The notes: generated by a model from the sequence alone, not told the origin. Counted from the first letter of the stretch, positions 1 to 64,000 are shown. The stretch is DNA of 64,000 nt from an uncultured Clostridium sp. (GCA_902471875.1 CABRLN010000004.1:7678-71677), one strand, 5' to 3'. Translations and numbers: made by a program.

Positions 1-1
1 T

Positions 2-1483
2 TACAAGGATAATCCGTATGTAATGTTTTTTCAGTCATCTGTAGATAAGGAATATTGCTGGGGTGTTTATATGGCTCCGGTTGACGAGGAAGAGGAAATT
101 GACCGGATTTTTTCCGGTTTGTATTTTGAAAAGTACGATGCTTCTGAAATAGAAGGTACTCCTCAGCAGTATATCGAAAAGCTTAAGCAGAATAAGCTAA
201 AGCTTGAAAAAGAACTTTCAGAGGCTTTAAATGAGCAAAGCAGTTTTGTAAAAAAGCATTTTAAAGAATGCATGAAATATTATACAAAGCTTACTGAAAA
301 AGCAATTTATCAAAATGTAAAGAGCAGTGTGATGATTCACCAAGGCAACGAAGAAAGCTTTATTATTTGTGGCTGGCTTCCTGCTGATACTACTGATGAA
401 ATTGAAAAAAAGCTTGATAAAATTAAAAGTGCCGAGTGGACTACCGACGATGCTATTCATCAGTTGGAAAAGTCACCGCCAATTAAGCTTAAGTACAACT
501 GGTTTGCAAAGCCGTATAAGTTCTATGTTGATATGTACGGTGTACCAAAATATAATGAAATGGACCCTACAACTTTTGTGGCTATAACATATACAATATT
601 GTTTGGGGCAATGTTTGGTGACTTTGGTCACGGCATAGTGCTTGCAATAGCAGGTATTGTTATGTATAAGCTAAAGAGGTTAAAAGTTGGTAAGGTGCTT
701 GTTCCTTGCGGAATATGTTCATCAATTTTTGGTTTGTTGTTTGGCTCATTTTTTGGATTTGAACATGCCTTTGACGGAATGTATAATGCTTTGCTTGGTG
801 TTGAAGAAAAGCCTATAGATGTAATGGGCAAGGATATTATTAATGTAATTCTTGTTTCTGTTGCCATAGGTATATTGCTTGTAATATTGGCAATGTGTCT
901 TAATATTTATTCGTCGTTAAAGCAAAAAAATATGGGCAGTGCCCTTTTTGGTTCTAACGGTGTAGCAGGCTTGGTACTATATGCATTTGTTTGTACAGGC
1001 ATTGTTTCATTATTTGCTTTTGGTATAAACCTGTTTAACATTGTTACAATCCCTCTGCTTATTATATTGCCGTTGGTATTAATATTTATGGCAGAGCCTT
1101 TTGGCAGGCTGGTTGAGGGTAAAAAAGACTGGAAGCCTGAAAAATGGGGCGACTACTGTGTACAGAATAGCTTTGAAATGTTTGAAACAGTTCTTTCTTA
1201 CTTGTCAAACACAATGTCCTTCTTAAGGGTAGGTGCTTTTGTAATGGTACACGCCGGTATGATGATTGTTGTTTTTACTCTTATGGAATTAGTGGGAGGC
1301 TTGCCAAGCATTGGCGGTATTTTAGTGCTTGTAATAGGCAATTTGTTTGTTATAGGGCTTGAGGGCTTATTAGTATCAATTCAGACGCTGCGTCTTGAAT
1401 TTTACGAAATGTTCAGCCGTTTTTACAGCGGTGCAGGCAGACCATATAACCCTGTTGTATTAAAAAAGCTGAACACAAAATAA
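2..1483 (+). CDS. ntpI: V-type ATP synthase subunit I (membrane stator a-subunit), 5'-truncated by window edge
   Basis: The frame is open from nt 2 with no stop upstream of the Met at 23. A soluble N-part is followed by a multi-TM C-half containing LSNTMSFLRVGAFVMVHAG (conserved Arg helix). First gene of an I-K-F-E-A-B-D operon. Confidence 0.9.
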   Translation, partial: YKDNPYVMFFQSSVDKEYCWGVYMAPVDEEEEIDRIFSGLYFEKYDASEIEGTPQQYIEKLKQNKLKLEKELSEALNEQSSFVKKHFKECMKYYTKLTEKAIYQNVKSSVMIHQGNEESFIICGWLPADTTDEIEKKLDKIKSAEWTTDDAIHQLEKSPPIKLKYNWFAKPYKFYVDMYGVPKYNEMDPTTFVAITYTILFGAMFGDFGHGIVLAIAGIVMYKLKRLKVGKVLVPCGICSSIFGLLFGSFFGFEHAFDGMYNALLGVEEKPIDVMGKDIINVILVSVAIGILLVILAMCLNIYSSLKQKNMGSALFGSNGVAGLVLYAFVCTGIVSLFAFGINLFNIVTIPLLIILPLVLIFMAEPFGRLVEGKKDWKPEKWGDYCVQNSFEMFETVLSYLSNTMSFLRVGAFVMVHAGMMIVVFTLMELVGGLPSIGGILVLVIGNLFVIGLEGLLVSIQTLRLEFYEMFSRFYSGAGRPYNPVVLKKLNTK

Positions 1484-1542
1484 ATATTGTTAATTAATTT
1501 ATTAATTAAAATAAACTTTAAATTTACGGAGGATTATTTATT

Positions 1543-1956
1543 ATGGAATTTTTACTACTATTATTACCTATTATCTTTATTGTTTCTTCTGCATTAGTTG
1601 TTAAAAAGGCTGTAAGCCGTGGTGCAAAAAGAAAAAAATCAGTTATGCTTCAGTTACTTTCATTTGCTGCTGTACTTATTTGTTGTGCAGCATTCCCTCT
1701 AATGGCAAGTGCAGCTGACACATCTGCTGTTGCAGGTACAGCTTCTAATGGCTTAGGCTTGCTGGCTTGTGCCCTTTCAACAGGTGTTGCCTGCGTAGGT
1801 GCAGGTATTGCCGTTGCAGGTGCAGCACCTGCAGCTATTGGTGCAACATCAGAAGACCCTAAAGCATTTGGTAGAGCACTTATCTTTGTTGTACTTGGTG
1901 AAGGTGTTGCTATTTACGGTTTGCTTATTTCAATTCTTATTTACACAAAATGCTAA
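1543..1956 (+). CDS. ntpK: V-type ATP synthase subunit K (proteolipid c-subunit) with atypical N-terminal extension
   Basis: GGAGG SD lies 8 nt upstream. The C-terminal Gly/Ala-rich helical hairpin carries one carboxylate in LGEGVAIYG. Position after subunit I fits. Confidence 0.85.
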   Translation: MEFLLLLLPIIFIVSSALVVKKAVSRGAKRKKSVMLQLLSFAAVLICCAAFPLMASAADTSAVAGTASNGLGLLACALSTGVACVGAGIAVAGAAPAAIGATSEDPKAFGRALIFVVLGEGVAIYGLLISILIYTKC

Positions 1957-1989
1957 TAATCAGCACATACATAAAAAGATGGTGAAGTT

Positions 1990-2298
1990 ATGCGTTTTTA
2001 TTTAATAAGTGACAATGTGGATACTCAGCTAGGTATGCGTCTTGCCGGTATTGAGGGTATTGTAGTGCATGAAGAGCACGAGGTTCGCAAGGCACTTCAG
2101 GAGGCAATGGACACAGAAGATATTGCTGTTATACTTATGACAGAACGTTTGGTGTCACTTTGTCCCGAGCTTATTTATGACTTAAAGCTTAATCGATCAC
2201 ATCCTCTTATTGTTGAAATTCCTGACAGACACGGCAACGGCCGTACTAAGGATTCAATTACAAAATATGTACAGGATGCTATCGGCATAAAATTATAA
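1990..2298 (+). CDS. V-type ATP synthase subunit F
   Basis: 102 aa. MRFYLISDNVDTQLGMRLAGIEG...ILMTE matches the ATP-synt_F fold signature. Operon context supports the call. Confidence 0.85.
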   Translation: MRFYLISDNVDTQLGMRLAGIEGIVVHEEHEVRKALQEAMDTEDIAVILMTERLVSLCPELIYDLKLNRSHPLIVEIPDRHGNGRTKDSITKYVQDAIGIKL

Positions 2299-2319
2299 TT
2301 AGGGAGAGGAGTTACCGTT

Positions 2320-2937
2320 ATGGCTAACGACAAACCTGCTAATACAAGCACAGGCGACAACGAAAGCAAATTTTTAGCGGCTATTGAAAAATATGCTGAA
2401 CAGCAGCGTGCCGCACTTCTTTCTGAAACCGAAATTTTTGAACAAAAGGTTCTTAAACAGGCAGAAGAAGAAGGCTTAAGAGATGCTTATAACCTTATTC
2501 ATAAAGAGCAGGACGCTATGAAGGCCTCTATAGCAGCCGATTTGGCAAAGAAAGAGGCACAGGGAAACCTTGAAATTTTCAAAAAGCGTCAGCAAATTAC
2601 TGAAGAGATTTTCGCCAAGGCTACTGCTAAATTGCAGGAATATACGAATACACCTGAGTATGAAAAAAGACTTACGTTAAATGCACAAGAATGTGCAAAA
2701 TACTTTGGTAATGATGACATAGAGCTTTGTGTGTGTAAAAAAGATGTGCCCCTTGGCAATAAGCTGGCAAAGCTGTTTAATGGCAGTTGTTTAGTAAAAG
2801 AGGTTGCCGATATTACTGTGGGCGGTTTTAGAGTATATTGTCCGGGTAAACAAATTGCTGTTGACAAAACACTTGACACAAAGCTGCAGGAGCAAAGAGA
2901 GTGGTTCTACACCAACTCTGCTTTACAGATAAAATAA
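2320..2937 (+). CDS. ntpE: V-type ATP synthase subunit E (peripheral stalk)
   Basis: 205 aa. Long charged coiled-coil N-half (AEQQRAALLSE...KEAQGNLEIFKKRQQ) plus a globular C-domain. Sits directly upstream of subunit A. Confidence 0.75.
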   Translation: MANDKPANTSTGDNESKFLAAIEKYAEQQRAALLSETEIFEQKVLKQAEEEGLRDAYNLIHKEQDAMKASIAADLAKKEAQGNLEIFKKRQQITEEIFAKATAKLQEYTNTPEYEKRLTLNAQECAKYFGNDDIELCVCKKDVPLGNKLAKLFNGSCLVKEVADITVGGFRVYCPGKQIAVDKTLDTKLQEQREWFYTNSALQIK

Positions 2938-2967
2938 GAGCAAACTCCATAGAGAGGAAATGATTTT

Positions 2968-4734
2968 ATGGAAAATCAGAATGTTGTGTACGGTATTAAC
3001 GGACCTGTTGTTACCGTACTTAAAACAAAAGCCTTCTCCATGATGGAAATGGTCTATGTAGGGGAAGAAAAGTTGGTTGGTGAGGTTATTACCATTACAG
3101 ATGAAATAACTACAATACAGGTTTATGAAGAAACAACAGGACTAAAACCGGGTGACCCTGTAGTTGGTACGGGTGCACCAATGAATGTTCTTTTGGGTCC
3201 GGGTATTATTACAAATATTTTTGACGGAATTGAGCGTCCGTTAGGTGCTATTGCTGAGCAAAGCGGTGCTTTTATTTCAAAGGGTGTTGCAGTACCTTCA
3301 CTTGATACAGAAAAAAAGTGGGATGTTACATTAAAAGTTAAGGTTGGCGATAAGTTGACATCGGGTCAAATTTACGCAACATTGCCTGAAACCCCTGTTA
3401 TTGAGCACAGACTTCTTGTACCGCCAAAGGTTAACGGTACTGTTAAAAGTGTTGCTGCAAACGGCAAATATAAGCTAATGGATACCATTGTTACCCTTGA
3501 ACTTGAAAGCGGTGACGAATATATTCTAACACTTTGTCAGAAATGGCCTATTAGAACAGCAAGACCGGTAAAAGAAAGGTTGGCACCAACCATACCTTTA
3601 ATAACAGGTCAACGTGTAATAGATACATTGTTCCCTGTTTCTAAGGGTGGTACAGCGGCTGTTCCGGGAGGCTTTGGTACAGGTAAAACTATGACACAGC
3701 ATCAAATAGCAAAATGGTGTGACGCAGACATTATCGTTTATGTAGGATGTGGTGAGCGTGGCAACGAAATGAGCCAGGTTCTTGATGAGTTTTCAGCACT
3801 TATTGACCCTAAAAATAACCGTCCTATGACAGACAGAACAGTACTTATTGCCAACACTTCAAATATGCCTGTTGCAGCCCGTGAGGCTTCTATTTACACA
3901 GGCATTACACTTGCCGAATATTACAGAGATATGGGATATGACGTGGCAATTATGGCAGACTCAACCTCTCGTTGGGCAGAGGCATTAAGAGAAATTTCAG
4001 GACGTTTGGAAGAAATGCCTGCCGAAGAGGGTTACCCTGCTTACTTGCCTTCAAGACTTGCAGAGTTCTATGAACGTGCAGGACGTGTTATACCTTTATG
4101 TGATGGTGAAGGCTCTGTAACAATTATTGGTGCGGTTTCACCTCAGGGCGGCGATTTTTCTGAGCCTGTAACACAAAATACAAAAAGATTTATTCGTTGC
4201 TTTTGGGCACTTGACAAGTCGCTTGCATATTCAAGACATTACCCTGCTATTAACTGGATTGGCAGCTATAGCGAATATTTTACTGACCTTGACGCATGGT
4301 TTGTCAAAAATTACGGCGAGGAATTTATTAAATGCCGTAACAGTATAAGCTCACTTTTACAAGAGGAAAGTGCATTAATGGAGATTGTTAAGCTTATTGG
4401 TGCCGATGTTTTGCCAGATGACCAAAAGCTGACTATTGAAATTGCCAAGGTTATAAGAGTAGGCTATTTACAGCAAAACGCTTTTCATAAGGACGATACA
4501 TATGTAACAATTGAAAAGCAGATGTTAATGATGAAAACCATTTTGCATTTATACGAGCGTACAAAGCACCTTGTAAGTGCTAACATTCCAATAAGCAGAG
4601 TGCTTGAGGCAGGCTTGTTTGACAAGCTTTTAAAAATGAAATATGACATTCCAAACGATAAGCTTGAAATGTTTGATGATTATATTAAAGAGATTGATGA
4701 TAAAATTGCGGATATTACCGCAGTTCAGGCATAA
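2968..4734 (+). CDS. ntpA: V-type ATP synthase catalytic subunit A
   Basis: Walker A GGFGTGKT, with [27 protein letters not shown] and the non-homologous insert typical of A subunits. Confidence 0.98.
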
Positions 4735-4759
4735 ATTCATTGAAAGAAGGTAAGCACCA

Positions 4760-6166
4760 ATGATTATAGATTATGTGGGCGTTAAAGAAATAAACGGTTC
4801 CCTTATAGTTATCGATGGAGTAAAAGACGCTTTCTTCGATGAGGTTGTGGATATTCGTTTAGACAACGGTTCTATTCGTAAGGGCAGAATTGTTACTATG
4901 GAGGGTGAACGTGTAGTAGTACAGGTGTTTCAAGGCACCCGTTCAATCTCCCTTACAAATACAAGAACAAGACTAACAGGACACCCAATGGAAATGCCTA
5001 TGTCACCTGAAATTGTAGGCAGAGTGTTTAACGGATCAGGCGAACCTATTGACGGACTGGGGGACGTTTTTCCTGAAAAAAAATGCGACATAAATGGTTC
5101 TCCAATTAATCCTGTTTCTCGTATTTATCCTCAAAACTATATTAACACAGGTATTTCAACCATTGACACACTAATGACCCTTATCCGTGGTCAAAAGCTG
5201 CCGATTTTTTCAGGCTCAGGTATGAGCCACAACGAATTGGCTGTACAGATTGTCCGTCAGGCAAAAATTGCCGACGAGGCAGGGCAGGGCTTTGTTGTAG
5301 TATTTGCTGCAATGGGTGTTAAAAACGATGTTGCAGATTACTTTAAAAAGAGCTTTGAGGAGTCAGGTGTACTGCAAAGAGTTGTAATGTTTTTAAATTT
5401 AGCAAATGACCCTATTATTGAACGTATTCTTACGCCAAGATGTGCTCTTGCTACTGCTGAATATCTTGCTTTTGAGCAGAACAAGCACGTTTTGGTAATT
5501 ATGACAGATATGACATCATATGCAGAGGCTTTGCGTGAATTTAGTACCTCCAAAGGCGAAATTCCTGGCAGAAAGGGATTTCCTGGTTATTTGTATTCTG
5601 ACTTTGCATCGCTTTATGAGCGTGCCGGTATGGTAAAGGGCAAAACAGGCTCGGTTACACAAATTCCTATTTTAACAATGCCTAACGACGATATTACTCA
5701 CCCTATTCCTGACCTTACCGGTTATATTACAGAAGGTCAGATAGTTCTTGACAGAAGTCTTCAGGCACAGGGTATTTATCCTCCTGTTTCTGTACTGCCG
5801 TCTCTTTCGCGTTTGATGAAGGACGGCATTGGTAAGGGCTTTACAAGAGAAGACCACCAAGCTTTGGCTAACCAGCTGTTTGCATCATATGCAAGAGTTA
5901 TGGACGCACGTTCTCTTTCATCTGTAATTGGTGAAGAAGAGCTTTCTGCTGTTGATAAAAAATATATTCAGTTTGGTAAGCTTTTTGAAGATAAATTTGT
6001 TAACCAAGGTGCAAAGGCAAACAGAACCATTGAGCAGAGTCTTGACCTTGGTTGGGAGCTGTTGTCGCATCTGCCTAAAAACGAGCTTGACCGTGTAGAT
6101 GATGAACTGCTTAACGCACATTACATTGAAAATATTGAAGAACGTGAAGCAGAAGCAATTTCTTAA
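4760..6166 (+). CDS. ntpB: V-type ATP synthase subunit B
   Basis: Strong B-subunit motifs ([39 protein letters not shown]). Confidence 0.98.
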
Positions 6167-6232
6167 AAGCTTACAACACATAATATTGGCAGATAATAAT
6201 TAAAGCTTTTTATTAAAGGCAGGTGAGAGAAA

Positions 6233-6886
6233 ATGGCAAATAATACTGTTGCTACAAAGGGTAACCTAATAAACACAAAAAAGTCATTGGCTCTTGCTAA
6301 GGTTGGTTATGACCTTATGGATAAAAAGAGGAACATTCTTATACGAGAAATGATGACGCTTATTGATAAGGCTAACGAAATTCAAGGCAAAATTGATGAC
6401 GCATACAGCGAGGCGTACCTTAGCTTGCAAACAGCTAATATTACTATTGGTTTTAACAGTGCCAGGGCAAATTCTATACCGGTTGAAAATTCACTTCATC
6501 TTTCTTATAGAAGTGTAATGGGAGTTGAAATTCCTATTGTTACCATAAATTGTGATGATACTAAAATTCCACTGGAATACGGAATGTATGCTACAAACAA
6601 TGTGCTTGATAATGCAAGGTTTAAGTTTGTGCAGGTTAAAAAACTTACTGCTGACCTTGCTGAAATTGAAAACAGTGTTTATAGGTTGGCAGTGGCAATT
6701 AAAACTACTCAAAGGCGTGCAAATGCGCTGAAAAATATTATGATTCCTCGTTTTGAAGAAAATGTTAAATTTATAACCGATGCTCTTGACGAAATGGAAA
6801 GGGAGGAGTTCTCACGAATGAAGGTTATAAAAACACAAAAACAAAACAAAGAATTGCGTAAAAAGAGAATAGAAGCAATGGCTTAA
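6233..6886 (+). CDS. ntpD: V-type ATP synthase subunit D (central stalk)
   Basis: N-terminus TKGNLINTKKSLALAKVGYDLMDKKRNILIRE and C-terminal coiled coil. Last gene of the operon, followed by a terminator. Confidence 0.93.
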   Translation: MANNTVATKGNLINTKKSLALAKVGYDLMDKKRNILIREMMTLIDKANEIQGKIDDAYSEAYLSLQTANITIGFNSARANSIPVENSLHLSYRSVMGVEIPIVTINCDDTKIPLEYGMYATNNVLDNARFKFVQVKKLTADLAEIENSVYRLAVAIKTTQRRANALKNIMIPRFEENVKFITDALDEMEREEFSRMKVIKTQKQNKELRKKRIEAMA

Positions 6887-6900
6887 TTATAATAGCAAAT

Positions 6901-6923
6901 GCCCCGCACATTTTGTGCGGGGC
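6901..6923. terminator. Bidirectional intrinsic terminator between ntpD (+) and htrA (-)
   Basis: Perfect GC-rich hairpin GCCCCGCAC-atttt-GTGCGGGGC, flanked by A/T-rich runs on both sides. Confidence 0.85.
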
Positions 6924-6949
6924 GTTATATTTATATATTAACTTTTCTT

Positions 6950-8779
6950 TTATTCACTATCGCCTGCAAGAGTAACATCTACTGTAAAGGTTTCCTTATT
7001 GTCAGTATTTTCTTTGTCATATCTGCAAACTGTAAGTTTTACCGTGTCACCTTCGCTGTATTTGTCAAGAGTAGAGAAAAGCTCTACAAATGAAGTTACA
7101 GGTGTATCATCAATTTTAGTAATAACATCTCCTTCTTTAATCTTTGTACTTCTCAAAGGGCTGTCACTTTCAATAGTGTTAATAATAATTCCTGCATCTG
7201 TACCATAGTAATTTGCTAAAGACTTTGAAAGCTCTTTACCCATAATTCCCAGCTTTGCTCTGCCCGGAACATAACCGTTTTTAATAAGCTGGTCAGCTAC
7301 TTCTTTTACTTTTGTACTTGGAATAGCAAAGCCCATTCCCTCATATTGAGTGTCAACTACCTTTATAGTATTAATACCAATAACCTGACCGTTCATATTA
7401 GCTAGAGGACCACCTGAATTTCCGGGATTTATGGCGGCGTCTGTTTGAATATATGTTACGGCACTGCCCGAAAGAGTTCGGTTTAGAGCAGAAATAATAC
7501 CTCTTGTTAAGGAGTTTGAATAACTGCTGCCTCCCGGACTTCCTATAGCTACAACATCCTGACCAACCTTTAATTCATTAGATGTTGCAAAGGTAGCTGC
7601 TGACCAGTTGTCTGCTTCTTCGCACTTTAAAACGGCTATATCGGTACGAACATCGCAGCCAACTACAACAACAGGATATGCACTACCGTCCTTCTTGGTA
7701 ATCCATACATTACTGTTGTCAGTTGTATCATTAATAACGTGGCTATTAGTTACAATATAACCGTTGCTGCTTAATACAATGCCTGTACCTTCGCTGTTTG
7801 GTACAGAACCGGTAGGGTCATCGTCTTCATCATATACCGAAATTGAAACAACACTTTCAGACAGTGCTTCATATGCTTTTTCTGTAGATCCGTTTTCTGT
7901 ATTATTTTTTTCAAGCTTTATTTGAGGACCATTTGGGTCAGCATATTTACCAATGCTATCGGTTGATTTTTTTGTTGTTGAATTTTCAGTAGGTAATTCA
8001 AAGTTAAATATATTATTGCTGTCATTGCTTGAATATTTGCTGTTATTACTTGCAATCCACCATACGAATATTCCTATAAAAATTACAGTTAAAGATATAA
8101 TGATACCAAGCAGCACCTTTATAGATGTAGCCATTGGTGTTTTATTTTTTTTAAATGTGGAGTATGATACAACAGGATAATACCACCCACCGTTTATAAA
8201 TTCCGGCTTTATGCCCGGAGGCAATACTGTGCCGGGGGTATATGGCAAATATTGCACATTAGGGGTGGCTGTATTGTTTGAATACGGAGAATTTTCATAA
8301 GGATTTAAATTTGGTGTTTGACCATATGGTGAATTAAAACCTTGCTGAGTTTGTTGCCCGTAAGGTTGGTTGTTGTTAAAACCTTGCTGAGTTTGCTGTC
8401 CATAAGGTTGGTTGTTGTTAAAACCTTGCTGAGTTTGCTGTCCATAAGGTTGGTTGTTGTTAAAACCTTGCTGAGTTTGCTGTCCATAAGGTTGGTTAAC
8501 ACCTTGTTGTGAGTTTTGATTATATGCTTGTTCTTCACGAATGTTTTCTATAACCTTATTAAAAGATTTTTCAGAACTTGCCGTATAATTATCATTAAAA
8601 GTTTCTTTGTTTTTCTCCATATTAATATTCTCTGTAATATTGTTAACGGGTTCGTTGGCAGTATCGCCAACGGGTTCAGCACTTGTTGACGATATAATAT
8701 TTTCATAGCTGTTATTAACATCTTTTTTATTATTAGTAGTATTTATTTTATTCTCTGAATTTTCAAATTCATTGTTCAT
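6950..8779 (-). CDS. Membrane-anchored HtrA/DegP-family serine protease (trypsin-like plus PDZ) with long N/Q-rich N-terminal domain
   Basis: Catalytic triad contexts TNSHVI, DIAVLK and GNSGGPL, with a C-terminal PDZ. One TM (VLLGIIISLTVIFIGIFVWWIA). About 220 aa N/Q/Y/G-rich N-terminus. AGGAGG SD present. Confidence 0.92.
   Translation of the reverse strand: MNNEFENSENKINTTNNKKDVNNSYENIISSTSAEPVGDTANEPVNNITENINMEKNKETFNDNYTASSEKSFNKVIENIREEQAYNQNSQQGVNQPYGQQTQQGFNNNQPYGQQTQQGFNNNQPYGQQTQQGFNNNQPYGQQTQQGFNSPYGQTPNLNPYENSPYSNNTATPNVQYLPYTPGTVLPPGIKPEFINGGWYYPVVSYSTFKKNKTPMATSIKVLLGIIISLTVIFIGIFVWWIASNNSKYSSNDSNNIFNFELPTENSTTKKSTDSIGKYADPNGPQIKLEKNNTENGSTEKAYEALSESVVSISVYDEDDDPTGSVPNSEGTGIVLSSNGYIVTNSHVINDTTDNSNVWITKKDGSAYPVVVVGCDVRTDIAVLKCEEADNWSAATFATSNELKVGQDVVAIGSPGGSSYSNSLTRGIISALNRTLSGSAVTYIQTDAAINPGNSGGPLANMNGQVIGINTIKVVDTQYEGMGFAIPSTKVKEVADQLIKNGYVPGRAKLGIMGKELSKSLANYYGTDAGIIINTIESDSPLRSTKIKEGDVITKIDDTPVTSFVELFSTLDKYSEGDTVKLTVCRYDKENTDNKETFTVDVTLAGDSE
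8336..8507 (-). repeat. Four tandem 42-nt (14-aa, QPYGQQTQQGFNNN) coding repeats inside htrA
   Basis: The motif ccttgctgag recurs at 8340, 8382, 8424 and 8466 (period 42). The three highest-coordinate copies read as identical. The lowest-coordinate copy differs at a few bases (ttgttgcccg versus ttgctgtcca). Confidence 0.95.
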
Positions 8780-8791
8780 TGTAACCCCTCC

Positions 8792-10375
8792 TTATTCTTC
8801 AATGTACTCTTCTATAGTTTCGGCGGTAGAAATTATTGTGCCGTCCGAGCTTACAATAGTTGCTCTGTCGTCTTTTTTTCTAGACCCAAAAATATTGTAT
8901 TTGCCTGTGCTTTGTACTTTTGTTTTTGGCAACCATAGAGTAAAGCTGCAATATTCGTCAACAATGCTTTGCGCAGTAATGTCGCCACCATGCAAACGCA
9001 TTATAGTTTTTACAATATACAAGCCAAGTCCCATACCGTTTTTGTCCTGACTGCGTGACTTGTCGGTTTTATAAAATCTTTCAAATATATGCACAAGCTC
9101 CTCAGGTTCAATACCATGACCACTGTTTTTTATTTCAAGCATGGTCCTGTCTGAAAGGTCAGTTAACGTAACCCTTATGTATCCTCCAACATCTACAAAC
9201 TTAACTGCGTTTTCAAACAGATTATATACTACCTGATGTATAAGATCAGGATCACCGTCAACCTTAACAGCAGAACCGCAGGACTCAAGCCCTTGAATAT
9301 CAATGTGACGTTCCTCTATTTTTTGTTCAAAGGTTAGTAGGGTAGAAATAACAACTTCAGACAAATTGAAGCTTTGTTTTTTTAAGTGAAGCTCGCCGTT
9401 GTCGATTCGTGACAACGAAAGCATGGAGGCAACAAGACGAGAAAGTCTTTTTACTTCTGTTGATACTACACGTAAATATTGCTTTTGTTTGTTAGGCGGA
9501 ATTGTACCATCTAAAATTCCGTCAATAAAGCCTGCAATAGTTGTCATTGGAGTTTTTAATTCGTGAGAAACATTGGCTATAAAGTTTCTTCTGGTTGTTT
9601 CTGACGCAGCCAGTGAGTCTGCCATTTCGTTAAAGGTTTTTGCCAAAGTACCAATTTCATTGTTAGAGGTTACCGGTACACGTACTGAGAAATCATCGTT
9701 AGCCAGCTTTTTTGCAGCAACTGACATTTGCCTAAGCGGTTTTATCATTTTATAAGAAAAAAACCATATAATACATGCTACAATGGCAAATGTCGCAATG
9801 GCAGCATAGAAAAATATTTTTGTTATTTCACCTGTAAAGGTTGAAAATGATAGGGTATCACTGGCGGCAAATACCATACCGATTATTTCAGAATCAGAGC
9901 CATTTTGTGAAATAATTGGTACTGCTGCTACGTAGTGAGGAGAATCGTAAATTCCTCCCAGGCTGCTTTTTACAAATATACTGTTAAGTTTAACCTGTTG
10001 ACATATTTTTTCAGGAACACTTTTGTTAATGTGAACACAACTGCTTTTATCACTGCATATAAGAGTTTTACCATAATTATCAGTTATAAAAATATCTGCG
10101 TTAATACTTGATGAAATGGTTTCGATAACACTTGAAAGCCAGCTTATTTCTGAATTTCCAATATAAACATTATTATTTACCTCTACAGTTTTTTCAGATA
10201 CCAATTCTGAAACCTGATTGGCATTTTCTATAAGTAGGTCTTTTTTTTCACTGTCTGAATACCTTGCAACAAAAAACACAAGCATTGTGCCAAGTATTAT
10301 AAAACTGACAAGCACAATTATAAGACTTATTGTAAGGTATTGGGCAAACAGACTTTTTTTACCTGTCACAAACAT
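8792..10375 (-). CDS. Sensor histidine kinase (2 TM, extracytoplasmic domain, HAMP, HisKA, HATPase_c), CssS-like
   Basis: H-box SHELKTPMTTI, N-box NLFENAVKF, G-boxes KNSGHGI and GMGLGLYIV. HAMP runs directly into DHp with no PAS domain. Ends 12 nt before the htrA start. Confidence 0.93.
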   Translation of the reverse strand: MFVTGKKSLFAQYLTISLIIVLVSFIILGTMLVFFVARYSDSEKKDLLIENANQVSELVSEKTVEVNNNVYIGNSEISWLSSVIETISSSINADIFITDNYGKTLICSDKSSCVHINKSVPEKICQQVKLNSIFVKSSLGGIYDSPHYVAAVPIISQNGSDSEIIGMVFAASDTLSFSTFTGEITKIFFYAAIATFAIVACIIWFFSYKMIKPLRQMSVAAKKLANDDFSVRVPVTSNNEIGTLAKTFNEMADSLAASETTRRNFIANVSHELKTPMTTIAGFIDGILDGTIPPNKQKQYLRVVSTEVKRLSRLVASMLSLSRIDNGELHLKKQSFNLSEVVISTLLTFEQKIEERHIDIQGLESCGSAVKVDGDPDLIHQVVYNLFENAVKFVDVGGYIRVTLTDLSDRTMLEIKNSGHGIEPEELVHIFERFYKTDKSRSQDKNGMGLGLYIVKTIMRLHGGDITAQSIVDEYCSFTLWLPKTKVQSTGKYNIFGSRKKDDRATIVSSDGTIISTAETIEEYIEE

Positions 10376-10483
10376 TCCCCTTTTAATAATGTAAACATTA
10401 CAATATAACTACAGCAAGGGCATTCCTATAGTTTAAGGAACACCCAATATATTAAAAATTATATTTTATGTATTATTTAGTAT

Positions 10484-11176
10484 TTATTCCTTAACTTCAA
10501 ACTTGTAACCAACGCCCCATACAGTTTTTAACTCCCATTGAGATGATACACCATCAATTTTCTCACGAAGTCTTTTTACATGAACATCAACTGTTCGTGA
10601 ATCACCGTAGTAGTCAAAGCCCCATACCTCGTCTAAAAGCTGATCTCTTGTGAACACACGGTTAGGATTGCTTGCCAAATGGTAAAGAAGTTCCATTTCT
10701 TTAGGTGGTGTGTCAATTTGCACACCGTCAACCTTAAGCTCATAATTTGTAAGGTTAATTGACAGCTTGTCCCATACAACCTCTTTAATATTTGGGGTTT
10801 CATTTGTGTTTGTGCGCCTTAAAACCGCATGTATTCTGGCAATAACCTCTTTAGCTTCAAAAGGCTTAACAACATAATCATCTGCCCCTAACTCTAAACC
10901 AAGAATCTTATCAAAAACTTCGCCTTTTGCTGTAAGCATAATTACAGGTACTTGTGATGTTTTTCTTATTTCTCTGCATACCTGCCAGCCGTCAAGCTCA
11001 GGCAACATAATATCAAGCATAACAAGGTCAGGTTTATCCTGTTCAAACAGTTTTAATGCTTGGGTGCCGTTGTAAGCAATAGCAGTGTCAAATCCGTCTT
11101 TTTCAATATATAGTCTTAAAAGCTCACAAATATTTGTATCATCATCTACAATTAAAATTTTTTTAGTTTTATTCAT
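10484..11176 (-). CDS. OmpR/PhoB-family response regulator
   Basis: Receiver domain (ILIVDDD, DLVMLDIMLPELDG, LTAK) plus winged-helix C-terminus (RVFTRDQLLDEVWG...VDVHVKRLREK...TVWGVGYKF). Confidence 0.96.
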   Translation of the reverse strand: MNKTKKILIVDDDTNICELLRLYIEKDGFDTAIAYNGTQALKLFEQDKPDLVMLDIMLPELDGWQVCREIRKTSQVPVIMLTAKGEVFDKILGLELGADDYVVKPFEAKEVIARIHAVLRRTNTNETPNIKEVVWDKLSINLTNYELKVDGVQIDTPPKEMELLYHLASNPNRVFTRDQLLDEVWGFDYYGDSRTVDVHVKRLREKIDGVSSQWELKTVWGVGYKFEVKE

Positions 11177-11496
11177 AATTTCCTCCTAAAATGCCACATC
11201 TTAATAAATATAATTATACCACAATAATTTTTATTTGTACATATTATACAGTAATTCACAGCTTAAATAATGAACAAACTAAGAATTAAAAAATAATAAA
11301 AGCTGAACATTGACATTTTTGGAAGAATTATGAAGATTAATGGGAGTGGTATATTATAATATATGGTATGCTTGTAAAATTATAAACATAATTTACATCT
11401 AAATGTTTTGCGAAAATATAATATTTATCATTTTAAATATTATAATTACAAGTTTTTGGGATACTTTGTTTTTTAGTGGAAATTAATAAATAATAG

Positions 11497-11532
11497 GGCA
11501 AAATCTATCACTGTTTAGTAACAGATTTTGCC
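11497..11532 (-). terminator. Intrinsic terminator downstream of spoIIID
   Basis: Stem GGCAAAATCT/AGATTTTGCC with an inner stem CTGTT/AACAG, followed on the minus strand by a T-rich tract. Confidence 0.75.
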
Positions 11533-11541
11533 GAAATGTTA

Positions 11542-11790
11542 TTATAACCCCTTGTATTTTTTGCGTGTTGCCATACCGCCACGAATATGTCTTTGTGCTT
11601 TGTTTATTTCAAGCACCTCTTTAACTTGACTGTACAATTGAGGATTTACATATTTTAATCTTTCGCTTACATCTTTATGTACTGTGCTTTTACTTACACC
11701 AAATTTTTTTGCTGCACTACGAACGGTAGCCTTGCTTTCGATTATATATTGTCCAAGCTCAACGGCTCGTTCTTCTACAATGCCTTTCAT
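11542..11790 (-). CDS. spoIIID: Sporulation transcriptional regulator SpoIIID
   Basis: 82 aa. The HTH segment ATVRSAAKKFGVSKSTVHKDV and the basic tail AQRHIRGGMATRKKYKG are near-diagnostic for SpoIIID. Confidence 0.95.
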   Translation of the reverse strand: MKGIVEERAVELGQYIIESKATVRSAAKKFGVSKSTVHKDVSERLKYVNPQLYSQVKEVLEINKAQRHIRGGMATRKKYKGL

Positions 11791-12132
11791 AAAATACCTC
11801 CATATAAGAAAGATATTTTATGTATATGCCAAAAATTCTTTTGATAGTACATTGATGTTGTGCAACATAAGGGTGATTGTTGGTACAGATTTGCTTTTTT
11901 CTTTACATATTAAAAAAAAAGATGTACTATAAACTAAGGAAACCTGAATAAATGATGACTAACAGCTTGGCATGCACCTTGCTTGCATAAATCTCATCAT
12001 ATTTTACAAAACTTCTTGACAGGCGACAGAATGCCTGCGGAATTTATGTTTCATCTGACGAAATTTCTGACTGCACAATATGTGCACTAGATTTAATCAA
12101 TGTTTCCCTAAATTAAAACGGAGGATGTAATA

Positions 12133-12630
12133 ATGAAGAAAAAAATGTTAGCGGTATTTATGGTGTTTTGTTTTTGCATCTGCTTTGTTTCTATAACAGG
12201 CTGTAACAGCAGTGAATCAATACAGCAAAGCAAATATACTTACAATAATGGCGAAATTGACATACAAACTCAGCAATATATAGAACAATTAATTGAAAAC
12301 TGGGCAGCAGCCTATAAAACTCATGATTTGATGTTGTATAATGACTGTGTAAGTGATAATCTGAAATACCGTGACAATTCTGAAAATAATGTTGAAGAAA
12401 CAAAAAATTACTTTGATACCGTTACTGATTGTACTATAACCCATATAGATTTTAAATCAGCTAAAAAAAGTGACAATAAGGTTTATAGCTTACCGGTGTC
12501 ATATAATATAACATATAATGAAAAATTTAAGGAAGAAAATGGATTAAAAACGGGCGAAAACAATATAAATGTTATTATGATGATAAAAGAAAGCTCGGGA
12601 AGCAAATTTTATATAGTTGATATACAGTAA
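12133..12630 (+). CDS. Hypothetical lipoprotein (possible NTF2/SnoaL-like fold)
   Basis: Signal peptide with lipobox SITGC, GGAGGA SD. No recognisable catalytic motif. Confidence 0.6.
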   Translation: MKKKMLAVFMVFCFCICFVSITGCNSSESIQQSKYTYNNGEIDIQTQQYIEQLIENWAAAYKTHDLMLYNDCVSDNLKYRDNSENNVEETKNYFDTVTDCTITHIDFKSAKKSDNKVYSLPVSYNITYNEKFKEENGLKTGENNINVIMMIKESSGSKFYIVDIQ

Positions 12631-12780
12631 GTAGTATTAAATACTGTTTGAACTATATAATAGGTTATCGATAAAAAATGTGTTCAGTATATCAATGCCA
12701 ACGCAGTGTAGGGCAAATTTTGCCGATAAAATGTCATTGGTTTAAATGATGCTTATATAAGTAGTTGTATAAATGTAATT

Positions 12781-12812
12781 AAAGCCTCAGTGAAATGTGA
12801 ACTGAGGCTTTT
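12781..12812. terminator. Bidirectional intrinsic terminator (lipoprotein gene + / thiN -)
   Basis: Hairpin AAAGCCTCAGT-9 nt-ACTGAGGCTTT followed by TTTTG on the plus strand. It sits 9 nt beyond the thiN stop. Confidence 0.8.
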
Positions 12813-12820
12813 GTGTATTG

Positions 12821-13462
12821 TTATTCGCTTTGCAGGTTGTTTACCATTACAAGTACACCGCCGTCATGTGTTATTATAACCGAGCTTTCATCAGTTGCTA
12901 TATTGCTTATACCAATAGGAAAGTCAGAGGTCATTTTAAGCTTTTCGGCCTTATACTTAAAACCATTTAAGGTTACCTCTGCATAGCTGCAACCGTATGG
13001 AAGAACAGAAACGGTTTGATTTTTACAGCTAAGGTTTATTTTATCTTCTGTGTAATAAATACTTGTAAAAGTGTCTTTGATAACAGCTTTGCAGTTTTGG
13101 CGATATAAATATTGTAATAATGCAAAGTGTGCGTACATGTGGTCAATCCTACCGCCTGTAGCAGCTAAAATTAAAAAATTGTTAAACCCCTTTGAAACAG
13201 CATATTTTGCACAGTAAACGCTGTCTGTATCGTCTTTTTCTACAGGTAGTTTAACAACAGACAATGTATTGTTTGCTTGCAATTTTGATGAATCAAAATC
13301 GCCAATAATTAAATTGGGTTTTATATTTACGGTATTTGCTGTATTATAGCCGCCGTCTGCACAAATTATATAATCATTTGGTTTTATCTGACTTTTAATA
13401 AAATCAGCCTGATAATAAGGTGATGCACAAATAATAACACATCGGTTCACTTTTTTTGCCAC
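12821..13462 (-). CDS. thiN: Thiamine pyrophosphokinase
   Basis: Motifs GDFDS, KDDTD and GGRIDH. Overlaps the 3' end of rsgA by 16 nt, as in the Bacillus rsgA...thiN context. Confidence 0.9.
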   Translation of the reverse strand: MAKKVNRCVIICASPYYQADFIKSQIKPNDYIICADGGYNTANTVNIKPNLIIGDFDSSKLQANNTLSVVKLPVEKDDTDSVYCAKYAVSKGFNNFLILAATGGRIDHMYAHFALLQYLYRQNCKAVIKDTFTSIYYTEDKINLSCKNQTVSVLPYGCSYAEVTLNGFKYKAEKLKMTSDFPIGISNIATDESSVIITHDGGVLVMVNNLQSE

Positions 13463-14331
13463 TCCTTTATATCCTTTACCTCGTTATACATTTCAACATA
13501 GCTGTTATGGCGTGACTTGTTAATGCTTCCGTCCTTAACAGCCAGCAGTACTGCACAGCCCTTTTCGCAAATATGAGCACAAGAGTTAAATTTGCAGCAG
13601 GTAAGGTAATTTTCAAATTCAGGAAAGCAATTGGCTAAATCGTCTTTATTTATTAATTCATAGCGTTCAAGGTCAACTGTTGAAAACCCGGGGGTGTCTG
13701 CCACATAACCTCTGTCTGTTTTATACAGCTCTACACTTCTTGTTGTATGTCTGCCTCTTCCAAGTTTTTTGCTTATATCGCCTGTTTCTATGTTGAATTC
13801 AGGAAAAAGGCAGTTAAGCAGCGAAGATTTTCCTACACCTGAATTACCGGTAAAGGCAACAATACTGTCTTTCAATAATTCTTTGATTGTTTCTGAACCC
13901 TCGCCGGTTACCGATGAAAAAGAAATGGTTTTTATACCTGAATTTTTATAAATTTCCTGAAGCTCATTTGCCGACTGTAAATCAACCTTAGAAAAAACTA
14001 TTACAGGTTCAATGCCCTTATTTATAGCAGTAGCTGTCATTTTATCAATAATAAAAAGGTTTGGTGAAGGCTGACAAACTGATGATACTATAACAATTTT
14101 GTCAATGTTAGCAATAGCAGGTCTTATAATTTTATTTTTTCGTGGTAATATTTTTTCAATAGCACCATAGCCGTCTTTAGGAATATTTATCTCTACATGG
14201 TCACCTACAACAGGCGAAAGTCCTTTTTTTCTAAAGACTCCTCTTGCTTTACATTCAATTATGCAGTTATTGGCTTCAACATAATAAAATCCACCAATCA
14301 GCTTTACTACAAGTCCTTCAACATTTGACAT
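13447..14331 (-). CDS. rsgA: Ribosome small-subunit-dependent GTPase A
   Basis: Circularly permuted GTPase motifs (SKVDL, GNSGVGKSSLLN, GRGRHTT) and a C-terminal Zn cluster CKFNSCAHICEKGCAV. I prefer the start at MSNVEG (GGTGG SD) over the track start at 14343. Confidence 0.93.
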   Translation of the reverse strand: MSNVEGLVVKLIGGFYYVEANNCIIECKARGVFRKKGLSPVVGDHVEINIPKDGYGAIEKILPRKNKIIRPAIANIDKIVIVSSVCQPSPNLFIIDKMTATAINKGIEPVIVFSKVDLQSANELQEIYKNSGIKTISFSSVTGEGSETIKELLKDSIVAFTGNSGVGKSSLLNCLFPEFNIETGDISKKLGRGRHTTRSVELYKTDRGYVADTPGFSTVDLERYELINKDDLANCFPEFENYLTCCKFNSCAHICEKGCAVLLAVKDGSINKSRHNSYVEMYNEVKDIKEWQKK

Positions 14332-14835
14332 TAAATAAACCACCTTTTTTAATATACTTATATTTTAACATATTATTCCACAAAGTACAAAGACAAAATA
14401 ATAATTTGTTTACATAAAAAGGTATAACAAAGTATTTTATTTATTGGTTAATATAATAAATTATTATAGAATGTAAAAATATATTAAATTAAATGATTGT
14501 TGAACAGTAATAGCAAAGTATATTGCAAACAAAACGCATATAGTATTTTACATAATGATAACTCTATGTAATAATTAATAAGTATATAGTTTAATTTATT
14601 AATTAGAGCATACCTGAAAACAGAAAAATGACTGAATATTTTGTTATTGAGAGGTGAGTTGGAGTAAAATAGCACAGAAATACCAACGTGTTTCAAGCAT
14701 TTTTTGCAATGAAATCACTTGCATTAGTAGAAGTAGACAGTTATTTGAGTTTTTAGATAGCCCTCAGAAATATTTTTTTAATTTTGTGTCACACAGACGA
14801 ATATTGGTTGTCTAATTAAATAGGAGGTAAAAACT

Positions 14836-15687
14836 ATGGATAAAATAACAAACAAAGAATTATTAATTTTAATTGACAAAGCAACAGCAGGCAACAAAAA
14901 ATCACTTGAAACAATTATTTTCAGTGTACAGGATTTAGTGTTTAATCTTTCTTTAAGGATGTTAGGTACTTTTTCAGACGCAGAAGATGCTACGCAAGAT
15001 ATTTTGCTGAAAATAATAACCCATTTATCATCCTTTAAAAAAGAAAGTTCATTTTCTACGTGGGTGTATAGTATTGCTTTGAATCATTTAAAAAATTATA
15101 AAAAGCATATGTTTGCACATTACCCTTTAAGCTTTGAATTTTACGAAAATGATATAAAAAACGGACAGGTTGAAGATGTACCGGATTTGACACAAAATGT
15201 AGAAAGAGATATTTTAGCAGAGGAATTAAAAATGTCTTGTACAAACGTAATGTTGCAATGTCTGGATACCGAAAGCAGATGTATTTTTATATTGGGAACA
15301 ATGTTTAATATTGACAGCCGCATAGCAGGTGAAGTATTGGGTATAACACCTGAAACATATAGACAGAGGCTTTCAAGGATTCGTAAAAAAATGGCATCAT
15401 TTTTATATGAATACTGCGGTGAATATGGTTGTGGAAACTGTAAGTGCAGTAACAGAATAAATTATGCTATTAAAAATCACAGAATAAATCCTGCACATTT
15501 GGATTTTACTGCTGCTACTGAAATACCAAGGCAAACTATGCTTGATGTAAAAAATGCTATGGAAGATATTGATGACTTATCGCAGGAATTCTCTTTTTGC
15601 AAAGCCTATAAGTCGCCTGAGAGTTTGAAACAATTTATAAAAGAATTTTTAGATTCAGGAATGCTTTCTATTGTAAAAAATAATTGA
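14836..15687 (+). CDS. ECF-type sigma-70 family factor with an approximately 85-aa Cys-rich C-terminal extension
   Basis: Region 2 (DAEDATQDILLKI...FSTWVYSIALNHLKNYKK) and region 4 (ESRCIFILGTMFNIDSRIAGEVLGITPETYRQRLSRIRKKM). The extension contains YCGEYGCGNCKC. AGGAGG SD present. Confidence 0.85.
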   Translation: MDKITNKELLILIDKATAGNKKSLETIIFSVQDLVFNLSLRMLGTFSDAEDATQDILLKIITHLSSFKKESSFSTWVYSIALNHLKNYKKHMFAHYPLSFEFYENDIKNGQVEDVPDLTQNVERDILAEELKMSCTNVMLQCLDTESRCIFILGTMFNIDSRIAGEVLGITPETYRQRLSRIRKKMASFLYEYCGEYGCGNCKCSNRINYAIKNHRINPAHLDFTAATEIPRQTMLDVKNAMEDIDDLSQEFSFCKAYKSPESLKQFIKEFLDSGMLSIVKNN

Positions 15688-16389
15688 ATGGAGATTTTAA
15701 AAAATATGAACACACAGATTATATTAAAATATTTATCAGAATTAAGTTATAATAACAATCGCGAATGGTATCATGACCATAAGAATGATTATAAAAATGC
15801 TAATATGCAGTTTGAAGCATTATTACAGGAATTAATTTTGAAAATAGGAAAATTTGACAAAAGCATTTTGAATAATATTCCTAAGGAACTTACATTTAAA
15901 CTTGTGCGAGATACACGTTTTAGTCATGATAAATCACCCTATAATCCTGCTTTTAGGGCACATATTTCATCTAAAGGAAAATTACCGATTCCGGTTGGTT
16001 ACTATATTATGATTAAGCCTGACAATCAATCTTTTTTAGGCGGCGGTTTATTCGCAGATATGTTTAAGGATGCAACAACGATGGTAAGAGATTATATTTC
16101 TGCAAATTCTGACGAATGGGATAAAATTATTCATGCTGAAAATTTTCAGAAATACTTTACAATACAGGGGACGACGTTAAAGAACGTTCCTCGTGGGTAT
16201 GATAAAGAAAGTCCGCAGGCTGAGTTTTTGAAATTTAAAAGTTGGTATTTGGAATATCCGATAAAAGATGAAGAATTGCAAAATTCAGAAAATTTTTTAG
16301 ACCAAGCGGTAAAAATTTTTGAAGCTATGAAGCCCTTTAATGATTACTTAAATAAAGCTCTTGTTGATTTTAAAATGCCTCAACGATGA
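15688..16389 (+). CDS. DUF2461 (TIGR02453) family protein
   Basis: Length about 230 aa. The family motif RxxRDxRFxxxKxxY is seen as KLVRDTRFSHDKSPYN. Its ATG directly abuts the sigma-factor TGA. Confidence 0.8.
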   Translation: MEILKNMNTQIILKYLSELSYNNNREWYHDHKNDYKNANMQFEALLQELILKIGKFDKSILNNIPKELTFKLVRDTRFSHDKSPYNPAFRAHISSKGKLPIPVGYYIMIKPDNQSFLGGGLFADMFKDATTMVRDYISANSDEWDKIIHAENFQKYFTIQGTTLKNVPRGYDKESPQAEFLKFKSWYLEYPIKDEELQNSENFLDQAVKIFEAMKPFNDYLNKALVDFKMPQR

Positions 16390-16536
16390 TGAATATGATG
16401 ATTATAGAAAGATGAAAAATTAAAAAATATTCCTAAAATAAAAATGACATATTATCAATGGTATAATTTAATTTAGTTAAGGATTATTTTTTCTAATACT
16501 CTTATTATATCAAAATAATGAATGGCAATCTTTTAT

Positions 16537-16565
16537 TTTACAAATTTCTATTGATGGGTTATAAT
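16537..16565 (+). promoter_or_regulatory. Sigma-A type promoter upstream of pgm
   Basis: TTTACA, 17-nt spacer, TATAAT, located 38 nt upstream of the preferred start. Confidence 0.55.
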
Positions 16566-16602
16566 AACCATATATAAGACATAGAAAGGATTGTCAGAAA
16601 TT

Positions 16603-18102
16603 ATGGATAAATTTTGGAGTCAATTCAAAAGCGGCACAGATATACGCGGAATAGCAAGTGAAGGTGTTGAGGGACAAGCTGTAAACCTTACAAATCAAGT
16701 TGTAACAGCCATTACGAAAGGTTTTGTAAAGTGGTTGTGTGACAAAACCGGTAAAAACGGTACAGCTTTAACTATTGCAGTTGGCAGAGACAGCCGTATT
16801 TCGGGTCCTCGTATAATAGAACAGGTTGAAAACGCACTTATGTCACACGGTGTACAGATGCTTAATTGTGGTTTGGCGTCAACTCCGTCAATGTTTATGA
16901 CAACTGTTGACCTAAACTGTGACGGTGCAGTACAAATTACAGCCAGCCACCATCCATTTAACCGCAACGGATTAAAGTTTTTTACCGTTGATGGAGGACT
17001 GGAGTCAGAGGATATTACAGTACTGCTTGAAAATGCTCAGAACAAATGCTTTGCACCTGAGTGTAGCGGTGGTAAGACAACCGCTGTAGATTATATGTCA
17101 CAGTATTGCGAACATTTAAAAGATATGATTTGCAAGGAAGTAAACAGCGAGAATTATAACAAACCTCTTGAAGGCTTTAAAATTGTTGTTGATGCAGGCA
17201 ACGGTGCAGGCGGATTTTATGCAAATAAGGTGCTTTTACCACTTGGTGCCGACACAACAGGAAGCCAGTTTTTAGAACCTGACGGAATGTTTCCTAACCA
17301 TGTGCCAAACCCAGAGGACGCAACGGCTATGAGCTTTATAAGCAAGGCTGTGCTTGACAACAATGCAGACTTGGGTGTAATTTTTGATACTGATGTTGAC
17401 CGTGGAGGTGCTGTTGACAGCACAGGAAACGAAATTAACCGTAACCGTCTTGTAGCAGTAGCGTCAGCTATTGCACTTGAAGGAGTTAAGGGAGGCACAG
17501 TTGTTACAGACTCGACAACCTCGGCAGGCTTAAAAATTTTTATTGAAAAGGATTTGCAGGGAAAGCACCATCGCTTTAAGAGAGGCTATAAAAATGTTAT
17601 TAACGAGGCAATTCGTTTGAACAAAGAGGGAATTAATTGTCCGTTGGCTATCGAAACCTCGGGTCATGCTGCAATGAGAGAGAATTACTTTCTTGACGAC
17701 GGTGCTTATTTGTGTACAAAAATTATAATTAAAATGGCACAACTGCGAAAAGAAGGTAAGAATATTTCAAGCTTAACAGCAAACTTGAAAGAACCTGTTG
17801 AAAGCAGAGAGGTTCGCTTTAAAATAACAGACAATGATTTTAAAGCTACCGGCAACAGAATTATAAGTGAGCTAGAGGAATATGCCAAAAAGCAGCAGGG
17901 CTGGATTATTGCAGATGACAGCCGAGAAGGAATTAGAGTTTCGTTTGGTAAAAACAACGGTGACGGATGGTTTTTGTTAAGATTAAGTGTTCATGACCCT
18001 ATTATGCCTTTAAATATTGAAAGTGATACTCAGGGCGGTGTTGATATTATTCTTGATAAGCTTATGATATTCTTAAAAACCTGCAATGGTTTAGATGTAT
18101 AA
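16603..18102 (+). CDS. Phosphoglucomutase/phosphomannomutase (alpha-D-phosphohexomutase family)
   Basis: Active-site Ser loop TASHHPFNRNG, Mg loop DTDVDRGG, sugar loop ETSGH. I prefer ATG 16603 over the track TTG 16591, which has no spacing to the SD. Confidence 0.92.
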   Translation: MDKFWSQFKSGTDIRGIASEGVEGQAVNLTNQVVTAITKGFVKWLCDKTGKNGTALTIAVGRDSRISGPRIIEQVENALMSHGVQMLNCGLASTPSMFMTTVDLNCDGAVQITASHHPFNRNGLKFFTVDGGLESEDITVLLENAQNKCFAPECSGGKTTAVDYMSQYCEHLKDMICKEVNSENYNKPLEGFKIVVDAGNGAGGFYANKVLLPLGADTTGSQFLEPDGMFPNHVPNPEDATAMSFISKAVLDNNADLGVIFDTDVDRGGAVDSTGNEINRNRLVAVASAIALEGVKGGTVVTDSTTSAGLKIFIEKDLQGKHHRFKRGYKNVINEAIRLNKEGINCPLAIETSGHAAMRENYFLDDGAYLCTKIIIKMAQLRKEGKNISSLTANLKEPVESREVRFKITDNDFKATGNRIISELEEYAKKQQGWIIADDSREGIRVSFGKNNGDGWFLLRLSVHDPIMPLNIESDTQGGVDIILDKLMIFLKTCNGLDV

Positions 18103-18124
18103 ATCTGCAGTAAACTAAAAAACA

Positions 18125-18168
18125 AAACCACACTAAGCTGTTTAAAACAATACAGCTTAGTGTGGTTT
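18125..18168. terminator. Bidirectional intrinsic terminator (pgm + / yaiI -)
   Basis: 16-bp perfect stem AAACCACACTAAGCTG/CAGCTTAGTGTGGTTT with T-rich runs on both strands. Confidence 0.9.
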
Positions 18169-18171
18169 ACT

Positions 18172-18645
18172 TTATTTGTTGTTTTGATATACCCGTTGTT
18201 CTTTTATAGATATTTCAATCAATTTTAAAAATGATTTTCTGAAGCTTTCATCATCACTTTGTTTGCGCTTTGCAGGTCCTTTTAAATGATGCTTTGATGA
18301 ACTGCTTCTTATCTTTTTTGTAACATACCGTGAGTATAACAGTTGCGAAATATTATCGTCAGTATAAATTAAACCATTTTGGTTAAGACAACGGCACTTT
18401 CTGCTTAAAGCCATTGCAGCAACACCGTAATCCTGCGTAATAACAATATCACCGGGTTTGCACCTGTTAATAAGTTCAAAATCAACAGCATCAGCTCCTG
18501 CACCTACTGTTATAACCTTGCCGTAGTTACAGTTAAGTATATGATTTGTGTCACACATAACTGCCAAATTAATGCTGTACTGTTGGCAGATTAATTCTGT
18601 TTCTTTTACTACAGGACAGCCGTCAGCGTCTATAAATACAGTCAT
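18172..18645 (-). CDS. YaiI/YqxD family protein (DUF188)
   Basis: N-terminus MTVFIDADGCP and GDIVITQDYGVAAMA parallel E. coli YaiI (IWVDADACP, GDLVITADIPLAA). Confidence 0.85.
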   Translation of the reverse strand: MTVFIDADGCPVVKETELICQQYSINLAVMCDTNHILNCNYGKVITVGAGADAVDFELINRCKPGDIVITQDYGVAAMALSRKCRCLNQNGLIYTDDNISQLLYSRYVTKKIRSSSSKHHLKGPAKRKQSDDESFRKSFLKLIEISIKEQRVYQNNK

Positions 18646-18655
18646 ATTATCTCCT

Positions 18656-19705
18656 TTAAATACAATACAGGTTAGTGTCCCACAATGGTATATATGGGTG
18701 GTGTCTTAGATAAAATTTATATTCGGGATTAATGGCGTAGATAAGTAAAATAAGCTCAAATAAATCCTCAAAGGTGTGGTAAGCGGCAATGTTAAGTTTC
18801 GGCTTTTTTATGCTAAGAGTGTTTATACCGCCTGCCAAAGCCTGCTTTTCAGCACCCTCAACATCCATTTTTATATAAGTTACATTATAGTTTTTACACA
18901 GGGTATCTATAGTCGTTGTCTTTACGGGTGTACCTGTGGTGCATATGGTTGAGTTTCTGCCGCCTTTATTCGAAAAATATAATATGGTGTTGTTTTTCCA
19001 AATGGTCTTTTGGTGTGCGGTTATATTAGGCTTACCATTTATATATTCGCAAAGCTTTTTGTAGGTTTTGGGGTCCGGTTCAAGTGCAATTACATTGCCA
19101 TATCCGCCTGTTTCATTAATAAGCTCGGCTATAGTGTCGCCACGGTATGCACCTAAATCAAGGTAGTTTTCAGCCGCAGTTAATTTAAGTATATTTTTAA
19201 ATGCTTCTTTCTTATTGTCAGTACAGTTCCATAAATATTTTAACCTTCCGGTGTAATAAAATTTTACAGCATTTTCAAAAACAGTCCTTGAACGCATATC
19301 GCTCAAAAGAGAATATGCCGTTTTTATCTTTTCTTTATTGCTTTGCAAAAATGCATAGTCAAATACATTTTTGCCAAAAACAGGAACATTAGGTATAACA
19401 ACATTGTGCTTTTGCGAAATATTTTTTATGTTATTAATAACATCTTCAATTTGTGTGCCAAATGTAACGGCAATAACAATGTCTTTATATTTTCCTTCAA
19501 AATAACTCAACTTTTGTACAGTAAATCCTTTGTAGCTTTGTCCTCTTACAAAATCATCGCTTGCCATTACACCACTGCATTTTATTCCATAGCATTCAAA
19601 CAGCTTAAGTACTTTGTCTGCACCGTTCCCCATGCCGTACAATATAATAGGTTTGTTTGTGTTTTGCAGAAACTGCCATATGTTTTCTTCATTAAAATAA
19701 CTCAT
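18656..19705 (-). CDS. FkbM-family SAM-dependent methyltransferase with N-terminal Rossmann-like domain
   Basis: C-half has LDLGAYRGDT...ALEPDP...YIKMDVEGAEKQAL, typical of FkbM methyltransferases. Lies 10 nt upstream of yaiI. Confidence 0.8.
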   Translation of the reverse strand: MSYFNEENIWQFLQNTNKPIILYGMGNGADKVLKLFECYGIKCSGVMASDDFVRGQSYKGFTVQKLSYFEGKYKDIVIAVTFGTQIEDVINNIKNISQKHNVVIPNVPVFGKNVFDYAFLQSNKEKIKTAYSLLSDMRSRTVFENAVKFYYTGRLKYLWNCTDNKKEAFKNILKLTAAENYLDLGAYRGDTIAELINETGGYGNVIALEPDPKTYKKLCEYINGKPNITAHQKTIWKNNTILYFSNKGGRNSTICTTGTPVKTTTIDTLCKNYNVTYIKMDVEGAEKQALAGGINTLSIKKPKLNIAAYHTFEDLFELILLIYAINPEYKFYLRHHPYIPLWDTNLYCI

Positions 19706-19941
19706 TATATCACCATATTAATGATACTATATATTTTTTTAACCGTCAATTATAGAACATGAATGTATAATGTTGCGAAATTTTTACTTGTTTTTTATCA
19801 AAATTTGTATTAATTATTAATTTATTGTAGTTATAACTGTTTTTAGTTCTAATTTTGAAATTTATACTTGATATTTTTGTTTTTTTAATGTATGATTTAT
19901 TTTGTAAAGTTAATATTGTTTAATTTGGAGGATTGTTAATA

Positions 19942-20523
19942 ATGAAGAAAACAGCGATTTTAATTGCTATGATGCTTGTAGTAATTTCTGTTTCTTTTGG
20001 TACTACAGGTTGTAATAACGGAAATGGTTCAGAAGCAACAGAGCCTTCAGCTACTCCAATAGCTACAGTTGCACCTACTGTAGCTCCTACACAGGCACCT
20101 ACATCGCCGACAAGTGCAACAGATTCAACAGGTCCTACACAGGCTCCTACACAGGCCGCTACATTTAAGGCAAATATAGCTACAAGTGCTATATCATCTA
20201 CATTGCCTTCTGAAACAGCTACAGATGAAAATGGTGAGCCAATTACAGAACCGGCAGATGCTGAAAAACCAACAGCTTCACCTAATTCATCAGGCAGTTT
20301 AGGAGAGCCTGATGCTAACGGAAATTATGTACTGACAGGTACTGTTACAGGACACGGTGGTTCAACTGTGGTAATAATGCTGGGTGACGGTAATGAGTAC
20401 GAGTTTGATTACAGCAGCACTGGTCTTACATATGACGATATTGCAGACGGTTCAACAATTACGGTAATATCTGACGGTGACCCAAGCGGTGCCGGTGTAC
20501 CTAATGCAGTTTCGATTTCTTAA
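19942..20523 (+). CDS. Lipoprotein with Pro/Thr/Ala-rich linker and small C-terminal beta domain
   Basis: Lipobox FGTTGC, low-complexity region APTVAPTQAPTSPT. I prefer the MKKTAIL start (GGAGGA SD) over the track TTG at 19933. Confidence 0.7.
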   Translation: MKKTAILIAMMLVVISVSFGTTGCNNGNGSEATEPSATPIATVAPTVAPTQAPTSPTSATDSTGPTQAPTQAATFKANIATSAISSTLPSETATDENGEPITEPADAEKPTASPNSSGSLGEPDANGNYVLTGTVTGHGGSTVVIMLGDGNEYEFDYSSTGLTYDDIADGSTITVISDGDPSGAGVPNAVSIS

Positions 20524-20545
20524 TTTAATTTATTAGTAAAAAAAT

Positions 20546-20577
20546 GCACTCTATGCTAAGGCATAGGGTGCATTTTT
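20546..20577 (+). terminator. Intrinsic terminator after lipoprotein gene
   Basis: Hairpin GCACTCTATGC-taag-GCATAGGGTGC followed by TTTTT. Confidence 0.85.
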
Positions 20578-20772
20578 ATTTTGTTAACTCATTAAATATT
20601 ATTTAGGCAAAAAGTATCTTAATGGGTGGAAATGACCCTAACCACATCATAATCCTTGATAGGTTATTACCTACCTGCGTTATTGTCATTGCTTTGAACA
20701 AATTTTGTCGGACAATCTATTCAATGGTTCAAAAGGTATTTAGTATAAATAGCTAATAAATCAGTTAAGCAT

Positions 20773-21783
20773 TTACTGACATTCAAAGTAAATATTTGTT
20801 CTCATTACTTCCTCAGGAGGCGTTTGGCTTTGATTATATGCCAAAAGTGCTTTAATATAAGCACTTTCTTGTGAAATATTGTACAGCTTATTAATATTAA
20901 GCCTATCAATTTCACAGCTTGTGGCATATTCGTCTTTTTTGTTTTTATATGAGGCAAGATAAACAGGTTTGCCACATTGATTACAGTGCTTTATAAAATT
21001 AAGAATATTAGTGTCTGTTCCTGCTGTGCATGCTGTCGCTGAATGATACATATAAACTACAACGGCTTTAATGGTTTCAAGACTGTAACCGCTAAAGCAT
21101 TGGTTAGGGTAGGTTTTTATAAGAAGAATGTTGTCTTTTATAAAAGGTGCTTTGGTAAAAAGTTTTTCTTTTTTCTGTTTAATATACAAAAGCAATTCTT
21201 CATTTATATCTGTAATAGTATTGTTTTGTACCTGCGCAGCTACTCCGTTGCCAAATGGGGTAAATTGGTCGGTAATAGGGTCTGCTTCAACTATTCTTGT
21301 AGCTAAATATATTTGTGTGTTATTTGGCTTTCCATATGCTGTAAATACTCCGGATGATATTTTGCTTTTAATAAACTCAACACAGGCTGAAAAGTTGCTT
21401 AATCCGTTTGAGTTAGGGTTAGAAAGAGGGTGGTCAGCTGCTGTAAGAATTATAGGCAGATTTAAATTGTTTAACAGCATACCCACCAAAGCAGAGGTAT
21501 AAGAAAGTGTGTCAGAACCATGAGTAATAATAACACCGTCATAGTTTTCAAAATTACAACTGTACAGGTATTTTATAAGAGTATTGTAAGTATTTGCCGT
21601 ATAATTTTCGCTTAATATTGTAAAAGGCTGTATTGTAGTGAATTCAATACTATTTTCGGGGTATGCTTGGTTATAAAGGTTTAAAATGTCATATGCCGTG
21701 CTGCTGTCAGCGTTTATAACATTGTCTTCAATTTTACAGGCTATAGTTCCGCCTGTAAGAATAAGTAAAATTTTCATAAGCAT
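20773..21783 (-). CDS. ansA: L-asparaginase (type I, cytoplasmic-like)
   Basis: N-terminal ILTGGTIA catalytic Thr motif, HGSDTLSYT, about 336 aa. The exact start (21783 or 21777) is uncertain. Confidence 0.85.
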   Translation of the reverse strand: MLMKILLILTGGTIACKIEDNVINADSSTAYDILNLYNQAYPENSIEFTTIQPFTILSENYTANTYNTLIKYLYSCNFENYDGVIITHGSDTLSYTSALVGMLLNNLNLPIILTAADHPLSNPNSNGLSNFSACVEFIKSKISSGVFTAYGKPNNTQIYLATRIVEADPITDQFTPFGNGVAAQVQNNTITDINEELLLYIKQKKEKLFTKAPFIKDNILLIKTYPNQCFSGYSLETIKAVVVYMYHSATACTAGTDTNILNFIKHCNQCGKPVYLASYKNKKDEYATSCEIDRLNINKLYNISQESAYIKALLAYNQSQTPPEEVMRTNIYFECQ

Positions 21784-21977
21784 TCTCTCTCTTTGATATA
21801 TTTAAAATTATTATAGCATAACATATGTGATAAATACAAAAAATAATAAGGTATCTTGAAAGAATAAAATTCAAATATAATTACGGTTGTTTTTTACTGA
21901 TATAGATGCCCCACATATGCAGCAATGGTTATTATTAGATAGGTGCTATCTGAAAAATTGTGATGATATATTTAGTG

Positions 21978-22005
21978 TTGACATTTGTATAAAATGAGTT
22001 ATAAT
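21978..22005 (+). promoter_or_regulatory. Sigma-A promoter of copA-csoR
   Basis: TTGACA (21978-21983), 16-nt spacer, TATAAT (22000-22005). Confidence 0.75.
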
Positions 22006-22013
22006 TAAATTGC

Positions 22014-22036
22014 ACCACCACCCGGTAGGGGTGGTA
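22014..22036 (+). promoter_or_regulatory. Candidate CsoR operator
   Basis: GC-rich inverted repeat ACCACCC-ggtag-GGGTGGT immediately downstream of the -10 element. It resembles C/G-tract pseudo-palindromes bound by CsoR in other Firmicutes, and csoR is in the same operon. Confidence 0.7.
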
Positions 22037-22056
22037 AAGAAAAGGATGTGATAAAT

Positions 22057-24615
22057 ATGTCTAAGAAGATTTTTACTGTTACCGGTATGACCTGTGCAAG
22101 CTGTAGTGCAAGAGTAGAAAAGGCAGTGTCTAAGCTTGCCGGTGTAAACCAAGCGGCTGTAAATTTACTTACAAACAGTATGGAGGTTAATTATGACGAA
22201 ACACAGCTTACCTCTGAAAATATTATTAAGGCAGTAGAAGACGCAGGCTATGGTGCAAGTGTTAAGAACAGTAAAAAAACAAATGCCAAAAGTAATGCAA
22301 CAGGTGTTGAAGATGAAGTAAAAAGTACCAAGCTAAGGCTAATTTGGTCTGTTGTGTTTTTAATACCGCTGTTTTATATTTCAATGGGGCATATGATGGG
22401 TTTGCCATTGCCTGAATTTATGCATGGTACACAAAATGCAATTACGTTTGCTTTTACTCAGTTTTTGTTTACCGTACCTATTGTATTTATAAATTTTCAT
22501 TATTTTAAAAATGGTTTTAAGAATATAGTCAAGCTAAGTCCTAATATGGATTCACTAATAGCTTTGGGGTCAACGGCGGCAGTAGTATATGGTATTGTTG
22601 CAATTTACCGTATTGGCTGGGGCTTGGGTCATAACGATATGGAACTTGTACACCAATATTCGATGGATTTATATTTTGAATCGGCAGGCACAATTTTAAC
22701 TCTTATAACCTTGGGTAAATTTCTTGAAAGCAAAGCAAAAAGAAAAACAACCGACGCTATTACAAAGCTTATTAATTTACGACCTCAAAGGGCTGTAGTT
22801 ATTCGAGACGGCAAAGCTATTGAGGTTTCTGTTGATGAGGTAACTGAAAATGATATTGTAGCTGTTAAACAGGGCAGTACAATGCCAGTTGACGGTGTAA
22901 TTGTAAACGGTAGCTGCATTGTTGATGAATCTATAATTACAGGCGAAAGTATGCCTGTTGAAAAAACTGTGGGTGATAATGTAATAGGTGCTACAATTAA
23001 CAAAAGTGGTTATGTAGAGGTTAAAGCCACAAAGATTGGCGAAAACAGTACCTTAAGTCAAATTATTAAATTGGTTGAGGAGGCTTCGGCTACCAAAGCA
23101 CCTGTTGCAAAGCTGGCAGATAAAATAAGCGGTGTATTTGTTCCAATAGTAATTGCAATTGCAGTTGTTTCGTCTGTGTTTTGGCTGTTGCTTGGTTATG
23201 GTGCAGAGTTTAGCTTATCAACAGGCATTGCGGTGCTGGTTATTTCTTGCCCTTGTGCATTAGGCTTGGCTACACCAACAGCTATTATGACGGGTACGGG
23301 CCGAGGAGCTCAAATGGGTGTTCTTATAAAATCTGCTGAGGCATTGCAAACTGCAGGGCATATAAACACCGTAGTGCTTGACAAAACAGGAACAATTACA
23401 ATGGGTAAGCCTTATGTTACAGATGTTATTACATTTGATGTAACCGAAAAATATCTGATAGATGTTGCAACCTCTGTTGAACAGTTTTCAGAGCATCCTC
23501 TTGCATATTCTGTAACAGAATATGGTAAAAAATGTAATTACACTAAAATAAATGTTACAAATTTTGAAAGCTACGGCGGTATGGGTGTTTCTGCCTCTGT
23601 TAATAATTCTGTGATATATGCAGGCAATATTAAGCTGATGAACAAAAATAATATTGATGTAAGTAAGTGCCAAAGTACAATAAGTCAGCTTTCGGCACAG
23701 GGTAAAACACCATTGTTTTTTGCCGAAAATAACAGTATAATTGGTATTATAGCAGTTGCCGATATTGTAAAAGACAGCAGTAAGCATGCAGTTAAAGAGC
23801 TTAAAAATATGAATATTGATGTTGTTATGCTTACAGGCGATAACAAATCAACTGCTAATGCCATTGGCAGAAGCTGTGGAATAGATAATGTAGTGGCAGA
23901 GGTGTTGCCGCAGGACAAAGAAGAAAAGGTAAGAGAGCTTCAGCAGAAAAAACGTATGGTTGCAATGGTAGGTGATGGAATTAACGATGCCCCCGCTCTT
24001 GCAAAAGCCGATGTAGGTGTTGCAATAGGTGCAGGCACAGACATTGCAATAGATTCAGCCGATGTTGTTTTGGTAAAAAGCAGTCTTATAGATGTTGTTA
24101 AACTAATTCAATTAAGCAGAGCTACTATGCGTAATATAAAAGAAAATTTGTTTTGGGCATTAATTTACAATGCAATAGGCATACCTTTGGCGGCGGGCGT
24201 ATTCTTTAGCTTGTTAGGTTGGAGGCTTAACCCTATGTACGGTGCTGCAGCAATGTGCTTTAGCTCGGTTTGTGTTGTACTAAATGCATTACGACTGCGT
24301 ACCTTTAAACCAAGGTTTAAGTATGCCGAAAGTAACAGCAATAGTAATAATGATTTATTAAAAATAAATAAAAGCAATATTAACAAAGAGGATAACAGAA
24401 AGGACGAAGAAACTATGACTAAAAAAGTAATTATTGAAGGTATGATGTGTAACCATTGTTTGGGAAGAGTTCAGCAGGTGCTGAATGAAATTGACGGTGT
24501 TACAGCAACAGTAAGTCTTGAAGAAAAATGTGCCACAGTTACAGGCAATGTAAGTGACGAAACAATTAAGTCTGTCATATCAAACGCAGGCTATACTGTG
24601 GTGGAGATTAAGTAA
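22057..24615 (+). CDS. copA: Copper-translocating P1B-type ATPase with N-terminal and additional C-terminal HMA domains
   Basis: GMTCASC (N-terminal HMA), CPC (SCPCALG), DKTGT, GDGINDAP. The C-terminal approximately 66 aa, MTKKVIIEGMMCNHC..., form a complete CopZ-like HMA domain joined in frame by an N/S/K-rich linker. Confidence 0.95.
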   Translation: MSKKIFTVTGMTCASCSARVEKAVSKLAGVNQAAVNLLTNSMEVNYDETQLTSENIIKAVEDAGYGASVKNSKKTNAKSNATGVEDEVKSTKLRLIWSVVFLIPLFYISMGHMMGLPLPEFMHGTQNAITFAFTQFLFTVPIVFINFHYFKNGFKNIVKLSPNMDSLIALGSTAAVVYGIVAIYRIGWGLGHNDMELVHQYSMDLYFESAGTILTLITLGKFLESKAKRKTTDAITKLINLRPQRAVVIRDGKAIEVSVDEVTENDIVAVKQGSTMPVDGVIVNGSCIVDESIITGESMPVEKTVGDNVIGATINKSGYVEVKATKIGENSTLSQIIKLVEEASATKAPVAKLADKISGVFVPIVIAIAVVSSVFWLLLGYGAEFSLSTGIAVLVISCPCALGLATPTAIMTGTGRGAQMGVLIKSAEALQTAGHINTVVLDKTGTITMGKPYVTDVITFDVTEKYLIDVATSVEQFSEHPLAYSVTEYGKKCNYTKINVTNFESYGGMGVSASVNNSVIYAGNIKLMNKNNIDVSKCQSTISQLSAQGKTPLFFAENNSIIGIIAVADIVKDSSKHAVKELKNMNIDVVMLTGDNKSTANAIGRSCGIDNVVAEVLPQDKEEKVRELQQKKRMVAMVGDGINDAPALAKADVGVAIGAGTDIAIDSADVVLVKSSLIDVVKLIQLSRATMRNIKENLFWALIYNAIGIPLAAGVFFSLLGWRLNPMYGAAAMCFSSVCVVLNALRLRTFKPRFKYAESNSNSNNDLLKINKSNINKEDNRKDEETMTKKVIIEGMMCNHCLGRVQQVLNEIDGVTATVSLEEKCATVTGNVSDETIKSVISNAGYTVVEIK

Positions 24616-24887
24616 TGCAATGCGATTGTAATAAGGTTTCTAACCTGTTGAAAACAGCAAGAGGTCAAATTGACGGTATTTTAAATATGATAGAAAACGA
24701 CCGTTACTGCGTTGACGTTATGACGCAAATAATGTCAACACAGGCAATACTAAAAAAGGTTAATTCAATTATTTTAAAGGGTCATATGGAGCATTGTGTA
24801 AATTCTGCATTTGAAAGTGGTAACCAACAGGAAAAAGACGAAAAAATAGAAGAAATTGTAAAGCTGCTGGACAAAATTAATAAATAA
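24615..24887 (+). CDS. csoR: CsoR-family copper-sensing repressor
   Basis: 90 aa. C-H-C ligand pattern (RYCVDV ... GHMEHC). The start overlaps the copA stop (TAATG). Confidence 0.9.
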   Translation: MQCDCNKVSNLLKTARGQIDGILNMIENDRYCVDVMTQIMSTQAILKKVNSIILKGHMEHCVNSAFESGNQQEKDEKIEEIVKLLDKINK

Positions 24888-24971
24888 TACAAAAAAATTA
24901 TTTTTTAATTGTATTTTATTGGCGGTTAAGTACTATAAAAATTGTATATTTTAAAAAATTTTTTAAAAGTA

Positions 24972-25000
24972 TTGCAATTTGTAATAGCCTGTGGTAAAAT
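24972..25000 (+). promoter_or_regulatory. Sigma-A promoter of rpmE (extended -10)
   Basis: TTGCAA, 17-nt spacer containing TGg, then TAAAAT. Confidence 0.6.
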
Positions 25001-25042
25001 TCTAATGTTACTACGGATAATATCGAAAGAGGTGAAACGGTA

Positions 25043-25249
25043 ATGAAAGAGGGTTTACATCCTAACTACAAGCAAACAACAATTACTTGTGCTTGCGGCA
25101 ATGTAATTGAAACAGGTTCAACAAAGGAAAACATTCGTGTTGAAATTTGCTCAAAGTGTCATCCTTTCTTCACTGGCAAGCAAAAGCTTGTTGATACAGG
25201 CGGACGCGTTGACAGATTTAACAAGCGTTTTGGTATGGCAAACAAATAA
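25043..25249 (+). CDS. rpmE: 50S ribosomal protein L31 (Zn-ribbon type A)
   Basis: MKEGLHPNY..., CxC...CxxCHPFFTG motif. Confidence 0.97.
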
Positions 25250-25266
25250 TTATAGTTTTGTTTATT

Positions 25267-25294
25267 AAGCGACACAGCAATGTTTGTGTCGCTT
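25267..25294 (+). terminator. Intrinsic terminator after rpmE
   Basis: Hairpin AAGCGACACA-8 nt-TGTGTCGCTT followed by a T-rich tract. Confidence 0.8.
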
Positions 25295-25350
25295 ACTTTG
25301 TTTGTAGAGCTTTTTATTGGCTATTGGTATAAGGAGGGCGGACATTATAT

Positions 25351-25983
25351 ATGGTTGACACAAGCTATAAAACTGTGCTTGCGCAGGCAAATGACGAATT
25401 TGTTGAAAAAAGGTCACGCTTTATCGGTTATTGCAAGCCTGTTGCTACTGAAGAGGACGCACTTGCCTTTATAAATGAAATAAAAACTAAACATTGGGAC
25501 GCACGCCATAATGTTTACGCATATTGTCTGCGTGAGGGGCAAATAAAACGATATTCCGACGACGGAGAACCACAGGGTACAGCAGGTATGCCAACCCTTG
25601 ATGTCCTGTTAAAAAATCAGCTTACTGATGTTGCAGTGGTGGTTACAAGATATTTTGGCGGTGTTTTGCTGGGTACAGGCGGTTTGGTAAGGGCGTATTC
25701 CCATAGCGCAAAATTAGCAGTAGAGGCAGCAGGGATAGTAAAAATGGAAGAATGTCTTGTTTGTACTGTTAAATGTGACTATAACAGATACGGCAAGGTT
25801 TCAGCTTTAATTCCACAATGCGGCGGTGTGGTTGATGACAGTGCTTTTGCCGCCAATGTAGAAATTAGCTTCCACATTAACCAACAGGGGTTTAACAGTC
25901 TTTCTAAACAGCTTGCAGACGCTACCTGCGGTGATGTTATGCCTGTAGAGGAATTTAAGGAATATTTTGCAGTTACGAAATAA
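25351..25983 (+). CDS. yigZ: YigZ/IMPACT family protein
   Basis: RSRFIGY...HWDARHNVYAY...DDGEPQGTAG...VVVTRYFGGVLLGTGGL are signature blocks of this family. Confidence 0.9.
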   Translation: MVDTSYKTVLAQANDEFVEKRSRFIGYCKPVATEEDALAFINEIKTKHWDARHNVYAYCLREGQIKRYSDDGEPQGTAGMPTLDVLLKNQLTDVAVVVTRYFGGVLLGTGGLVRAYSHSAKLAVEAAGIVKMEECLVCTVKCDYNRYGKVSALIPQCGGVVDDSAFAANVEISFHINQQGFNSLSKQLADATCGDVMPVEEFKEYFAVTK

Positions 25984-26204
25984 AATTTTATTGTACACTA
26001 CTTTTTAATAATAGCACATTTTAATATATAATCACCAACATATACCGATTAATTTAATCTTATTTTTTAAATTTACAACAATAAATAAGAAAGTGAAAAA
26101 TTTTTTCAAAAAAATAAAGGGTTTTTAAGATTTTTTGCGTATATATCTATGAATAAGTCTTTAGCAATAATGATTTACATATAATTGTGTTGGAGGTGTA
26201 TATA

Positions 26205-27203
26205 GTGGATATTAGGGAAAGAACGGAGATTTGGGAGAAAGAAAAGCTGTCGCAATATGCTATGCTTGCCTGTAACAGCAAGGGCAGAAAAAAACAGGAT
26301 GATGTTTGCCCGGTGCGTACCTGTTACCAGCGTGACCGTGACCGAATAACACATTGCAAAGCCTTTAGAAGGCTAAAGCACAAAACACAGGTTTTTCTTT
26401 CGCCTGAAGGTGACCACTACAGAACACGTCTTACGCATACGCTTGAGGTTTCGCAAATAGCCCGTACTGTTGCAAGAGCGTTATGTCTTAATGAAGATCT
26501 TACTGAGGCTATATCTTTAGGGCACGATCTTGGTCATACGCCTTTTGGTCATGCAGGTGAAAGAGCCTTGAACAATATTTCTGAATGTGGGTTTCAGCAC
26601 TATAACCAAAGTGTGCGCGTTGTTGAAAAGCTTGAAAAAGACGGCAAAGGGTTAAACCTTACATATGAAGTTTTAAACGGAATTGAACGGCACACAAAGG
26701 GTGAATGGGCAAAAACTGCCGAAGGCAGGGTAGTACGCCACGCCGACCGTATTGCATATATTAACCACGATATTGATGACGCCATTCGTGCAGGGATTAT
26801 AAAAGAAAGTGATATTCCGAAGGAACTAACCAATATTTTGGGTGATTCTACAAGCAAACGCATAAGCACCCTTGTGTATTCCTTAATAAATAACAGCAAG
26901 GACGGACAGCTTAAAATGGATGACGAGGTTGCTTGGGCGTACGACAATATACACAGCTTTATGTTTGACCGTGTTTACAGTAGCTCACAGGCAAAATCGG
27001 AAGAAAAGAAAATACCGGATCTTGTTGAAAGACTGTTTGAATATTATAAACGCCATACAGAACTTTTGCACCCTGTAATGCAAAAAATTGCAGACGAAGA
27101 GGGTGTTGACAGGGCAGTATGCGACTATATAGCAGGTATGACAGACCAATATGCCATTCAGGCTTACAGCGACTTTTTTGTACCGAAGAGGTGGCAATTT
27201 TAA
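26205..27203 (+). CDS. dGTPase-like HD-domain triphosphohydrolase
   Basis: RDRDRITHCKAFRRLKHKTQVF, HYRTRLTHTLEV, GHDLGHTPFGH. I prefer GTG 26205 (GGAGGTG SD) over the track start at 26187. The context upstream of dnaG-rpoD fits. Confidence 0.9.
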   Translation: MDIRERTEIWEKEKLSQYAMLACNSKGRKKQDDVCPVRTCYQRDRDRITHCKAFRRLKHKTQVFLSPEGDHYRTRLTHTLEVSQIARTVARALCLNEDLTEAISLGHDLGHTPFGHAGERALNNISECGFQHYNQSVRVVEKLEKDGKGLNLTYEVLNGIERHTKGEWAKTAEGRVVRHADRIAYINHDIDDAIRAGIIKESDIPKELTNILGDSTSKRISTLVYSLINNSKDGQLKMDDEVAWAYDNIHSFMFDRVYSSSQAKSEEKKIPDLVERLFEYYKRHTELLHPVMQKIADEEGVDRAVCDYIAGMTDQYAIQAYSDFFVPKRWQF

Positions 27204-27260
27204 TATAAATATTATTTTTGAGCATTGAATATAATCTTGGGTTTAGGTAGGTGATAAGTT

Positions 27261-29030
27261 TTGGCTTTGCCCGAAGAATTTTTACAGGAATTAAGAGATA
27301 AAAATGAAATTACAGGTGTTGTTTCTTCTTATGTTAATTTAAAAAGGGCAGGCAGATTATACTCCGGCAGATGTCCTTTTCATAACGAAAAAACACCTTC
27401 CTTCTATATTTACCCCGACACACAGTCTTTTTATTGTTTTGGCTGCGGTGCAGGCGGTGAGGTAATAACCTTTATAAAAAAAATAGAAAATTTAGACTAC
27501 ATAGATGCAGTAAAGCTGTTGGCACAAAGGGCAGGTATGGAAATGCCCCAGAACTCCTACGACGACAGTATGGTAAAATTAAAAAGAAGAATTTACGAAA
27601 TTAACAGAGAAACCGCAAGGTTTTTTCACGGGTGCTTGCTTTCTGCTCAGGGTAGTGCAGGCTTAAGCTATTTAAAAAATCGCGGACTTACCGACAAAAC
27701 TATTAAGCGTTTCGGTTTGGGCTTTGCACCTGACAGGTCATTTGAACTTATTAATCACTTGCATAGCAAGGGTTACAGCGACACCGAACTTATTCAGGCG
27801 AATGTTGCAGCAAGGTCAAAAAATGGTTACATAATTTCACGTTTTTTTAATAGGGTTATGTTCCCTATAATAGACCTAAGAGGAAATGTTGTTGCTTTTG
27901 GCGGAAGAATTATGAGCGACCAAAAACCAAAGTACCTTAATACCTCTGACACACCTGTTTTTTCAAAAAGCAGTCAGCTTTTTGCACTTAATATGGCTAA
28001 AAATGTTAATACACGCCAGTTAATACTGGCTGAGGGATATATGGATGTAATAGCACTTCATCAGGCGGGCTTTGAAAATACTGTTGCCACCTTGGGTACG
28101 GCGCTTACACCGTCACAGGCAGATATTATGCGCAGATATGCCGATGAGGTGGTAATTTGTTATGATTCTGACGAGGCAGGAAGAAAAGCGTCTGACCGAG
28201 CTATTGCACTTTTAAGAAACGCAGGGTTGAAAATCCGGGTGGTTACCATACCGGGTGCGAAAGACCCTGACGAATTTATGAAATCACATGGTGACAAGGG
28301 ACCTGCCATTTTTAGGGTTTTACTTGAAAAAAGTGCAGGCGATATTGATTATAAGCTTGAGAAGCTGCTTGACAAATATAATATTACACAAACCCAGGGC
28401 AAGGTTGAATATCTTACCCAAGCTGCGGGTATTATAGCCCAGTCGGAAAATCCTATTGAAAGAGATATTTATATTTCTAACCTTAGTGAAAAGCTGGGGG
28501 TAAAAAAAGAGGCTATAAGCCAACAAGTTGAAAAAAAGCAAAAATATTCAAAACGGCAGCAAATAAAGCAAGACTTTCGCACCATTAACGATAATTTGTC
28601 TGCAAGACATGACAAAATTAATCCAGACAAAGCAAAAAATCAAAAGGCGGCTAAAGCAGAGGAATATTTAATTGCGTTTTTAATAAATAATCCCGATATG
28701 TGCCAGTATATAAGCAGTAAAATTACCGCTGACCTGTTGGCTACAGAATTTAATAAAAAAGTATTTAAGGTGGTGCAGGACAGGCTGTTAAGCGGTAAAG
28801 ACGCTACTTTAACAAGCATTTCGCAGGATTTTTCAGAAGAAGAGTTAAGCTATATAACAGCCTATGTTTCTACTGTATTGCCGGAAACACTGCACAAGCA
28901 GGCACTTGACCAGTGTATTGATGTGCTGAAAAACGAGCATGAAAAAAGACTGAAAAAAGATCCCAAAGAAATGTCTGATGATGATATGCTTAATTATTTT
29001 AAGAAAATGGGAAATATAAAAGGTAGCTAA
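27261..29030 (+). CDS. dnaG: DNA primase
   Basis: Zn-ribbon CPFHNEKTPSF...CFGCGAGG, TOPRIM EGYMDV...DSDEAG. TTG start. Confidence 0.97.
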   Translation: MALPEEFLQELRDKNEITGVVSSYVNLKRAGRLYSGRCPFHNEKTPSFYIYPDTQSFYCFGCGAGGEVITFIKKIENLDYIDAVKLLAQRAGMEMPQNSYDDSMVKLKRRIYEINRETARFFHGCLLSAQGSAGLSYLKNRGLTDKTIKRFGLGFAPDRSFELINHLHSKGYSDTELIQANVAARSKNGYIISRFFNRVMFPIIDLRGNVVAFGGRIMSDQKPKYLNTSDTPVFSKSSQLFALNMAKNVNTRQLILAEGYMDVIALHQAGFENTVATLGTALTPSQADIMRRYADEVVICYDSDEAGRKASDRAIALLRNAGLKIRVVTIPGAKDPDEFMKSHGDKGPAIFRVLLEKSAGDIDYKLEKLLDKYNITQTQGKVEYLTQAAGIIAQSENPIERDIYISNLSEKLGVKKEAISQQVEKKQKYSKRQQIKQDFRTINDNLSARHDKINPDKAKNQKAAKAEEYLIAFLINNPDMCQYISSKITADLLATEFNKKVFKVVQDRLLSGKDATLTSISQDFSEEELSYITAYVSTVLPETLHKQALDQCIDVLKNEHEKRLKKDPKEMSDDDMLNYFKKMGNIKGS

Positions 29031-29092
29031 GATTGTTTTTACAATAATATTTTTACAATATTATTTTACATGCAGATAAGGAAAAGAAAGGA

Positions 29093-30226
29093 ATGAAGGT
29101 TATGGCATTAACTAAACCTGACAAAAAAACTGTTATAAAAGAAATTATTGAAAAAGGTAAGGCAAACGGCAAGCTGACAACAAAAGAAATTTTTGATATA
29201 ATGGGCGAAATTGATTTTGAGCCTGAACAGTTAGAACGTTTATACGACCAGCTTGAAAAAGAGGGTATAGACATAGTAGAAGATTTAGTAGAAGACATTG
29301 GTGATATTTCTGACATAGAAATTACTAAAATAGAAAAAGCTTCTGAAAGCAACGGTGCTTTAAGTGATGATACTGACAACGTTACTGCTGACAATATAGC
29401 TATAGATGACCCTGTAAAGGTTTATCTTAAAGAAATAGGAAGAGTGCCTTTGCTGTCTTCTGAAGAGGAAATAGACCTTGCTGTAAGAATTAAAAACGGT
29501 GATGTTGCTGCTAAAAAAAGACTTTCAGAGGCTAACCTGCGTTTGGTTGTAAGTATTGCCAAAAGATACTTAGGCAGAGGTATGCAATTTTTAGACCTTA
29601 TTCAAGAGGGCAATCTTGGTTTAATTAAGGCTGTTGAAAAATTCGACCATACCAAGGGCTTTAAATTTTCAACATATGCTACGTGGTGGATAAGACAAGC
29701 TATTACAAGAGCAATTGCAGACCAGGCTCGTACTATAAGAATTCCTGTTCATATGGTTGAAACAATTAATAAGGTAAAAAAAGTTTCAAGTCAACTGTTG
29801 CATGCTAACGGTCATGAACCTACGGCTGAAGAGATTTCTGAAGAAATTGATATGCCTGTAGATAAGGTAAGAGAAATTATGCGTGTTGCACAAGAGCCGG
29901 TTTCGCTTGAAACTCCAATTGGCGAAGAGGAAGACAGCCACCTGGGTGACTTTATTTCTGATGATGACACACCTGCACCGGCAGATGTTGCCTCGCACAC
30001 ATTGCTAAAGGAACAGCTTGGTGACGTACTTGATACACTTACTCCAAGAGAGAAAAAGGTTTTAATACTTCGCTTTGGTTTGCTTGACGGTCGTTCAAGA
30101 ACTCTTGAAGAGGTTGGAAAAGAGTTTAATGTAACCCGTGAACGTATAAGACAGATTGAAGCTAAAGCTTTAAGAAAACTGCGTCACCCAAGCCGTAGCA
30201 AAAAATTGAAGGATTTTTTGGATTGA
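29093..30226 (+). CDS. rpoD: Primary sigma factor RpoD/SigA
   Basis: Regions 1.2 to 4.2, including [17 protein letters not shown] and [29 protein letters not shown]. Confidence 0.98.
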
Positions 30227-30273
30227 TATTTTCTGAATTTATATATTATAAGGGCAATATTTTTAATAAAGAA

Positions 30274-30315
30274 AAAGCTCACCTAAGTTAACAAACTAGG
30301 GTGAGCTTTCTATTT
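30274..30315 (+). terminator. Intrinsic terminator after rpoD
   Basis: Hairpin AAAGCTCACCTA...TAGGGTGAGCTTT followed by CTATTT. Confidence 0.8.
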
Positions 30316-30389
30316 GCGTTAGTATATTTGTGTTAGCAATAAATGAATATTATAAATTATAATTTATCTGTTTTTCAGCAATTAATCTT

Positions 30390-30782
30390 TTACAAATACT
30401 TTACAACATTCTGCATCTTATTGCATACAAACAGAATAGGCAAGGTTAAAAATCCCCATAATACACTATAAATTGGGCAAATTTGTCCCCATAGATTAAG
30501 CGGTACACCTGAATAGTCCCAAACGTTCATTTTAAACTGTATATTTACAATACAACCTACAATAAGCTCAATGCCTGTTATAACACCTGAACCAATTATG
30601 CATTTATAAATGGTTTTTAGCTTTTTAAATTTGAAAAATATTCTAAACAGGGTAATAAAACAAATGCCTCCGGTTATAATCATTGTCCAGTGTGTACGGT
30701 GACGCCACAAAAGCTCAATAGCACCATAGGCAAGTCCTCCTATTGAAAAAAGCATAGTATCTTCTTTAACTCGTTTAAGCAT
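30390..30782 (-). CDS. Small polytopic membrane protein (putative ABC-transporter type IV / CmpB-like family)
   Basis: 130 aa with 4 predicted TM segments. GLAYGAIELLWR resembles that family. The start (M1 versus M10) is uncertain. Confidence 0.6.
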   Translation of the reverse strand: MLKRVKEDTMLFSIGGLAYGAIELLWRHRTHWTMIITGGICFITLFRIFFKFKKLKTIYKCIIGSGVITGIELIVGCIVNIQFKMNVWDYSGVPLNLWGQICPIYSVLWGFLTLPILFVCNKMQNVVKYL

Positions 30783-30822
30783 AAAAAATCACCATTGTTA
30801 TTATTAACAATGATGATTTTTT
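30783..30822 (-). terminator. Intrinsic terminator after the CNNM/CorC gene
   Basis: Hairpin AAAAAATCACCATTGTTA/TAACAATGATGATTTTTT with a T6 run on the minus strand that directly abuts the next start codon. Confidence 0.7.
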
Positions 30823-30923
30823 TATGCTGTAAATATTAGGGTATTTGTAAAGCTAAAACTATGAAGAAACAAATAACCCTTTTTACTTTTATAATTATTT
30901 AACACGAATAAAATATAAGTTTT

Positions 30924-32192
30924 TTAGTTTTTTGTATTTTCCGGTATATATACTACCTTAACATTCTCAACCCTTTGCTCAGTTGTTGAAATTACCGTAA
31001 AGCTTAATGTGTCTTTATATGTGAAGCTATCTCCGGATTCAGGAATATCACCAAGATTTTCCATTACCCAGCCGCCAACTGAAACGCTGTCGCTTATAAT
31101 GTAGTCTTCTCTCAAATTTAAAAGCTCAAGCATTGCAGATATGTTCATATCACCGCTTATGCTATATGTGGTGTCGCTTATTTTTCTGTATTCAGGAGTT
31201 TCATCTTCATCTTCGTCCCAAATATCTCCCACAATTTCTTCTAATAAATCTTCCATAGTTATTATACCCAGTGTTCCGCCGTAGTCGTCGGTAACAATGG
31301 CAATATGATGTCGTTGCTTTTTGAATTCAGCCAATGCAACAGACAATTTTTTTGTTTTGTAAATAAAAAAAGCAGACTTTATTAGTTTTTTTATGTCAGG
31401 CTGTTTGCCTGCTATAAGTGCTTCCAAATAATCTCTTGTGTGTAAAATACCAATAACGTTATCAATACTGTCTTTATACACAGGAATACGAGAAAAGCGT
31501 TCTTCTATTATAAGCTTTTTAATTTTATCTTCTGTGTCATTAATATCAATAGCTGTAATGTCAACACGGGGAGTAATAACCTCCTGTACAGTTTTTTCAT
31601 CAAAATCAAGTGCTGACTGTACCAGTTCTTTCTCTTGCTGTTCAAGAACGCCCTCTTGTTCACTTGTACCAATAAGAACCTTTAATTCGTCTTCGGTAAC
31701 AGAGGGTTGAGAATTTCCTTTTGTAAAAATTTTCAGCGCCAGTGATTTTAAAGCGATAAAAAAGAATACCAAAGGTGACAGTATTGTTATAAGCACCAAA
31801 AGTATTTTTGCTGTACCCAGGCAAAATACCTCGGCTTTTTCTTTTGCAAGACATTTTGGAATTATCTCACCAAAGGTTAATACAAGCAAGGTTACTACGC
31901 CCGTACTTATTGCTGCACCGGCGTCACCAAATAAATTCATACACAGAACCGTTGCTACCGATGAACAACCTATATTAACAATATTATTTCCAATAAGTAT
32001 GGTGGTAAGTGCTTTGTCATAGTTTTCGGTTACTTTAAGTGCGTTTTTTGCTCGTTTGCTTCCACGCTCTGCACTGTATTTTAATCTTATAGTGCTTACC
32101 GTTGAAAAAGCTGTTTCAATGGAAGAGAAAAAGGCTGAAAGAAATATGCAGACAATTATAATGACAAGCATTAATATGTCATATGTGTTCAA
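30924..32192 (-). CDS. CNNM/DUF21-CBS-CorC_HlyC family transporter-associated protein (hemolysin family)
   Basis: N-terminal 4-TM DUF21, CBS pair (VITPRVDI...IPVYKDSIDNVIGILHTRD), C-terminal CorC domain. Confidence 0.9.
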   Translation of the reverse strand: MNTYDILMLVIIIVCIFLSAFFSSIETAFSTVSTIRLKYSAERGSKRAKNALKVTENYDKALTTILIGNNIVNIGCSSVATVLCMNLFGDAGAAISTGVVTLLVLTFGEIIPKCLAKEKAEVFCLGTAKILLVLITILSPLVFFFIALKSLALKIFTKGNSQPSVTEDELKVLIGTSEQEGVLEQQEKELVQSALDFDEKTVQEVITPRVDITAIDINDTEDKIKKLIIEERFSRIPVYKDSIDNVIGILHTRDYLEALIAGKQPDIKKLIKSAFFIYKTKKLSVALAEFKKQRHHIAIVTDDYGGTLGIITMEDLLEEIVGDIWDEDEDETPEYRKISDTTYSISGDMNISAMLELLNLREDYIISDSVSVGGWVMENLGDIPESGDSFTYKDTLSFTVISTTEQRVENVKVVYIPENTKN

Positions 32193-32545
32193 TATAGTTC
32201 ACTCCAAATAAATAAAATATTTAAGAACTATTTTAACATATTATATTCATTAAATCCATATATAAATAAAAAATTAATATGTTATTCTGTCAGGCTTTAA
32301 AGTGTTATATTAAAATAATAAATATAAAAAGGTGAATAGATTATTGTAAAAGATGGTATAATTTTTAAGTAATACTGAAAATTATAGTTATACATAAAAA
32401 TGTTTTAAGATGTATTTAAAGATATTTATTATATTATTCTCAAAAAATTTTATTTGATTACAGCAGAACGATACAAAGTTATAAAATATTATAAAAAATG
32501 GGCTTTAATCTATTTAACTTTTTATATAAATGTTTTTCTAAATAC

Positions 32546-32574
32546 TTTTATATTCTTTTTATTTATGTTATAAT
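32546..32574 (+). promoter_or_regulatory. Candidate extended -10 promoter for the cpsB/BY-kinase cassette
   Basis: TGtTATAAT at 32566-32574 with a weak -35 TTTTAT 17 nt upstream, about 37 nt before the cpsB ATG. Confidence 0.45.
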
Positions 32575-32610
32575 TTAGAGTAATGTAGTAAAAGATAGGA
32601 AGATTATTCA

Positions 32611-33357
32611 ATGACTGATTTGCATACTCACATATTATATGATGTTGATGATGGTTCAGATAGCTTTGAAATGTCTATGGCTATGCTTGAAATTGCCGGT
32701 AAATTCGGTACTAAAAATATAGTGTTAACACCTCATTGTAATATTCCTGGCGGTTATTTAAACTATATGAATGATGTTATAATAGGCAGATTTGAAAAAA
32801 TAAAAAATGAAGTAAAAAAAAGAGAATTAGATATTAATGTTTACTTGGGTATGGAGGTTTACGCAAGTAACGATATTGTAGATTTAGTTGCAGGCGGTAT
32901 GGCAATTACACTTAATTCATCACGCTATTTGTTAACTGAGTTTGCTTTTGAAGAAGACCCGCTGTGGGTTAGCAACATTCTTGGTAAAATACAGAGCACA
33001 GGCTTGGTGCCTGTGTTGGCACATCCTGAAAGATACACATATGTTCAAAGATTTCCTCAAATGGTTTACGATTGGGTGAATAGTGGTTGCGTAATTCAAA
33101 TTAACAGGGGAAGTTTGTTGGGTAAGTTTGGAGAGCGTGTAAAAAATACGGCTGCGTTATTGTTGTCGCATAATTTGGTGCATATTGTTGCAAGTGACGG
33201 TCATAAGCCGTATCATAGAGCACCGGTTTTAAATGATGCTTATGATTGGACAGTAAAACATTGCGGCGTTAAAAGAGCAAATAAGCTTTTTAAAGAAAAT
33301 CCTGAGTGTGTTCTAAAAAACAAAAAACTTGAAATGCTTAAAACAAAGCAATTTTAA
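32611..33357 (+). CDS. cpsB: CpsB/YwqE-type PHP-family protein-tyrosine phosphatase
   Basis: MTDLHTHILYDVDDGSDS, TPHCN, LAHPERY and IVASDGH align block for block with streptococcal CpsB metal-binding motifs. Confidence 0.93.
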   Translation: MTDLHTHILYDVDDGSDSFEMSMAMLEIAGKFGTKNIVLTPHCNIPGGYLNYMNDVIIGRFEKIKNEVKKRELDINVYLGMEVYASNDIVDLVAGGMAITLNSSRYLLTEFAFEEDPLWVSNILGKIQSTGLVPVLAHPERYTYVQRFPQMVYDWVNSGCVIQINRGSLLGKFGERVKNTAALLLSHNLVHIVASDGHKPYHRAPVLNDAYDWTVKHCGVKRANKLFKENPECVLKNKKLEMLKTKQF

Positions 33358-33379
33358 TTTTTTAAGGTAAGGAGATTAT

Positions 33380-33982
33380 ATGAAAAGAATAATTAGAAAT
33401 AGTATCATAAGATACATATGTATGATATTAATTTTAATATTTTTATTTGGTGCTTTTGGTGTTTATTATTATAATAATAAAAGAAAAATTCAAAATTATC
33501 CGGTTATTACGTTTTCGGATAATTATAAAACCAGCGTCAGCGTAAAGGTAACGGAACAAGAACTTTTAAACAATGTTACAGCCTCAGATGTTGAAGATGG
33601 TGATTTGACAAATGATATTATTATAGAACAAATGTCAAACCTTATAAAAGGAAACAGACGGGAGGTTGTTTTTGTAGTTTGTGATTCTGATAATAATGTT
33701 ACGAAGGTAACGAAAGAAATTACTTATACAGATTATCAAAAGCCTGTAATTACATCTATTGAAAAAGTACCTGTTATAAAAGAAAGAAAGTACGCTGATA
33801 TTCTTTCTTGCTTTAAGGCTACTGATGTTATTGACGGCGATATAAGTGACAAAATAAGAATTGACAGTATTGACACAAGTAAAGATAGTATTAACAAAGG
33901 CGTATTTCCGGTTATGCTTTCTGTTACAAACAGCTGTGGAGATATATCATATCTTGAAACATCTGTTACATTAATAGAATGA
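33380..33982 (+). CDS. Membrane-anchored protein with two Ig-like (DUF5011-like) repeats
   Basis: N-terminal signal-anchor (ICMILILIFLFGAFGVYYY). Two repeats of about 75 aa each start with PVIT and contain D(V/I)xDGD(L/I)(T/S)(N/D)(D/K)I. Starts 22 nt after cpsB. Confidence 0.7.
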   Translation: MKRIIRNSIIRYICMILILIFLFGAFGVYYYNNKRKIQNYPVITFSDNYKTSVSVKVTEQELLNNVTASDVEDGDLTNDIIIEQMSNLIKGNRREVVFVVCDSDNNVTKVTKEITYTDYQKPVITSIEKVPVIKERKYADILSCFKATDVIDGDISDKIRIDSIDTSKDSINKGVFPVMLSVTNSCGDISYLETSVTLIE

Positions 33983-33998
33983 TGGAGGGCGTATCGAT

Positions 33999-35447
33999 AT
34001 GAAAAGCTTGAATGAAGTTATGAAGGAACAAAACAAAAATTATTCTTTTGATATTGTCAGTACCCTTAAGGATATTTTTAGAAACTGGTTTATTGTTCTT
34101 ATTGTTGGTATTGTTGCCGGAATGGGCAGCTTTATTGTAACTACTCAAATGTACAAGCCGCAGTACAGTGCATCAATTACATTGTTGGTGCAAAGCAAAA
34201 CTAACAGTCAGAATGTCTATGATAGTTTAACTGCAACAACAAAGCTGGCAGGTGTTTTTAAAAATATTCTAGATAGCAGTCAGCTTCAAAATGCAGCTGC
34301 AGAATCATTAGGTTATAGTCAATTTCCGGGTACTTTGTCGTGTTCTATTGTAGAAGAAACCAATATTCTTTCGTTTTCAGTAAAGTCAGATTCGCCAATA
34401 AAGTCATACAGGTTATTAAACGCTGTGCTTGACAGTTACCCTCAATTTACAAAAAATGTAGTTTCAAGTATTGTGCTGCAAACTTTAGAGGAGCCTGTTG
34501 TGCCTGTTTCACCTGATAATAATTCAAATGCAACACGGTCAATGATGCTTGGCTTTTTAATTGGAATATTATTAACTGTTGCTATTATAGCAGTACTATC
34601 ATACTACAAGGATACTATAAAGAAAGAAAGTGACATAGAGAAAAAGCTGAATGTTAAAAGAGTAGTTTCAATTCCAAAACAGAAAAAGAAAATAAGCTTT
34701 AAAGAAAAAATAAAGGGTGTTAAAAAATCTTTGTCGTTAGCTAACCCTGTAATTAGCTTTGAATTTAGAGAATCTTTTAAAAAACTAAGGCGTATTATTG
34801 TATCCGATAGTAAAAACAATAGTCATAAGGTGTTTTCGGTAACAAGTTCTTTGGAAAACGAAGGCAAGACAACCATAGCTGTTAACGTTGCCATGGTTTT
34901 AGGTAAGATGGATTACAAGGTGCTGCTGATTGATGCCGATTTAAGAAAGCCTGCAGTGACAAAATTCCTTGATAAAAAGCTTCCTGAAGGAAAAGAGCTT
35001 ACAGATTTTTTGAATGGTAATGCACGTCTTTCAGACATAATGCATTATGATGAAATAAACAATATTACAGTAGCAGGCTGTAACAAGGGTACAACATTAG
35101 CAAATGAACTTGTTACATCAGACAAAATGGAATATTTGTTTTCTGTTGGCAGAGAAAAATATGATTATGTAATTGTTGATACTTCTCCGCTAGGTTTTGT
35201 TTCTGACGCAGAAGATGTTTTAAGTATTAGTGATTCCGCTTTGTTAGTGGTAAGAAGAGACATTGCCAATGCACTTACAATTAATGATACTGTTGATATA
35301 ATTTTAAGTACAGGTGTTAAGCTTTTGGGTTGTGTTTACAATGATTCTGAAGCTGTTAAGTTGACAGGAAATAATATTAATTACAGCAGCTATGGCGGTT
35401 ATGGTTATGGAAAATATGGTTATGGCTATGGTACAGCAGGTAAATAG
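33999..35447 (+). CDS. Fused Wzz-type chain-length-determinant/BY-kinase (tyrosine autokinase), paralog 1
   Basis: TM1, extracellular loop of about 130 aa, Pro-rich PCP motif PVVPVSPD, TM2. Kinase motifs: Walker A ENEGKTT, A' LLIDADLRKP, B YVIVDTSP. C-terminal Tyr cluster YSSYGGYGYGKYGYGYG. Confidence 0.9.
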   Translation: MKSLNEVMKEQNKNYSFDIVSTLKDIFRNWFIVLIVGIVAGMGSFIVTTQMYKPQYSASITLLVQSKTNSQNVYDSLTATTKLAGVFKNILDSSQLQNAAAESLGYSQFPGTLSCSIVEETNILSFSVKSDSPIKSYRLLNAVLDSYPQFTKNVVSSIVLQTLEEPVVPVSPDNNSNATRSMMLGFLIGILLTVAIIAVLSYYKDTIKKESDIEKKLNVKRVVSIPKQKKKISFKEKIKGVKKSLSLANPVISFEFRESFKKLRRIIVSDSKNNSHKVFSVTSSLENEGKTTIAVNVAMVLGKMDYKVLLIDADLRKPAVTKFLDKKLPEGKELTDFLNGNARLSDIMHYDEINNITVAGCNKGTTLANELVTSDKMEYLFSVGREKYDYVIVDTSPLGFVSDAEDVLSISDSALLVVRRDIANALTINDTVDIILSTGVKLLGCVYNDSEAVKLTGNNINYSSYGGYGYGKYGYGYGTAGK

Positions 35448-35461
35448 GGGGGTGAAGCATT

Positions 35462-37006
35462 TTGAATAATAAATTTGAATCTGAGAACAGCTACCATTAC
35501 ATTTCATTTGGTGAAATATTACTAAGAGTACTTAACGGAGCAAAAAAACACTGGTGGCTAATTGCAATATTGGCAGGTATATTGTCACTTTCTTTTGTTT
35601 TTTATTCATATAGGAACTATGTGCCGCAGTACAAGGCAACCGCTACATTTACCGTTTCTCCAAGAGATACCAATATTTCGTCTTATTCAAGTACCTCAAG
35701 CAGTGCTTCTACCTTACAACTAGAAAAGACGTTTCCTTATATTATTACCAGTGCTCCTCTTACCAATGTGGTAACTGAAGATTTGGGGCTTTCGTCAATG
35801 CCGGGTTCTATTACGGCAACTGCAGTTGAAGATACAAATCTTTTTACAATTACGGTAACTTCAAGTAACTATGAAATGGCTTATAATGTGCTAAAGTCGG
35901 TAATTAATAATTATCCCAGTGTAGCAGAATATGTTGTTGGTGCAACAGACATTGTTTTGGTTGTACCGCCTTCGGCATCATCTGAGCCTGTTAACAGTGT
36001 TTCATACCGCAATTGGGCAGTAATTGGTGCCGGTGCGGGCATTATAATGGCTTTGGTTATAATTTTAATTTTAGAAATGTTTAATGTTACAGTTCGCCGT
36101 CCTGATGATATAGAATCTTTGCTTAATAACGAAAGAATAGGATCTATTGTTAAAGTGGTACGAAAAAAGAGCAGTAATGCTACTGACATAATTTCTATTG
36201 ACAATGTTCATGCAGATGGAAGATTTAAAGAATCAATTTTCTCTATAAGAAATAAAATCATAAAGAAATGCAAAGATAATAAGATTAATTCAATAATGAT
36301 AGCAAGTACCGCTACTGATGAAGGCAAAACTACAATATCGGCAAATTTGGCTGTTTCATTTGCCAAAAAACATTATAGAACAGTCATTATTGATTGTGAT
36401 TTAAGAAATCCGTCATTAAGGAAGCAGATGAGTATTCCCGATAATTGCAGTTTAGGTATAGTAGATGTTATTACAGGTAAATGCAATCTTGAAGATGCAA
36501 TTGTTAAACTGAAAAAGAACGGTTTATATGTCCTGCCAGGTACTGAGTCTGTAAGTAATGCGTCGGAGCTTATGGGCAGCAAACAGCTTGCCGAGCTTAT
36601 TGAGGCACTTGAGAGAATGTTTGATTATGTTATTATTGACGTACCGCCTGTAGGAATTGTAGCCGATGCACTTGAACTTAAAGACACTGTTGGTGGTCTT
36701 GTATTTGTTGTAAGACAAGATTATGTAAAGGTTAACAGAATATTAGACTCTATAAGTTTGTTTGGTTCAAGTAAAATTCAAGTTTTAGGTTGTATATTTA
36801 GTATGGCGTCGGGAGTATTTGGCTCTAAAGGATATGGAAGGTACGGTTATAACAGTTATGGTTCATATGGAATGTATGGCAGTGGATATTACCGTGGAAA
36901 GTATGGTTATGGCAGGTACGGCGGTTATGAAAGTTATGCAGATGATAGTAATGATGATGGCACTGAAGATTTTGACCAAACAATAGAAAAAAACGAAACA
37001 AATTAA
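35462..37006 (+). CDS. Fused Wzz-type chain-length-determinant/BY-kinase (tyrosine autokinase), paralog 2
   Basis: Same architecture as paralog 1. Walker A TDEGKTT, A' VIIDCDLRNP, B YVIIDVPP. Long GY-rich tail followed by an acidic end. TTG start 6 nt after a GGGGGTGA SD. Confidence 0.88.
   Translation: MNNKFESENSYHYISFGEILLRVLNGAKKHWWLIAILAGILSLSFVFYSYRNYVPQYKATATFTVSPRDTNISSYSSTSSSASTLQLEKTFPYIITSAPLTNVVTEDLGLSSMPGSITATAVEDTNLFTITVTSSNYEMAYNVLKSVINNYPSVAEYVVGATDIVLVVPPSASSEPVNSVSYRNWAVIGAGAGIIMALVIILILEMFNVTVRRPDDIESLLNNERIGSIVKVVRKKSSNATDIISIDNVHADGRFKESIFSIRNKIIKKCKDNKINSIMIASTATDEGKTTISANLAVSFAKKHYRTVIIDCDLRNPSLRKQMSIPDNCSLGIVDVITGKCNLEDAIVKLKKNGLYVLPGTESVSNASELMGSKQLAELIEALERMFDYVIIDVPPVGIVADALELKDTVGGLVFVVRQDYVKVNRILDSISLFGSSKIQVLGCIFSMASGVFGSKGYGRYGYNSYGSYGMYGSGYYRGKYGYGRYGGYESYADDSNDDGTEDFDQTIEKNETN
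36830..36937 (+). repeat. Gly/Tyr-rich low-complexity coding tract (BY-kinase 2 tyrosine cluster)
   Basis: The translation GYGRYGYNSYGSYGMYGSGYYRGKYGYGRYGGYESY has 13 Tyr in 36 residues, counted from the supplied ORF. Confidence 0.9.
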
Positions 37007-37211
37007 ATATTTATGCTAAAAACCATTTAAACAGAGTATAACTTAGCTGTAAAATTTGCCCGGTACAGCATTTTCTGATTAATAGTTAACAACCAGTCTG
37101 TGCCGGTGTTATTGTACTGAAAAAATTTACAGAATAATCTATTACATGTACATGCTTCTAATGGTATTTAGCATTATTTTAGCAAGTTAAATATTTTTAT
37201 GGAGGTTAATC

Positions 37212-38066
37212 ATGAATAAGGTTATTAAATTTGGTATAAATTTTTTAGCAGTCATATCAATTATCACAGTTGTAATTTTAATTTGCTTTGCTGACAATTT
37301 GTTTGCTGTTGACAGTTCAGGTAATGTTATTAAGAATACGGGGAATTCAGTGTATATATCTTTTGAAACAGACCCTTTAATATTGGATGGTACAGATATT
37401 AACTTGATGGATGGGGTAACTGCTACAGACTCACAAGGTAACGATGTTATTGGTTTGGTAAATGCTTCTGTTGTAAATGATAATGAGGACAAAGCAATAA
37501 TGTACAGTGTTAATGATTCTGATTATGAATTAGAAACTACCAAAAGAGGTTTACAGCTTACAAATTATAAAGGACCGTCTATAGCTATTAAAAAGACTAC
37601 ATATACCTGTGATATTAACGAAATTAATTCTTATATTAAATCGTTAATAGAGGCAAAGTCTATTGTTGCAAAAGACGGTTATGGCAATGACATATCTTCA
37701 AGTGTATATGTTGACCCTTATGTTCAAATAAAAAAGCCGGGAAAACAAAATATAGAATTAACTGTAAAAAATATATTTTCTGACGTTGCAAAAAGAAATA
37801 TTAGTATTACCATAACAGGTTCACTTAATGAAACAAAAGTAACCCTGTCAACAGAAACAACAACTGTTAAGAAAGGTACTATGTTAGACCCTGCAAGATA
37901 TATTGTAAATGCTGTTGATGAAGATGGTAAGGATATTAAGGATCAAATAGTATTTGACAACCAGGTTGATGTAAATACACCGGGAAGATATAATATTTAT
38001 TATTATATTTCAGGTAAGGATAATGAGACACCTGCCGCTACGTTAACAGTAGTAGTAACTGAATAA
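37212..38066 (+). CDS. Membrane-anchored protein with three Ig-like (DUF5011-like) repeats
   Basis: N-terminal TM (FLAVISIITVVILICFA). Repeats contain TATDSQGNDV, AKDGYGNDISSSV...PGKQNIELTV and AVDEDGKDIKDQIV...TPGRYNIYYY. GGAGG SD present. Confidence 0.7.
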   Translation: MNKVIKFGINFLAVISIITVVILICFADNLFAVDSSGNVIKNTGNSVYISFETDPLILDGTDINLMDGVTATDSQGNDVIGLVNASVVNDNEDKAIMYSVNDSDYELETTKRGLQLTNYKGPSIAIKKTTYTCDINEINSYIKSLIEAKSIVAKDGYGNDISSSVYVDPYVQIKKPGKQNIELTVKNIFSDVAKRNISITITGSLNETKVTLSTETTTVKKGTMLDPARYIVNAVDEDGKDIKDQIVFDNQVDVNTPGRYNIYYYISGKDNETPAATLTVVVTE

Positions 38067-38072
38067 TTATGC

Positions 38073-38103
38073 AAACACCGTAGTAAGACTGCGGTGTTTT
38101 TGT
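38073..38103 (+). terminator. Intrinsic terminator closing the cassette
   Basis: Hairpin AAACACCGTAG-taaga-CTGCGGTGTTT followed by a T-run. Confidence 0.85.
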
Positions 38104-38170
38104 TATATGTTTGGTATTGGTAATATTAGACCATGCCTAACAATTATCATAATTTAGCTGTTGCTATATC

Positions 38171-38252
38171 AAAATTAAGGCGTATATGAAAAGTTTGAAA
38201 TATGTTTAAAACCAAATTATATAACATATTTCTTAATTTTCACATACGCCTT
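38171..38252 (-). terminator. Long imperfect hairpin terminator downstream of dut
   Basis: Arms AAGGCGTATATGAAAA...GAAATATGTT and AACATATTTC...TTTTCACATACGCCTT (one mismatch, small bulge), followed on the minus strand by AATTTT. Confidence 0.6.
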
Positions 38253-38264
38253 CATATAATTAAA

Positions 38265-38702
38265 TTATTTACCTGTTGAGCCAAATCCTCCGGTGTTGCG
38301 TACAGTTTCATCAAGATTTTCTGTAACTACAACATTTGGTATGCACACCGGCATAACAACCATTTGTGCAATTCTGTCGTTAGGATTAACTGTGTAGTTT
38401 ACGTTACTACTGTTTTGCAAAATAACGCATAGCTCGCCACGGTAGTCACTGTCAATTACTCCTACTCCGTTTGCGAGTGAAATTCCATGTTTTATGCCTA
38501 AGCCACTTCTTGCAAACATGAATATACCATATTGATTGCTTGGTAGCTCTACAGCAATACCTGTAGGTATTGTAACACGCTGACCTGCATTTATTGTAAC
38601 AGGCTTTGTAATGCAGGCGTGTAAGTCCATACCTGCCGAACCTTCGGTTGCTCTTACAGGAATTATTGCGTTATCTTTTAGTTTTTTTATTTTTAAATCC
38701 AT
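38265..38702 (-). CDS. dut: dUTP diphosphatase
   Basis: 145 aa trimeric dUTPase motifs: ATEGSAGMDL, ARSGL, GVIDSDYRGE, RIAQ, GGFGSTG. Confidence 0.96.
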   Translation of the reverse strand: MDLKIKKLKDNAIIPVRATEGSAGMDLHACITKPVTINAGQRVTIPTGIAVELPSNQYGIFMFARSGLGIKHGISLANGVGVIDSDYRGELCVILQNSSNVNYTVNPNDRIAQMVVMPVCIPNVVVTENLDETVRNTGGFGSTGK

Positions 38703-38755
38703 TGTGTTTCTCCGTTTTTAGGGTTGATATGTTTTTATATAATATTATTTATTGT

Positions 38756-40906
38756 TTATAAAACTCCCTTGTAGTACAAACCGCGAGTGTGTCCGCCTTC
38801 TATTTTATTTTGATTTTGTACGGCATGAAGAGCATATAATTTTTGTTCATTGGTTTCGGTGGTGAACAGCATTGTGTAAAAGTCTGCATTCTCAATTTCT
38901 TTCAGTCTGTCACCCATATATAAAGGAACACTATTAAAAATTTGAGTACAGCCGCCGCTGCATTTGTACGGAAAGCTAATTTCTTTTCTGTCGGTAATAT
39001 ATCCTAAGCCACCGCATTCTTTACAGGTTTTGGTTTTGGAATTTACTCCTGGGCAGTTTCGTGTAAGCATAAGAGGAAGCTTGCCATATATTAATACACC
39101 TGTTTCAATATTGCCGCCAAGTTGGTTTATCTGCATTAATGTAAGCTCGAAGGAAGCAGTAAGGGATTTTAAGCCAAGCTGCTGAAAAAAGTAAACACTT
39201 TCGGTGTTCATTACATTTAGTCTGAAATTTCCGTGTATTGTCAGTTTTAGCTCTTTACAAAGTGGAATTGCGCCAAGATTATTTACAAGTACATGCTTTA
39301 TGCCTAGATTTTTTGCTTTTTGAAGATGTCTGCGGACTTGTTCTTCTCGTCCGAACATACCTCCAAAAATTTCTATACCAAGGTTAAAGCCCTTTGCTTT
39401 AAGGCTTGTCATAATTTCGGTTGGTGTATTTTCAGGAATAAATACAAGTTCGCATTGGGCAAATTCAATAGGAATGTCCCAGTCAGAAAAAATTGCTCTT
39501 ACAGGTACAACCGCTTTTTTAGTTTTTGTTTTTTTGTTGTGTAAAGTGACGTCATTAATTTCACAATGCTTATGATTGTTAAGAATTAAATGTGTTAAGT
39601 TGTCCAGTGCATTTCTGCGAAGCTTGTTTAGTACAGAAAGAGGGATAGTGGTGTTGCTTTCAATATTAGCATGGCACAGGCATACTTTATAAGGAGTGCC
39701 GCCTGTTTTGCTAAGCTGTTCACAGACCTTTTCATTTGTAAGAGGCTTATGAACAGCCCTCTCGCCATTTTCACCATATACCGTTGTTGTTATTTCTGAA
39801 AATTCAGGTGTTTTATGAATAGCAGTTACACCGTCAGACTGGTTGTTTTGTTCAAAAGGCTTTTCGGTCAAAATTGAAGCGGTAAGTATGGCTGGCTTGT
39901 TAATATTTATGGTAAAGTTCATTTCAACAGGAATACGCTGATATTCGTTTTTATAAATGGAGTGAATTTGATTTAGTACCTTTGTGGTAGCAGATATAAC
40001 ATCTTCCTTTTGGCGTGTTCCAAACATATCAGCACCGAGGTTTCCTGTGTAATATCCGTTTGTAAAGCCAGAGCGTGAGAAAACGCTCTTTAATTGGTTA
40101 CAGCTGTCAGTGTCGGCATATCCGCTGTCACAGTATTGCCTTGCTACATTTACAGCAGAGGCTACATATTCGGGGCGTTTCATTCTCCCTTCTATTTTAG
40201 CTGAGGTTATGCCAATTTTTTGTAATTCCTGCAAATGTTCCAGCACAGACATATCCTTAAGACTCAGGTCATGACCTGTACCGTTTTCAACCATAAATGG
40301 AAGTCGGCAGGTTTGAGCACACTGACCTCGGTTGCCGCTCCTTCCGCCTAAAACCGAGCTAAAATAGCACTGTCCTGATACACACATACACAGTGCACCG
40401 TGTACAAATACTTCAAGCTCAATAGGGCATACTTGTGCAACCTTTTTAATTTCTTCAAATGACATTTCTCGTGACAATACCACTCGTTTAAATCCCAATT
40501 CGTAAAGCAGCTTTGCGCCATGTGGTGTGTGTACGCTCATTTGTGTTGAGCCGTGCAAAGGCAGCTGCGGCATTGATTTATGCAATATAGAAGCAAAGCC
40601 TACATCCTGCACGATTATTGCGTCAATTTGCAGTTTGTAGGCTTGGTGTGCCATACTGATTGCTATGGGAAGTTCGCTGTCAGTAATAAGTGTATTCATA
40701 GTTAAATACAGCTTAACACCTCTTTGGTGGCAAAAGTCCACAGCTTCTTTCAATTGTTCAAAATCAAAATTTTTTGCAGAGGCTCTTGCTCCAAAGCGTT
40801 CAGCACCTATATATACAGCGTCAGCACCCGACCTTACAGCGGCTATAAGAGCCTCCATAGAGCCTGCCGGGGCAAGAATTTCTAAATTATTATTAATATT
40901 ACTCAC
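38756..40906 (-). CDS. U32-family peptidase-like protein (long fused form)
   Basis: N-terminus LEILAPAGSMEALIAAVRSGADAVYIG, U32 signature region E..VHGALCMCVSGQCYFS, C-terminal Cys cluster. Confidence 0.88.
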   Translation of the reverse strand: MSNINNNLEILAPAGSMEALIAAVRSGADAVYIGAERFGARASAKNFDFEQLKEAVDFCHQRGVKLYLTMNTLITDSELPIAISMAHQAYKLQIDAIIVQDVGFASILHKSMPQLPLHGSTQMSVHTPHGAKLLYELGFKRVVLSREMSFEEIKKVAQVCPIELEVFVHGALCMCVSGQCYFSSVLGGRSGNRGQCAQTCRLPFMVENGTGHDLSLKDMSVLEHLQELQKIGITSAKIEGRMKRPEYVASAVNVARQYCDSGYADTDSCNQLKSVFSRSGFTNGYYTGNLGADMFGTRQKEDVISATTKVLNQIHSIYKNEYQRIPVEMNFTININKPAILTASILTEKPFEQNNQSDGVTAIHKTPEFSEITTTVYGENGERAVHKPLTNEKVCEQLSKTGGTPYKVCLCHANIESNTTIPLSVLNKLRRNALDNLTHLILNNHKHCEINDVTLHNKKTKTKKAVVPVRAIFSDWDIPIEFAQCELVFIPENTPTEIMTSLKAKGFNLGIEIFGGMFGREEQVRRHLQKAKNLGIKHVLVNNLGAIPLCKELKLTIHGNFRLNVMNTESVYFFQQLGLKSLTASFELTLMQINQLGGNIETGVLIYGKLPLMLTRNCPGVNSKTKTCKECGGLGYITDRKEISFPYKCSGGCTQIFNSVPLYMGDRLKEIENADFYTMLFTTETNEQKLYALHAVQNQNKIEGGHTRGLYYKGVL

Positions 40907-40912
40907 AATAAA

Positions 40913-41521
40913 TTAACTCTCTTCATTAAGCAAATTCATAAGCTCTTCGTCTGTAACAACATCGGCAAATTCATCTCTTGTAAAAAGCTGGTCAGGTGTT
41001 GCCGACTTTTTTGCCGGTTTACTGCTATTTGTGTTGTTTATACTTTTTAGCTTAGCAGATGATGTTTTCACACTGTTTAAGGTTGAAGGCGTTGTTTTGG
41101 TGTTTATTACAGGTTTTGCTGTTTCTGCAGGAGCATCCTCCTCAACATATGTACCTGCTTTAAGTTCAGATATTACTCTGTGCAAGCCTGCCTTTTCTTC
41201 TTTTAGCTGTGTGTTTTCAACTAGCAGCCTGTTAAGCTGTATTGTGGCTTCTTTTGCGACAGATTCGCAGTCGTCTGTCTTTTTTATTAATTCTCTTGTA
41301 ATTATACGCTCTTTTTCAAGCTGGTCGCAGTAGTTAAGTGCCGCAACTATTGTTGCCATTTGCAACGACAGCTTTGGGTCACTGTCTGCTAAAAATTTTA
41401 TACGCTCGTCAACAATTTTTGCTATTTTTTGAATATATTGCTCACTTTCATCTGCCGTAATTAAAAACTGGCTTCCGCAAATTTTTAGTCTTACCTTGGT
41501 TTTCTTTGTATCGTCACCCAT
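40913..41521 (-). CDS. zapA: Cell division protein ZapA with extended C-terminal region
   Basis: The N-terminal approximately 90 aa (VRLKICGSQFLITADESEQYIQKIAKIVDERI...MATIVAALNYCD) match the ZapA fold signature. The rest is coiled-coil and low-complexity. Confidence 0.8.
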   Translation of the reverse strand: MGDDTKKTKVRLKICGSQFLITADESEQYIQKIAKIVDERIKFLADSDPKLSLQMATIVAALNYCDQLEKERIITRELIKKTDDCESVAKEATIQLNRLLVENTQLKEEKAGLHRVISELKAGTYVEEDAPAETAKPVINTKTTPSTLNSVKTSSAKLKSINNTNSSKPAKKSATPDQLFTRDEFADVVTDEELMNLLNEES

Positions 41522-41870
41522 AATTATACCTCCTTACTTATAAATTCAAATATATCATATATTATACTACATTTAAAAAACATATAAAAGACTTTTGCCG
41601 TTTTTTTAAGAAAATTTTCATTTATTAAGATGTGTTTTAGAAAATTTAATAAAATCAAGTATAAATTATATAATTTTACATAGTTATTTTAGCTATTTGA
41701 ATAAAATATATGTTTTTGATTGTATTTAGTTTGGTATTAAATGGATGATTTACTACTTGATATTTTTGGTTTTGTGTGATAAAATTATTAACAGATAAAT
41801 AAATATTAAAAGTAAGGAGTGGGAAGTTAAATGCCCGCTCTTTTTGTTTTACAAGAAAGGAAGTGCGTAT

Positions 41871-42338
41871 ATGGCAGGAAAAAATACAGTAACAACTGTG
41901 TGGGAAATTGTAGAGCCATACGTAGAACAACTTAATTTACAGTTGTGGGATGTTCGCTTTGTAAAAGAGGGAGCAAACTGGTATTTAAGAATTTTTATTG
42001 ACAGTGAAAAGGGTATTACTATTGAGGACTGCGAGGCTGTAAGTCGTGCTGTTGACGAGCCTCTTGATATTGCAGACCCTATTGACAAAAGTTATTGTCT
42101 TGAGGTTTGCTCACCCGGTATTGAACGAGAACTTACAAGACCCGAACATTTTGACCGCTTTATTGGTGCAAAGGTTATGGTTAAAATGATAAGACCTCTT
42201 GAAAATGCAGGCAAAGAGTTTAAAGGTGTTTTAACTGCTGCTGATAAATTAACCTGTACTGTTTCTACAGAAAAGGGAGAGGTTAATTTTAACAAAAAAG
42301 ACAGCGTTTGGGTAAAGCTGGACGATTTTGATATATAA
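41871..42338 (+). CDS. rimP: Ribosome maturation factor RimP
   Basis: WYLRIFIDSEKGITIEDCEAVSRAV...LEVCSPGIEREL. I prefer ATG 41871 after a GGAAGTG SD. First gene of the nusA-infB operon. Confidence 0.93.
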   Translation: MAGKNTVTTVWEIVEPYVEQLNLQLWDVRFVKEGANWYLRIFIDSEKGITIEDCEAVSRAVDEPLDIADPIDKSYCLEVCSPGIERELTRPEHFDRFIGAKVMVKMIRPLENAGKEFKGVLTAADKLTCTVSTEKGEVNFNKKDSVWVKLDDFDI

Positions 42339-42415
42339 TTAATGGATTGTTTGGATTATTTTCAAAAGCTTGTATATTTAAGATAAAAAATGTTTAAGAA
42401 AGGTTGATAAGAAAA

Positions 42416-43708
42416 ATGGATAACAAAGAGCTATTTGAAGCTATTGCACAGCTGGAACAAGATAAAGGTGTGCCTTCTGAATATATGTTTGAGCAAATTC
42501 AAAGAGCTATAGAAATTGCCGCAGGCAAAAATTACGGAAACGACAATGTAAAATTTATAGTTGATAAAGACCAATATATTTTTGACGCTTATCTGCAAAA
42601 AGAAGTTGTTGAAGAGGTGTTTGACAATAACATTGAAATTTCTCTTGAAAAGGCAAGAGAAATTAACCCTAGTGTTGAAATTGGTGATTATGTAGGCGTA
42701 AAAATGGACACAATGGCATTAGGTAGAATTGGTGTTAATGCCGCAAGAAATGTTATTAAGCAGGGTATTAACGAGGGCGAAAAGGGTCAGATTATGCTTG
42801 AATTCCAAAGTAAAATAGGCGAACTTGTTACTGCCACCGTTGAAAGAATAGACCCGCGCACAGGTAATGCTACAGTAAGAATAGGCAAATCTACCGCCGT
42901 TTTACTTGCAGGCGAACAGGTTGACGGTGAGGTTTTGGAAGAAGACCAAAAGGTTAAGGTTTATATTTCGGATGTTCAAAAGAGAGACAAGGGCGGTTTA
43001 AGGGTGTTGATTTCACGCACACACCCTGAATTTGTAAAAAGAATGTTTGAAACAGAGGTTCCTGAAATTTATGACGGCACTGTTGAAATTAAATCAGTAT
43101 CAAGAGAAGCAGGTTCAAGAACTAAAATTGCTGTATTCAGTAAGGATAAGCAGGTTGACGCTATTGGTGCATGTATTGGTACAAGAGGTGTACGAGTAGG
43201 CACAATAGTTGATGAGCTTAATGGAGAAAAAATTGATATTATTGAATATAACGAAAATCCTAAAGAATTTATTGCCGCAGCGCTGTCACCTGCAAGCGTT
43301 ATTAAGGTTCAGGTTGCTGCAGATGGCTCAAAAACCTGTCGTGTAACAGTACCTGACAGTCAGCTTTCACTTGCTATTGGTAACAAGGGTCAGAATGCTC
43401 GTCTTGCTGCAAAGCTTACAGGTTGGAAAATTGATATTCGTCCTGAAAGCGGATTCTTTGGTGAAGATGATGATGATTTTATTCCTGCTGAAGATGATGC
43501 AGAGATTTTACCGGAGAATAAGGATAACTTAATTGAAACAGCTGAAGATTTAGACGTTGTTGTAACCGAAAACGAAATTGAGGAATTTTCAGAGAAAGAG
43601 GACTTTGAGCTTGAAGAAGTTGAAGCTGACGAGGATTTAGAAGCTGAATTAGATATTGAAGAGGATAATCTTGAAGCTCAAGCAGAGGTTGACGAAATAG
43701 AGGAATAA
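42416..43708 (+). CDS. nusA: Transcription termination/antitermination factor NusA
   Basis: N-terminal domain, S1 and two KH domains (GACIGTRGVRV, LAIGNKGQNARLAAKLTGWKIDI), and an acidic C-terminal tail. Confidence 0.97.
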   Translation: MDNKELFEAIAQLEQDKGVPSEYMFEQIQRAIEIAAGKNYGNDNVKFIVDKDQYIFDAYLQKEVVEEVFDNNIEISLEKAREINPSVEIGDYVGVKMDTMALGRIGVNAARNVIKQGINEGEKGQIMLEFQSKIGELVTATVERIDPRTGNATVRIGKSTAVLLAGEQVDGEVLEEDQKVKVYISDVQKRDKGGLRVLISRTHPEFVKRMFETEVPEIYDGTVEIKSVSREAGSRTKIAVFSKDKQVDAIGACIGTRGVRVGTIVDELNGEKIDIIEYNENPKEFIAAALSPASVIKVQVAADGSKTCRVTVPDSQLSLAIGNKGQNARLAAKLTGWKIDIRPESGFFGEDDDDFIPAEDDAEILPENKDNLIETAEDLDVVVTENEIEEFSEKEDFELEEVEADEDLEAELDIEEDNLEAQAEVDEIEE

Positions 43709-43752
43709 TTTATATAGAACTTTTGCATTATTCCGTGAAAGGTAGTGGTGAT

Positions 43753-44058
43753 GTGAAGCAAAAAAGAATACCCTTAAGGAAATGCACAGGATGTATGGAA
43801 ATGAAGCCTAAAAAAGACCTTATCCGTATTGTAAAAGCCCCTGATGTTAAAGGTGAAAACGGTGAGATTTTACAAAAAGGCGAGGTGTCGCTTGACACTA
43901 CAGGCAAAAAGCCGGGCAGAGGTGCTTATGTATGTAATAATACAGACTGTCTGCATCAGGCGCAAAAAGCGCGAAGATTAGAAAGGGCATTTTCCTGTAA
44001 AATTCCTGAGGAAGTTTATATTCAACTGGAAGAAGGTATGAAAAGCCTTGAACAATAA
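43753..44058 (+). CDS. ylxR: YlxR/RnpM family RNA-binding protein (DUF448)
   Basis: IPLRKCTGC...GRGAYVC motif. I prefer the GTG start at 43753. The track ORF begins at 43723. Confidence 0.85.
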   Translation: MKQKRIPLRKCTGCMEMKPKKDLIRIVKAPDVKGENGEILQKGEVSLDTTGKKPGRGAYVCNNTDCLHQAQKARRLERAFSCKIPEEVYIQLEEGMKSLEQ

Positions 44059-44356
44059 CAAACTATTATCCTTTTTAGGATTATGCAGAAGAGCAGGTAA
44101 GATGACCATAGGTAACGATGCGGTTATTGAAGCAATGATAAGTGGTGAATCCTGCTTGGTGCTGTTAGCCGAAAATGCGTCACAACGCACTGCTAAAGAC
44201 ATAATGGAAACGGCACAGAAAAACAACATACAAATTGTAAGGTTATCTTACGATAAACAGCAAATAAGCCGTGCTCTTGGTAAGCTGACAGCTGTAATAT
44301 CGATTAATGAAGCAGGGTTTGCAAAGAAGATAATAGAACTAACAGGTAACGAATAA
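44048..44356 (+). CDS. ylxQ: L7Ae/YlxQ family RNA-binding protein
   Basis: LGLCRRAGKMTIGNDAV...LVLLAENAS. Canonical position between ylxR and infB. Confidence 0.88.
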   Translation: MNNNKLLSFLGLCRRAGKMTIGNDAVIEAMISGESCLVLLAENASQRTAKDIMETAQKNNIQIVRLSYDKQQISRALGKLTAVISINEAGFAKKIIELTGNE

Positions 44357-44371
44357 GGAGGTAAGTTGCTT

Positions 44372-46777
44372 ATGATGATAAAATATAAATTACGTGAGGT
44401 TGCTACAGATTTAGGGGTAACTAATAAAGAAGTAATAGAGGTACTAAGCAAATATATTGGAGGTGAGCCGAAAAAGCAGACAACAGTACTTACAGAAGAA
44501 GAGCTTAACGTGATTTTTGATTATTTTACACAGAAAAATAATATGGAAAGCTTTGATAAATATTATGCTGTTGCAGATGAAAAGGACGAAAACAAGCAAA
44601 ACGAAGAAAAAAACGAGAAACCGTCTAAAAAAAGCAATACAAATAATAAAAAGACACAGCAAAGGTCTGACAGCAAGCAAACAGGCAGAACGCAGAAAGA
44701 AAACACTACATCTGCCAAAAAGACAGAAGGCAAGTCGCAGACAAGGACTGATAATAAAAGTGAAAAACAAGACGACAATAATAATGATGTACAATTAAAG
44801 AATAGAAAAGAAAGAAAAATTGTTGATACCCGTCAAGTAGTTGTAGATGTTGAAAGATATAACGAAAAATATGACAGACTGGCAAGCGAAAAAATTAAAA
44901 GTGAGAATCAGACAGCTCATAAGCAAAAAATTAACCAGCGTTCACAACAGCGCGGTAAGCAAAGAAGAGGAAAAAGAGAAACCGAGCAAGAGCGTTTGAA
45001 CAGAATTGCTATGGAGCGTAAAAAGAAGCCTATAACTGTTTCAATTCCGGACGAAATACAGGTTGGTGAGCTTGCATTAAGACTAAAGGCTACAGCAGCC
45101 GAGGTTATTAAAAAGCTTATGATGCTTGGTGTAATGGCTTCTGTAAACGATACTGTTGATTTTGATACAGCCTCTCTTGTTGCAATGGAATTTCATGCAA
45201 AGGTTGAAAAAGAGGTTGTTGTTACAATTGAAGAAAGAATTATTGACGACAGTGAAGATGATGACAGCAATCTTGTTGAGCGTGCACCTGTAGTTGTTGT
45301 TATGGGTCACGTTGACCATGGTAAAACCTCGCTTCTTGATGCCATTCGCCATGCTAATGTAACAGAGGGCGAAGCAGGCGGTATTACACAGCACATAGGT
45401 GCTTACCGTGTAAAGGTTAACGACCGTGAAATAACTTTCCTTGATACACCGGGACACGAAGCTTTTACAACAATGCGTGCAAGAGGTGCAATGGCAACTG
45501 ATATTGCTATTCTTGTTGTAGCCGCAGACGATGGTATTATGCCTCAAACCGTAGAGGCTATTAACCACGCTAAGGCTGCAGGGGTGTCAATTATTGTAGC
45601 TATTAATAAAATGGATAAAATGGGTGCAAACCCTGACAATGTAAAGCAACAGCTTACAGAATACAACATAGTGCCTGAAGAATGGGGCGGCGATGTTCCG
45701 TGTATTCCTGTTTCAGCTAAAACTAAAGAGGGTCTTGATGACTTGCTTGAAATGGTTATTCTTACAGCAGATGTTATGGAGCTTAAGGCTAACCCTGACA
45801 GAAGTGCAAGGGGTGTAGTTATTGAGGCAAGACTAGACAAGGGCAGAGGCCCTATTGCGTCTATGCTTGTACAAAATGGTACTCTTAATGTTGGCGATAT
45901 TATTGTTGCAGGTACATCTGTTGGTCGTGTAAGAGCAATGACCAATGACCACGGCGAAAAGGTTAAACAAGCAGGGCCTTCTTATCCTGTAGAAATTTCA
46001 GGTCTTGACGAGGTTCCTACAGGCGGAGATATTTTTAATGCTGTTTCTGACGAGCGTTTAGCAAGAGAGCTTGTTGAGCAGAGAAAAACAAAGGCTAAAG
46101 AGGAATTATTTAACTCACAAACAAAGGTTACCCTTGACAATTTGTTTGACCAAATGCAGCTTGGTGAAATTAAAGAGCTTAAAATTATCGTTAAGGCAGA
46201 TGTTCAGGGTTCGGTTGAGGCTGTAAGACAGTCACTTGAAAAGCTGTCAAACGGTGAGGTTAGAGTCAATGTAATTCATGGGGCAGTCGGTGCAATTAAT
46301 GAATCTGATGTTATGCTTGCAAAGGCGTCAAACGCAATTGTAGTAGGATTTAATGTTCGTCCTGACGCAGTTGCGCAGGCTACAGCTGAACGTGACGGAA
46401 TTGAATTGCATATGTACAGAGTAATCTATGACTGTATTGAAGAAATTGAACAAGCAATGAAGGGTATGCTTGCGCCAAAAACCAGAGAGGTTGAGCTTGG
46501 TAAGGCAGAGTGCCGTAATGTTATTAAAATTAAAAATGTGGGCTTTATTGCAGGCAGCTATGTACTAAGCGGTAAAGTAGAGCGTAACGCTATGGTTCGT
46601 GTAGTACGTGACGGTATTGTAATTACAGAGGATACAATGTCATCCTTGCAAAGATTTAAAGATGCTGTTAAAGAGGTTGCCGCAGGCTATGAGTGCGGTA
46701 TTGGTTTAGAGCATTTCTCTGACCTTAAAGAGGGCGACATTTTTGAAGTATTCAAAATTGAGGAATACAGAGATTAA
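44372..46777 (+). CDS. infB: Translation initiation factor IF-2
   Basis: G-domain [32 protein letters not shown]-rich N-terminal region. AGGAGG SD present. Confidence 0.98.
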
Positions 46778-46786
46778 TAAAACTAC

Positions 46787-46813
46787 AAGGCGGACTTTGT
46801 TAGTCCGCCTTTC
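46787..46813 (+). terminator. Hairpin terminator/attenuator between infB and rbfA
   Basis: AAGGCGGACT-ttgtt-AGTCCGCCTT followed by a short TTTC. Confidence 0.65.
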
Positions 46814-46925
46814 GCCAATTATTGTTAAATGTAAATAAGGAAATTATTAGTACTATATAATTTTTGCTATGTTTAATAAATAAATGTAAAGAATATAATG
46901 TATGATGATAAAAGGAGAAAATAAT

Positions 46926-47303
46926 ATGGCAGGACATAGAATGGGACGCACCACAGAGGATATTAAACGTGAGCTTACTGCTATTTTGCGTGAGATGAAG
47001 GATCCGCGTGTAAGCGACGCTCTTGTTAGCGTTGTTAGGGTAGAGGTTACTAACGACCTTTCATATTGCAGCATTTATGTAAGCTCTATGTATGGTATGG
47101 AAAAAAGTAAAGAGGCAGCAAAGGCATTAAAAAATGCAGCAGGCTATATAAGAAAAGAGCTTGGCAGCAGGCTAAAGCTTCGTCATGTGCCCGCACCACT
47201 TTTTTATGCAACAGACTCTATTGAGTATAGTGCAAATATTAATAAACTACTGTTGGACCTTGACATTCCTGAAGAGGAGGAAGAAGATGAGGCAGATAAA
47301 TAA
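46926..47303 (+). CDS. rbfA: Ribosome-binding factor A
   Basis: R..RTTEDIKRELTAILRE.KDPRV...VSVVRVEVTNDLSYCSIYVS. I prefer ATG 46926 after an AAGGAG SD. Confidence 0.95.
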   Translation: MAGHRMGRTTEDIKRELTAILREMKDPRVSDALVSVVRVEVTNDLSYCSIYVSSMYGMEKSKEAAKALKNAAGYIRKELGSRLKLRHVPAPLFYATDSIEYSANINKLLLDLDIPEEEEEDEADK

Positions 47304-48240
47304 TATAGCAGAGGTTGCTGATTTTTTTAAAAATAATGACTGCTTTGGTATTCTTACACATCAGTTTCCGGACGGCGACACATTAGGCTCGGCTTATGGG
47401 CTGTGCGGTATGTTGTTGCAAATGGGTAAAAAAGCTCAAGTGTTGATAAACGGCGAAAAATTACCGAAAAAATTTGAATATCTTAAAACAGGTATTAATA
47501 AAACAGAATTTACGGTTGAAAGCTATGTAAGCGTAGATGTTGCCGACAGTAAGCTGTTGGGTGAACTAAATGTTTATAAAAATCAAATAAAGCTGGCTAT
47601 AGACCACCACAGCACTCATAAGCCTTTTGCTGATGTTTACTATGTAAACACTATGGCGTCAAACTGCGAAAATATTTATATGCTTGCAGAAAAACTGAAT
47701 GTTAATATTACAAAAGATATTGCAAACGCTCTTTATACCGGCATTGCAACTGACACGGGATGTTTCAGATATTCAAATACCACGGCAACAACCCATATTA
47801 TAGCTGCACAGCTTATGCAGTGCGGGGGTGAGGCTGATTTTATAAACAAGCTTATGTTTGAAACGGTTTCAAAAAATAAAAAGGCGCTTGAGTCATTTGT
47901 TATTGGAAATATGGAATATTTTTATAATGACCGTGTAGCAGTTGCACACACCACAAAGGCAATCTTAAAGCAGTTTAATATTCCTGAAGATGAGGTTGAG
48001 GGTTTGTCTGCAATTCCGCGTACTATTGAAGGGGTGCTTGTGGGAATTACCATACGAGAAAAAGATGAAAAAACATTTAAAATTTCAGTAAGAACAAATA
48101 ACGGTGTAGATGCAAGCCAAATATGCAGTGAACTGGGTGGCGGCGGTCACAAGGCTGCGGCAGGCTGTGCTGTTGAGGGTACGCTGGAGCAGGTAAAAAA
48201 TATAATTTTACCTATTGTTTATAAATATATTAATGAATAA
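47287..48240 (+). CDS. nrnA: DHH/DHHA1 family phosphoesterase (NrnA-like)
   Basis: HQFPDGDTLGS, DHH (AIDHHSTH), GGGGHKAAAG. The likely true start is MRQINN at 47287, overlapping the rbfA end by 17 nt. Confidence 0.9.
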   Translation: MRQINNIAEVADFFKNNDCFGILTHQFPDGDTLGSAYGLCGMLLQMGKKAQVLINGEKLPKKFEYLKTGINKTEFTVESYVSVDVADSKLLGELNVYKNQIKLAIDHHSTHKPFADVYYVNTMASNCENIYMLAEKLNVNITKDIANALYTGIATDTGCFRYSNTTATTHIIAAQLMQCGGEADFINKLMFETVSKNKKALESFVIGNMEYFYNDRVAVAHTTKAILKQFNIPEDEVEGLSAIPRTIEGVLVGITIREKDEKTFKISVRTNNGVDASQICSELGGGGHKAAAGCAVEGTLEQVKNIILPIVYKYINE

Positions 48241-48249
48241 GGAATTTAT

Positions 48250-49152
48250 ATGGATGGAATAATTGTAATAAATAAACCTGCTAAGTTTACTTCGTTTGAT
48301 GTTGTTGCAGTTATGCGCGGTGTTACCAAAACTAAAAAAATTGGACATACAGGTACGCTGGACCCTATGGCTACAGGTGTTTTACCGCTTCTTTTCGGCA
48401 GTGCAACAAAAGCACAGTCTTTGTTGCCTGACAGCAGTAAAGAATATATTGCCGGTTTTCAGCTGGGTGTAACTACAGATACTCTTGATATTTGGGGTAC
48501 AGTAAAAAGCAAAAGTGAAATTCATGTAAGCAAAGAGGATATTCAACAGCTTCTGCCACAGTTTACAGGAAATATTTTACAGATGCCGCCAATGTATTCG
48601 GCTGTGCAAAAGGACGGAAAAAGACTTTACGAGCTTGCACGACAGGGAATTGTTGTAGAGCGTGAGAAAAGACAGGTTAACATCAGCAAACTACAGCTGT
48701 TAGAATATAATGAAAATAATGCCTGTGGAAGGCTGTATATTGCTTGTTCCAAGGGTACATATATTCGCACATTAATTGATGACATTGGTGTAATGTTAAA
48801 ATGTGGCGGTATAATGACATCGTTGTGCCGAACTTCCGCTTGCGGTTTTACACTAGACGAAGCAATAACCTTAGAGCAGGTCAAGGAGCTTTCAACAAAT
48901 GGAGTACTGGAAAATTATTTAAAAAGTGTAGAGGGTGTTTTTAAGCCATACAGAGAAGTTTTCGTGTCAGATTTGCAGGCTAAAAGATTTTGTAACGGCG
49001 GTCAGTTGGATATTGCAAGGCTGAAAATAAAAAATCCTGAGGATAATGAAATTATCCGTGTAAAAACAGGCAGTAATTTTTTTATAGGGTTAGGAAAGGT
49101 TCAATTGCAAAACAAACAGCTTGCTATATATAAGCTGTTTAACTTTGTATGA
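48250..49152 (+). CDS. truB: tRNA pseudouridine(55) synthase
   Basis: GIIVINKP...TSFDVV...GHTGTLDPMATGVLPL catalytic Asp motif. Confidence 0.97.
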   Translation: MDGIIVINKPAKFTSFDVVAVMRGVTKTKKIGHTGTLDPMATGVLPLLFGSATKAQSLLPDSSKEYIAGFQLGVTTDTLDIWGTVKSKSEIHVSKEDIQQLLPQFTGNILQMPPMYSAVQKDGKRLYELARQGIVVEREKRQVNISKLQLLEYNENNACGRLYIACSKGTYIRTLIDDIGVMLKCGGIMTSLCRTSACGFTLDEAITLEQVKELSTNGVLENYLKSVEGVFKPYREVFVSDLQAKRFCNGGQLDIARLKIKNPEDNEIIRVKTGSNFFIGLGKVQLQNKQLAIYKLFNFV

Positions 49153-49173
49153 TTATATGAAGGAGATGTACAA

Positions 49174-50019
49174 ATGAAGACAGGCTTAGTACTTGAAGGC
49201 GGTGGAAAAAGAGGAATTTATGTCGCAGGTGTACTTGACGTATTATTGGAGCATAATATAATTGTTGACGGTGTTATTGGCACTTCGGCAGGTGCCGTAA
49301 ACGGTAGTTCTTATGTTTCAAATCAATATGAGCGCAATTTAAGATATAATGTACGATTTGCAAAAGAAAGAAAATATATGAGCATATATTCGCTTATAAC
49401 CACAGGTAATGTAGTTGGTACAGAATTTGCTTACCATACCTTGCCTGATGAGCTTGAAGTTTTCGACCACGATGCCTTTGAAAAATCTCCTGTAGATTTT
49501 TATGTAACCTGCAGTAACATAGAAACAGGTAAAGCAGAATATATATTGTGCAAAAGCCTTCGGGGAGAAAAAATGGATTATTTAAGGGCGTCAGCATCTT
49601 TGCCGTATGTTTCTCAAATTGTAGAAATTGATAATAAAAAACTGCTTGACGGCGGTGTTTGTGACAGTATTCCTTTAAAGGCTTTTCAGAATATGGGGTA
49701 TGATAAAAATGTTGTTGTACTTACCCGACCAAAGGGATATATTAAAAAACCCGAAAATAATATACTTGCAAAGCTTTACTACGGTAAATACCCTGAATTT
49801 ATTTTTGCTTTAAAAAATAGATATGCTGTGTATAACAGAACAATAAGATATATTGAAGAGCAGGAAAAACAGGGAAACATAATTGTATTAAGGCCAAGCA
49901 AGAGCATTGCGGTAGGAAGAATGGAAAAAAATCCTGAACTTATTAAAGAGATGTACAAGCTGGGCAAAAAAGATGCTAATAAAATTATTAATGAAATATC
50001 ATTATTTTTGAATAAATAA
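49174..50019 (+). CDS. Patatin-like phospholipase
   Basis: Oxyanion GGGKRG, nucleophile elbow GTSAG, catalytic DGG. Confidence 0.9.
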   Translation: MKTGLVLEGGGKRGIYVAGVLDVLLEHNIIVDGVIGTSAGAVNGSSYVSNQYERNLRYNVRFAKERKYMSIYSLITTGNVVGTEFAYHTLPDELEVFDHDAFEKSPVDFYVTCSNIETGKAEYILCKSLRGEKMDYLRASASLPYVSQIVEIDNKKLLDGGVCDSIPLKAFQNMGYDKNVVVLTRPKGYIKKPENNILAKLYYGKYPEFIFALKNRYAVYNRTIRYIEEQEKQGNIIVLRPSKSIAVGRMEKNPELIKEMYKLGKKDANKIINEISLFLNK

Positions 50020-50143
50020 CCCAAAATATGCTTAAAAATCATTGTAGTTGTTAAAAGAAATTACTTAAAAGTGTTGAAAATACATATTTTTTCAAGTATA
50101 ATGAAATAAAAATAATGTTATATTTGAGGAGGATAGGGATATT

Positions 50144-51379
50144 ATGGAGGATGAAAGATACGACTCAGAGTTTGAAGATGAGCGTCTTAGAAAACGACAA
50201 GAACAACGCCGTATCAGAAAAAAGAAAGAATTAGCCCGAAGGCGTATGAGAAACAGAATTATAATGATAGTTATAGCGTTATTAGTTCTATTATTTATTA
50301 TACTTGGTATTTCTTCTTGTGTTTCAAGCTGTGCAAGCAAAAGTGCCCAAAATGCTCAAACAAATAATGCAGGTGCCAATTCAACAACACAGCCGCAAAC
50401 GGCTACAGTTGCAGCAGCAACACAATCTTCAACACAGCCTTCTACACAACCCACAAACGCTATTAAAGACAATGGTGAAGATGGCTATGTAACAGACTCT
50501 GGAATTTATATTTGGGATAACAAGGCTTTTGAGATGTTTTACGGTACAACAGACATGGCTCAGACATATGCAAACGCCATATCTCATTACAGACAGCAGC
50601 TTGATAGCTCTATTAACGTTTATAATATGGTGGTTCCAACCCATGTTGCGTTTGGTTTGCCGGACAGACTTGAAAGTAAGGTTGAAAGCAACAGCCAAAG
50701 TGATTATTTAAATGCAATTTATAGCCTTTATAATGCTGATATAAAAAGTGTAAATATTTATGACGCAATGGAACAGCACAAAACAGAATACGAATTTTTT
50801 AACACTGACCACCATTGGACAGCATTAGGTTCTTATTATGCATATCAGGAATTTTGTAAGGTTGCAGGTGAAACACCTGTAGATATTAATAAACTTACTT
50901 CAAAGGAGATTACAGGCTTTGTAGGTTCACTGTACACATCAACAAGTGCAGAGGTTCTTAAAAATCACCCTGACACCGTACAGTATTACGATATGCAAGA
51001 AACATACACAATGAACCTATTGCAGAAGGGCAGCGATGATTTTATTGAGCTTGACAGTATGTACTATCAAGATGCTCAAGCCGGTTCTGAAACTTACGGT
51101 GTATTTATTTGGGGTGATAACCCTATTACAAAAATTGAGAATGCGGATAAAAAGAATGGCAGAAAAATTCTTGTCATTAAAGAATCTTATGGTAATGCTT
51201 TTGTACCTTGGCTTGTAAATAATTATGATGAGGTTCATGCTATTGATTTTAGGCATTACGAAGGTAATGTTGTAAGCTATTGTACAGAAAACGGTATTAC
51301 TGATGTACTGTTTTTAAACGGTGTAATGAGCTCATCCAGCAGCTTTCAAATTGACAGCATGAGTTCGTTATTTGCCTAA
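50144..51379 (+). CDS. DHHW-family membrane-anchored protein (SGNH/AlgX-like, putative acyl-transfer accessory)
   Basis: Literal DHHW motif (FNTDHHWTALG). Arg/Lys-rich cytoplasmic N-terminus, one TM, Q/T-rich linker. Confidence 0.85.
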   Translation: MEDERYDSEFEDERLRKRQEQRRIRKKKELARRRMRNRIIMIVIALLVLLFIILGISSCVSSCASKSAQNAQTNNAGANSTTQPQTATVAAATQSSTQPSTQPTNAIKDNGEDGYVTDSGIYIWDNKAFEMFYGTTDMAQTYANAISHYRQQLDSSINVYNMVVPTHVAFGLPDRLESKVESNSQSDYLNAIYSLYNADIKSVNIYDAMEQHKTEYEFFNTDHHWTALGSYYAYQEFCKVAGETPVDINKLTSKEITGFVGSLYTSTSAEVLKNHPDTVQYYDMQETYTMNLLQKGSDDFIELDSMYYQDAQAGSETYGVFIWGDNPITKIENADKKNGRKILVIKESYGNAFVPWLVNNYDEVHAIDFRHYEGNVVSYCTENGITDVLFLNGVMSSSSSFQIDSMSSLFA

Positions 51380-51486
51380 ACAATTGTTATTTTGTTTATA
51401 AGGTTAAATTAAACATCAGGGCTTGTTTGAAAAATCATGTGATAATGTTTATTATGAACAGAATTGTAAAAAGCAAATAAAAGAAA

Positions 51487-51529
51487 AAAGAGCCTCCTAT
51501 GGTGGAATAATAGAACCATAGGAGGCTTT
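51487..51529. terminator. Bidirectional terminator (DHHW gene + / ydcF-like -)
   Basis: Hairpin AGCCTCCTATGGT-11 nt-ACCATAGGAGGCT, with a strong T-run on the minus strand and a short one on the plus strand. Confidence 0.8.
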
Positions 51530-51682
51530 GCTGTGTCAAAAGAATGCAGAAACATATAGGAGTATTAAAAGTGCTTTAGTTAATAGAAGATTGCATAGTT
51601 ATTGCACAAATATGTATATTTAATTCTATACAATAATTTAAGACAGAAAGCTTGTGCAGAATATTTTATGATAAATAAAATG

Positions 51683-52522
51683 TTACCTGAAAAAAGCATC
51701 ATAAGGTAATCCGAACCACTCTCTTACCCAGAAGGTTGGTAAAAGAATCCAGTTAGTTTCAGCACTTACTGCACCAATGCTGCTTTCAATGCCCAACTTG
51801 CGTGCTATAAGTAAGGCTCTGGCTTGGTGAAAGCCGTCTGATACAATAGCTATGTCTGTATTTTTGTTCTGATTTTTAATAATGTTATATGAATATAAAA
51901 TATTTTCTTGTGTGTTAGTTGCTTTTTCTTCAAGAAATATTCTGTTTTTGTCAATACCGTTTTGTGTAAGTACATTATACATACACTGTGCTTCTGTAAT
52001 GCTTGCTGTATTGCCCAAACCGCCTGTTGCAACACAAATTGCTTTGGGATTATCTTCAAGAAATTTTGTTCCTGCTGTAATCCTGTCATATAATATTAAG
52101 CTTGGGCTTGTACCCTTAACCTGTGCACCAAGTATAATAGCCGAAGCGTTTGTGCTTGGCGGAATACTTGCAAATACAGCCATAAAAATGCTTGTAATAA
52201 AGGCATAAACAGCAAATGTGTAAATTAGAAAACGTCCTGTTTTCCACAATATTTTAGTAAATGTATTTTGGTAAAACTTATTTCTAAGCTTTTTAAACAA
52301 GGGTTTGGCACCAAAATAGACAATAACAAACAAGCTCATTATTATTCCGAATAAATTATAAGGATTTATAATTCCGTAAATTATAAAAGGCAGTATAAAC
52401 CAAATTAAGAAAATTGAACCTATTATTACCATAGCTGTTCTAAAAATTGTGAATATTGCTGATGTTTTGTGTTTAGAATTTTTTATTTCAGATGAAGCTG
52501 AAGTTTGAATTTCTTGTACCAT
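51683..52522 (-). CDS. YdcF/ElyC/SanA family protein (DUF218) with N-terminal TM segments
   Basis: DUF218 blocks ILGAQVKG...TGGLG...EAQCM...TNTQEN...IVSDGFHQARA. I prefer the MVQEIQ start after an AGGAGG SD. Confidence 0.85.
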   Translation of the reverse strand: MVQEIQTSASSEIKNSKHKTSAIFTIFRTAMVIIGSIFLIWFILPFIIYGIINPYNLFGIIMSLFVIVYFGAKPLFKKLRNKFYQNTFTKILWKTGRFLIYTFAVYAFITSIFMAVFASIPPSTNASAIILGAQVKGTSPSLILYDRITAGTKFLEDNPKAICVATGGLGNTASITEAQCMYNVLTQNGIDKNRIFLEEKATNTQENILYSYNIIKNQNKNTDIAIVSDGFHQARALLIARKLGIESSIGAVSAETNWILLPTFWVREWFGLPYDAFFR

Positions 52523-52703
52523 AATAAACCTCCTGTATGTTATATAATACCACATAAATATAATTTAATATTATTGTATCATACCGCTTTAATGAATACA
52601 ATTAATGACAATATTATTTACATATTATACATAAATTCTACAAATTGTTTTAGGAGGCAACGACTGCATTAAATTATATTTGCAGAAAAATATATGCAGA
52701 AAT

Positions 52704-52740
52704 AAACCGTGGCTGTTGTATATAACGACAGCCACGGTTT
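52704..52740 (-). terminator. Intrinsic terminator after amidohydrolase gene
   Basis: 13-bp perfect stem AAACCGTGGCTGT/ACAGCCACGGTTT, T-rich downstream on the minus strand. Confidence 0.85.
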
Positions 52741-52755
52741 AATATATAAATTTAA

Positions 52756-53586
52756 TTACAATCTGTTTTCAAGGAGTTTTTCTAACTTAAAAATTTTAAC
52801 AGCATTTTTGTACATAAGCATATCATATTCTTCATTGGTTAGAAGTTCTTTTAATTCATTAAAATATTGCTGATAAAGCGAACGTTCACCTTTTGGGGTT
52901 ACACCCAGTGTGTCGGTTCCGTCAATAGGATTGTCAGTGCCAAACATAATTTTGTCTGAACCGCATTCTTTAATTGCCTGTATAGTAGACTCTACAGGTA
53001 CCCAAGCTGTGTCGCCGTAAAGATTTTTTTGCTTTTTTATTAGCTTAATAGCCTCTTGATTGTCAGTGCCAAGTCCCATATGCCCCATTATAAAGTTTAC
53101 CTTAGGGTATTTAACAGCCATTTCGTAAACGCTTTCACAACATGATTCTGTCGAATTTCCTGTATGTGTAAGTATTGGCAGATTAAAGCTTTCGGCAAGC
53201 TTAATATATTCCTCTACCTGCGGTGAATTAAAATTAATAAATGAGTGTACAGGGTGAATTTTAATTCCCACGGTAATGTCTGAATTTTCTTTTATCATTG
53301 CACTTAGCTTTGTGGTAACACCCTCGTAGTGAGGCTTTACCCATGGCATAACTGCAATTTTTTTAGGGTGCTTTCGTGCAAATTCTATAGTATCAGCATA
53401 AGTAACCTCCTGAGATTTTTGTACAGTGTATGGTAAGGATTTGCTTTCGTGGTCAAAAGACGCAGCTTCGCAGTTAGAGCAAATTGAAAAGTCTATTCCG
53501 TATTTGTCCATAGACTTAATAAGATTTTCAGGCGGCATATGAAAATTCATAATACAACCAATGTGTGAGTGCACATCAATAATCAT
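52756..53586 (-). CDS. Metal-dependent amidohydrolase-family (TIM-barrel) hydrolase
   Basis: IIDVHSHIG metal motif, HTG, GHMG, FGTDNP. I prefer the ATG at 53586 after an AGGAG SD. Confidence 0.8.
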   Translation of the reverse strand: MIIDVHSHIGCIMNFHMPPENLIKSMDKYGIDFSICSNCEAASFDHESKSLPYTVQKSQEVTYADTIEFARKHPKKIAVMPWVKPHYEGVTTKLSAMIKENSDITVGIKIHPVHSFINFNSPQVEEYIKLAESFNLPILTHTGNSTESCCESVYEMAVKYPKVNFIMGHMGLGTDNQEAIKLIKKQKNLYGDTAWVPVESTIQAIKECGSDKIMFGTDNPIDGTDTLGVTPKGERSLYQQYFNELKELLTNEEYDMLMYKNAVKIFKLEKLLENRL

Positions 53587-53741
53587 AAAAATCACTCCTG
53601 TAAATTTTAATAATTCGTATTATTTTAATTTTACCGTTGTACAACCATATTATATCATTAAACCTGTAAAAATCAATTCTGTTTGAAAATAAGGTATATA
53701 TTGGATGTATAATTGTTAAAATTAAAATAATGTAAAATTTG

Positions 53742-53770
53742 TTGACAATTGAATGTGTGAGGTATATAAT
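53742..53770 (+). promoter_or_regulatory. Sigma-A promoter of the trp operon
   Basis: TTGACA (53742-53747), 17-nt spacer, TATAAT (53765-53770). Confidence 0.85.
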
Positions 53771-53776
53771 GTTAAC

Positions 53777-54052
53777 AAATGATAATATTTTAAACCTGTG
53801 AGCAGGAGTAGTAACAGTGCTTTATAAGGTACAAAGAGAGTTTTGCATTTGGTGTAAGCAAAATTGCCTGTAACCTGTGAATGGACCTGTGAGGGCGACC
53901 CGAAATTTTTAAAAGTAGGCGTTGACGGCTACCTTGTCGTTAAAAAAGGAGCGTATGTTAGTACGTGATGAGTGGATGCTTTGGCGTCAATTTGGGTGGT
54001 ACCGCAGAAGTTTTGCTTTTGTCCCTTAGTTGTAGGGATAAAGGCTTTTTTT
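53777..54052 (+). ncRNA. T-box leader riboswitch, tryptophan (UGG) specifier
   Basis: AGAGA box (53835-53839), specifier-loop context GAA-UGG-A (UGG at 53882-53884), AGUA-type element, conserved T-box AAUUUGGGUGGUACCGC (53989-54005), and a terminator/antiterminator arrangement directly upstream of trpE. Confidence 0.9.
54015..54052 (+). terminator. T-box expression-platform terminator
   Basis: 12-bp stem GCUUUUGUCCCU/AGGGAUAAAGGC (two G-U pairs), 7-nt loop, then T7. Confidence 0.85.
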
Positions 54053-54082
54053 ATTGTCAAATTTTAGAAAGGAGAGTATAAA

Positions 54083-55543
54083 ATGTTTAAACCGGGTTTT
54101 GAAGAAATTATGGAATTAGCAGAATCTTATGATGTTATTCCAATCACAAAAGAGATATATGCAGACATTAGTACACCAATTACATTGTTAAGAAAAATAT
54201 CTGCTATATCAAAAAGATATTACTTGCTTGAAAGTATTGAGGGCGGCGAAAAATGGGGTAGATATTCGTTTATAGGTTTTGACCCTAAATCTAGAATTTA
54301 TTATAAGCAGGGCAAAGTTGTTATTGAAGGTGAAGGCGCAAAAGAGGTTGTTACTGACAAACCTTTTGATGTGGTAAGAGAATTTTTAAAGAATTATAAA
54401 ACACCAAAGTTTGAAAATATACCTCCTTTTACAGGTGGTTTAGTAGGTTACTTTGGTTATAGTATGATAGCTGTTGCAGAGCCTGTTTTAAAGCTGCGTG
54501 ACAGTCAGTTTAACGATTTTGACTTAATGTTTTTTGACAAGGTTGTTGCTTATGACCACCTTACACAAAAAATAAGCGTTATAGTTAATATGAAAACATA
54601 TGACCCGCAGCGACAGTATAAAAAAGCTTGTTACGATATTGAAAATATAATTTCTATTATTACCGAACAAAAACCTCTGCCAAAAACAGAACCATATAAA
54701 AATGTAGAGTTTAAGTCAAATATGACAGAAGAAGAATTTTGTCAAATGGTTGAAAAAACAAAAGAGTATATTTACGACGGAGATATTTTTCAGTGTGTTG
54801 TTTCAAGACGATTTGAAACAGAATATCAGGGCAATTTGATAGATGCTTACAGGGTTTTGCGTGTTACTAACCCGTCACCTTATATGGTTTATATGATGTG
54901 TGACGGAAACGAGATTATAAGCACATCACCTGAAACTCTTGTAAGGCTAAAAAACGGCAGACTTTCAACATATCCTGTTGCAGGCTCAAGACCAAGAGGA
55001 AAAACAAAAGCTGCTGATGATGCCCTTGAAAAAGATTTGCTTAGTGACGAAAAAGAACTTGCTGAGCATAATATGCTTGTTGACCTAGGCAGAAATGATA
55101 TTGGCAAAATTTCTAAAATAGACTCAGTAGAAGTTACAGCTTACCAGGTAATTAACAGATATTCAAAAATTATGCATATTGCCTCAGAGGTTGAAGGTAA
55201 TATAAGAGATGATAAAGACGCTTTTGATGCTGTTGAAGCAGTATTGCCGGCGGGTACGCTTTCGGGTGCGCCTAAGATAAGAGCCTGCGAGATTATTGAA
55301 GAGCTTGAGCAATATCCAAGAGGTATTTATGGCGGTGCATTAGGATATGTTGACTTTAACGGCAATCTTGACGTTGCTATTGCTATAAGAATGGCAGTAA
55401 AAAAAGAAAATAAGGTTTATGTTCAGGCAGGTGCAGGCATTGTTGCAGACAGTGTACCACATTCTGAATATCTTGAAACCTACAATAAGGCACTGGCTGT
55501 TATGAACGCTGTTAAAAATGCAGCGACAGCAGAGCTGCCGTAA
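54083..55543 (+). CDS. trpE: Anthranilate synthase component I
   Basis: LLESIEGGEKWGRYSF, NPSPYM, GTLSGAPKIRA, RGIYGGALGY. Confidence 0.97.
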   Translation: MFKPGFEEIMELAESYDVIPITKEIYADISTPITLLRKISAISKRYYLLESIEGGEKWGRYSFIGFDPKSRIYYKQGKVVIEGEGAKEVVTDKPFDVVREFLKNYKTPKFENIPPFTGGLVGYFGYSMIAVAEPVLKLRDSQFNDFDLMFFDKVVAYDHLTQKISVIVNMKTYDPQRQYKKACYDIENIISIITEQKPLPKTEPYKNVEFKSNMTEEEFCQMVEKTKEYIYDGDIFQCVVSRRFETEYQGNLIDAYRVLRVTNPSPYMVYMMCDGNEIISTSPETLVRLKNGRLSTYPVAGSRPRGKTKAADDALEKDLLSDEKELAEHNMLVDLGRNDIGKISKIDSVEVTAYQVINRYSKIMHIASEVEGNIRDDKDAFDAVEAVLPAGTLSGAPKIRACEIIEELEQYPRGIYGGALGYVDFNGNLDVAIAIRMAVKKENKVYVQAGAGIVADSVPHSEYLETYNKALAVMNAVKNAATAELP

Positions 55544-55561
55544 GGAAAAGAGGTATTATTT

Positions 55562-56134
55562 ATGATATTGTTAATTGACAACTACGACAGCTTTTCCTAC
55601 AATTTGGTTCAAGTTGCAGGCAGCGTAGAAAGCGATATACAGGTTTTTAGAAACGATAAAATAACAGTTGATGAAATAAGAAGGCTTAATCCTTCACATA
55701 TTATTTTGTCACCTGGCCCGGGTTATCCTAAAGACGCCGGAATATGTGAAGATGTTGTAAAAGAACTTAAGGGCGAATATCCTATTCTTGGTGTTTGTTT
55801 GGGGCACCAGGCAATTTGCGAGGTGTTTGGTGCAGATATAACCCATGCAGTAAAGCTTATGCATGGCAAACAAAGCCAAGTTACGGTTGATACAAGCTGC
55901 AAACTTTTTGACGGCTTACCAAAAGAAATTGCAGTTGCTCGTTATCACTCGTTGGTTGCATCAAATCTTCCTGAAGATTTGATTGTAACCTCAACCGATA
56001 CCGAAAACGGTGAGGTTATGGCAGTTAAGCATAAAAATTACGAAATTTATGGACTTCAATTTCATCCCGAGTCCATATTAACGCCTACAGGTAAAACAAT
56101 GCTGGAAAACTTTATACGAAAGGTTGGTAAGTAA
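55562..56134 (+). CDS. trpG: Anthranilate synthase component II (glutamine amidotransferase)
   Basis: ILLIDNYDSFSYNL, GVCLGHQ catalytic Cys, LQFHPES. Confidence 0.97.
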   Translation: MILLIDNYDSFSYNLVQVAGSVESDIQVFRNDKITVDEIRRLNPSHIILSPGPGYPKDAGICEDVVKELKGEYPILGVCLGHQAICEVFGADITHAVKLMHGKQSQVTVDTSCKLFDGLPKEIAVARYHSLVASNLPEDLIVTSTDTENGEVMAVKHKNYEIYGLQFHPESILTPTGKTMLENFIRKVGK

Positions 56135-56135
56135 A

Positions 56136-57152
56136 ATGATTAAAGAAGCAATAAGCAAAGTAATAAACAGTCAAGACCTGTCTTTTGAAGAAACACAAGC
56201 AGTTATGACAGAAATTATGACAGGTAATGCCACAAATGCACAAATTGCGTCATTTTTAACAGCATTAAGAATGAAGGGTGAAACTATAGAAGAAATTACT
56301 GCTTGTGCAAAGGTTATGAGAGAGGTTGGAGTACAACTGAAACACACAGGTGATGTTCTTGAAATTGTTGGTACCGGCGGTGACGAAGCCTTTACTTTTA
56401 ATATTTCTTCTGTATCATCGGTAGTTACGGCAGCAGCCGGTGTACCAACCGCAAAGCATGGCAACAGAAGTGTGTCAAGCAAATGCGGTGCGGCAGATGT
56501 TTTTGAAACTCTTGGCGTTAAGCTTGACATAACAGCTCAACAAAACGAACAGGTACTTAAAAATACCGATATTTGTTTTATGTTTGCACCTATTTACCAT
56601 GGTGCTATGAAATACGCTGCACCTGTAAGAAAAGAAATTGCTACCCGTACTATTTTTAATATTTTAGGACCTTTAGCTAACCCTGCTTCAGCAACAATGC
56701 AGTTAATGGGAGTTTATAGTGAAGAGCTTGTAGGCCCAATGGCACAGGTACTTAAAAACTTAGGTGTAGAAAACGGTATGGTTGTTTACGGTCAGGACGG
56801 TATTGACGAGGTGTCTTTGGTTGCTAAAACAACAGCTTGCGAAATTAAGAATGGAAAAATTACAAGGTTACAAATTAACCCTAAAGATTACGGCTTTACA
56901 CTTTGCTCTAAAGAGGATTTAGTTGGTGGTAACCCTCAGGAAAACGCTAAAATTACTAAAGATATTTTAAACGGAGTAAAAGGTGCGAAAAGAGATGTTG
57001 TACTGTTAAACAGTGGTATTGCACTTTACATTGCAGGCAAGGCGGACAATATTGCAAGCGGTATTAAACTGGCAGCAGAAACTATTGACAGCGGTAAAGC
57101 GAAAGCTAAGCTGGAAGAATTTATAAAGGCTACAAGCGAGGTGTGTCAATGA
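56136..57152 (+). CDS. trpD: Anthranilate phosphoribosyltransferase
   Basis: GTGGDEAFTFNIS, KHGNRSVSSKCGAADV, FNILGPLANP. ATG 56136 lies 1 nt after the trpG stop. Confidence 0.96.
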   Translation: MIKEAISKVINSQDLSFEETQAVMTEIMTGNATNAQIASFLTALRMKGETIEEITACAKVMREVGVQLKHTGDVLEIVGTGGDEAFTFNISSVSSVVTAAAGVPTAKHGNRSVSSKCGAADVFETLGVKLDITAQQNEQVLKNTDICFMFAPIYHGAMKYAAPVRKEIATRTIFNILGPLANPASATMQLMGVYSEELVGPMAQVLKNLGVENGMVVYGQDGIDEVSLVAKTTACEIKNGKITRLQINPKDYGFTLCSKEDLVGGNPQENAKITKDILNGVKGAKRDVVLLNSGIALYIAGKADNIASGIKLAAETIDSGKAKAKLEEFIKATSEVCQ

Positions 57153-57946
57153 GCGATAAAATATTAGACACATTGGCAGAATGTACCAAAAAGCGTATTG
57201 AAAAGAATAAACAAGAGTTGCCTTTTGAAGAGTTAAAGAAAAAAGCCTTGGCAATGAACTGCAATACAGGCTTCCCTTTTGAACAGGCGTTAAAAAAAGA
57301 TGGTATGTCATTTATTTGTGAAATTAAGAAGGCATCACCTTCTAAAGGGGTAATTGCAGAAGAATTTCCATATAAAGAAATTGCAAAAGAATATCAAAAT
57401 GCAGGTGCAAGTGCTATTTCAATTCTTACCGAAACTGATTATTTTTTAGGCTGTGATAAATATGTTGAAGATGTTAGTGAAATAGTTAATATACCTATTA
57501 TACGCAAGGACTTTACTGTTGATGAATATATGATTTATCAGGCAAAGGTAATGGGGGCGTCTGCTGTTCTTCTTATTTGTGCATTGCTTGATACTGAAAC
57601 GATTAAAAGATATATTACTGTATGCGACAGCCTTGGCTTGTCGGCGTTGGTAGAAGCACACGACAGTGACGAAATTAAGTCAGCAATAAATGCAGGCGCA
57701 AGAATTATAGGAGTAAATAACCGTAATCTTAAAAATTTTACTGTTAATATAAATAACAGTACTAACCTGCGTAAGCTTGTACCAAAGAATATTATTTTTG
57801 TAGCAGAAAGCGGTATTAAATCACCGCAGGACGTAGAAAAACTTAAAAAAGCTGACGTAAACGCTGTGCTAATTGGCGAAACCTTTATGCGCAGCAATAA
57901 CAAAAAAGAAATGCTTGTTGCTTTAAACGGCGGTGAGCTAAAATGA
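57149..57946 (+). CDS. trpC: Indole-3-glycerol phosphate synthase
   Basis: ICEIKKASPSKG, ISILTE, IIRKDF, VNNRNL, ESGI. ATGA overlap with the trpD stop. Confidence 0.95.
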   Translation: MSDKILDTLAECTKKRIEKNKQELPFEELKKKALAMNCNTGFPFEQALKKDGMSFICEIKKASPSKGVIAEEFPYKEIAKEYQNAGASAISILTETDYFLGCDKYVEDVSEIVNIPIIRKDFTVDEYMIYQAKVMGASAVLLICALLDTETIKRYITVCDSLGLSALVEAHDSDEIKSAINAGARIIGVNNRNLKNFTVNINNSTNLRKLVPKNIIFVAESGIKSPQDVEKLKKADVNAVLIGETFMRSNNKKEMLVALNGGELK

Positions 57947-58557
57947 GCTTGGTAAAAATATGTGGTTTAAGCCGTGAATGTGACATTGATTATGCTAATA
58001 AATACAAGCCGGACTATATTGGCTTTGTGTTTTCAAAAAGCAAACGTCAGGTTACACCACAGCAAGCACAACTGTTAAAGCAAAGACTTGATAACACTAT
58101 AAAGTCAGTGGGAGTTTTTGTAAATGAACCTGTTGAATTTATCGAAGAACTTTGCAGTAAGAAAATAATTGATATTGTACAGCTTCATGGTGACGAAGAT
58201 AATGAATATATTAACAGGTTGAAAGAACTGACAACCGCCGTTATAATAAAAGCGGTTAGGGTACAGAGCAGCAGTCAGGTTTTGCAATCAGAGAAGCTTA
58301 ACTGCGACTATTTGCTGCTGGATGCTTACTCAAAATCGTCATACGGCGGTTTGGGTGAAACTTTTAACTGGAGTTTAATTCCAAAGCTGTCAAAGCCGTT
58401 TTTTCTTGCAGGAGGTTTAAAAGCAGAAAACATCGGCAAAGCAATACAGACAGTAAAACCCTATTGTGTTGATTTAAGCAGTGGTGCAGAAACCAACGGA
58501 TATAAAGATGAGGAAAAAATAAAAATTATTATAGACAGGGTTAGGAGGACAAAGTAA
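57943..58557 (+). CDS. trpF: Phosphoribosylanthranilate isomerase
   Basis: VKICGL, GFVF..SKR, VQLHGDE, LLDA...GG.G..F.W, LAGGL. ATGA overlap with trpC. Confidence 0.95.
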   Translation: MSLVKICGLSRECDIDYANKYKPDYIGFVFSKSKRQVTPQQAQLLKQRLDNTIKSVGVFVNEPVEFIEELCSKKIIDIVQLHGDEDNEYINRLKELTTAVIIKAVRVQSSSQVLQSEKLNCDYLLLDAYSKSSYGGLGETFNWSLIPKLSKPFFLAGGLKAENIGKAIQTVKPYCVDLSSGAETNGYKDEEKIKIIIDRVRRTK

Positions 58558-59742
58558 ATGTCAAAAGGATTATTTGGTAATCATGGCGGACAGTTTATTC
58601 CTGAAACACTTATGAATGCCGTAATAGAGTTGGAAGAAGCGTATAATCATTATAAAAATGACCCGGAATTTCAAAGTGAGCTTACAGAACTTTTAAATGA
58701 ATATGCCGGCAGGCCTTCAAGACTTTATTATGCAGAAAAAATGACAAAAGACCTTGGCGGTGCCAAAATTTATTTAAAAAGAGAAGACCTTAATCATACA
58801 GGCTCACATAAACTTAATAATGTGCTTGGTCAGTGCTTGCTGGCAAAAAAGATGGGCAAAACAAGAGTTATTGCAGAAACAGGTGCAGGTCAGCACGGTG
58901 TTGCCACTGCTACAGTTGCGGCTCTTATGGGTATGAAATGTAAAATTTATATGGGAAAAGAAGACACAGTGCGTCAGGCACTTAATGTTTACCGTATGCG
59001 CTTGCTTGGGGCAGAGGTTGAAGCTGTAACCAGCGGTACTATGACCTTGAAGGATGCTGTAAACGAAACCCTGCGTGAGTGGAGTAGCCGTATAAGCGAT
59101 ACGCACTATGTGCTTGGTTCTGTTATGGGTCCTCATCCTTTCCCTACTATTGTGCGTGACTTCCAAAGTGTAATCAGTAAAGAAATAAAGGAGCAAATGC
59201 TTGAAAAAGAGGGCAGGCTGCCTGATGTTGTTATGGCGTGTGTCGGAGGCGGCAGTAACGCTATGGGTGCTTTCTATAATTTTATTGATGATAAAGCTGT
59301 TCGTCTTATTGGCTGTGAGGCAGCAGGTAAAGGGGCGGATACATCGCTTACAGCAGCTACAATGGCTGTAGGTACAGTTGGTGTGTTCCACGGTATGAAG
59401 TCATATTTCTGTCAGGACGAATATGGTCAGATTGCACCTGTTTATTCAATTTCAGCGGGTCTTGATTACCCGGGTATAGGACCGGAGCACGCATATTTAA
59501 GGGACATTGGCAGGGCAGAATATGTGCCTGTAACAGACGATGAAGCTGTTAACGCTTTTGAATATCTTTCAAGAACAGAGGGTATTATTCCTGCTATTGA
59601 AAGCTCGCATGCAATTGCTCATGCAATAAAGCTTGCACCAACTTTAGATAAGAATAAGATTATAGTTATTAATGTTTCTGGTCGCGGAGACAAGGATGTG
59701 GCTGCTATAGCCAGATACAGAGGGGAGGATTTGTATGAGTAA
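58558..59742 (+). CDS. trpB: Tryptophan synthase beta chain
   Basis: [16 protein letters not shown] (PLP Lys), [18 protein letters not shown]. Confidence 0.98.
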
Positions 59743-60511
59743 TACAGCTAAGGCTTTTGCAAATGGCAAGGCATTTATACCTTTTATTACTGCGGGTGAC
59801 CCTGATTTAGCGGTTACAAAAGAGATAATTTTTTCAATGGTTAAAGCAGGTGCAGATCTTATTGAAATAGGAATTCCGTTTTCAGACCCTGTAGCTGAAG
59901 GTACGGTTATTCAAGAGGCAGACCTAAGGGCATTAAAGGCAGGTACAACTACTGACAAAATTTTTAATATGGTTGCTGAGGTAAGAAAAGAGACTGATAT
60001 ACCTCTTGCCTTTATGACATATATGAATCCTGTGTTTGTTTATGGTACTGAAAGATTTTGCAAAAAATGTGCCGATGTTAAAATTGATGCACTTATTGTA
60101 CCTGACGTACCTTATGAAGAAAAGAACGAAATTGCACCATACTGTGAAAAATACGGGATAGACGTAATTTCACTTATTGCACCAACCTCTAACGACAGAA
60201 TAAGGACTATTGCAAAAGAAGCACAGGGCTTTGTTTATTGCGTTTCATCAATGGGCGTTACAGGTGTTCGTAGCAAAATTACTACAAATATTGGAGAAAT
60301 GACATCGTTGGTAAAAGAGGTAAGCAATATTCCTACAGCTATCGGTTTTGGTATATCAACAACACAGCAGGCAAAAGATATGGCACAATATGCAGATGGA
60401 GTAATCGTGGGCAGTGCAATTGTAAAAATATGTGCAAAGTACGGTGCTGATTGTGTACCTCATGTTTACGATTATGTAAAGCAAATGAAGGACGCTATAA
60501 GAAATTTGTAA
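59735..60511 (+). CDS. trpA: Tryptophan synthase alpha chain
   Basis: [38 protein letters not shown]. Overlaps the trpB end by 8 nt. Confidence 0.96.
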
Positions 60512-60517
60512 TTAATG

Positions 60518-60559
60518 TACACCTCGTTAGTTGTCAAATCAGCTTATGAGGTGTATTTT
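60518..60559 (+). terminator. Possible weak terminator/attenuator hairpin after trpA
   Basis: 10-bp stem TACACCTCGT/ATGAGGTGTA with a large 18-nt loop, then TTTT. The next SD begins only about 4 nt later. Confidence 0.4.
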
Positions 60560-60575
60560 CAAAAGGAGAGCACAT

Positions 60576-60859
60576 ATGCAGTGTAAAGCCTTGATGAAGT
60601 AAGAGAAAATATTGACAGAATAGATGATGAAATTATTAAATTAATTGCAGAACGGGGAAATTATGTTGCACAGGCGTCTGCGTTTAAGAAGGACGAAAAA
60701 GATGTTAAGGCGCCAAACAGAGTAGAAGCAGTTATTGCTAAAGTTAAAAATAAGGCAATAATTTACGGTGTTGACCCGGATTTGGCAGAAGCACTGTACA
60801 AAGAAATAATTTCACATTTTATAAATATGGAGCTTAATGAGTTTAATAAAGAAAAATAA
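60576..60859 (+). pseudogene. AroQ-type chorismate mutase, apparently disrupted by a 1-nt frameshift near the 5' end
   Basis: AAGGAG SD plus ATG 60576 give MQCKALMK-stop. From 60587, in the -1 frame, the sequence reads SLDEVRENIDRIDDEIIKLIAERGNYVAQASAFKKDEKDVKAPNRVEAVIAKVKNKAIIYGVDPDLAEALYKEIISHFINMELNEF, stopping at 60857-60859. That is a typical helical chorismate mutase. No start codon exists in that frame before the distal ATG. Confidence 0.8.
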
Positions 60860-60888
60860 ATAATATACAATAAGCACGAAAGCACGGC

Positions 60889-60917
60889 TTGACAAAAAAG
60901 TAACGTAATGCTACAAT
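60889..60917 (+). promoter_or_regulatory. Sigma-A promoter P1 upstream of rpmG-secE-nusG
   Basis: TTGACA, 17-nt spacer, TACAAT. Confidence 0.7.
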
Positions 60918-60951
60918 AATCAAAAGATTTTTCAAAATATGTAAAAAAGTC

Positions 60952-60980
60952 TTGACTAAACTTTTCTTATGTGATATAGT
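60952..60980 (+). promoter_or_regulatory. Sigma-A promoter P2 (extended -10) upstream of rpmG
   Basis: TTGACT, 17-nt spacer ending in TGa, then TATAGT. Confidence 0.7.
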
Positions 60981-61066
60981 ATATTTACCTCGGAAAAAAG
61001 GGGCTTATTTTTTTGTGTCCATTTTTGAGGGAGGCTAAATTTACCGCAATATCGGAGGTGCCGTTA

Positions 61067-61216
61067 ATGAGAGTTAAAGTAACATTAGCTTGTACAGAGT
61101 GCAAACAGCGCAATTACAACACAATGAAAAACAAGAAAAACGATCCTGAGAGATTGGAAATGAAGAAGCATTGCAGATTCTGCAATAAGCACACTCTTCA
61201 CAAGGAGACAAAATAA
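61067..61216 (+). CDS. rpmG: 50S ribosomal protein L33
   Basis: [51 protein letters not shown]. The track ORF start at 61013 is a spurious 5' extension. Confidence 0.96.
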
Positions 61217-61234
61217 TAACGGAGGTATAAGGTT

Positions 61235-61486
61235 ATGGCTGAGAAGGTCGAAAAAAAGACTGTCAAGAAAAAAGATAAGAAGCCTAACATTTTTGCGAGA
61301 ATTGCAAAATACTTTCGTGAATGCAAAGCAGAAATAAGGAAGATTACATGGCCTACACCAAGAGCTGTTTTTAAGAATGTAGGTATAGTTCTTGTAATTA
61401 TTATTGTTATGGGACTCTTTATTTTTGCATTGGATCGAGGTCTTTTCGCATTGCTGAATCTTGTTATGGAAACATCAGCAGGCTAA
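61235..61486 (+). CDS. secE: Preprotein translocase subunit SecE
   Basis: Basic N-terminus, EIRKITWPT motif, single C-terminal TM. Canonical position before nusG. Confidence 0.93.
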   Translation: MAEKVEKKTVKKKDKKPNIFARIAKYFRECKAEIRKITWPTPRAVFKNVGIVLVIIIVMGLFIFALDRGLFALLNLVMETSAG

Positions 61487-61509
61487 ATTGCGTGAGAGGA
61501 TGATGTGCA

Positions 61510-62034
61510 ATGTCAGAAGAAGCAAAATGGTATGTTGTTCACACCTACTCAGGTTATGAGAACAAAGTCGCTTCTACATTGGAGAAAACTGTTGAAAACA
61601 GAAATCTTCAAGACGTTATCCAAGGTGTAAAAGTGCCTACGGAAATTGTTACAGAGATTGGTGACAATGGCGTAGCAAAGGAAGTAGAGCGTAAGCTTTA
61701 CCCGGGATATGTATTTATTAAGATGGTATATACAGATGAAACATGGTATGTTGTACGAAATATTCGCGGTTGTACCGGTTTTGTAGGACCATCGTCTAAG
61801 CCTGTTCCGCTCACAAATGAAGAAGTTATTAAAATGGGCGTAGAGGTTAAGAGTGTAGAGGTTTCTTACAGCGTTGGTGATTCGGTAAGAATTATAGACG
61901 GTCCTTTGGAGGATTTTGTAGGCGTTGTTGAAGAGATTGATACCGACAAAAACATAGTAAAGGTAACTGTTTCTATGTTTGGAAGAGAAACTCCTGTTGA
62001 TTTAGAGCTTGGTCAAGCTGAACCACTGGAGTAA
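61510..62034 (+). CDS. nusG: Transcription termination/antitermination factor NusG
   Basis: WYVVHTYSGYENKV, PGYVFIKM, C-terminal KOW motif GDSVRIIDGPLEDFVGVVEEID. Confidence 0.97.
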   Translation: MSEEAKWYVVHTYSGYENKVASTLEKTVENRNLQDVIQGVKVPTEIVTEIGDNGVAKEVERKLYPGYVFIKMVYTDETWYVVRNIRGCTGFVGPSSKPVPLTNEEVIKMGVEVKSVEVSYSVGDSVRIIDGPLEDFVGVVEEIDTDKNIVKVTVSMFGRETPVDLELGQAEPLE

Positions 62035-62163
62035 AAACAACACTGATAATCTGTTTTACACAGTTATTATTGAAATGAGGGATTTTAATAATCCCTTGTG
62101 GGAGGAATGTAAATTTTTCAAAACATTCCGCCATATACCACGAATTATGGAGGTGCAAAAATA

Positions 62164-62589
62164 ATGGCTCAAAAGGTTGTTGGCTTTATTAAGCTGCAAA
62201 TACCTGCCGGTAAAGCTACCCCGGCACCACCAGTTGGTCCTGCACTAGGTCAGCATGGTGTAAACATTATGGCGTTCACAAAGGAATTTAATGAGCGTAC
62301 AAAAAATGACATTGGTATGATTATACCTGTTGTTATTACAGTTTATGCAGATCGTTCTTTCTCATTTATTACAAAGACACCACCTGCAGCTGTACTAATT
62401 AAAAAGGCATGTAACATCCAGAGCGGTTCAGGCGTGCCTAACAAAACTAAAGTTGCAAAGATTACCCGTGAGCAGGTTAAGCAGATTGCTGAGCAGAAAA
62501 TGCCAGACTTAAATGCTGCTAATATCGATACAGCAATAAGCATGATTGCTGGTACAGCTCGTAGTATGGGCGTTGAAGTAGTCGATTGA
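62164..62589 (+). CDS. rplK: 50S ribosomal protein L11
   Basis: [32 protein letters not shown]. Confidence 0.98.
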
Positions 62590-62648
62590 TCTAACTGCCC
62601 AGGTGGGAGGAAAAGATCCGATTTTACCACTTTATAGGGAGGAACACA

Positions 62649-63356
62649 ATGAAACACGGAAAGAAATATGTTGACAGTGCTAAGCTGATTGACAGAACAA
62701 AGTTTTATGATGCTGATGAAGCATTGGATTTAGTTGTAAAGACATCAACTGCAAAGTTTGATGAAACAGTTGAAGTACATGTAAAGCTTGGTGTTGATAG
62801 CCGTCATGCTGACCAGCAGGTTAGAGGAGCTATTGTATTGCCAAACGGTACAGGTAAAAATGTAAAGGTTCTTGCTGTATGTAAGGGCGACAATGTAAAA
62901 CTTGCAGAGGAAGCAGGTGCTGACTTTGTAGGTGCCGAGGAAATGACACAGAAGATTCAGTCAGAGGGTTGGATGGATTTTGATGTTCTTATTACAACAC
63001 CTGATATGATGGGTCTTGTAGGTCGTCTGGGTAAAATCCTGGGTCCTCGTGGTTTAATGCCAAACCCTAAGGCTGGTACTGTAACACCTGACATTGCTAA
63101 AGCTGTTAAAGAAGCTAAGGCAGGTAAAATTGAGTATCGTCTTGACAAAACTAATATTATTCACTGTCCAATCGGTAAGTCATCTTTCGGTAAAGAAAAG
63201 TTAGTTGAAAACTTTAATACTTTACTGGAGGCTATTGTAAAAGCTAAGCCGGCTGCTGCAAAGGGTCAGTACATTAAATCTTGTGCTGTTACAAGCACAA
63301 TGGGTCCTGGTGTTCGCATTAACCCTAACAAGGTTGGCGGTCAGACAGAGGGCTGA
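62649..63356 (+). CDS. rplA: 50S ribosomal protein L1
   Basis: HGKKY...[23 protein letters not shown]...[16 protein letters not shown]. Confidence 0.98.
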
Positions 63357-63552
63357 TAAAAACAAATCCTTTACTTTATGTAATGGTATATATGCTGTTC
63401 TAAGACAGCAGGTGTATTGCACATAACAGGAAGTTACCTACCTGCCGAGGACAAGTCAGTATGACAATATACAGTCGTTCTGTGCCTTTCCTCGCAAATG
63501 GAAAGGCACTTTTTGTTGCATAACACCTATTACTTTATGGAGGTGAACTATT
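63357..63552 (+). ncRNA. rplJ (L10) leader with internal attenuator hairpin
   Basis: 196-nt untranslated region between rplA and rplJ. It contains GTGCCTTTCC-8 nt-GGAAAGGCAC plus T5 at 63482-63514. Position and layout match the L10(L12)4-controlled attenuation leader known in Bacillus. Confidence 0.65.
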
Positions 63553-64000
63553 TTGGCAAGTGAAAAGGTTCTTGAACAAAAGAAAGCATTAGTTGCTGAT
63601 CTTACAGAAAGACTACAGAACTCTATTGCAGGTATTGTAGTTAAGTATGAAGGTATTACTGTAGAAGACGACACACAGCTTCGTAAAGAGCTAAGAGAGG
63701 CTGGCGTTAAGTACACAGTTGTAAAGAACACAATGTTATCAAGAGCTGCTGACAACGCAGGTCTTGCTGATATGAAGGAAGTGCTGGAGGGCACAACTGC
63801 TCTTGCAACTTCTGACGAAGATTATGTAGCTGCTGCTCGTATTCTTTGTAAGTTTGCAGATTCTCATGACAATTTTGAGGTTAAGACAGGTTATATGGAT
63901 AATGCCATTATTGATATGGATAAAATCCAGAGTCTGGCTAAGTTGCCATCTCGTGAGGTACTTCTTGCTAATGTACTTGGTGCATTCCAGGCACCTATTG
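63553..64000 (+). CDS. rplJ: 50S ribosomal protein L10, 3'-truncated by window edge
   Basis: TTG start 7 nt after GGAGGTG. The translation (start codon)ASEKVLEQKKALVADLTERLQNSIAGIVVKYEGITVEDDTQLRKELREAGVKYTVVKNTM is typical of L10. The frame is open to the window end, so it is missing from the ORF track. Confidence 0.92.
   Translation, partial: MASEKVLEQKKALVADLTERLQNSIAGIVVKYEGITVEDDTQLRKELREAGVKYTVVKNTMLSRAADNAGLADMKEVLEGTTALATSDEDYVAAARILCKFADSHDNFEVKTGYMDNAIIDMDKIQSLAKLPSREVLLANVLGAFQAPI

Follow-up and report, generated by a model that had tools for sequence, protein, structure and literature searches.

The closest described counterparts of the cassette analyzed here are the CpsABCD system of Streptococcus pneumoniae and the CapA/CapB/CapC system of Staphylococcus aureus (PCP-2b, F-type), the Wzc-Wzb-Wza system of Escherichia coli (PCP-2a, P-type) and the TkmA-PtkA-PtpZ(-Ugd) module of Bacillus subtilis. 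The B. subtilis operon encodes a modulator split from its single kinase and has the substrate gene ugd beside them. Myxococcus xanthus (EpsV/EcpK) and Caulobacter (HfsA/HfsB) use a PCP with a separate pseudokinase, a partner devoid of catalytic residues and Tyr tails (PMC12004946). An EX2RX2R-type motif and a Tyr tail serve ring assembly and trans-phosphorylation (PMC9800525), and there are established cases of BY-kinases whose substrate specificity is relaxed (PMC4007543).

The window (the whole 64-kb stretch of DNA analyzed) contains at 32611–38066 an operon of five plus-strand genes in the order cpsB-Ig1-BYK1-BYK2-Ig2. The operon resembles the Cps and Cap systems in its PHP-family phosphatase and in the short CpsC-type ectodomain between two transmembrane (TM) helices (TIGR01006; E = 5.5e-22 for BYK1 and 1.2e-15 for BYK2), and some relatives follow cpsABCD in ordering LCP, cpsB and kinases. 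It differs from them in several respects. The modulator and kinase form one polypeptide, present as two divergent paralogs in tandem; one Ig-like membrane protein separates the phosphatase from the kinases and another comes after them; and the module lies outside any glycosyltransferase operon.

The single-chain TM-ectodomain-TM-kinase organization, the EX2RX2R-type motif and the Tyr tail are shared with Wzc, and full-length Wzc (7NHR) is the top Foldseek match of BYK1 (E = 1e-25). In contrast to Wzc, whose ectodomain spans ∼400 residues, the ectodomain here has ∼130 residues, without the long helical part. A PHP enzyme takes the place of the LMW-PTP, the outer-membrane (OPX) partner is absent, with no Wza-like gene among the window translations, and by sequence the kinases are nearer to CapA/CapB, as is the catalytic domain of BYK1 in structure comparison (TM score of 0.90 to the CapA1B1 chimera 4JLV). 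Assignment to a Wzc-type PCP-2a system was rejected on the ectodomain length, the phosphatase family and the missing Wza-like gene. The preliminary description of this DNA had called the fused form proteobacterial Wzc style, which is apt for the fusion itself but not for the CpsC-like ectodomain, the CapA/CapB-like catalytic domains or the PHP phosphatase. Fused BY-kinases of Bacillota already figure in a published census (281/5880; PMC9800525).

As in B. subtilis, the kinases and a PHP phosphatase are found away from a main EPS operon. The gene layout is nevertheless not that of a TkmA-PtkA-PtpZ-type module, as the kinases are fused and duplicated and have Ig-like partners, and neither ugd nor another substrate candidate is found near the cassette. 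A non-canonical PCP/kinase partner arrangement in a Wzy-dependent pathway is shared with EpsV/EcpK and HfsA/HfsB (PMC12004946), but both paralogs here keep their catalytic residues and Tyr tails in 70–72 of 72 loci.

Organization of the cassette

Features of the cassette and its flanks (window coordinates)
Feature	Position	Strand	Description
CNNM/CorC gene	30924–32192	−	divergent from the operon
Promoter	32547–32574	+	putative, from a consensus scan; 36 nt 5' of the cpsB ATG
cpsB	32611–33357	+	248 aa, predicted PHP-family metal-dependent phosphotyrosine phosphatase
Ig1	33380–33982	+	200 aa, single-pass membrane protein, two extracellular Ig-like (DUF5011/Big_3-type) domains
BYK1	33999–35447	+	482 aa, CpsC-like TM/ectodomain module fused to a BY-kinase domain
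BYK2	35462–37006	+	514 aa, TTG start, paralogous CpsC-like/BY-kinase fusion
Ig2	37212–38066	+	284 aa, single-pass membrane protein with Ig-like domains
Intrinsic terminator	38073–38105	+	stem 38073–38099, 12 bp (5 G-C pairs), 3-nt loop, T-run
dut	38265–38702		convergent with the operon

ORF reading of the window returned the coordinates, the co-orientation and the 14- to 22-nt spacing of the first four genes that the preliminary description had given. The intergenic gaps are 22, 16, 14 and 205 nt from cpsB to Ig2, and a purine-rich ribosome-binding site accompanies all five starts. The flanking genes, the terminator after Ig2 and the 418-nt AT-rich gap between cpsB and the divergent CNNM/CorC gene (GC content of 26% across 32001–33000) were likewise as described. 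An Rfam search of the 418-nt gap gave no family match. The putative promoter in it combines a −35-like TTTATA (32547–32552), a 16-nt spacer and an extended −10 element, TGtTATAAT (32566–32574), and 12 related loci keep the pattern TTGnTA...TGnTATAAT equally far from cpsB. These elements support a predicted self-contained transcription unit with its own promoter and terminator.

Structures of the phosphatase, the twin kinases and the Ig-like proteins

CpsB is predicted to be a PHP phosphotyrosine phosphatase with a full-length fold and conserved His/Asp/Glu metal ligands. The CpsB_CapC profile (PF19567) covers its entire length (2–234 of 234 profile positions, E = 4.6e-61), and among PDB entries it matches CpsB (3QY8/2WJD, E = 3e-35) and its B. 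subtilis homolog YwqE/PtpZ (3QY6, E = 5e-32). The metal ligands of 3QY8 are retained (H5, H7, H42, the Glu of G-x-E, H-x-E and D-x-H). The protein scores 165 bits against the narrow Cps4B equivalog profile, under its cut-off of 400, and is therefore a family member and not that ortholog.

BYK1 and BYK2 are assigned to the BY-kinases by their Walker motifs, their Tyr clusters and their TIGR01007 scores (122.5 and 135.0 bits, respectively; curated cut-off of 108). Both also display the PCP-2 architecture, in which two TM helices surround an α/β ectodomain of Wzz/CpsC homology. Each kinase combines a Wzz domain with AAA_31; the Wzz match is above the cut-off of 25.5 bits in BYK1 (36.1 bits) and 0.4 below it in BYK2 (25.1 bits). 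A hydropathy scan locates the TM segments at residues 31–49 and 182–200 of BYK1 and 31–49 and 186–204 of BYK2, and the AF2 model of BYK1 comprises TM1 (residues 30–50), the ectodomain (residues 56–164) and TM2 (residues 178–203).

The Walker A, A' and B motifs read SSLENEGKTT, VLLIDADLRKP and YVIVDTSP in BYK1 and TATDEGKTT, VIIDCDLRNP and YVIIDVPP in BYK2. The G-K pair of Walker A and the second Asp of Walker A' are invariant in 72/72 orthologs of each kinase. The first Asp of Walker A' is found in all 72 BYK2 orthologs and in 66 of BYK1, the other six having Glu. The Asp of Walker B is present in 72/72 BYK1 and 70/72 BYK2 orthologs. Both kinases carry the E-x2-[RK]-x2-R oligomerization motif and a C-terminal Tyr tail, with 8 Tyr residues in BYK1 and ∼15 in BYK2, where an acidic end follows. 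The proposal that neither kinase is degenerate is borne out by motifs and tails that stay intact across the orthologs. Tails in the window's clade have median counts of 11 and 22 Tyr residues, the latter for BYK2, whose tails reach 77 Tyr residues there, against a median of 8 in the family. Tails of such unusual length are not required by the classical model.

A hydropathy scan finds one TM segment in each Ig-like protein (residues 9–27 in Ig2). The AlphaFold model of Ig1 (pLDDT of 89.8) consists of an N-terminal TM helix (residues 2–34) and two Ig-like β-sandwiches, which match generic Ig, cadherin and S-layer domains. Ig1 itself matches PF16403 only weakly (E = 0.008), but its homologs, all of them unnamed, do carry this domain. 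Ig2 contains PF16403 (E = 8e-9) and Big_3.

Conservation and gene neighborhoods

The cassette was compared across 84 non-redundant loci from Oscillospirales, Lachnospiraceae and Erysipelotrichales. The core cpsB-Ig1-BYK1-BYK2 occurs in this order in 62 of the 84, Ig1 thus lying between cpsB and BYK1, and 77 of the 84 carry both kinases in tandem. Ig2 follows BYK2 only in 20 related loci, which belong to the window's clade; it is enlarged to about 640–810 aa in some of them, and the enlarged Ig2 of L004, the one checked, ends in a C-terminal dockerin. The earlier view of two flanking Ig-like proteins is correct in number, but Ig1 is no bookend. These placements support Ig1 as a constant partner of the kinase pair.

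BYK1 and BYK2 share 28% identity over their full length and fall into separate orthologous lineages in all 72 pairs tested; judged from sequence, they are two ancient lineages. Their constant co-occurrence in the same order fits, without proving, a mixed ring. A possible but less favored arrangement is two separate homomeric rings, one of each kinase, for different polymers or steps. Each paralog has what such a ring would use (a TM pair, an activator segment, catalytic and oligomerization motifs and a Tyr tail), and S. aureus is reported to carry two separate CapA/CapB pairs (PMC3795738). In nearly every locus, however, BYK1 is directly followed by BYK2, with a few bases between them or an overlap, and a single phosphatase and a single Ig1 accompany both kinases. 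Moreover, none of the seven single-kinase relatives in the sample has Ig1, and only one of them has CpsB.

In Acutalibacteraceae, the window's clade, the five-gene form stands amid variable housekeeping genes. The five-gene order is kept in the 20 related loci while the flanking genes vary, with at least five distinct contexts among them; within its own clade the cassette recurs as a unit without glycosyltransferases. The window itself was searched with HMMs built from annotated relatives, by reading of translations and by Pfam spot checks. These searches of the 64 kb gave no GT2, GT4, Bac_transf, EpsG, LCP, flippase, LicD or TagF-like gene; the preliminary description had likewise reported no glycosyltransferase, flippase, polymerase or LCP gene on either side of the cassette. 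A complete streptococcal cps-type locus is accordingly not present, as the priming transferase, glycosyltransferases, Wzx and Wzy are absent from the window. A decaying remnant of a rearranged EPS operon, without present function, could also leave a window devoid of synthesis genes, but this explanation is highly improbable. It is contradicted by the five intact ORFs, each with a ribosome-binding site, by the conserved promoter and invariant catalytic motifs, and by an arrangement adjoining CorC/CmpB that is common to 12/21 clade loci, down to 53–60% protein identity. The cassette is not a remnant because each of the five genes has a dN/dS of 0.05–0.26 across seven species pairs of the clade.

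Outside the clade, the core is often joined to genes of Wzy-type EPS synthesis. In cultured Sharpea azabuensis, it is directly followed by Bac_transf/GT4, EpsG, GT4, GT2 and GT4 genes; in several Oscillospiraceae and Faecousia loci it also directly precedes a priming transferase, EpsG and GT2/GT4, and EPS genes likewise follow it in L008/L009, L058, L060, L063 and others. A priming transferase, GT or EpsG gene lies within 10 kb in 18/40 distant loci versus 2/16 loci of the window's clade; these counts are approximate, since GT and EpsG genes were detected with self-built HMMs on ORFs from a rough caller, and Pfam censuses agree with them. The linkage is loose even among distant loci, since 16/40 have no recognizable glycan genes within 10 kb. 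Within the clade, sortase and LCP genes directly precede the cassette in some loci, as cpsA precedes cpsB in streptococci. Other clade neighbors are three EpsG genes; Acyl_transf_3 with a Polysacc_synt (Wzx-type) flippase; IspD, an epimerase, LicD and GT2; and a TagF-like gene 4 kb downstream.

These neighborhoods run against the earlier suggestion that the locus is not a co-polymerase system, and no sensory domain was found to back the stand-alone sensory module proposed with it. Because the same operon heads surface-polysaccharide clusters in related gut bacteria, the cassette is probably a detached form of a known polysaccharide-control module and not a new kind of signaling system.

Proposed role of the cassette

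The genes and motifs of the cassette, their folds and conservation, the purifying selection on them and the EPS linkage in relatives together point to the cassette as probably the control/co-polymerase head of a Wzx/Wzy-type surface-glycopolymer pathway whose synthesis genes would lie elsewhere. Weighing against this role are the absence of synthesis genes from the 64 kb, the loose EPS linkage among distant loci and the unusually long Tyr tails of the clade. It would be the functional equivalent of streptococcal CpsB-CpsC-CpsD in a lineage-specific form. BYK1 and BYK2 may assemble as a membrane ring, probably a mixed one, and trans-phosphorylate each other's C-terminal Tyr tails, from which CpsB would strip the phosphates. 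This phosphorylation cycle would set polymerase and export activity for the presumed target polymer. Ig1 would be an obligate companion of the kinases, and the window's clade adds Ig2. The sugar-transferase genes would have become unlinked from the cassette in the clade, and a partner locus elsewhere in the genome is assumed.

Stand-alone tyrosine-phosphorylation signaling, comparable to that of TkmA-PtkA-PtpZ, is an unlikely alternative in which Ig-tuned kinases would act on cytoplasmic enzymes or regulators, with the co-polymerase role lost or secondary. Although an intact cassette with its own promoter, under purifying selection in at least five housekeeping contexts without GT genes, would suit such signaling, both kinases retain in full the CpsC-like TM/ectodomain module, the part that serves co-polymerization. 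CpsB resembles PtpZ/YwqE almost as much as it does pneumococcal CpsB, and the relaxed substrate specificity of BY-kinases (PMC4007543) is compatible with cytoplasmic targets, but neither a sensory domain nor a nearby substrate candidate such as ugd accompanies them. The gain of Ig2 and the much longer Tyr tails suggest a change of function in the clade; on the other side, homologs are placed in ordinary EPS operons and clade members still adjoin LCP, EpsG, flippase and LicD genes.

Beside the favored co-polymerase head, a still less likely, speculative scheme is an obligate BYK1/BYK2 hetero-ring with a dedicated Ig-like ectodomain partner that was freed from polysaccharide synthesis in Acutalibacteraceae and became an autonomous surface-linked phosphotyrosine switch. 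If such a switch exists, the expanded Tyr tails, with up to 77 Tyr residues, would represent a graded phospho-store or a scaffold.

Organization of the cassette and its surroundings

The cassette contains five genes, cpsB, Ig1, BYK1, BYK2 and Ig2, and its preliminary description was borne out in every particular, including the coordinates, order, strand, gaps, terminator and flanks. The genes are separated by 22, 16, 14 and 205 nt from 5' to 3', and a purine-rich ribosome-binding site precedes each of the five ORFs. A 418-nt AT-rich gap (26% GC over that kilobase) lies between cpsB and a divergent CNNM/CBS/CorC gene, and an Rfam search found no riboswitch or leader in this gap. The extended -10 promoter (TGnTATAAT) is retained in 13 loci at an equal distance from cpsB. 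Past the terminator, a convergent dut gene is followed by a U32 peptidase gene.

Features of the window and of kinase-module loci of relatives (locus handles beginning with L)
Feature	Location	Strand	Evidence or remark
cpsB	window 32611-33357	+	ORF; CpsB_CapC profile, E 4.6e-61
Ig1	window 33380-33982	+	ORF; weak Pfam match, AlphaFold model
BYK1	window 33999-35447	+	ORF; Wzz and MinD/ParA-type P-loop, TIGR01007, TIGR01006
BYK2	window 35462-37006	+	ORF, TTG start; Wzz and MinD/ParA-type P-loop, TIGR01007, TIGR01006
Ig2	window 37212-38066	+	ORF; PF16403 match
Promoter, extended -10	window 32547-32574		upstream of cpsB; conserved
Terminator	window 38073-38099		12-bp stem; downstream of Ig2
HtrA-like serine protease	window 6950-8779	-	long low-complexity N-terminus, four tandem 'NNNQPYGQQTQQGF' repeats (translation read by eye)
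Phosphogluco/phosphomannomutase	window 16591-18102	+	possible cell-envelope link
FkbM-type methyltransferase	window 18656-19705	-	possible cell-envelope link
DHHW/AlgX-like protein	window 50144-51379	+	E 9e-61; possible cell-envelope link
DUF218 protein	window 51683-52555	-	possible cell-envelope link
T-box leader	window 53789-54029		5' of trpE-trpA operon; 111 bits
Ribosomal protein L10 leader	window 63381-63524		after rplA; 50 bits
Exporter/peptidase set	L008/L009 1600-8386; L040 1978-8328; L030, L034, L050, L066, L079, L082		distant relatives
BYK2 orthologs with expanded Tyr tails	L020 5433-8573; L019 5698-8652; L015 11812-13851; L017 6282-8321
Two kinase-module copies, one contig	L044 9177-12900 and 17093-21362
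Two kinase-module copies, two contigs	L021, L025		one MAG, RUG11803
Enlarged Ig2 orthologs (~640-810 aa)	L004 13201-15552; L016, L018, L022, L024, L026, L027

The remaining window genes are housekeeping genes, including those for a V-type ATPase, HtrA and a two-component system, dnaG-rpoD, zapA, rimP-nusA-infB, the trp operon, nusG and rplKA. HMMs made from annotated relatives for GT2, GT4, Bac_transf, EpsG, LCP, flippase, LicD and TagF-like proteins gave zero matches in the 64 kb, which upholds the earlier claim that polysaccharide-synthesis genes are absent around the cassette. The four genes with a possible cell-envelope link are isolated, and none of them lies in a glycan cluster.

Protein folds and the two kinase lineages

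BYK1 and BYK2 score 122.5 and 135 bits, respectively, with the TIGR01007 'tyrosine autokinase' family (curated cut-off, 108), and the CpsC family TIGR01006 spans the N-terminal 230 residues of each. An AlphaFold-type model of BYK1 resolves into a pair of TM helices, an α/β ectodomain of 110 residues and the kinase domain. Over the whole chain it resembles full-length Wzc most closely, whereas its catalytic domain matches S. aureus CapA1B1 with a TM value of 0.90. BYK2 is nearest by sequence to CapA/CapB chimeras. Both proteins are therefore assigned as CpsC-CpsD fusions and not as imported Wzc. CpsB aligns to pneumococcal CpsB and B. subtilis YwqE with its metal-ligand positions retained. In Ig1, the AlphaFold model (pLDDT 89.8) comprises a TM helix and two Ig-like sandwiches. 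A structure search retrieved nothing more specific than Ig, cadherin and S-layer matches, and the Ig1 homologs are all annotated as hypothetical. Giant surface proteins commonly carry the Ig1 domain as a repeat, as a profile search across 1.84 billion proteins showed, so the fold alone tells little about the role of Ig1.

The module was compared across 84 non-redundant loci from genomes and assemblies, covering 10 kb around each match, with genes called by label-first picking suited to GC-rich loci. BYK1 and BYK2 occur in tandem in 77 of the 84 loci, and the order cpsB-Ig1-BYK1-BYK2, the four-gene core, is found in 62. Ig2 is also present in 20, all of which belong to the clade of the window, in which BYK1 is at least 47% identical. 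The hosts are Acutalibacteraceae, Oscillospiraceae, Faecousia, Lachnospiraceae, Erysipelotrichaceae, Bulleidia and Coprobacillus MAGs and the cultured Sharpea azabuensis. The best protein matches to the cassette come from MAGs named Acutalibacteraceae or Oscillospiraceae. The window's species is missing among GTDB representative genomes, whose closest matches reach 67-71% identity, and the exact BYK1 sequence has no match in public assemblies. Some genomes contain two copies of the kinase module, and some Ig2 orthologs are enlarged (table). The L004 ortholog of Ig2 combines Pro/Thr-rich linkers with two repeated modules of ~170 aa each; its C-terminal type I dockerin (PF00404, E 2.4e-5) suggests that it attaches to a cohesin scaffold at the cell surface.

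In all 72 kinase pairs (144/144 proteins), the first kinase is likest the window's BYK1 and the second likest BYK2. Clustering by p-distances and UPGMA parts the two types in 72/72 cases, with the nearest neighbour always of its own type, and the window's BYK1 and BYK2 share 28% identity from end to end. Judged by these comparisons, BYK1 and BYK2 are two ancient lineages. The Walker A lysine is kept in every BYK1 and BYK2 (72/72 each), and the Walker B aspartate in 72/72 and 70/72, respectively. The Walker A' aspartates, the E-x2-[RK]-x2-R oligomerisation motif and the Tyr-rich tails are likewise retained in both lineages, which agrees with the initial view that neither kinase is degenerate. 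Neither BYK1 nor BYK2 is a pseudokinase, in contrast to EcpK/HfsB (PMC12004946). The P-loop reads invariantly E-N-E-G-K in BYK1 and follows the usual (P/A)-G-E-G-K-T in BYK2. The two genes consistently occur together, keep a fixed order and are joined by short or overlapping junctions, a pattern that would fit a heteromeric BYK1/BYK2 complex.

Genomic context of relatives and the role of the cassette

The interpretation of the cassette is decided by the genomic context of its relatives. Ordinary Wzy-type loci are frequent neighbours of the four-gene core in distant relatives (30-37% identity). The Sharpea azabuensis core has a CapD-like gene before it and, after it, genes for a Bac_transf/GT4 priming enzyme and an EpsG polymerase as well as more GT4/GT2 genes. 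Six GT2, one EpsG and one GT4 gene follow the core in L008/L009, and Bac_transf lies directly after it in L060. In an HMM census, 18 of 40 distant loci had priming, GT or EpsG genes no further than 10 kb away, and 10 had three or more; counts from an 'S24-like' HMM were left out, as this model drifted onto ABC exporters. When nine loci, sampled systematically, were surveyed with Pfam, GT1/4, Bac_transf, LCP, GT2 and CapD-like genes were among the commonest neighbours.

Upstream of the core, distant relatives usually also have an ABC exporter of 570-650 aa and a SipW/archaeal-type signal peptidase I of ~160 aa, often together with a radical SAM/SPASM maturase, a PqqD-like chaperone, a weak ScmC-like protein and a PF14907 nucleotidyltransferase. 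This set, which is missing from the window and the window's clade, looks like one for peptide maturation and export that is coupled to the kinase module.

The commonest neighbours in the clade (139 flanking ORFs, 21 loci) are CNNM/CorC (12 loci), CmpB-like (6), RecG (5) and DNA polymerase III delta' (4) genes; Glycos_transf_2 appears only twice among the 139 ORFs. The downstream neighbour, dut in the window, is elsewhere pyruvate kinase, recG-dacA, dnaX, rpsP-ffh or an amylase gene. The cassette has thus long been beside CorC, with changes on its other flank, and is not a recent break-off. Decay of an EPS operon is ruled out by the dN/dS values of 0.05-0.26 for all five genes in seven species pairs (MAFFT alignments) and by the conserved extended -10 promoter.

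Glycan-related genes are observed near some clade cassettes. A sortase and LCP directly upstream reproduce the streptococcal cpsA-cpsB order in one or more members, and L028 (1799-5437) has three EpsG-family genes (Wzy-like polymerases) in tandem immediately 5' of DUF1015-CorC-cassette, with no glycosyltransferase adjoining them. Other contexts contain an acyltransferase-3 and a Wzx-type flippase, IspD/epimerase/LicD with one GT2, or a TagF-like gene 4 kb away.

The most economical reading, which is favoured here as the probable one, is that the cassette serves a surface-glycopolymer pathway as its co-polymerase/kinase/phosphatase control unit; the synthesis genes of that pathway would be encoded elsewhere in the genome. 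The preliminary description had proposed a possible stand-alone module, a view that is supported in part. Its detached cassette is indeed stable and under selection in its own clade, but the core often adjoins Wzy-type loci in distant relatives. A PtkA-like stand-alone regulator, although compatible with the control-unit reading, is rather unlikely: in its favour, the clade has a stably detached cassette, gained Ig2 and shows marked growth of the Tyr tails, whereas both kinases keep the whole CpsC-like part, and neither a sensory domain nor a nearby substrate gene is present. The median Tyr counts of BYK1 and BYK2 are 11 and 22 in the clade and 8 and 8 in distant relatives, and some BYK2 tails are expanded by YGN/YGD repeats, up to 77 Tyr in a 588-residue tail.

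Significance for BY-kinase biology

The mechanism of BY-kinases is known from homo-octameric Wzc and CapA/CapB. The fusion itself is already known, as a minority form: the split form accounts for 98.7% of Firmicutes BY-kinases in a 2014 survey (PMC4007543), and the fused 'P-type' for 281 of 5880 Bacillota entries in a 2022 review (PMC9800525). No description of the tandem paralog pair, Ig-like companion or detached operon was found in the open-access literature; searches on fused or tandem kinases in Clostridia, Oscillospiraceae and Ruminococcus and on DUF5011 with tyrosine kinase likewise returned no account of the module.

The cassette does not overturn what BY-kinases are for and defines a widespread, uncharacterised architecture. 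The co-inherited paralogs, catalytically intact by their motifs, provide a natural test for a heteromeric ring with enzyme and substrate roles split between subunits, and Sharpea azabuensis is a cultured host where the module could be tested. In abundant gut Clostridia, most of them uncultured, the constant Ig-like partner is an uncharacterised part of Gram-positive polysaccharide assembly; among these organisms are relatives whose amylase genes include dockerin and starch-binding modules. Given the detached operon, a search for EPS loci by way of kinase genes will mislead in this group, as will the assumption that an EPS locus lies wherever a kinase does.
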